A stretch of 20,849 nucleotides of DNA from Candidatus Micrarchaeota archaeon. Lineage in GTDB: Archaea; Micrarchaeota; Micrarchaeia; Anstonellales; Bilamarchaeaceae. A program made the translations under genes and the position numbers. Location: the NCBI GenBank assembly GCA_040754495.1, contig JBFMCO010000019.1, positions 1 through 20,849 of the forward strand, in the 5' to 3' direction. Below are positions 1-20,849 of this stretch, in pieces (position 1 is the stretch's first letter; each line of letters opens with the position of its first letter). The notes beneath the pieces are model-generated. The model searched no databases. It was not told where the DNA came from and worked only from the letters and a program-made list of their open reading frames with translations.

Positions 1-134
1 TGTGGAATAGGTATTATCGGAACATACATGCGGTCCAGCAGTCTATCCGCAACTTTGTCAAGAAGGGTTTCGTGATGCCCAAAATGTTCGCCTATTTATG
101 TCCCTGACTATAAGAAGGTTCGGTTGCCCAAACC

Positions 135-142
135 TATATAAA
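135..142 (+). promoter_or_regulatory. Archaeal TATA box (TATATAAA)
   Basis: TATATAAA at 135-142 upstream of the first lipoprotein ORF; SD-like GAGGTG at 164-169. Confidence 0.6.
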
Positions 143-174
143 CATACTAATCCGAGTACTTGCGAGGTGTCACC

Positions 175-792
175 TTGAGGATTATCCTGCTCTCCGGTCT
201 TTTCGCAATTCTTATAATCGCCGGATGCGTTTCCCCGCCCTCAGAAGGCGGGCAGGCGCCGCCCGCCGGCCAGCCCGGGGGCAAGGTGTGCAGGAACGTA
301 ACCGAGGCCGTCCCGGTCGTGAAGGAGGAGTGCGGCCCGGTCTCCTACACGGAGCAGGTGTGCGGGATAAGGAAGCTCAACTACAGCTTCAAGCTGCTCC
401 CGAAGGTGGACCTCTGCATCGGAGACAGCTCATGCACCGGCAACCCGCTCGGCGACTGCCAGGCGTGCTCCAAGGCCATGACGCGCTGCATAATGGAGAT
501 AACGAACCTCGAGCCGCAGAAGACCGGGCTATGGAGCGTCGGAGCCAACTACACCCTCGGCTCGGCCGGGTTCCTCAAAGACCCGATAATCCATACCATC
601 GGCCCCAACCAGACCGCACAGTTCGATTTCAACCAGATATACACGCCGGGCCAGCCCATCAACTCCGCCTCGTGCAAGCTGTTCGTGCTCTCCGAGCCTA
701 CGATAGAGGACTGCCACGAGGAGACGCGAAGCCGCCAGGACTGCAGGAACGTCACGCGGACGACGCAGGTCCAGAGAGAAGTATGTGAATAA
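175..792 (+). CDS. Cys-rich predicted lipoprotein (stalk plus beta-sandwich head, unknown function)
   Basis: Basic N-terminus, hydrophobic stretch and lipobox-like IIAG|C, then a Pro/Gly linker, 12 further Cys and N-x-S/T sequons. The ORF track starts at TTG 160; TTG 175 is preferred because GAGGTG lies 5 nt upstream. Confidence 0.75.
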   Translation: MRIILLSGLFAILIIAGCVSPPSEGGQAPPAGQPGGKVCRNVTEAVPVVKEECGPVSYTEQVCGIRKLNYSFKLLPKVDLCIGDSSCTGNPLGDCQACSKAMTRCIMEITNLEPQKTGLWSVGANYTLGSAGFLKDPIIHTIGPNQTAQFDFNQIYTPGQPINSASCKLFVLSEPTIEDCHEETRSRQDCRNVTRTTQVQREVCE

Positions 793-819
793 AATCCTTC
801 TCTATCATTATACCCTGCG

Positions 820-1974
820 GTGCTCTTTTTGCTCCTTGGCGTCACATACTCAGAGATCATGATGAAGGGCGGCAACCGCCGCATTTTCGAGAGCCGCCTC
901 ATCTCGAACATGCTCTCCGCGCTATCCCCTTTCGGCAGCTTCAGGGCGCGCAAGCTGTCCGGCCGCATCCTGCTCTCCTGCGAGGGCGTTGCCGACAGGG
1001 ATGGCGCCATGGCAGTCTTGGCCCGGACATTCGGCATAGAATACGCATACGCGCCCGTGGAAACCTCCCCGGACATGCCGGAGATAGAGAAGGCGGCCAT
1101 GGCTTATGCCCCCTCCCTTGCCGGCAAGGCCATCAAGGTGGATACAAGGCGCTCGGACAAGAGCTTTCCCCTGAACTCGCAGCGGGTAAACGAGATCGTC
1201 GGGGCGCGCCTTGTGGCCGCAGGCTGCAGCGTCGACCTCGATACGCCGGAAGAGACGCTCTTCATAGAAATCATGCACGACCGCGCCCTCCTCTATGGCA
1301 GGAAGGTGCGCGGCCCGGGCGGGCTTCCGCTCGGCTCAAGCGGAAAGGCGCTGTCCCTGCTTTCCGGGGGCATAGACTCCCCCGTGGCATCATGGCTCCT
1401 GATGAAGCGCGGATGCAATGTCGATTTCCTGCACCTCCACCAGTCGCCCGAGCCCAAGGCCGTGCTGGACTCCAAGATGCCCCGCATCCTGAAGGCGCTC
1501 GGGGCATACTGCCCGGGGAAGATGACGCTCATCGCGGCGCCTTACACGGAATTCTACAAGCGCACGCTCTCCATGGACGCCCGCATCGAGCTCGTCCTTT
1601 TCAGGCGCTTCCTCTTCCACCTCTCGAACGCGCTCGCCGAGTCGCACGGGTACAAAGCCGTCGTCAGCGGGGACAGCCTGGGGCAGGTGGCATCGCAGAC
1701 AATCGACAACATCTTCGCCTCTGACGAGGCATCCCGAATCCCGGTTTTCCGCCCCCTCATCGGCTTCAACAAGCAGGAAATCACAGACCTCGCCATGAAA
1801 ATAGGGACGTATGGCGTCTCCATAGAGCCTTACAAGGACTGCTGCTCGCTCGTCGCCACAAAAAGGCCCTCAACGAAGGTTCCTCTGGAGATTGCGAGGA
1901 AAGCCGAGGAAGCCGCCGGCATATCGGAAGTGGTCAGCAAGACGCTGGCGCAAGCCGAGACGTTCGAGCTGTGA
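820..1974 (+). CDS. thiI: tRNA 4-thiouridine(8) synthase ThiI (THUMP + PP-loop, no rhodanese domain)
   Basis: N-terminal YSEIMMKGGNR, THUMP motif KVDTRRSDKSFP, PP-loop LLSGGIDSPVA, GDSLGQVASQT, RPLIGFNKQEI and DCC. Confidence 0.93.
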   Translation: MLFLLLGVTYSEIMMKGGNRRIFESRLISNMLSALSPFGSFRARKLSGRILLSCEGVADRDGAMAVLARTFGIEYAYAPVETSPDMPEIEKAAMAYAPSLAGKAIKVDTRRSDKSFPLNSQRVNEIVGARLVAAGCSVDLDTPEETLFIEIMHDRALLYGRKVRGPGGLPLGSSGKALSLLSGGIDSPVASWLLMKRGCNVDFLHLHQSPEPKAVLDSKMPRILKALGAYCPGKMTLIAAPYTEFYKRTLSMDARIELVLFRRFLFHLSNALAESHGYKAVVSGDSLGQVASQTIDNIFASDEASRIPVFRPLIGFNKQEITDLAMKIGTYGVSIEPYKDCCSLVATKRPSTKVPLEIARKAEEAAGISEVVSKTLAQAETFEL

Positions 1975-2008
1975 AAGTTTTATTTAATATCGCTCGTATA
2001 AGTGCCCG

Positions 2009-3295
2009 ATGGCGACCACCCTGGAAAGCGTATTCCTCATCTTCGGGGGCATCATCCTCATAGGATATCTCGGAGAGCTCGTTTCGAGGCGCTTCAGCCT
2101 GCCCAGCGCGCTCATCCTGCTGCTAATAGGCTTCGCGCTCAAGGCGTCTGGGTACGCGGATGCATCGGCACTGAGCGGTATACAGGACATATTCGGCACC
2201 CTTGCCCTGGTGGTACTGCTTTTCGACGGCGGCCTGTCCCTGAACCTGCGCAGCGTAATATTCAAAAGTGGCAGGGTCGTGCTGGTCGGGGCACTGACGA
2301 CATTCCTGGCTATCATCGGCTGCTATCTTTACTTCGGCTACTTCCTCGGCGTGAATCCCCTGATAGGCGCTATTTTCGGGGCCCTCGCGGGGGGAATAGG
2401 CTCCGCGACGACTATTTCCATAGTGCGGAGCCTCTCGCTGCCGAAGGAAATCGGCGATTTCCTGACCATGGAATCCTCCATCACCGACGTCTTCTCAATT
2501 ATCCTGACCATCGTATTCACCGGCGCGCTCATCTCCGGCTCCCTGGACCTCCAGTTCCTCGGCCAGAGCGTCATGAGCCGCTTTTCCGTCGGAGTCATGC
2601 TGGGGGCCCTCTTCGGCCTGCTTTCGCTCGCCATCCTCTCCAGGATAGAAAAAGGCTATAACTACGTGGTGACCTTCGCGCTCATGCTCATGATATACGC
2701 CTTCATAGAGCTGCTCGGCGGAAGCGGCGCCATAGGCGTCCTTATCTTCGGAATCGTTTTCGGCAACGAGACCGAAATCCGGCGCGTCCTTAATATGGGC
2801 AACGGCGAGAGGAACTTCACTTCCAGGGGCGTGCAGGCGGAGATATCCTTCTTCATCAGGACCTTCTTCCTGGTTTTCCTGGGGGTGGTCGTGAATCTCG
2901 GCAGCGTCACGAACCTCCTCCTCGCGGTCGGGCTCATGGCGCTCCTCTATGTCATCCGCTACGCGGCCATCAGGGTGTCCCTCTCCGGCTCTGCGCAGGG
3001 GGTTTACTCGGGCATTCTCACCGCGATGAATCCCCGGGGGCTCGCAACCGCAGTCCTGGCCACCTATCCCGTCATCGCTGTCCAGAACGCACTTGCGGCA
3101 TCCGGGGATGCCCGCCTCTCTTCCGTCCTTTCCCAGCTTTCCAGCCTCCCGGAGATAACCTTCTATATCATCGTGCTGTCGGTGCTCCTCACGAGCGTTC
3201 TCGTTCCCATCATGGCTGCGAAACATATGGGCGGGGAAAATGGCGAAAAAAAGAAGAATAACGGCGGGAAGCAGCGCAAGCCTACCTCTTCCTGA
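2009..3295 (+). CDS. nhaP: Cation:proton antiporter, CPA1/NhaP type
   Basis: About 12-13 hydrophobic segments; motifs LLFDGGL, ESSITD, EISFFIRTFFLV, PRGLATAVLA. Confidence 0.85.
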   Translation: MATTLESVFLIFGGIILIGYLGELVSRRFSLPSALILLLIGFALKASGYADASALSGIQDIFGTLALVVLLFDGGLSLNLRSVIFKSGRVVLVGALTTFLAIIGCYLYFGYFLGVNPLIGAIFGALAGGIGSATTISIVRSLSLPKEIGDFLTMESSITDVFSIILTIVFTGALISGSLDLQFLGQSVMSRFSVGVMLGALFGLLSLAILSRIEKGYNYVVTFALMLMIYAFIELLGGSGAIGVLIFGIVFGNETEIRRVLNMGNGERNFTSRGVQAEISFFIRTFFLVFLGVVVNLGSVTNLLLAVGLMALLYVIRYAAIRVSLSGSAQGVYSGILTAMNPRGLATAVLATYPVIAVQNALAASGDARLSSVLSQLSSLPEITFYIIVLSVLLTSVLVPIMAAKHMGGENGEKKKNNGGKQRKPTSS

Positions 3296-3581
3296 AAGAG
3301 AATATGCCGAGCGTTATGAGGTCTATGACCTCCATGGATTTCCTGTGGTTGTAGAACCCGTACGCCAGGAACGCGAGCGAAATGACGACGGTCGCATAAC
3401 CTACGTATGAGAACAGGCTCTCATGCGGGAAATAGCCTATGAAGAACAGCCCGCCCAGAGTCAGGCTCATGCCGGTCCGTATATAAGCCAGGTACGTCCT
3501 CTCCTCAGCCAGCTTCGTCCTCTGTATGGCAAGCTCGTCCCTGAGTATCAGCTCTTTCTTGTCGTTGTTCTCGTATGCCAT
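3282..3581 (-). CDS. DUF202 (YidH-like) small membrane protein
   Basis: LRDELAIQRTKLAEERTYLAYIRTG signature followed by hydrophobic helices; overlaps the antiporter 3' end convergently by 14 nt. Confidence 0.85.
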   Translation of the reverse strand: MAYENNDKKELILRDELAIQRTKLAEERTYLAYIRTGMSLTLGGLFFIGYFPHESLFSYVGYATVVISLAFLAYGFYNHRKSMEVIDLITLGIFSFRKR

Positions 3582-3606
3582 GCGCGGTTTTCTCGTGAAA
3601 GGTTTT

Positions 3607-4446
3607 TCAGCTTTTGTGCACCCTTTCCAGCTTCACTGCAATCCCCCTTGCCATCGTGTGCAGCCTGCTTCCGTCCACCTGCATTATGCCCACGCCTACG
3701 AACCCGGCGCCGCAGTAGAGCGCGACGCGCTCCCCTCTCTTCACGTCGCCGAGCTTCTCGATGCCGGGCGCCATCACCTGCGCGCCGGTCAGCACGGATT
3801 TGCGCGCGCTCTCCTTTATGTGCACCTTCGGGAGGTCTATCAGCTCCTCCGGCCTCCTGAGCATGGCGAGGAGCGGCCCGGCGTCAGCGCCCGTCTTCTG
3901 AAGCCAGACCGCGTCTATGAGGCCGGACATGGTGTGCGTTTCCTTCTCGCCTATCCTCCCCACCGCGGTCCTCCTCAGCTCGACCATGCGCGCCCCGCCG
4001 CAAACATGTCCCATGTCCTCGCAGAGCGTCCTTATGTACGTGCCCGCATCCACCCTGGTCTCGAAAAGCGCGAGGCGGCCGTCGAGCTCGAGGAGCTTCA
4101 GCGAATAGACCGTCCGCTTGCGCGGCGCTTTCCGCACGGCGCTGATTTTCGGCGGAGTCTGGACGAGCTCGCCGGTGAATTTCCCGAAGAGCGCCTCGAC
4201 CTCCTCCCGCGCCATCATCCTCCTGAATTTGACTATCCCCACGTACGTCTTGTCCTTGCCCGCGATGTAGCGCAGCAGCTTGGTGGCGCGGCCGATTGCG
4301 ACCGGCAGCACCCCTGATACCTCCGGGTCGAGCGTCCCGGCGTGGCCTGCCCTGGATGCGCCCACGATTTTTTTCACGTAAGTGGATATCTCGTGGCTCG
4401 TCATGCCCGGCGGCTTGTCGATTATCACGACCGCGTTTGAGAACAT
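3607..4446 (-). CDS. cbf5: Pseudouridine synthase Cbf5/TruB family with PUA domain
   Basis: DKPPGMTSHE, catalytic GHAGTLDPEVSGVLP, AGTYIRTLC, ELRRT and a C-terminal PUA-like region (GAQVMAPGI); the usual archaeal N-terminal extension is absent. Confidence 0.92.
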   Translation of the reverse strand: MFSNAVVIIDKPPGMTSHEISTYVKKIVGASRAGHAGTLDPEVSGVLPVAIGRATKLLRYIAGKDKTYVGIVKFRRMMAREEVEALFGKFTGELVQTPPKISAVRKAPRKRTVYSLKLLELDGRLALFETRVDAGTYIRTLCEDMGHVCGGARMVELRRTAVGRIGEKETHTMSGLIDAVWLQKTGADAGPLLAMLRRPEELIDLPKVHIKESARKSVLTGAQVMAPGIEKLGDVKRGERVALYCGAGFVGVGIMQVDGSRLHTMARGIAVKLERVHKS

Positions 4447-4455
4447 CGTGCACGC

Positions 4456-4971
4456 TCAGCGCTTTTTCGCCCCTATCACGGCGAGGCTCATCTTCATCAG
4501 CGCCTGGGGCTCATGCAGGCCGCTGTTGAGGCAGGCATCGAAAATGTCGTCTTCGAAAATGTCTATCCCGTACAGCTTCTTGTACCTTTTCCTGTTCCTC
4601 CCGTCGCGCTCTTCCACGTGCGCAACGGCCTCTTCGAGCTGCATGGAATCCCGCCTGGCAATCCTTTGCGCCCTGGTCTTGAGCGGCGCGAACACCTTTA
4701 TCCGCACATCAGCATCCACCATCCACGGGCCGAGCCAGGTGGTCACGACGCAGTCGCCGGCCGCAGCCTGCTCTTTGAGCACGGCATCGAACTTCCTGTC
4801 TATGCCAGCGTCTTTCTCAGCCCTCTTCTGGAACTCCATGAGGGATACCCCCTCCCTGGCCGCAAGGTCCTTGAAAGTCGGGCATACCAAGCGGTATCCG
4901 AGCTCGCCGGAGAGCAGCCCGCCAAGCGTGTTCTTTCCGCTTCCGGTGAGGCCCGAAACCGCGATTATCAT
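4456..4971 (-). CDS. cmk: Cytidylate kinase (archaeal type)
   Basis: MIIAVSGLTGSGKNT P-loop; R-x-x-R-I-A-R-R-D lid; NRKRYKKLYGID. ATG 4971 overlaps the DUF106 stop (ATGA); the ORF-track extension to 5061 is upstream in-frame sequence. Confidence 0.92.
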   Translation of the reverse strand: MIIAVSGLTGSGKNTLGGLLSGELGYRLVCPTFKDLAAREGVSLMEFQKRAEKDAGIDRKFDAVLKEQAAAGDCVVTTWLGPWMVDADVRIKVFAPLKTRAQRIARRDSMQLEEAVAHVEERDGRNRKRYKKLYGIDIFEDDIFDACLNSGLHEPQALMKMSLAVIGAKKR

Positions 4972-5834
4972 TTCTTCCCCCCGGTCTTCTTCATCTTCTG
5001 GTACTGCCCCCACACGAACGATATGCCGAGGTTCCCAATGAGGGACACGAATATGAACCACCAGTAGGGCTGGTATATGCTTTTCACGTTCAGCACCGGT
5101 ATCGCGAGCGGCAGGTCCACCTTGAAGTAGGTGCCGTTGGACACGATGGCCTCGACGCGGTCCACGCTCGTTTTCCTCGGCGGGGCCAGCGTCACGATGA
5201 ACGAGGTGCCTTTTGTCATATTGGCCGGGGCCGCCGTTATGAGCACGCTCTGGCCCGGCTCGTAAGCCATCCTTTCCGTGGCGAGCTCCAGGCCTTCCCC
5301 CTTGCCCGCCTCGGTGTAGGTGTCGCTCCAGTTGGCCGCCCCGTAGAGGAAGTAGGTCTCGTTGCTCGCCAGCTCGGCCCCGCCCTCGTAGGCCTTCGCA
5401 TTAACGGTCCATTTCCCGACGTTCCCGCCCTCCATGGGAAGGCACGCGGAGAAAACGTAGTCGCCGGCCGCCTTGTCGCATCCCTGGCCGTCGTCAGTGA
5501 GATTGACGTGGATGTCGTCTTTCGTGAACGGGTCAAGGGTCCCGACGCCCCACATGAACACGGCAAAGACTCCGAGTATGACGAACATGGGCTTCATCTG
5601 CCCCATCATGACCTTGTTCATCTTCGGAAGCAGCTCCATCTGCTGCTGCATGAGCCTATCCATCTTCTTCTTGTCGCCGCTTTTGCGGGCCTTGTCGAAT
5701 TCGGCCGAGAGCCGCTTGGATTCGGCCTGGACTGCCTCCGTCTCGCTGCGGTTCACCAGCCTGCCCTGCAGGAATTTCACGACCGCTGCATAGCTGAGCG
5801 CCAGGAATCCGACTAAGGCGGCGAAATCGAACAT
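4968..5834 (-). CDS. DUF106 / EMC3-TMCO1-like (Oxa1 superfamily) membrane protein with large extracellular insertion
   Basis: TM1, Met/Gln-rich coiled coil (KMDRLMQQQMELLPKMNKVMMGQMKPM), TM2, then LPLAIP...YWWFIFVS TM3; syntenic with cmk as in archaeal spc tails. Confidence 0.85.
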   Translation of the reverse strand: MFDFAALVGFLALSYAAVVKFLQGRLVNRSETEAVQAESKRLSAEFDKARKSGDKKKMDRLMQQQMELLPKMNKVMMGQMKPMFVILGVFAVFMWGVGTLDPFTKDDIHVNLTDDGQGCDKAAGDYVFSACLPMEGGNVGKWTVNAKAYEGGAELASNETYFLYGAANWSDTYTEAGKGEGLELATERMAYEPGQSVLITAAPANMTKGTSFIVTLAPPRKTSVDRVEAIVSNGTYFKVDLPLAIPVLNVKSIYQPYWWFIFVSLIGNLGISFVWGQYQKMKKTGGKK

Positions 5835-5853
5835 CGTAATTCTTCATTCAGGA

Positions 5854-5869
5854 AAAGTTATAATACTTT
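5854..5869. promoter_or_regulatory. Symmetric bidirectional promoter AAAGT-TATAAT-ACTTT
   Basis: Inverted repeat around a TATA core, centred about 28 nt from both divergent ATGs (5834 and 5890). Confidence 0.6.
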
Positions 5870-5889
5870 GGCGTGTTCTCTATACTGCG

Positions 5890-6444
5890 ATGGCGGACGA
5901 ACTGGATGCCGAGACGAAGCTGTCTATTTACAAGCTGGTCCTCAACAGGTACAAGGACTTCATAAGCGAGAAGGAATCCCGTTCCATATCGGAGATACGG
6001 CAGAGGGTGTCCCCTTACAACGATTTCGTCCGCCGCCTCCGCGACTCTTTCACCTCCGACATGGCGCCCTACGACCACCGCAGCCAGTTCATGGCGGCGG
6101 CCGAGCGCGCGATGGATTACGTGCGCAGGATACGGACGTGCGAGTTCGCATTCACCTTCTGGATGGATTTCCCGGAAATCGAGCGCCTGAGGATAGCGAC
6201 GGCCATGGACAAGGCCATCCTGCTCGCCGCCCTCCTGCGCTCCCTCGAGTCCGAGGACGCCCGCGTGCTGGTCACGCGCAGGGGCAGGCCGCTGGTCCGC
6301 TTCTCCTGGAGCGGCACGCCATACATGTTCATCCCGGAGAGCGGCTCACTGCTGGTTGGCGACGACGCCAGCAAACTCGTCTCTGACGATCCTGTCTCCT
6401 ATTGTTTCAGCGATTTGGTATATGAAAATTACGAAGAAACCTGA
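5890..6444 (+). CDS. Hypothetical protein, degenerate transglutaminase-like fold
   Basis: FWMDFPE...ATAMDKAILLAALLRSL aligns by eye to YW..P.E....GDCEDxAILLASLLRA, with Ala at the Cys position; genome-typical codon usage. Confidence 0.6.
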   Translation: MADELDAETKLSIYKLVLNRYKDFISEKESRSISEIRQRVSPYNDFVRRLRDSFTSDMAPYDHRSQFMAAAERAMDYVRRIRTCEFAFTFWMDFPEIERLRIATAMDKAILLAALLRSLESEDARVLVTRRGRPLVRFSWSGTPYMFIPESGSLLVGDDASKLVSDDPVSYCFSDLVYENYEET

Positions 6445-6543
6445 ATTCATGTTGAATTTTCACTGCTATTGTGATACTTTGTGTTCCTTATTGTGGAATA
6501 TTAGTTGAAATTAGTGGTATTCTGTCGTTTTTCCTCCTGCCTC

Positions 6544-6552
6544 TTTTATATA
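6544..6552 (+). promoter_or_regulatory. TATA box (TTTTATATA)
   Basis: AT-rich region followed by SD-like GGAGAGGT (6576-6583) and ATG 6591. Confidence 0.5.
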
Positions 6553-6590
6553 CTTTTCGCCATAAATTCACTCACGGAGAGGTAAAGAAA

Positions 6591-7166
6591 ATGCAAGGGG
6601 TGGGGGCAATGTCGGTCCGCGAACTGGCCGCACGGAGGAACGCAGTGAGCCACCAGCTGGCGCTGCATTCGATAAGGGACGTCCTTCGCGAGCAGAGCAG
6701 GCGGGACCCCATGAAGGGCTTCGACACTCTCGAATCCATGACGCGCGGGAACCTGGATATGCTGCGGCCGAAGATGGAAGCCGCAAGGAAATTCCTCGAA
6801 TCGGCCGCGAAAAGGAAGGAGGCCGGGGCGCTGGACGATTCCACTTTCGGCGCTGAAACCGCGGGGGCTGCAACTGCGCTCGCGCTCTTCGAATCCCTCG
6901 TGGCTCTTCTTGAGGTTGCGAGGAAGGCGGACAGCAACTATCCGCTCAAATGCGTGCATTATGCGAGCGGCGTGCTTGTCGCCAAGATGGAAGGCAACGT
7001 GCTCCGCGAGAACCGCTATCCGGAAGGCGCGGACGCGCTCAAGAGGGCCCTCGCGCGCTCGAGGGTCGCTCTCGCAAGGGATATACATGAAGACGTGGTG
7101 CAGGCCCTTGACGGCGTGCCTGCGCAGTTTTCAGTGAAGCTGCCCGGGCCGCCTGCCCAGCTCTAA
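6591..7166 (+). CDS. Hypothetical protein (mostly helical, 191 aa)
   Basis: ORF with SD and TATA upstream and GC3-rich codons; the ORF-track start at 6471 lies in AT-rich intergenic DNA; no recognisable motif. Confidence 0.65.
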   Translation: MQGVGAMSVRELAARRNAVSHQLALHSIRDVLREQSRRDPMKGFDTLESMTRGNLDMLRPKMEAARKFLESAAKRKEAGALDDSTFGAETAGAATALALFESLVALLEVARKADSNYPLKCVHYASGVLVAKMEGNVLRENRYPEGADALKRALARSRVALARDIHEDVVQALDGVPAQFSVKLPGPPAQL

Positions 7167-8875
7167 GCCGCGAATCTCTCTTTCTCCTGCGCTATGCGCT
7201 TCACCCAGAGCTTGAATATCTGGCCGAACCTCTCATGCGCGAAGTCGAACAGCCACTGCTCGAGCGTGCCCTTGTTCGCCTTTATGTCGGCAGGAAGCTC
7301 CTCGTCGTTCCTCAGCGTATAGACGAAGTCCTCGGTGTCGCGGATGGTTCTCCTGGAGGCGCATACCCTCCTCACCATCTGCATGCGGTCGAAGTCGTGC
7401 ATGTGCACCGGCCTGCCGCCATTCTCGCTCATCGCCAGCGCGTCGTATATCTGGAGCTGGACGCTCGGGTGGACGTTCTCGAAGAAGTTAAGCATGAAGT
7501 CCGTCATGTCGAGGACCTTCGGCGGATACAGCGACTTGCCCATCCAGCCGAGTATGAACCTGTTGCGCGCTTCCGCGATGTCCATGCCCTCGGCATCGAG
7601 CACCATGACAACCGGCTCGAAATCAAGGTCCGCGTAGCCGGGGTCGCCGTTCGCCCCCTTGGCATGTATCCTGCGGGCTATGGCCCTCCTTATGAGCGTG
7701 GCCGTCTCGTCGTTTGCGGGCAGGTCGGCCCAGAACTGGAGGTAGCCGCCGTTCAGCGGAATGACCGTCGCGACCTGTCCGTCTATCTCGCCCATCGCCT
7801 GGGCTATCGGAGTCAGGACGCCGTTCGTCCTGGGCTTGCCGGCATAGGTGTTGAACAGCGTCATGCCCGCATCGCCGGAGAAGATGCCGGCGTAGCCCTT
7901 TCTCGTGCCCTCGAAATCGCCCCTGTCGCTGGTGAAGGTGAGCAGGCCGCGCGCCACGTCGGGCCGCATCCTGAGCTTTGTGTCTACGAATACGCCCCTG
8001 TCCATCTTCCTTAGCGCCGGGTCCTCCTTCACCATCTTCTGCAGAGAGGTGTCGAAGGGGCTCACAACCTCGGGAAGGCCATGGTCGCTTATGCGTCGGA
8101 ATTCTCCCGGAAGGTCGTTGAAGAACGGAATCTCGGCGTTCCCGGCATCCCTTATGCGCTCCATGATGAACCCCCTCCGGTCAAGGGGCACCTTGGCCGG
8201 GCTGGAAACCGAGAAGCTGCATGCCACTATCATCTCGGGGTGCCTCAGCATCCTGGAGAAGGAGCGGAGGTCCAGGTCGTACGACCTCCCCTCCAGCGGA
8301 ACGTTTATTGAATAAGTGTAAGTCTCCGGGGCGAGCTCCTTGCGGGCCATCTTCCATGCCCGGTCGAACACGAGCTCCAGGCTGGCCTCCGCACCGAACT
8401 GCGCCTTGATTTTCCCCTCGAGGTCCATCCCTCCTATCACAAGGATGCCCTCGTCCGAAGTAGGGGAGACGCGGATGAGCTCCAGCCTCATTATGGGGTT
8501 GTCGTAGATGCCGGCAACAAGGCTCGCGGCCCGCTCGCTGGTCTTCCAATAAGCCTTCATGGACTGCTCGCCGGCCTCGTCCTGGCCGCCGAGCTTGTTT
8601 ATGGGGTTCTGCCTGGACTTGTCTAGGAGAACCACTGAGAACTCATAGCCGGTCTCGGTCGCCGCCATGGTGCAGAGGCCGGGCTCGACGCTCTCGAGAT
8701 AATTATGAAGCCTTTTCTCCTTCTCGCCCTGCGGGTCGCAGACCATGAGGGACGGGGGCTCGATGCCCTTATCGGCGGCCTTCCTCAGCGCAGCGTCAAT
8801 CCTCCTGACCATGGCTGAGCGCTCGTCGTCGTGCGAGCCGGTGCTGCCGGGGCCTCTAAGCTTCCTGAGAGTCAT
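7163..8875 (-). CDS. Hypothetical protein (570 aa, soluble orphan)
   Basis: Long ORF with strong GC3 bias and normal composition; SD-like GGAGG upstream; no family recognised. Confidence 0.75.
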   Translation of the reverse strand: MTLRKLRGPGSTGSHDDERSAMVRRIDAALRKAADKGIEPPSLMVCDPQGEKEKRLHNYLESVEPGLCTMAATETGYEFSVVLLDKSRQNPINKLGGQDEAGEQSMKAYWKTSERAASLVAGIYDNPIMRLELIRVSPTSDEGILVIGGMDLEGKIKAQFGAEASLELVFDRAWKMARKELAPETYTYSINVPLEGRSYDLDLRSFSRMLRHPEMIVACSFSVSSPAKVPLDRRGFIMERIRDAGNAEIPFFNDLPGEFRRISDHGLPEVVSPFDTSLQKMVKEDPALRKMDRGVFVDTKLRMRPDVARGLLTFTSDRGDFEGTRKGYAGIFSGDAGMTLFNTYAGKPRTNGVLTPIAQAMGEIDGQVATVIPLNGGYLQFWADLPANDETATLIRRAIARRIHAKGANGDPGYADLDFEPVVMVLDAEGMDIAEARNRFILGWMGKSLYPPKVLDMTDFMLNFFENVHPSVQLQIYDALAMSENGGRPVHMHDFDRMQMVRRVCASRRTIRDTEDFVYTLRNDEELPADIKANKGTLEQWLFDFAHERFGQIFKLWVKRIAQEKERFAA

Positions 8876-9221
8876 ACCTATCCTCCGCTGGGGTTGTAGC
8901 GGTTATTGTGAGGGTCTGGTTATCCTTATACATGATAATATATGTTAGACAACATTTATAAACCATGCTTTTTTATTGATTCCAACACCATATACCATCA
9001 TGTCCAGATACCTCATCCAGTCATGCCACCTCACATCATCGAAATTCTACGACGATGGACGTCTTTCACGCACATTACGTCCATGAACGAAATTTATATA
9101 TTGCCATGAACAGCCACGAACAAGGCCGGGAAAGTGCGGACGCAGCCCTGCAGGGACAACTCGGGGGAGGAACCGGAAATCAATATATACCCCTGCTGCC
9201 ATATAGTGCCAGTGATCTGAT

Positions 9222-9635
9222 ATGACCGGTCCGGCACAGAGGAATCCCGCAGAAGACCAGAGGATGCAGCAGGCCCCGCGGCGCGCGGACCAGTACCGGC
9301 AGCTATTCGAGAACCTGCGCAGCGGCTCGCCTCAGGAGCGGCTCGGCGCCATCAAGGCATTATCCACGTACATAGACCGGAATACCCGCCCCCTTCCATT
9401 CGATGACCGGTTTTTCCCGGTGCTCCGCCAGCAGCGCACCCTCGGCAGCGAAATCGACGTACGCTTCTTCCCGGTCCTGCTTTACCAGAGGATAAACCAG
9501 ATACGCGGGGTGTTCGCCGGGCTCAGCCATACCGACCCGGACCCGCAGGTGAGGAAGGCTGCGGAAAGCGCCCTGCGCCAGCTCGATGCCCTCTTGAACC
9601 GCCCCCAGAACACGTCTCCGGGCTCCCAGAGATAG
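9222..9635 (+). CDS. HEAT-repeat-like small protein
   Basis: LRSGSPQERLGAIKAL and DPDPQVRKAAESAL helical-hairpin motifs; internal 18-aa-period repeat containing RFFPVL. Confidence 0.65.
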   Translation: MTGPAQRNPAEDQRMQQAPRRADQYRQLFENLRSGSPQERLGAIKALSTYIDRNTRPLPFDDRFFPVLRQQRTLGSEIDVRFFPVLLYQRINQIRGVFAGLSHTDPDPQVRKAAESALRQLDALLNRPQNTSPGSQR

Positions 9636-9639
9636 CATC

Positions 9640-9647
9640 TTTATAAA
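9640..9647 (+). promoter_or_regulatory. TATA box of the rpl3 operon (TTTATAAA)
   Basis: Canonical box about 155 nt upstream of the rpl3 start, implying a long 5' UTR. Confidence 0.65.
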
Positions 9648-9680
9648 CATTTCTCCTTATACTCCTAAAAGTCCAATTAT

Positions 9681-9800
9681 TTCCGGCGCGGCAGGCAGTG
9701 CCTGCACCCCTCTACGGGAGGGGTCCCGAAAGCAGTAGGGAACCGATTTCAATCGCTTCCTGAAATCCAGACGGGCAACGCAGAAAAGCAGGTGTAGAAC
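9681..9800 (+). ncRNA. Putative structured 5' leader (r-leader candidate) of the rpl3 operon
   Basis: Hairpins GCAGGC/GCCTGC, ACCCCTC/GAGGGGT and GATTTCA/TGAAATC; motif GCAGTAGGGAACCGA resembles the 23S rRNA helix 28 region. Confidence 0.55.
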
Positions 9801-10745
9801 TTGACAGATATCAAGCGCCCCCGACGGGGGTCTATGGCCCACAGGCCACGGAAGAGAGCGGTAAGCCAGAACGCCAGGGTCCACTGGCAGGAGTCGGCGG
9901 AAAAGCGCGTCCTCGGATTCGCAGGCTACAAGGCGGGCATGACGCACGTCTCATACGTGGATGACAGCGAGTCTCCCACCAAGGGCCAGGAGGTCGTGAG
10001 CGCGGCCACGGTCATCGAGGTTCCGCCCATGGTCGTCTACGGCGTGCGCTGCTACAAGGTCAACAACTCCGTGGGGGACATCCTGACGACGGACGAGAAG
10101 ATACTCAAGCTCGCAGGCTTCAAGAAGAAAGTCGTGGCGAAGGCCGTGAACGAGGCCGAGGCCGACGATTTCCGGCTGCTCGCGTTCGCGATGCCCTCGA
10201 AGACAGGGTTCGGCAAGAAGCACGTCGAGAAGATGGAAATGGGCTGCGGCGGGAAGGACGCCAAGGAGAAGCTCGAATACTGCAAGAGCCTGCTTGGCAA
10301 GGAACTCCGCATCGGGGACGTGTTCAAGAGCGGCGAGCACGTCGACGTCGTTTCCGTATCCACCGGAAAGGGCTGGCAGGGCGCGGTCAAGAGGTTCGGC
10401 GTCTCGGTGCAGCGGAGGAAGGCCACAGGGAAGCGCAGGCACGTCGGAACGCTCGGCCAGTGGCACCCGGCCTACGTGCTCTACACGGTTCCGCAGGCGG
10501 GCCAGACCGGCTACCACCAGAGGACCGAGCTCAACAAGATGATACTGAAGATTGGCCAGAAGCCCGAGGACGTAAATCCCTCGAGCGGATTCCCCAGCTA
10601 CGGGTTCGTGAGGGGCGAATTCGTGCTCCTCAAGGGCTCCATACCGGGCCCTGCCAAGAGGCTGATAAAGCTGAGGCTTGCGGTCCGCGCGGCAGCTGGC
10701 GGCAAGGAGCCGCAGGTGGGCTACATATCGCTGGCTCCCCGGTAG
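9801..10745 (+). CDS. rpl3: 50S ribosomal protein uL3
   Basis: RPRRGSM..RPRKRA, GYKAGMTH, GKGWQGAVKRFG, GQTGYHQRTE; TTG start with AGGTG SD. Confidence 0.97.
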   Translation: MTDIKRPRRGSMAHRPRKRAVSQNARVHWQESAEKRVLGFAGYKAGMTHVSYVDDSESPTKGQEVVSAATVIEVPPMVVYGVRCYKVNNSVGDILTTDEKILKLAGFKKKVVAKAVNEAEADDFRLLAFAMPSKTGFGKKHVEKMEMGCGGKDAKEKLEYCKSLLGKELRIGDVFKSGEHVDVVSVSTGKGWQGAVKRFGVSVQRRKATGKRRHVGTLGQWHPAYVLYTVPQAGQTGYHQRTELNKMILKIGQKPEDVNPSSGFPSYGFVRGEFVLLKGSIPGPAKRLIKLRLAVRAAAGGKEPQVGYISLAPR

Positions 10746-10753
10746 GTGTTCAA

Positions 10754-11500
10754 ATGAAAGCTACAGTATATTCTCTGGAAGGAAAGGCGCTGAGGCAGAT
10801 AGACCTCCCGCAGGTCTTCGAGTCGCAGAGGCGCGACGACCTCGTGAAGAGGGCGGTCCTCAGCGAGGAGAGCAGGCTCTACCAGCCCAAGGGCAGCTAC
10901 CGGTTCGCCGGGCTCGAAACGAGCGCGCGCTACCGCGGCCGCAAGGAGGATTTCGGCACAGTGAAGAACAAGGGCATCCCGCACCTGCCGCACGAGGTCC
11001 TTCCCAAGGGCCAGCTCGGCAAGGTGAAAAGGGTTCCGCACGCGGTGAAGGGCCGCAGGGCGCACCCGCCGAAGGTCGCCAAGATACTCGTCGAGAAGAT
11101 GAACAAGAAGGAGCACAGGCTGGCGCTCGCCAGCGCGCTCTCATACGTTGCAGACCGCGACAGCGTCTGCGGCAGGGCGCGTTCGGACATAGGCGTCTCC
11201 ATACCGGTCGTCCTCGAGAGCGGATTCGAGAAGCTCGGGAAGGCCAAAGACGTCGCGAAGGTGCTCGATTCGCTCAACCTGTCGAGGTTCGTGGACAAGG
11301 CCAAAAGGAACGGCACCCGCTCCGCGCTCATAGTGGTCTCCTCGAAGGGGGCCGGAAAGGCCGCGGCAAACCTTGCCGGGGTGGATGTGGTGAGCGCAAA
11401 TGACCTCGAGGTGAGGCACCTCGCGCCCGGGACTCATCCGGGCAGGCTGACCATCTTCACAGAGGGCGCGCTGCCGGAGCTTGCCAAGAGGTTCGCATGA
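10754..11500 (+). CDS. rpl4: 50S ribosomal protein uL4
   Basis: AGLETSA, GRRAHPPK, LAPGTHPGRLTIFT; ATG 10754 after AGGTG (the ORF-track start at 10460 is a shadow extension). Confidence 0.96.
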   Translation: MKATVYSLEGKALRQIDLPQVFESQRRDDLVKRAVLSEESRLYQPKGSYRFAGLETSARYRGRKEDFGTVKNKGIPHLPHEVLPKGQLGKVKRVPHAVKGRRAHPPKVAKILVEKMNKKEHRLALASALSYVADRDSVCGRARSDIGVSIPVVLESGFEKLGKAKDVAKVLDSLNLSRFVDKAKRNGTRSALIVVSSKGAGKAAANLAGVDVVSANDLEVRHLAPGTHPGRLTIFTEGALPELAKRFA

Positions 11501-11510
11501 GGTGTATGGC

Positions 11511-11762
11511 ATGATACTGATAGCGCCCATCAAGACGGAGAAAGCGATAGGGAAGATAGAATACGAGAATACGCTCACCTTCGAGGTGGCCCTGAAGTCC
11601 TCGAAAAAGGAAATCAAGGCCGAGACCGAGAAGCTCTTTGGCGTGAAGGTCGCGTCCGTGCGGACCTACATAACGCCCGAGGGGGCCAAGCACGCGCTCG
11701 TGCGGCTCGACAAGAGTTCGAAGGCCGACGACGTGGCAACGAAGCTGAAGATGATTGCATGA
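11511..11762 (+). CDS. rpl23: 50S ribosomal protein uL23
   Basis: PIKTEKA, NTLTFEV, KKEIKAETEKLFGVKV; SD GAGGTG at 11499-11504. Confidence 0.95.
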   Translation: MILIAPIKTEKAIGKIEYENTLTFEVALKSSKKEIKAETEKLFGVKVASVRTYITPEGAKHALVRLDKSSKADDVATKLKMIA

Positions 11763-11783
11763 AACTTTTTAGGAAAAAGTTTC
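11761..11783. repeat. Perfect 10-bp AT-rich inverted repeat GAAACTTTTT-AGG-AAAAAGTTTC
   Basis: Read directly; overlaps the rpl23 stop, in the rpl23-rpl2 spacer. Confidence 0.8.
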
Positions 11784-11810
11784 ACAAAAACTGACTGAAA
11801 TGGGATATTT

Positions 11811-12566
11811 ATGGGAAAAAGGCTGAAACAGCAGAAAAGAGGGTCCGGCTCCCCGCGCTACATCGCACCGAGCCACCGCTACAAGGCGGACCTGTCGTAC
11901 AGGCCGTATGACGACATAGAGAAGACCGGCGTGCTGACCGGCAAGGTAGTGTCCTTCATAGACGACCCGGCCAGGACCGCGCTCCTCATGAAGGTCAAGT
12001 ACGACAACAGCGAATTCGGGACGCTCCTTGCGCCCGAGGGCATAGCCGTCGGAGACGAAGTGGATGTCGGCGCGCAGGGCCGCCTGAGGCTCGGCAGCGT
12101 CCTTCCTCTCTACCGCATCCCGGACGGCGCATACGTCTTCAACATCGAGAGGAACCCCGGCGACGGGGGAACGCTCGTGAAGGCCGCCGGCTCCTACGCG
12201 AACATAGTCGCCAAGGAAGGCAAGGTGGTATATCTCAAGCTGCCGAGCAGGGCCACGCTCGTGCTCTCCAACGAATGCCGCGCCCAGCTCGGCGTGATTG
12301 CCGGCGGAGGCAGGCTCGAGAAGCCGATGCTGAAGGCAGGGACCCAGTTCTACAAGATGCGGGCCGTGCACAGGCTCTGGCCGGTGCCAAGGGGCGTCCA
12401 CCAGGCCGCCTACAACCACCCGCACGGCGGCAAGCAGCACCATGTCGGCAAGCCGACCACGGTCGCGAGGGGAACCCCGCCCGGAGGCAAGGTGGGCCAC
12501 ATAGCCGCGAGGCAGACCGGGCGCCGCAAAGGCAAGAGGATGGTAGAGGAAACTGAAGAGGCCTGA
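11811..12566 (+). CDS. rpl2: 50S ribosomal protein uL2
   Basis: MGKRL..Q.RG.GSP.Y, DDPARTA, HPHGG, PPGGKVGHIAARQTG. Confidence 0.97.
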   Translation: MGKRLKQQKRGSGSPRYIAPSHRYKADLSYRPYDDIEKTGVLTGKVVSFIDDPARTALLMKVKYDNSEFGTLLAPEGIAVGDEVDVGAQGRLRLGSVLPLYRIPDGAYVFNIERNPGDGGTLVKAAGSYANIVAKEGKVVYLKLPSRATLVLSNECRAQLGVIAGGGRLEKPMLKAGTQFYKMRAVHRLWPVPRGVHQAAYNHPHGGKQHHVGKPTTVARGTPPGGKVGHIAARQTGRRKGKRMVEETEEA

Positions 12567-12570
12567 TCAT

Positions 12571-12966
12571 ATGAAGAAAGACACATGGAAAGGGGTAGAG
12601 GAGGAAAAGGCCGCTGCGGTGACCTACGACGACTTCCTCAAGAAGATATCGTCGAGGAACCGGAGGGCTCTCCTGCGGATGAACGTCAACCCGCGGCTCA
12701 AGAAGCTCGTGGAGAAGGTGCGCCTCATAAAGAAGGCGAATCCGAAGAAGCTCATCAAGACGCACGTGCGGGAGGCAATCATCCTGCCCGAGTGGCTGGG
12801 CCTCTCCTTCGGGGTGCACAACGGGAAGGAGTTCAAGCGCGTGGAAATCACGCTCAACAAAATCGGGAGGCGCCTTGGCGACTACTCGCACACGACCGGA
12901 AGGGTGCTCCATTCGGGCCCCGGTGTCGGAGCTACGAGAGGTTCCAAGTTCGTCCCGCTGAAGTGA
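12571..12966 (+). CDS. rps19: 30S ribosomal protein uS19
   Basis: IKTHVRE..ILPE, VHNGKEF, IGRRLGDYS, HSGPGVGATRGSKFVPLK. Confidence 0.96.
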   Translation: MKKDTWKGVEEEKAAAVTYDDFLKKISSRNRRALLRMNVNPRLKKLVEKVRLIKKANPKKLIKTHVREAIILPEWLGLSFGVHNGKEFKRVEITLNKIGRRLGDYSHTTGRVLHSGPGVGATRGSKFVPLK

Positions 12967-13667
12967 TGAAGATGAAAGGCTACTCTTCAGAGATTCCGGA
13001 CAACTGCGCGCGTGCGCGCGTGGAAGGCGTGAACGCCTCGTACAAGGACCTCTCGGAGGTCTGCGGCAGGATAAGGAACAGAAAGACCGACTGGGCCGTC
13101 TCGTTCCTGGAAAAGGCCGCCGAGGGCGAGGTCGCAGTCTTCTTCAGGAGGCACAACAAGAAGCTCGGCCACAGGCGCGAGCTCGGCGGCAGGAAGGGCA
13201 GGTATCCGGAGAAGGCCGCAGGCATGGTCCTGAAAGTCCTCAGAAGCGCCATCGCGAACGGGAAGACGCAGGGCCTTGGCGAGGTCTACACGATACTCGC
13301 GGCCAGCGCGAACAAGCTGCAGGTGTTCCCCAGGATGGCATCCAAGGGGAGGACCGCGCGCTCGTTCCTAGAGACCTCGCGCATCGAGATAGTCCTCAAG
13401 GGCGCGGAAGTCCCGAAGGGAGTGAGCGTCACGCCTCCGAAGAAGGCGGAGAAGCCTGCAGAGGCGAAGAAGGAGAAGGCCGAGGCCAAAAAAGAGGAGA
13501 AGAAGGCCGAGGTTCCCGTCGTCGGCAAGGAAGAGAAGAAAGAGCCCCCGAAGCTCCTGAAGGAGGAGGGGAAGCCCGAGCACAAGCACGAACTCGAGAA
13601 AATCCAGGACAGCGAGAAGAATCGCGCCGAGCCTCCGCACCAGCACGGGGAGTACAATAAAAGGTGA
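12966..13667 (+). CDS. rpl22: 50S ribosomal protein uL22 with ~87-aa charged C-terminal extension
   Basis: ASYKDLSEVCGRIR, GRYPEKAA, PRMASKGR, SRIEIVL; start 12966 or 12972. Confidence 0.95.
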   Translation: MKMKGYSSEIPDNCARARVEGVNASYKDLSEVCGRIRNRKTDWAVSFLEKAAEGEVAVFFRRHNKKLGHRRELGGRKGRYPEKAAGMVLKVLRSAIANGKTQGLGEVYTILAASANKLQVFPRMASKGRTARSFLETSRIEIVLKGAEVPKGVSVTPPKKAEKPAEAKKEKAEAKKEEKKAEVPVVGKEEKKEPPKLLKEEGKPEHKHELEKIQDSEKNRAEPPHQHGEYNKR

Positions 13668-13669
13668 GC

Positions 13670-14392
13670 ATGATGATATACCAGGAGAAACTGATTGAGG
13701 AGCCGTTCAGCAAATACCAGGTCATGAAGTTCCTGGAGAAGAAGCTCGACCGGGCCGGTCTCGCGAGCGTCGATATCCAGAGGACGCCGCTTGTGACGAG
13801 GATAACCCTCGAGGTCACGAACCCTGCCAGGATTATAGGCAAGAAAGGCCGCCTCATCAACGAGCTCACCGACATCATCAAGGCGGAGTTCAAGATCGAG
13901 AACCCCCAGATAAGCGTCATAGAGGTGCGCGAGCCTTTCCTGGAGCCGCGCATGGTCGGGAAGAGGGCGGGCAAGTACATCGAGATGGGCAAGAAGGTCC
14001 GCGCCGTGCTGCACTACCTCCTCCGGGAAGTCATCCGCGCGGGAGCACTCGGCGCCGAAATCGTCGCCTCGGGCAAAATCGGCGCGAAGGGCGCGCGGGC
14101 AAAGAGCCTGCGCGTCGTGGCCGGGTACATCCCGAAGGCAGGGGAGCCGGCGAGGCTGATACGCGTCGCGCACATAAGCGCGAACACGCGCTCCGGCGTC
14201 ATCGGAATACTCGTGCGCATCGTCCCTCCCGGGACGGTGTTCCCGGACAAGCAGACGACCGAGGTCGTCCTGCCGAAAGTCATCGAGGCCGCGACCGAGG
14301 TCGGCGGCGCGAGGAGGGACGAGCCTCCGCCAGCTGGCGAGAAGAAGGCCGAGCCGCCGCACCACCACCGCAGGCCTCCTTTCAGGAGATGA
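13670..14392 (+). CDS. rps3: 30S ribosomal protein uS3
   Basis: DRAGLASVDIQRTPLVTRI, PARIIGKKG KH motif, GALGAEIVASGKIG; start ambiguous (13664, 13670 or 13673). Confidence 0.96.
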   Translation: MMIYQEKLIEEPFSKYQVMKFLEKKLDRAGLASVDIQRTPLVTRITLEVTNPARIIGKKGRLINELTDIIKAEFKIENPQISVIEVREPFLEPRMVGKRAGKYIEMGKKVRAVLHYLLREVIRAGALGAEIVASGKIGAKGARAKSLRVVAGYIPKAGEPARLIRVAHISANTRSGVIGILVRIVPPGTVFPDKQTTEVVLPKVIEAATEVGGARRDEPPPAGEKKAEPPHHHRRPPFRR

Positions 14393-14396
14393 GCAC

Positions 14397-14582
14397 ATGG
14401 CAATACTCAAGAAGACTGAAATAGAAAGCATGGACGAGGCTGCAAAGACCGCCAAGATAGCGGAGCTGGAAAAGGCCATCCTGGAGCTGCGCGGCGAAGG
14501 CAGGGGCGAGAAGGTGAAGCCCCTGCGCAAGGCCATCGCATCGCTCCGCACGCCGCGCCCCAAAAGCGTTAAAAAGAAATGA
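14397..14582 (+). CDS. rpl29: 50S ribosomal protein uL29
   Basis: MAILKKTEIESM...ELEKAILELR...LRKAIASLRT; canonical position after rps3. Confidence 0.88.
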   Translation: MAILKKTEIESMDEAAKTAKIAELEKAILELRGEGRGEKVKPLRKAIASLRTPRPKSVKKK

Positions 14583-14663
14583 AGCGATAGGTAATGCAGG
14601 GTAAGTTGTTACCAAAAGTGTTAAAAAGGAGTTAAACCATAATTCCTATAGGTGAATGCCATA

Positions 14664-14969
14664 ATGGATAAATGTCCGAAGTGCGGAATGCTCAAGGATC
14701 TCTGCGTCTGCGAGATCCTTGACAAACAGGGAGCAGCGAAAATAAGGGTGTACAGCACAAAGAAGAAATTCAAGAAGCTGGTTACCATAATCGAGGGCGT
14801 GGACAAGGCCCAGCTGGACTCCACGACCAAGGAGCTTAAGCACAAGCTCGCCTGCGGCGGGACGGCCAAGGAGGGCGTGATAATCCTCCAGGGCGACCAC
14901 AAGAGAAGGGCCAAGGAGATCCTCAAGCAGCTCGGGTTCCCGCAGGAAAGCATCGAAGTTTCCGGCTAA
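14664..14969 (+). CDS. sui1: Translation initiation factor SUI1/aIF1
   Basis: CPKCG...LCVCE, KKLVTIIEG, LKHKLACGGTAK, IILQGDH; ATG 14664 after AGGTGA. Confidence 0.95.
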   Translation: MDKCPKCGMLKDLCVCEILDKQGAAKIRVYSTKKKFKKLVTIIEGVDKAQLDSTTKELKHKLACGGTAKEGVIILQGDHKRRAKEILKQLGFPQESIEVSG

Positions 14970-14980
14970 CTGTTTTCTGA

Positions 14981-14987
14981 TTTTTTT
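14981..14987 (+). terminator. Oligo-T archaeal terminator candidate after sui1
   Basis: T7 tract (preceded by TGTTTTCT) 11 nt after the sui1 stop, where the conserved operon is broken. Confidence 0.5.
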
Positions 14988-14998
14988 CCCAAAACCCA

Positions 14999-15008
14999 TA
15001 TATATAAA
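14999..15008 (+). promoter_or_regulatory. TATA box (TATATATAAA)
   Basis: Upstream of the inserted Tat-type ORF; GGGGAGGGA SD-like element at 15042-15050. Confidence 0.55.
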
Positions 15009-15054
15009 ATCATCTGTTTATTACATTTAATACAACATCTTGGGGAGGGATGAA

Positions 15055-15756
15055 ATGGTAGAGAAACTGGAAAGCAGGCCTATTGCTGCAGAAGAGAAAG
15101 GCGTCGGCAGGCGAGACTTTTTGAAAGCATCATTGCTTACGACGGCCATCATGGCCGGTATCGGCTGCGCCAACAGCGGACCGGCCGATACGGTGCCGCC
15201 ACGGACCCCGCGAGTCGGTGTGGACTCCATGGTTCTTCAGGGCGGCCGGTATTCCGGCGGCCAGATAGAAATCGGTGTCACCAGGATTTCCGGGGACCCG
15301 GCAAGAATCCGGGCTGTCGCGAACCTTTCGCCGGATACCAAGGCAACCTACTACTGGTTCGTCTATCAGGAGATGGGAAACGGCCAGCAGATGCTTCTTA
15401 ATCCGCGTTATAGCGAGGAAGGCCAGCCCAGATACACCGGCCAGGTGATGCGGGGCGTGACGCTCAGCGACGGCACGGCCGGCGATTTCGTCGTCCGCGT
15501 GAGGCGCTCGGGCCTTGCGGCATCGGCCGGCCCCGAGTGGGTGCCTGTCGTGGAGGAAAGCGGGCGGGTTAGGGCCGAGGATGCCCTTTACCAGGTGAGG
15601 GCGGGCACGCTAGAGCCGGTGAGTGATGCGCGCCTCGAGAGGAGCATGAACCATGAAACTGGCTCGCAGCAGGTATGCTTCGAGAGGGCGTCGCCCGTGA
15701 TAACGGTAGCCGAATACGGCCCGACAACTCCGGTCCTGATAGCCAGCCCGCAATAA
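15055..15756 (+). CDS. Hypothetical secreted lipoprotein with twin-arginine-like signal
   Basis: GRRDFLKASLLTTAIMAGIG|C: Tat-consensus RRxFLK, hydrophobic core and lipobox-like Cys; beta-rich mature part; ATG 15055 preferred over 15040. Confidence 0.7.
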   Translation: MVEKLESRPIAAEEKGVGRRDFLKASLLTTAIMAGIGCANSGPADTVPPRTPRVGVDSMVLQGGRYSGGQIEIGVTRISGDPARIRAVANLSPDTKATYYWFVYQEMGNGQQMLLNPRYSEEGQPRYTGQVMRGVTLSDGTAGDFVVRVRRSGLAASAGPEWVPVVEESGRVRAEDALYQVRAGTLEPVSDARLERSMNHETGSQQVCFERASPVITVAEYGPTTPVLIASPQ

Positions 15757-15770
15757 TCCTTTTCCTTTTC

Positions 15771-16889
15771 TTATATCCTATCAATAAACTCCCGCACGGA
15801 TTGGGAAACGAATCCTATCTCTTCATTAGTCATGCCCACGTACATCGGCAGCGACAGGGTCGTATCGGCGAATCTTTCCGCATCAGGGAACTCGCCTGCC
15901 GCATGGCCCATCGCCCGGTAAGGCGGCTGGAGATGAACAGGTATCGGGAAGTGCGAATCGCATTCCACGCCCTGGCTGCGGAGGCTTTCCTTCATCGCAT
16001 CGCGCGCCTCCCTGCCGGGCAGCCTGATTGCGAACTTGTTGTAAGCCGGCTTCATGCGCGCGCTCTCCGGCGGCGGGAGCGAGATTCCGGGAATGCCTGC
16101 GAGGGCTGAGGAATACATCCGGGCGATGCGCCTGCGGTCGTCATTCCACTCCTCGAGATGCCGCAGCTGGGCCCTCCCTATGGCCGCGCTTACGCTGCTC
16201 ATCCTGGAGCTGAATCCGATGATGGCGTGCTCGTGCGTGTATGGCGTTTCCCTGCCAGAGTCGGCGAGAGCGCGGACTTTTTGCGCCAGCTTCTCGTCGT
16301 TGGTCGTCACCATCCCGCCTTCGCCGCAAACAGTCATGTTCTTGAACGGGTTGAACGAGAACGCGGCCGCATGGGCAAGTGCCCCGGCCCTCCTGCCGCC
16401 ATAGAGCGCGCCGTGCGCCTGGCAGGCGTCCTCGACTACTAAACTCCCCTTCCGCTCGGCAATGCCGTTCAGTTCGTCCATCCTTGCAGGAATCCCGTGG
16501 AGGTGCACCGGCACGAGGGCCTTTATCATCCTCCCCTTCGCAATCGCCCTCCCTGCCGCCTCCGGTGCGATATTGCCGCTGGCGTATTCCACGTCGCAGA
16601 AGACGGGCTCAGCGCCGGCATGCACAGCGGCATTGGCTGTCGCTATGTACGTCATCGGGCTTGTGAGGACCTTGGAGCCCTTCACGCAAAGGGCCCTGAG
16701 GATGAATGAAAGGGCGTCCGTGCCGGAGCCGGTAGAAACAGCGAAAGCGGTCCCGCAGAAGCGGGCGAACTCGTCCTCGAACCTGCTCACGCTCTCTCCG
16801 AAGAGCGGCGGCTCGTTCGCGAGGGCGTCGGCTGCGGCATCCAGCATCTCCTTCGTGACGATGGCCTTGTCGAGGGGAATCATCGACAT
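15771..16889 (-). CDS. DegT/DnrJ/EryC1/StrS family PLP-dependent (nucleotide-sugar) aminotransferase
   Basis: FEDEFA.F.G, SGTDAL, PVHLHG, VVEDACQAHGA, SFNPFKN (PLP Lys), GEGGMV.T; start 16889 or 16883. Confidence 0.93.
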   Translation of the reverse strand: MSMIPLDKAIVTKEMLDAAADALANEPPLFGESVSRFEDEFARFCGTAFAVSTGSGTDALSFILRALCVKGSKVLTSPMTYIATANAAVHAGAEPVFCDVEYASGNIAPEAAGRAIAKGRMIKALVPVHLHGIPARMDELNGIAERKGSLVVEDACQAHGALYGGRRAGALAHAAAFSFNPFKNMTVCGEGGMVTTNDEKLAQKVRALADSGRETPYTHEHAIIGFSSRMSSVSAAIGRAQLRHLEEWNDDRRRIARMYSSALAGIPGISLPPPESARMKPAYNKFAIRLPGREARDAMKESLRSQGVECDSHFPIPVHLQPPYRAMGHAAGEFPDAERFADTTLSLPMYVGMTNEEIGFVSQSVREFIDRI

Positions 16890-16920
16890 TAATAACCGTG
16901 CGGAATTTATATTCCATCCG

Positions 16921-17190
16921 ATGATAACAAGGAAGAACCTCCTCTACTCCACGTTCGTCGGCCTTCCGGTGGAGGTCGTCAACTCGAGCGACAGGAAGGC
17001 CATAGGGTGCAGGGGCACGGTCGTGGACGAGACCAAGAACCTGATTGTAATCGAGGTGGCGGGGGGGAAGGAAGTGAAGGTCCCGAAGGCGTCAGCCACC
17101 TTCCGCTTCACCGCGGAATCAGGCGAACTGGTGGACGTGGAAGGGAAAAAAATAGCCTTCCGGCCTCACGAGAGGCCGAAAAAGGTATAG
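16921..17190 (+). CDS. rnp1: Ribonuclease P protein subunit Rpp29/Pop4 homolog
   Basis: MITRKNLL...VGLPVEV, GTVVDETKN, VPK....FRF, RPHER.KK; ATG 16921 within the longer shadow ORF. Confidence 0.92.
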   Translation: MITRKNLLYSTFVGLPVEVVNSSDRKAIGCRGTVVDETKNLIVIEVAGGKEVKVPKASATFRFTAESGELVDVEGKKIAFRPHERPKKV

Positions 17191-17203
17191 AAAAAAGGCC
17201 AAA

Positions 17204-17818
17204 TCATCGGGCGCCTTCGACGCACGACTCCTCCATATAATCATTGGTGATGCCTGTGCAGAGCGAAGGGTCCTGCTTCTTGCTCGCGACGCTTGAGATG
17301 CAGATGTCCTTATAGACGCTGTCCGCTATCTGTCCGCATACGCTGACATCGCCCGTCGCCTCCGCGATGCCTGACAGGCAGGTGTTCTCATACAACTCCT
17401 CCTTCGCTTTGGCGCATATCGAGGCATCGTTTGTCTCAGTCCCAACGGTGACCACGCACGTATCATAATAGATGGTCATGTTCTCGCCGAGGCTCAGGAT
17501 AGGGTCACACTTGCCCGCATCCCTTGACTCCTCGGCAACAGTCATGTGGCAGCCTGCCTTGCACGTGAACAGGAGGTCCTGGTCCACAAGGACGTTGCAG
17601 TTGGTGATGCACTCGTTCAGGTCCGTCACCGAGCCTCCGGACGGGGGCGTCCCTCCGCTCGGGGTTCCGCCTGAAGGGGCGCCTCCTGAAGGCGCTCCGC
17701 CCGCGGGCGAGCCGCCTGCCGGCCCGGTCTGCTGGCCGCCCTGCTGGGGCGCACCGGGTGCCGTGCAGCCTGCGATTATTACAATCGCTGCGAGTATGGC
17801 GATAGCTATCAATCTCAT
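17204..17818 (-). CDS. Predicted lipoprotein with Gly/Pro linker and four Cys-rich 26-aa repeats
   Basis: IIIAG|C lipobox; GG[SAT]P[SA] linker; C-x13-C-x11 repeats; SD GAGGTG at 17824-17829 favours ATG 17818 or 17821. Confidence 0.8.
   Translation of the reverse strand: MRLIAIAILAAIVIIAGCTAPGAPQQGGQQTGPAGGSPAGGAPSGGAPSGGTPSGGTPPSGGSVTDLNECITNCNVLVDQDLLFTCKAGCHMTVAEESRDAGKCDPILSLGENMTIYYDTCVVTVGTETNDASICAKAKEELYENTCLSGIAEATGDVSVCGQIADSVYKDICISSVASKKQDPSLCTGITNDYMEESCVEGAR
17630..17716 (-). repeat. Intragenic ~15-nt tandem repeat encoding GG[S/A/T]P[A/S]
   Basis: GGSPA GGAPS GGAPS GGTPS GGTPPS GGS read from the translation. Confidence 0.8.
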
Positions 17819-17850
17819 CATCACACCTCGCAGTGACTATCACTTGAAAC

Positions 17851-17858
17851 TTTATTAA
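17851..17858 (-). promoter_or_regulatory. TATA box (TTAATAAA) of the Cys-repeat lipoprotein gene
   Basis: About 30 nt upstream of the start on the minus strand. Confidence 0.55.
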
Positions 17859-17876
17859 CCTGTCCGGGTTCTTGCG

Positions 17877-17888
17877 AAAAACGAAAAA
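17877..17888 (-). terminator. T-rich terminator candidate (TTTTTCGTTTTT) for the small HTH operon
   Basis: T tracts 12 nt after the stop at 17901 on the minus strand. Confidence 0.4.
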
Positions 17889-17900
17889 TGGGGAGTGGCG

Positions 17901-18140
17901 TCACCTGCCAAACGCCCTCTGGAGGGATTCGGCGAAGAATGCCTCGTTCTCGCCCCGCGACTGCCGTCTTTCCCTCGTGCCAGGGTTCTCGAACATCTCG
18001 TTCAGCGCGGCAGCCACCTGCCTGACGCCTTCAGCATCGAGCGGGCGAAGGCCTTCGGCCATCCCCCGTCCGGAGAATCCAGTCTTTCCGTTCCCCGCGA
18101 CGACCGGAGCCCTGACAGCAAACCTGCCTCTCTCTTTCAT
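17901..18140 (-). CDS. Small hypothetical protein (79 aa)
   Basis: Starts 4 nt after the upstream stop (TGATGATATG); third gene of a tightly packed trio. Confidence 0.45.
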   Translation of the reverse strand: MKERGRFAVRAPVVAGNGKTGFSGRGMAEGLRPLDAEGVRQVAAALNEMFENPGTRERRQSRGENEAFFAESLQRAFGR

Positions 18141-18144
18141 ATCA

Positions 18145-18477
18145 TCAGCGCTCCATGTAGTAAGCCACGGCCTCTTCCCTGAAGCCGCCGACAGCGACCC
18201 GCATCGGGCGGCAGTCCAGGTCCAGGTCGGTCGGCACCGGCGTCACGACCACGACGCTTACGACGCCGTCGGAGCAGAGCATGTCGAAATCATCGAATTC
18301 GGCAGCCTTCCGCCTGGCCTCCATGGCCTCTTCCTTCGTGACCTGCCTCGCCCCGCGCAGCCTGCCGCAAGGGTCCCACATCGGAGGCTCGGGCGCAGGC
18401 TTGGCAGCATCGAAGGCTCCGGGTTTTGTGTTTTGGGTTGTGCTTCCCGGCCTCATTGCCTTGGCAGCCATGTTCAT
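18145..18477 (-). CDS. Small hypothetical protein (110 aa)
   Basis: ATG 18477 overlaps the HTH gene stop (ATGA); acidic C-terminal part with a VVSVVVVT strand. Confidence 0.55.
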   Translation of the reverse strand: MNMAAKAMRPGSTTQNTKPGAFDAAKPAPEPPMWDPCGRLRGARQVTKEEAMEARRKAAEFDDFDMLCSDGVVSVVVVTPVPTDLDLDCRPMRVAVGGFREEAVAYYMER

Positions 18478-18740
18478 GCGCGCATCACCGCCGCCGGCAC
18501 ATAAGGCGCATCCTGCACCGCCCTCCACACGGTCATCCGGGACACGCCGAACATGTCCGCGAGCTCCCGGAAGCTGTACGGCCTGCTGTAATACGCTTCA
18601 AGCAGCCTTACCAGCTTATCCTGGTCAAGAGAATTCGGCCTTCCCGCGTTAGAGACGGGTTTCGTGTTCCGTGTTTTCGGTTTTGTTCTCTTTCTAAAAT
18701 TAGATTCGACTACTGTCGCTGGTTCCTCACTGGATTTCAC
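18474..18740 (-). CDS. Stand-alone helix-turn-helix protein (Hin/resolvase-type DNA-binding domain)
   Basis: GRPNSLDQDKL...SFRELADMFGVSRMTVWRAV matches the GRP + HTH (GVSRxTvyR) pattern; GTG start after AAGGGTGGT. Confidence 0.72.
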   Translation of the reverse strand: MKSSEEPATVVESNFRKRTKPKTRNTKPVSNAGRPNSLDQDKLVRLLEAYYSRPYSFRELADMFGVSRMTVWRAVQDAPYVPAAVMRA

Positions 18741-18868
18741 ACCACCCTTTTCTGACCAAAAGACAACACCCTTTTGTCATTTTTTCACCTCATTTGCCGC
18801 TTCCTTGCATTTTACTTTCTGCACATTCGCGGGTGCAGTCCGCTGTTATTATTTAAGTGGCAGGAACA

Positions 18869-18876
18869 TTTATAAA
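18869..18876 (+). promoter_or_regulatory. TATA box (TTTATAAA) of the VKOR gene
   Basis: Ends 30 nt upstream of ATG 18907; palindromic, so it could also face the HTH operon. Confidence 0.6.
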
Positions 18877-18906
18877 CGCGTGTCACAGATTGGTCATTCG
18901 GGATAT

Positions 18907-19290
18907 ATGCCGCCGCTGCCCGTAGCCGCCCTTTCCGCCGCCTGCCTGCTCATATCCGCATACGTCTTCTACTCCAAGCGCTCCGGAAGGAAGCTGCGCT
19001 GCATGATAGGGAAGAGCTGCGATATCGTGACAGGCAGCCGCTATGCGGTGACTTTCGGAGTGGAGAACAGCCTGATGGGTATGATATATTACTCGGGCCT
19101 GCTGCTCTGGGCTGCCCTTCCGCTCCCAATCCCCGCGCCTGCGGTCATTGGCGCCGCGCTTGTCGCCGCCCTGTTCTCCGCCTACCTCACCTGGCTGCAG
19201 CTCTTCGTAATAAGGGAGATGTGCGACTGGTGCATGGTCGTGAACATATCCAATTGGGCCATGCTAGCCATCCTCCTCCTGGGCCCGTAG
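18907..19290 (+). CDS. Vitamin K epoxide reductase (VKOR) family protein
   Basis: Four hydrophobic helices, loop Cys pair (C-MIGKS-C), conserved S.YA..FG, and CDWC (CxxC) at TM4; the ORF-track start at 18664 is in AT-rich upstream DNA. Confidence 0.9.
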   Translation: MPPLPVAALSAACLLISAYVFYSKRSGRKLRCMIGKSCDIVTGSRYAVTFGVENSLMGMIYYSGLLLWAALPLPIPAPAVIGAALVAALFSAYLTWLQLFVIREMCDWCMVVNISNWAMLAILLLGP

Positions 19291-19377
19291 CTGGTTCCCG
19301 GTCTCCAGTCCCGCGTTTCCGGCCTCCCGTTGCATCCTGCCGCGAACTGCGCATCCCGGCCTGCTGACGGGAATTTG

Positions 19378-19385
19378 TTTATAAA
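19378..19385 (+). promoter_or_regulatory. TATA box (TTTATAAA), likely promoter of rps17-rpl14-rpl24
   Basis: The only clear TATA box between VKOR and rps17; implies a ~250-nt leader. Confidence 0.55.
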
Positions 19386-19549
19386 GTTTTGTATCCAAAT
19401 AAACGATACCCGTATTGTAAGCCACTCGATTCGGCCCGACATTGGGGCCGGCAGCGGGCAGACACCTTCCGCATCTGCGGACAGATCCGCCCGCCTGAAA
19501 TTGGGAGAGCTCATCCGCTAGCGAGCAATCCCCATGCGGCATACGCCAG

Positions 19550-19672
19550 GGTGATTTTTATGGCATTGACCGGCGATGTCGCGATCGGCGAACCGATCGC
19601 GAGCATGCTCATGAACGAATCGTCGTTCATGACATCCGGTCAATAATAAAAATCGTGGTGATTTTTATGGCA
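19550..19672. repeat. Branched palindromic element flanked by 16-nt direct repeats GGTGATTTTTATGGCA
   Basis: Direct repeats at 19550-19565 and 19657-19672; nested inverted repeats read base by base (see findings). Confidence 0.9.
19560..19646 (+). other. Putative 28-codon upstream ORF (MALTGDVAIGEPIASMLMNESSFMTSGQ)
   Basis: Starts at the duplicated SD and ATG; stop TAA at 19644-19646; whether it is translated is unknown. Confidence 0.35.
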
Positions 19673-19972
19673 GAAAAATGCGACGACAAGAAATGCTTCC
19701 GGCATGGAGGCCTGAGCGTCCGGGGCGAAACGCTTTCGGGCAAGGTAGTCAGCGCCAAGAGCAGGCACACCGTGATAGTCGAGCGGTCCATCACGCAATA
19801 CTTCCCCAAGTACAGGAAGTGGGCGCGCGGCCACTCGAGGATAGCCGCGCACAACCCGGGCTGCATCAACGCCAAGGTCGGCGACATGGTCGACCTTGCC
19901 GAGACGAGGAAGCTCAGCAAGACCAAGGCCTGGACCGTAGTGGGCCTGTCGGCAGAGGGTGAAAAGTCATGA
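19667..19972 (+). CDS. rps17: 30S ribosomal protein uS17
   Basis: CDDKKCFRHG, VRGETLSGKVVS, AAHNPGCI, ETRKLSKTK; SD GGTGA at 19657-19661. Confidence 0.96.
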   Translation: MAEKCDDKKCFRHGGLSVRGETLSGKVVSAKSRHTVIVERSITQYFPKYRKWARGHSRIAAHNPGCINAKVGDMVDLAETRKLSKTKAWTVVGLSAEGEKS

Positions 19973-20367
19973 AGGGATTCACGAGCACGATAACGAAGAC
20001 GCTTATGACCGGCACCATGATGCCCTGCACGGACAACAGCGGCGCCAAGATGGTGTACATCATCGGCGCCCTGCAGTTCAAGGGCACGCGCGCGAGGCCG
20101 CCCCAGCTCGGCGTAGGCGACATCGTCATAGCCTCGGTCAAGAAGGGGAAGCCGGACATGGTCAAGAAGGTCGTGAAGGCCCTCATCGTCAGGCAGAAGA
20201 AGGAGTTCAGGAGGGCCAACGGCACGCGCATCCTCTTCGAGGACAACGCAGCGGTGCTCGTGAACGACGATTTCCTTCCGGTGGGAACCGAGATAAAGGG
20301 CGTCGTGGCCAGGGAAATCGCCGAGAGGTTCCCGAAAGTCGCCGCGATATCAGCCGGCGTCGTGTGA
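19969..20367 (+). CDS. rpl14: 50S ribosomal protein uL14
   Basis: CTDNSGAK, GVGDIVIASVKKG, VRQKKEFRR, FEDNAAVLV, ERFPKVA. Confidence 0.97.
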   Translation: MKGFTSTITKTLMTGTMMPCTDNSGAKMVYIIGALQFKGTRARPPQLGVGDIVIASVKKGKPDMVKKVVKALIVRQKKEFRRANGTRILFEDNAAVLVNDDFLPVGTEIKGVVAREIAERFPKVAAISAGVV

Positions 20368-20381
20368 TTGGGTGTTTTGAC

Positions 20382-20849
20382 ATGAAATCCGATACAGAGA
20401 GGAAAAAATACTACACGGAGAAGCTCCATCTGCGGAAGGGGAGGCTCCACGTGCATCTCTCCAAGGACCTGCGCTCCAAGCTCAAGGTGAAGAAGAGGGC
20501 GCTGCTGGTCCGCAAGGGCGATACCGTCCGCGTGATGCGCGGGCCGGGCATTGGCAAGGAGGCCAAGGTCAGCGACGTCAACACTATCCGGCGCAAGGTG
20601 TTCCTGGAAGGGGTGGCGTCCAAGACCGCGCGCGGCAGGGAAGTCCCGGTCGCGCTCGAGCCGTCGAACCTCCTGCTCATCTCGCTCGAATCCACCAAGG
20701 AGCGCAGGGAGATATTCAGCGAGGAGGCCTTCAGGAAGAAGGAGCCGCCCAGGAAGGAGGCTGCGAAGGAGGAAAAGGCCGAGGCCAAGCCGGAGCACAA
20801 GGAACACGTGCACGAGCACGCGCCTGAACACAAGGCACACGAGCATGCC
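20382..20849 (+). CDS. rpl24: 50S ribosomal protein uL24 (3'-partial) with charged His-rich C-terminal extension
   Basis: Translated by hand from ATG 20382: HVHLSKDLRSK, VRKGDTVRVMRG (KOW), EPSNLLLISL; open to the window end and absent from the ORF track. Confidence 0.95.
   Translation, partial: MKSDTERKKYYTEKLHLRKGRLHVHLSKDLRSKLKVKKRALLVRKGDTVRVMRGPGIGKEAKVSDVNTIRRKVFLEGVASKTARGREVPVALEPSNLLLISLESTKERREIFSEEAFRKKEPPRKEAAKEEKAEAKPEHKEHVHEHAPEHKAHEHA

Follow-up and report, generated by a model that had tools for sequence, protein, structure and literature searches.

A conserved structured leader upstream of rpl3 in Micrarchaeota, a probable new ribosomal-protein leader

The DNA directly upstream of rpl3 in Candidatus Micrarchaeota archaeon encodes an RNA fold that is conserved and real, with strong comparative support. 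It occupies positions 9683-9786 of the window (the whole 20,849 nt stretch analysed, forward strand of contig JBFMCO010000019.1, assembly GCA_040754495.1), between a TATA box and the Shine-Dalgarno sequence (SD) of rpl3, and consists of a four-way junction of the helices P1 to P4 with a distal arm, P5. Ribosomal-protein leaders (r-leaders) are structured 5' untranslated regions (UTRs) bound by a ribosomal protein that is encoded in the same operon (PMC7247131 and established knowledge). The element described here is probably a new member of this class that acts on translation in the autoregulation of its operon, with protein binding and repression as presumed steps. Functionally it belongs with the bacterial and archaeal r-leaders and its principle is familiar; structurally it stands outside the catalogued families. 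No r-leader linked with Micrarchaeota or DPANN was found in Rfam 15 or in a literature search, which agrees with the initial annotation, where the lineage was thought to have none described.

Promoter, operon and architecture of the fold

The gap 9636-9800 separates the stop codon of a plus strand ORF (TAG, 9633-9635) from rpl3; all features described below are on the plus strand. The TATA box TTTATAAA of the operon promoter, read directly at 9640-9647 where the initial annotation had placed one, is kept in the same-genus loci with conserved spacing: there it has the form TTTATAAA(C/T)ATTTCT and lies 33-37 nt 5' of a conserved AATTATTT block. The centre of an archaeal TATA box is usually found some 26-27 nt 5' of the transcription start site, so that transcription is predicted to start at 9668-9672, and it is here that sequence conservation among the relatives begins. 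Judged by this promoter spacing, the mRNA of the rpl3 operon would begin with an untranslated leader at ~9670-9800.

The gene itself (uL3; Pfam Ribosomal_L3, E = 2e-65) extends over 9801-10745 and starts with TTG, which is the earliest possible start because of an in-frame TAG at 9795-9797 and agrees with the encoded N-terminus, MTDIKRPRRGS... The SD, AGGUG at 9789-9793, is complementary to the 3' end of the same-genus 16S rRNA, ...GAUCACCUCCA; both the SD (GGUG 9790-9793) and the weak TTG start had been correctly located by the initial annotation. TTG is the rpl3 start codon in 18/23 related loci; for a highly expressed operon to open so consistently with a weak start codon is unusual. According to Pfam searches with the downstream ORFs the operon reads uL3-uL4-uL23-uL2-uS19-uL22-uS3-(uL29)-SUI1, with uL3 first and a 61-aa ORF in the uL29 position; it thus holds eight ribosomal proteins and SUI1, and lacks rpsJ. 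Neither an oligo-U terminator between fold and SD nor a second promoter for rpl3 is visible in the window sequence. Two minus strand ORFs, 9360-9650 and 9657-9947, were rejected as spurious, the conserved upstream coding signal being on the plus strand and stopping at 9635. The plus strand ORF in question (9222-9635, 137 aa) has no Pfam match; a conserved DNA stretch, ACCCGGACCCGCAGGTG, is common to it and the ORF upstream of rpl3 in locus L005. The source assembly was built from a metagenome, is ~80% complete, is devoid of 23S rRNA and has a normal 5S gene on another contig.

The rpl3 upstream regions of 22 genomes of the genus display a common ordered layout. TTTATAAA(C/T)ATTTCT comes first and is followed ~33-37 nt on (TATA box to AAUUAUUU block) by UCCAAUUAUUUCCGGCG, two hairpins that are free in sequence and length, (G/A)UCCCGA, GUAGGG, a variable hairpin, CCUGAAA, CGGGCAACGCG and the SD. 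The 5'-terminal block UCCAAUUAUUUCCGG (9672-9686) is mostly unpaired and near-invariant in most of the genus; in more distant members (L015, L021, L052, L054) it is replaced. In the predicted fold it could lengthen P1 by pairing with the A-rich stretch 3' of that helix, but it is too invariant for a covariation test.

The paired fold comprises bases 9687-9782, and the minimum-energy fold of the window sequence contains the same helices as the comparative structure. P1 pairs CGCG (9687-9690) with 9779-9782; three of its four pairs covary in alignment A7, with compensatory forms such as CGUG/CACG, CACG/CGUG and UGCG/CGCA, and the outermost pair is a C-A mismatch in the window species. P2, the hairpin GCAGGC AGU GCCUGC at 9691-9705, had been proposed from the single sequence and is real; its length in relatives ranges from 5 bp up to a long interrupted stem. 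The region 9706-9724 had been read as a hairpin ACCCCTC/GAGGGGT. Its inner part is upheld as P3 (CCCCUC UACGG GAGGGG, with CCCCUC/GAGGGG as stem, 9707-9723), but the outer A9706-U9724 pair is not, since both are conserved junction bases, U9724 being present in 36/37 distinct sequences. The cUACGg tetraloop suggested for this hairpin has to be abandoned as well: its register breaks after 2 bp and the P3 loop varies among relatives.

P4 joins CCCG (9725-9728) to CGGG (9772-9775). It is nearly invariant, with two C-G pairs in 37/37 sequences, and belongs to the core common to the minimal leaders of other genera described below. The P4 arm continues via an internal loop into P5. On its 5' side (9729-9737) this loop has 4-5 variable nucleotides and ends in the conserved G9735-U9736-A9737 (G 31/36, U 30/36, A 36/36); on its 3' side (9762-9771) it starts with the conserved G9762-A-A-A9765 (G 34/34, then A 33/35, 32/35 and 25/29), followed by 4-6 variable nucleotides. 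P5 (9738-9761) pairs 9738-9742 with 9757-9761 by a closing G-U (33/34 sequences), two G-C pairs and a variable stem and loop. The 3' strand of the core, 9772-9782, consists of the P4 strand CGGG, the junction bases CAA (9776-9778) and the P1 strand CGCA. Across the 37 sequences it holds the most conserved string of the element, GGGC(A/U)AYGC (C 37/37, A/U 32+4 of 37, A 37/37), which is also found in the minimal leaders.

Two of the short strings singled out in the initial annotation, GUAGGG (9735-9740) and the GGGC-bearing CGGGCAACGC (9772-9781), are accordingly conserved. The 7-bp hairpin GAUUUCA/UGAAAUC that it drew at 9745-9767 is restricted to the window sequence and excludes both the covarying P5 and the conserved GAAA; this competing helix may have arisen by chance, or the species may have a second conformer of its own.

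The conserved bases outside the helices are concentrated at two places, the U and C(A/U)A of the junction and the GUA/GAAA internal loop. At the consensus level the latter agrees with the bulged-G (loop E/sarcin-ricin) module, 5'-(A)GUA-3' opposite 5'-GAA-3' beside a helix; such modules are common protein-binding sites (PMC7247131 and established knowledge). The distance from the 3' end of P1 to the SD is 5-11 nt in 22/23 loci (7 nt in the window), and that to the start codon 16-18 nt in 20/23.

Comparative support and distribution

A covariance model (R1) was built from a seed of two sequences with a hand-drawn structure. This seed was chosen because RNAalifold on a plain MAFFT alignment recovered P5 only, as a result of varying arm lengths, and because MAFFT misaligned the seeds of 11 and of 4 sequences. 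R1 recovered 29 rpl3 leaders, in the alignment of which 96.5% of cells pair and 18/25 pairs are compensatory. The rebuilt model gave 47 matches, 37 of them distinct, which make up the enlarged alignment: here 94.8% of cells are in standard pairs and 19/25 pairs are compensatory (P2 6/6, P3 6/6, P5 3/5, P1 3/4, P4 1/4). The covariation score of the 37 distinct sequences is 0.492; with the partners slid by 1-3 columns it falls to 0.046-0.108, and none of 500 column shuffles attained 0.492. The alignments used for pair counting were fitted to the model and are therefore biased towards the structure; the signal is nonetheless taken as real on account of the slid-partner control and because the hairpins can be made out by eye in the raw sequences. 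Taken by itself, the window sequence has an unremarkable folding energy (z = -1.4 and -1.8), so that the case for a fold beyond chance is a comparative one. The structured rpl3-operon leader of the initial annotation is hereby borne out, being conserved in relatives and backed by covariation; as befits an r-leader, it lies on the coding strand in what is, by promoter spacing, the 5' UTR of a ribosomal protein operon.

Model R2 has matches in 35/39 genomes of the genus, each adjoining rpl3 and each the only one in its genome, except in G011, where a second copy lies beside a second, partial rpl3. The occurrence of the leader once in the genome disposes of a repeat or mobile element. Among the four genomes of the genus lacking an R2 match, one has a weak-scoring element (L021), one has an element cut by the contig end (L003) and another, G008, shows a divergent form of the four-way fold (L023). 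Elsewhere in the family, 59 genomes from 22 genera gave no R2 match. Several other Micrarchaeota groups, one of which (L025) belongs to another GTDB family, carry the core hairpin only, 5'-GCR-(U/A)-CCC..loop..GGG-C(A/U)A-YGC-3', close to the leader's 5' end, with an arm that is in places enlarged by 60-120 nt. A search of 303 kb of rpl3 loci with a model of this minimal core (R3) gave 14 matches at E<0.02, each on the coding strand and just 5' of rpl3. Since the core hairpin is common to these other Micrarchaeota, the junction core would be the old part of the element, and P2, P3 and the loop-E arm later additions within the genus.

Spacing and size vary in both forms. Three members of the genus (L004, L016, L043) have an extra 45-55 nt with a strong hairpin (e.g. 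CCGCCUUUUAGGAAAAGGCGG) between P1 and SD, and in other genera the minimal-core leaders lie anywhere from ~5 to 75 nt before the SD. In one member of the genus (L010:2431-2635, minus strand) an insertion of ~70 nt with G/U-rich near-repeats (GUUUUGGGUUUUGGGUCUUGAGUUCUGGGUC) is found within the internal loop between P4 and P5.

With its own strong TATA box, its compact multi-stem fold and its conserved junction bases the element could be taken for a small RNA gene in its own right, or for a riboswitch with a small molecule as ligand, placed before rpl3 by chance. This has hardly any probability, given the missing oligo-U terminator, the narrow gap of 5-11 nt between fold and SD in 22/23 loci and the lack of a visible second promoter from which rpl3 could be transcribed. 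Moreover, the minimal form in other genera, being just one bulged hairpin, is too simple to provide a ligand pocket, and the leader belongs to no Rfam family: Rfam 15 gave nothing at gathering thresholds, and at E<=10 only Acido-1, which is noise. Several specific RNAs were considered and rejected. The UCCCGA and AGUA...GAAA strings recall 5S rRNA, but the leader has no RF00001 match, the canonical 5S gene is found elsewhere with 77.4 bits, and the UCCCGA-like string of 5S rRNA sits in loop C rather than in a helix. A kink-turn (L7Ae site) does not fit, the CAA bulge being followed by CGC with no tandem GA/AG. Nor does a bulge-helix-bulge, which has two 3-nt bulges on opposite strands, 4 bp apart, with that of the 5' strand on the outer side: the leader has one 3-nt bulge only, which adjoins the 4-bp P4 at its outer end but belongs to the 3' strand and so is of the wrong handedness. 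ARAGORN finds no tRNA gene in 9500-9900.

Structured leaders before rpl3 seem to be common in Archaea and structurally diverse. Other Micrarchaeota families (e.g. Anstonellaceae; L024, L027, L030, L074-L077, L079, L096, L099, L102) have a different conserved rpl3 leader, made up of a hairpin, (GA)UGA-CAC, a second hairpin and A-AUC(AUC), with the 3-nt bulge on the 5' strand and not on the 3' strand. A Fermentimicrarchaeum-like group (L082, L083, L085, L087, L088, L090, L092) has a short leader, CCACUCUUUUCUACGACUGAAGUnUGGGGUUUCCCGGCCCCC, directly 5' of the SD. Outside the phylum, the marine-group Euryarchaeota/Thermoplasmatota loci L109-L115 show a near-invariant leader of ~200 nt before rpl3, and two Thermoplasmata loci (L105, L107) have GCCAAACGCAAAGGGGCAAUGCnnUGAGCAACCCCG in common at this place. 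Their role is presumably alike, but none of these sequences has an evident structure in common with the Micrarchaeota motif; in L105 and L107, GGGGCAAUGC pairs downstream and not upstream.

Ribosomal RNA likeness and candidate ligands

No single protein of the operon can be named as ligand; the candidates are the eight ribosomal proteins uL3, uL4, uL23, uL2, uS19, uL22, uS3 and uL29. Alignments, motif scans and model searches of same-genus 16S and 23S rRNA did not yield a convincing look-alike that would name one of them. The same-genus rRNAs themselves differ in length, 1588 vs 1492 nt for 16S (~100 nt; L130, G010) and 3148 vs 2935 nt for 23S (~200 nt; L032, G007), a spread that suggests insertions or expansion segments.

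According to the initial annotation the leader would sense uL4 by copying the region of 23S rRNA helices H27-H29, contacted by this protein, and would be a relative of the L4-Archaeoglobi RNA. Three points speak for it: the operon has rpl4 in second place, the S10 leader of E. coli has uL4 as its established ligand, and L4-Archaeoglobi likewise precedes rplC-rplD-rplW-rplB (PMC7247131). The sequence comparisons go against it. The supposed H28 copy, GCAGUAGGGAACCGA, corresponds in relatives mostly to variable stem and loop, with GUAGGG alone conserved; the cognate region of same-genus 23S rRNA reads GGCGAGGCGAAAGCCGAAGCGAAAGC, and in local alignment to the 23S or 16S rRNA of the genus the leader does no better than its shuffled versions. 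Kinship with L4-Archaeoglobi (RF03135) is not supported by the searches with its covariance model, which had no match at E<=10 in window positions 9550-9900, short of the gathering threshold of 34.5 bits, and matched 0/31 Micrarchaeota genomes at E<=1 with the Haloferax volcanii control above the cut-off. The primary uL4 site is the H18-H19-H20 junction of 23S rRNA (PMC6426284). Its conserved loops (UGGAAA, UGACAG) lack a counterpart in the variable P2 and P3 loops, and when the leader was compared with this uL4/uL24 junction no resemblance was found. Finally, L4-Archaeoglobi was rated borderline by its authors, who assigned uL4 by precedent only and claimed no rRNA mimicry (PMC7247131). Sensing of uL4 by such a copy is therefore decidedly unlikely, and uL4 stands as one of the eight candidate ligands, not as an inferred one.

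Further comparisons with rRNA were made with different parts of the element. A brute-force search of 23S and 16S for the helix-U-helix/helix-CWA-helix pattern returned dozens of chance matches, none of which combined conservation with true pairing. In four 23S sequences of the genus, scans for the motifs with no or one mismatch found GGCAACG only at variable places. The 23S segment GUAGGGG...CCUG (~830) is no P5-like hairpin, as its GUAG and CCCUCU belong to different helices in the Rfam consensus structure.

There is a partial likeness to the small subunit. In the Rfam consensus structure the same-genus 16S rRNA reads GU[CCUG UUAAGU CAGG]CA-ACGAGC, to be compared with U[CCCG...CGGG]CA-ACGC in the leader; the two have GU-CCYG...CRGG-CAACG in common, including the exact 7-mer GGCAACG at an equivalent place relative to the helix. 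The junction core could thus copy the h35/h36/h37 three-way junction of 16S rRNA and serve as a sensor of a small-subunit protein, with uS3 as candidate: rps3 is in the operon and uS3, rather than uS2 or uS5, is the protein that we take to contact h35-h37. The probability that the rRNAs contain a match of this kind by chance, estimated at ~0.01-0.03, is a post hoc figure for a likeness spotted by eye after several other comparisons. Moreover, the UUAAGU loop of h37 is not copied, the order of the arms round the junction differs, and in many minimal leaders the 7-mer is interrupted by CAAUGC. R3 searches of the rRNAs gave noise only and did not pick up the h35-h37 site. A 16S copy of this kind is quite improbable in our estimation, and the likeness serves as a post-hoc lead only.

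The bulged-G module points to no single protein either, because several rRNA sites fit it equally well. AGUA-stem-GAA hairpins of this type occur in same-genus rRNAs at ~363-390 of 23S, at ~1310-1338 of 16S and in loop E of 5S; the 23S hairpin, which by our own count is at the position of E. coli H21, has the closing G-U in 2/4 genomes. All resemble the leader in the 5'-GUA-3'/5'-GAA-3' flanking a helix and differ from it in that the first A of AGUA is unconserved in the leader, the match being one at the consensus level. Joined together, the two likenesses would make a two-input sensor, in which the U/CCCG/CGGG/CAA junction is a copy of 16S h35-h37 read by uS3 and the loop-E arm docks a second ribosomal protein. 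We regard this as highly speculative, with very little probability. If true, it would be the first r-leader of DPANN and the first with uS3 as ligand, and living lineages would allow one to follow how a bulged hairpin grew into a four-way junction.

Function and significance

The reading that we prefer is that of an autoregulatory leader, which was also proposed by the initial annotation and remains the best reading given the proximity to the SD and the conserved weak start. The invariant surface, comprising the U, CCCG/CGGG and CAA of the junction and the GUA/GAAA loop, would most likely be the docking site for a ribosomal protein encoded by the operon. When in excess over free rRNA this protein would bind the leader and lock its fold. 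At 5-11 nt from the SD, the bound fold may then hinder loading of the 30S subunit at an already weak TTG start, so that less uL3 would be translated and, by coupling, less of the products of the downstream genes. Transcription attenuation is unlikely because no U tract is found 3' of the fold. Simple steric occlusion cannot hold everywhere, in view of the 45-55 nt inserts in three members of the genus and the ~5-75 nt that separate minimal-core leaders from the SD.

This variable distance to the SD in some lineages, the location of the fold at the extreme 5' end of the predicted transcript and the failure to identify an rRNA mimic would also be in line with a constitutive 5'-end element that exerts no feedback, either as an mRNA stabiliser against 5' exonuclease, as a folding insulator or as a standby or enhancer site for the TTG start. 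We deem such an element unlikely: a mere stabiliser would need neither the ~15 invariant unpaired bases at junction and internal loop nor the restriction to one operon, once per genome.

An autoregulatory leader would have parallels in both prokaryotic domains. In E. coli, the S10 leader is located before rpsJ and controls transcription termination (with NusA) as well as translation. Like the Micrarchaeota leader it is a multi-hairpin RNA near the first gene start of an operon that carries rpl3 and rpl4, and the expected logic, by which an excess ribosomal protein represses its own operon, is alike. Its fold is unrelated, however, and in the Micrarchaeota the operon lacks rpsJ and the leader a terminator-like U tract. 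To our knowledge, few ribosomal leaders are known in Archaea. L4-Archaeoglobi (RF03135; Eckert & Weinberg 2020, PMC7247131) is, like the leader described here, an archaeal structured RNA directly upstream of the start of the rplC-rplD-rplW-rplB operon, and both are presumed to be autoregulatory, with presumed ligands. The two lack covariance-model similarity, belong to different phyla, ours being from Micrarchaeota (DPANN), and differ in support, the borderline rating of L4-Archaeoglobi contrasting with the strong covariation of the Micrarchaeota leader. The archaeal S15 r-leader has a multistem junction and the eL15 r-leader a bulged-G-like module, each a likely protein-binding surface (PMC7247131). 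The Micrarchaeota leader combines both kinds of features, while genes, lineages and structures differ; the S15 r-leader has a clear rRNA mimic, whereas none is established for the Micrarchaeota leader.

The element is a candidate for a new Rfam family, which would improve the annotation of Micrarchaeota genomes, and it offers a handle on the balance of ribosome synthesis in symbionts with reduced genomes. Its forms make up an evolutionary series: several genera, and a second family, have just the minimal bulged hairpin, which a single genus has elaborated into a four-way junction bearing a loop-E arm. This series is a good model for the growth of regulatory sites between RNA and protein.

Follow-up and report, generated by a model that had tools for sequence, protein, structure and literature searches.

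A composite palindromic element at the rps17 start of a Micrarchaeota genome: probably an inserted copy of a mobile repeat family

Introduction

Dispersed palindromic repeats are well studied in bacteria. In the REP, BIME and REPIN sequences, which occur with RAYT, the basic unit is a short hairpin with a conserved 5' tetranucleotide, and two such units in inverted orientation constitute the mobile doublet (Bertels and Rainey 2011, PMC3116915; PMC3337134). The Rickettsia palindromic elements (RPE), which are bacterial and measure about 100-150 bp, are found in frame in housekeeping genes, in RNA genes and in intergenic regions, and have no known transposase; the prokaryotic MITEs include archaeal representatives from Sulfolobus, Halobacterium and Haloquadratum (PMC10969869). 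No description of palindromic mobile repeats in Micrarchaeota or DPANN archaea was found in the literature.

The window considered here is a stretch of 20,849 nt from a Candidatus Micrarchaeota archaeon (contig JBFMCO010000019.1, positions 1 to 20,849), belonging to a genome of 1.63 Mb in 72 contigs with 59.5% G+C and a completeness of about 80%. An initial annotation, made from the letters of the window, had pointed out a T-shaped palindromic element with a duplicated SD and start codon in front of rps17, and had offered two readings of it: a dedicated translational switch of rps17-rpl14-rpl24, or a non-autonomous mobile element in which two REP-like hairpins stand inverted to each other, accompanied by a target duplication. 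The structure of the element, its distribution and its insertion sites are presented below and compared with the described systems.

Results

The rps17 locus and the anatomy of the element

The ORF starting from the ATG at 19667 was identified as Ribosomal_S17 by domain search (E = 1e-21). The gene and the parts of the element are as follows.

19550..19565, plus strand: left copy of the 16-nt direct repeat, with decoy SD and ATG GCA, running on from the native rps17 leader (repeat search)
19560..19646, plus strand: uORF of 28 codons from the decoy ATG through the core, with its stop in the AT-rich tail (ORF list)
19565..19573, plus strand: left arm of the outer hairpin, pairing with 19636-19644 (inverted-repeat search; arms also in subfamily copies)
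19577..19634, no strand assigned: T-core of 58 nt, made of TGTC, hairpin A (19581-19600), the palindrome GAGCATGCTC (19601-19610), hairpin C (19611-19630) and GACA (covariance model R1, 92.5 bits)
19636..19644, plus strand: right arm of the outer hairpin (inverted-repeat search; subfamily copies)
19645..19656, plus strand: AT-rich tail of the subfamily, containing a 9-nt anti-RBS at 19646-19654 (conserved in four of four subfamily copies)
19657..19672, plus strand: right copy of the direct repeat, with the working SD GGTGAT, the ATG at 19667 and rps17 codon 2 (repeat search)
19667..19972, plus strand: rps17 (uS17), intact, with rpl14 and rpl24 next (ORF and Pfam evidence)

The anatomy given in the initial annotation was borne out. 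The two 16-mers are 100% identical, the outer stem pairs (19553-61/19646-54, 19565-73/19636-44 and 19575-80/19631-36) are present, and two perfect hairpins, each with an 8-bp stem and a 4-nt loop, flank the 10-nt palindrome with no linkers. The decoy ATG at 19560 opens the uORF, whose stop ends at 19646. The anti-RBS is complementary to the spacer and start in both copies of the direct repeat, and the alternative pairing claimed for it, between 19646-54 and 19660-68 across a 5-nt loop, was recovered by inverted-repeat search. The T-core is two-fold symmetric and represents an inverted doublet of the unit TGTC-hairpin-GAGCA, since its conserved letters read alike on both strands and hairpin A is an inverted hairpin C in form. 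The region 19540-19690 folds as a T shape with -61 kcal/mol (z = -5.1), a stability reached by none of 200 shuffles, and the fold is beyond chance. The parallel drawn earlier with a parvoviral terminus is a likeness of shape only.

Upstream of the element, a structured leader of about 140 nt (19405-19549) lies 5' of the rps17 SD and after a TATA-like motif. Both leader and motif are conserved in sequence across many Micrarchaeota rps17 loci, an example being the hairpin at about 19431-19451. The leader gave no Rfam match, nor did any Rfam family come near threshold within 19300-19800; independently of the element, this stretch may itself act as a ribosomal-protein leader. The native rps17 start (19661-19679) is itself a small inverted repeat, with a 6-bp A/T stem and a 7-nt loop containing ATGGCAG, and may for this reason be prone to single-strandedness. 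The RNase P protein gene and rps17 are neighbours in many archaea; in this window about 2.4 kb separates them, with genes for a cysteine-rich lipoprotein and a membrane protein in between (17204-19290).

Copies and distribution of the repeat family

The initial annotation had proposed a search for further copies, and these were found both in the genome (5 with the rps17 copy) and on metagenome contigs (40). The whole-genome search with the 123-nt stretch gave five full T-core copies in 1.63 Mb, the rps17 copy included, all built on one plan: a 4-bp closing stem TGTC/GACA, a hairpin, the invariant GAGCATGCTC and a second hairpin. Their core length is 58-65 nt, and the hairpin stems vary yet always pair. 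One further copy is located upstream of tRNA-His, with an 11-nt flanking repeat at the 5' end of the tRNA that includes its first 8 nt; another copy lies upstream of radA in the opposite orientation, a third between two co-oriented genes and antisense to both, and a fourth downstream of glnA and of a tRNA-Arg gene. The mixed contexts of these four copies fit a mobile repeat and not a cis-regulator.

Covariance model R1, built from the five genome copies, scored them at 70-92 bits and detected weaker variants as well, two of them inside tRNA introns. Within the genus, R1 matched 18 of 24 genomes, the richest having about 18 copies; of 16 genomes from other families of the order, one gave matches. 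Among metagenome contigs 53 exact-pattern matches were recorded. Of these, 40 have near-perfect hairpins, pairing at least 6 and 8 of the 8 stem positions, and most come from projects on sediment or groundwater; no hairpins are present in the remaining 13, which are chance matches. Viral contigs gave no exact-pattern match. The core architecture occurs in more than 100 copies elsewhere, in many projects, with 99% pairing in both hairpins.

The sequence GAGCATGCTC occurs 16 times in the source genome, against about 2 occurrences expected from base composition, and only five of these lie in T-cores, the remaining 11 being outside. The tRNA genes of the same genome are also rich in hairpins. Introns were predicted by ARAGORN in 26 of 32 tRNA genes, many of them 80-250 nt long; a few predictions with introns of more than 600 nt are probably false. 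The long introns (for example at C28:24611-24909, C50:13444-13707 and C9:25249-25465) are built from hairpin modules of the GAACG...CGTTC type and share with the T-core the 8-bp stem and 4-nt loop. They differ from it in their junction letters and are presumably spliced from RNA, whereas the rps17 copy carries no bulge-helix-bulge motif.

Structural constraint on the core

The 36 full-length copies from many genomes align gaplessly. Both hairpins are 99% paired in this alignment, with double-sided changes in 15 of 16 pairs, and the covariation score of 0.52 compares with 0.18 for shuffles, none of 500 shuffles reaching 0.52; the signal collapses when the partners are slid by 1-3 columns. TGTC/GACA and the central palindrome are nearly invariant. 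It is likely that the invariant junction is a protein recognition site and that the stems have a structural role. An alternative fold, in which hairpin A would reach into the central palindrome with the help of a GGC upstream, was rejected, the GGC being conserved only within the source genome and not in the 36-copy alignment.

Within the rps17 copy, comparison by hand of hairpin A with the reverse complement of C confirmed 11 of 20 identical positions, eight of the nine differences forming four compensatory pairs. These swaps had been taken as an argument for selection on structure. Pairing has indeed been kept, but templated repair from arm to arm can mimic such a pattern and leaves selection unproven. 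The same holds for the family alignment: covariation is no proof of structural selection because such repair gives double changes in one step. As read from the alignment, the covariation points to pairing that has been maintained, and selection at the RNA level is not implied.

Evidence for insertion and for mobility of the core

As the initial annotation had suggested looking for, empty sites are present in sister genomes: at the rps17 loci of 19 close relatives a single SD and ATGGCA come directly after the conserved leader, with no element between them. An R1 core was found at rps17 in none of 34 Micrarchaeota rps17 loci, so that these can be regarded as empty sites; the sole R1 match among them lies 1.9 kb upstream of rps17, before an L29-like gene. 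The closest rps17 relative compared has 90% protein identity, so the empty sites are not from the same species. In the source genome the left repeat continues the native leader and the right repeat continues the coding sequence, which is the pattern of an insertion with target duplication.

In relatives, the core was also found in frame inside the genes of GatD, ArgRS, GluRS and a hexapeptide-repeat enzyme, where copies of 54-60 nt add 18-20 residues. The in-frame coding copies in sister genomes are the following.

L144 and L129: GluRS
L132 and L145: ArgRS
L148: GatD
L134: further in-frame coding copy

The orthologues of GatD, ArgRS and GluRS in the source genome are uninterrupted, with a clean gap at the insertion points. 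Three sister-genome genes share one 54-nt core variant, read in one frame.

Genome G003 contains five copies, 97-100% identical over their shared stretch, of a composite of about 165 nt in which the core is nested within a small hairpin. In genome G047 the same outer hairpin is found with the loop TTTA and without a core; relative to it, 58 nt have been added in G003 between TT and TA, with no duplication or at most one ambiguous base. The copies of G003 and G045 sit at contig ends, as expected of a recent high-copy repeat, the G003 contigs ending inside the element. A larger parent element behind the G003 contig-end copies was considered and rejected, since the repeat stops 62 nt past the core and is a MITE of about 165 nt rather than an IS. 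In genome G015 an outer hairpin with the arms of the rps17 element, again without a core, is present upstream of uS15. The rps17 element is a composite, as is that of G003. Judged from these comparisons, the core appears to move on its own, entering both hairpin loops and coding DNA with no duplication that could be detected.

Flanking repeats and start-site subfamilies

Flanking direct repeats of 11-19 nt were found in about 10 of 70 copies, most copies having none; in mismatched-flank controls nearly all repeats were 12 nt or shorter. Besides the 11-nt repeat at tRNA-His already mentioned, they mark the following gene borders.

rps17, SD-ATG: 16 nt
purD, SD-ATG: 19 nt
two tRNA 3' ends: 12 and 15 nt

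The subfamily to which the rps17 element belongs is recognised by the 9-nt arms, the AT-rich tail and the left border TATGGCA. In addition to uS17, it occurs before uS15 (G015) and before uL10 and uL18 (metagenome contigs), which makes four organisms. Its copies always directly follow a decoy start ATGGC(A), and downstream of them there is always a real start, with GGTGA, an A/T-rich spacer and ATGGC. In the alignment the uS15, uL10 and uL18 copies retain a uORF, of 28-29 codons, and all four copies share the anti-RBS tail. Older-looking copies show a decayed left repeat, and the distance from tail to RBS varies by about 18 nt. Contig L190, examined as a possible second rps17 copy, was discarded as its downstream ORF is short and not S17.

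Three tandem hairpin units are arranged upstream of uS15 in G015 (L166, G015:C40, 960-1215, minus strand). Each unit has a copy of the start context before it and an AT-rich tail after it, the T-core being present in the first unit only.

A second subfamily precedes purD, an ATPase gene and an L29-like gene, and its inner arm is complementary to the RBS that these genes share. At the ATPase locus the left copy carries codons of the purD type, not those of its own gene.

Search for the mobilising enzyme

The HUH/TnpA-REP-type transposase that the initial annotation had proposed to look for was not encountered: Y1_Tnp (PF01797, RAYT/TnpA) gave no match in the source genome, which is about 80% complete. 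Within the genus it turned up in three of 24 genomes, none of them copy-rich; G003, G010 and G011 gave no match. Four diverged TnpB genes of the IS605 OrfB type, without TnpA, are present (C5:28873-30015, C46, C53 and C66). TnpB was rejected as a partner, the ends of the four elements being unrelated to the T-core; with no TnpA and four TnpB with different ends, the T-core does not have the ends matching resident TnpA/TnpB hairpins that define an IS200/IS605-derived PATE. Among the multi-copy ORF families of the source genome, all either were TnpB or had no Pfam match, with no transposase domain otherwise, and no parent IS with T-core ends was found among them.

One cas1 gene is located at the start of a contig (C5:152-994). 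A duplication of the casposon type was rejected, its 14-15 bp being a misfit with the 11-19-nt range of repeats. DUF559 gave one weak match, neither multi-copy nor tied to the copy-rich genomes. GIY-YIG domains were likewise detected only in single genes of about 520-650 aa per genome, which were neither multi-copy nor linked to the copy-rich genomes and whose size and copy number would fit UvrC.

Discussion

Nature of the element and alternative explanations

Multi-copy status, empty sites, nesting, in-frame coding copies and the maintenance of the hairpins could all be documented for the core. The mobile-element reading is supported by the multiple copies, the empty rps17 sites, the in-frame coding copies and the nested copy with its empty sister; of what had been proposed under it, the multi-copy state (in genome, genus and metagenomes) and the single SD-ATG at rps17 in sisters hold, whereas the HUH/TnpA-REP partner is missing. 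On this comparative evidence the rps17 feature is very probably an inserted copy of a non-autonomous, composite mobile palindromic repeat family of the MITE/REP/RPE kind. This degree of confidence applies to the identity of the feature as an inserted copy and does not extend to the mechanism proposed below; likewise, the term mobile refers to presence and absence among genomes rather than to an observed event.

The main competing explanation is that ribosomal protein genes are controlled by a translational switch or attenuator, in which the long fold would hide the decoy start and free the true RBS, and translation of the uORF, or binding of a protein to the T-core, would free the anti-RBS tail to pair with the true RBS. 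In its favour, the decoy start, the 28-29-codon uORF and the anti-RBS tail recur before four ribosomal protein genes in four organisms, a stretch complementary to the downstream RBS exists in the second subfamily too, and the anti-RBS is able to pair with either copy of the direct repeat. The recurrence could reflect function rather than target preference. However, the element is missing at rps17 in the 34 relatives and is therefore not a conserved regulator of the rps17 operon, and copies of this core are also found within coding genes, next to tRNA genes, antisense to their neighbours and in both orientations. In silico, though not decisively, the anti-RBS stays on the decoy copy (probability unpaired 0.03) and the true SD is no more hidden than with the element removed (probability unpaired 0.49 vs 0.37); the tail-to-RBS distance, too, varies by about 18 nt among the copies. 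Nor does the element show, among the 34 relatives, the orthologous conservation with covariation that characterises a ribosomal-protein leader or riboswitch, and no Rfam family reached threshold. A switch is thus an unlikely account of the feature, and the initial proposal of a dedicated rps17-rpl14-rpl24 switch as the reason for the element finds no support, the element being absent at rps17 in 34 of 34 relatives and its core occurring elsewhere. A secondary effect on translation may nevertheless exist.

The inverted hairpin doublet, each hairpin with its conserved 5' tetranucleotide, would also suit a true REPIN moved by a RAYT (HUH-Y1) whose gene belongs to the 20% of the genome missing from the assembly, or which is supplied by another cell. 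The incompleteness of the assembly leaves room for this, but the distribution of Y1_Tnp over the genus avoids the copy-rich genomes and the four TnpB elements have unrelated ends, so that a resident or visiting RAYT appears quite improbable. It may further be asked whether the element is a bulge-helix-bulge intron, cut from the rps17 leader by the splicing endonuclease. The micrarchaeal EndA is of broad specificity (PMC3239211), and the long introns in tRNA genes of the source genome, two of them with weak R1 matches, are made of the same hairpin modules. Against this, the base of the fold shows one 3-nt bulge followed by a 10-bp helix and not two 3-nt bulges 4 bp apart; restoration of the original sequence would need a self-complementary 4-mer within the repeat, and none is present; and the coding copies stay in frame, a constraint that splicing would not impose. 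An intron is accordingly a very remote prospect. An assembly artefact, that is a chimeric palindrome produced by amplification or by the assembler, comes to mind with any metagenome-assembled genome, yet on indirect evidence it is scarcely credible here, because independent assemblies hold the same composite with different stem letters. The core family is moreover known in more than 100 copies across many projects, and between the rps17 element and the contig end there are another 1.2 kb, in which coding sequence goes on.

Comparison with described repeats

With REP and REPIN sequences the T-core family has in common many dispersed copies, clusters of units and long persistence in a lineage, together with the hairpin unit, the flanking tetranucleotide and the inverted doublet; a resident RAYT was not found. 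It is unlike a REPIN in that the two hairpins are not paired together but are neighbours, separated by the invariant 10-nt palindrome and jointly closed by a 4-bp stem, and also in its archaeal host, in some intragenic copies and in some flanking repeats of 11-19 nt. The in-frame insertions in GatD, ArgRS and GluRS, with uninterrupted orthologues, resemble those of the RPE; the differences, in a comparison by description, are the length of 54-60 nt, the defined doublet and the mostly intergenic location. As with MITEs, the elements are small, non-coding and dispersed in multiple copies, they break assemblies, and some have target duplications at their flanks; inverted repeats bound them, both as outer arms (19565-73/19636-44) and as the closing stem of the core. 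Unlike MITEs, they have no fixed duplication length, the innermost module having no duplication at all, and no parent IS with the same ends was found. By analogy, the family seems to work most like REP/REPIN doublets and, in coding genes, like RPE.

Proposed mechanism

The rps17 feature probably arose when a composite was inserted between rps17 codons 2 and 3 with a 16-bp direct duplication, by which an intact SD-ATG-GCA stayed joined to rps17. Its inner layer is the 58-nt T-core with its two inverted TGTC-hairpin-GAGCA units, and its outer layer the 9-nt arms and AT-rich tail, which define the subfamily found only before starts of the form GGTGA, (A/T)-rich spacer, ATGGC. Tentatively, and with somewhat less than even confidence, a structure-specific protein might read the invariant junction letters and move the core via single-stranded DNA. 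This is compatible with a further suggestion, put forward with similar reserve from a few loci, that the repeat-flanked composite might spread between similar RBSs by short-homology copying, for example when a break at one RBS is repaired from a repeat-element-repeat donor or when the replication template is switched. Such copying would explain the variable repeats of 11-19 nt and the decayed or chimeric left copies; variable repeats and donor-like codons are hard to obtain from a fixed-stagger transposase. Growth of the palindrome by fold-back copying could have produced, as a by-product, the stretch that is complementary to the repeat. Two features would make the element tolerable at rps17: its duplication restored the RBS, and its long stem keeps the decoy start hidden. 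Regulation by it at this gene, if any, would be a side effect.

It is tempting to go further and to see in the subfamily a self-spreading translational cassette, homing by short identity to the RBSs of highly expressed genes, duplicating the RBS and bringing with it a decoy start, a 28-codon uORF and an anti-RBS, while the core would owe its movement to a structure-specific enzyme, other than RAYT, Ssn or DUF559, of a type that has not so far been associated with repeats. We regard this as speculative and on balance doubtful; if true, it would mean that unrelated ribosomal protein genes have been given the same attenuator.

Significance

The T-core repeats constitute a new family of palindromic mobile repeats in archaea; their core is a three-way junction that nests in hairpin loops, some copies lie in frame in coding genes, and one subfamily is tied to RBSs. 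In genomes of only 1-1.6 Mb the family has spread into coding genes and other hairpins, and to tRNA flanks and start codons. As it is found without any of the partner enzymes so far proposed for such repeats, it offers a clean case for a new mobilisation route. For annotators of these genomes, decoy starts, inserts of 18-20 residues in aminoacyl-tRNA synthetases and tRNA introns built of hairpins are to be expected. The duplication of the RBS illustrates how an essential gene can take an insertion in its first codons without harm, and it may also be a route by which identical leader structures are handed to unrelated genes.
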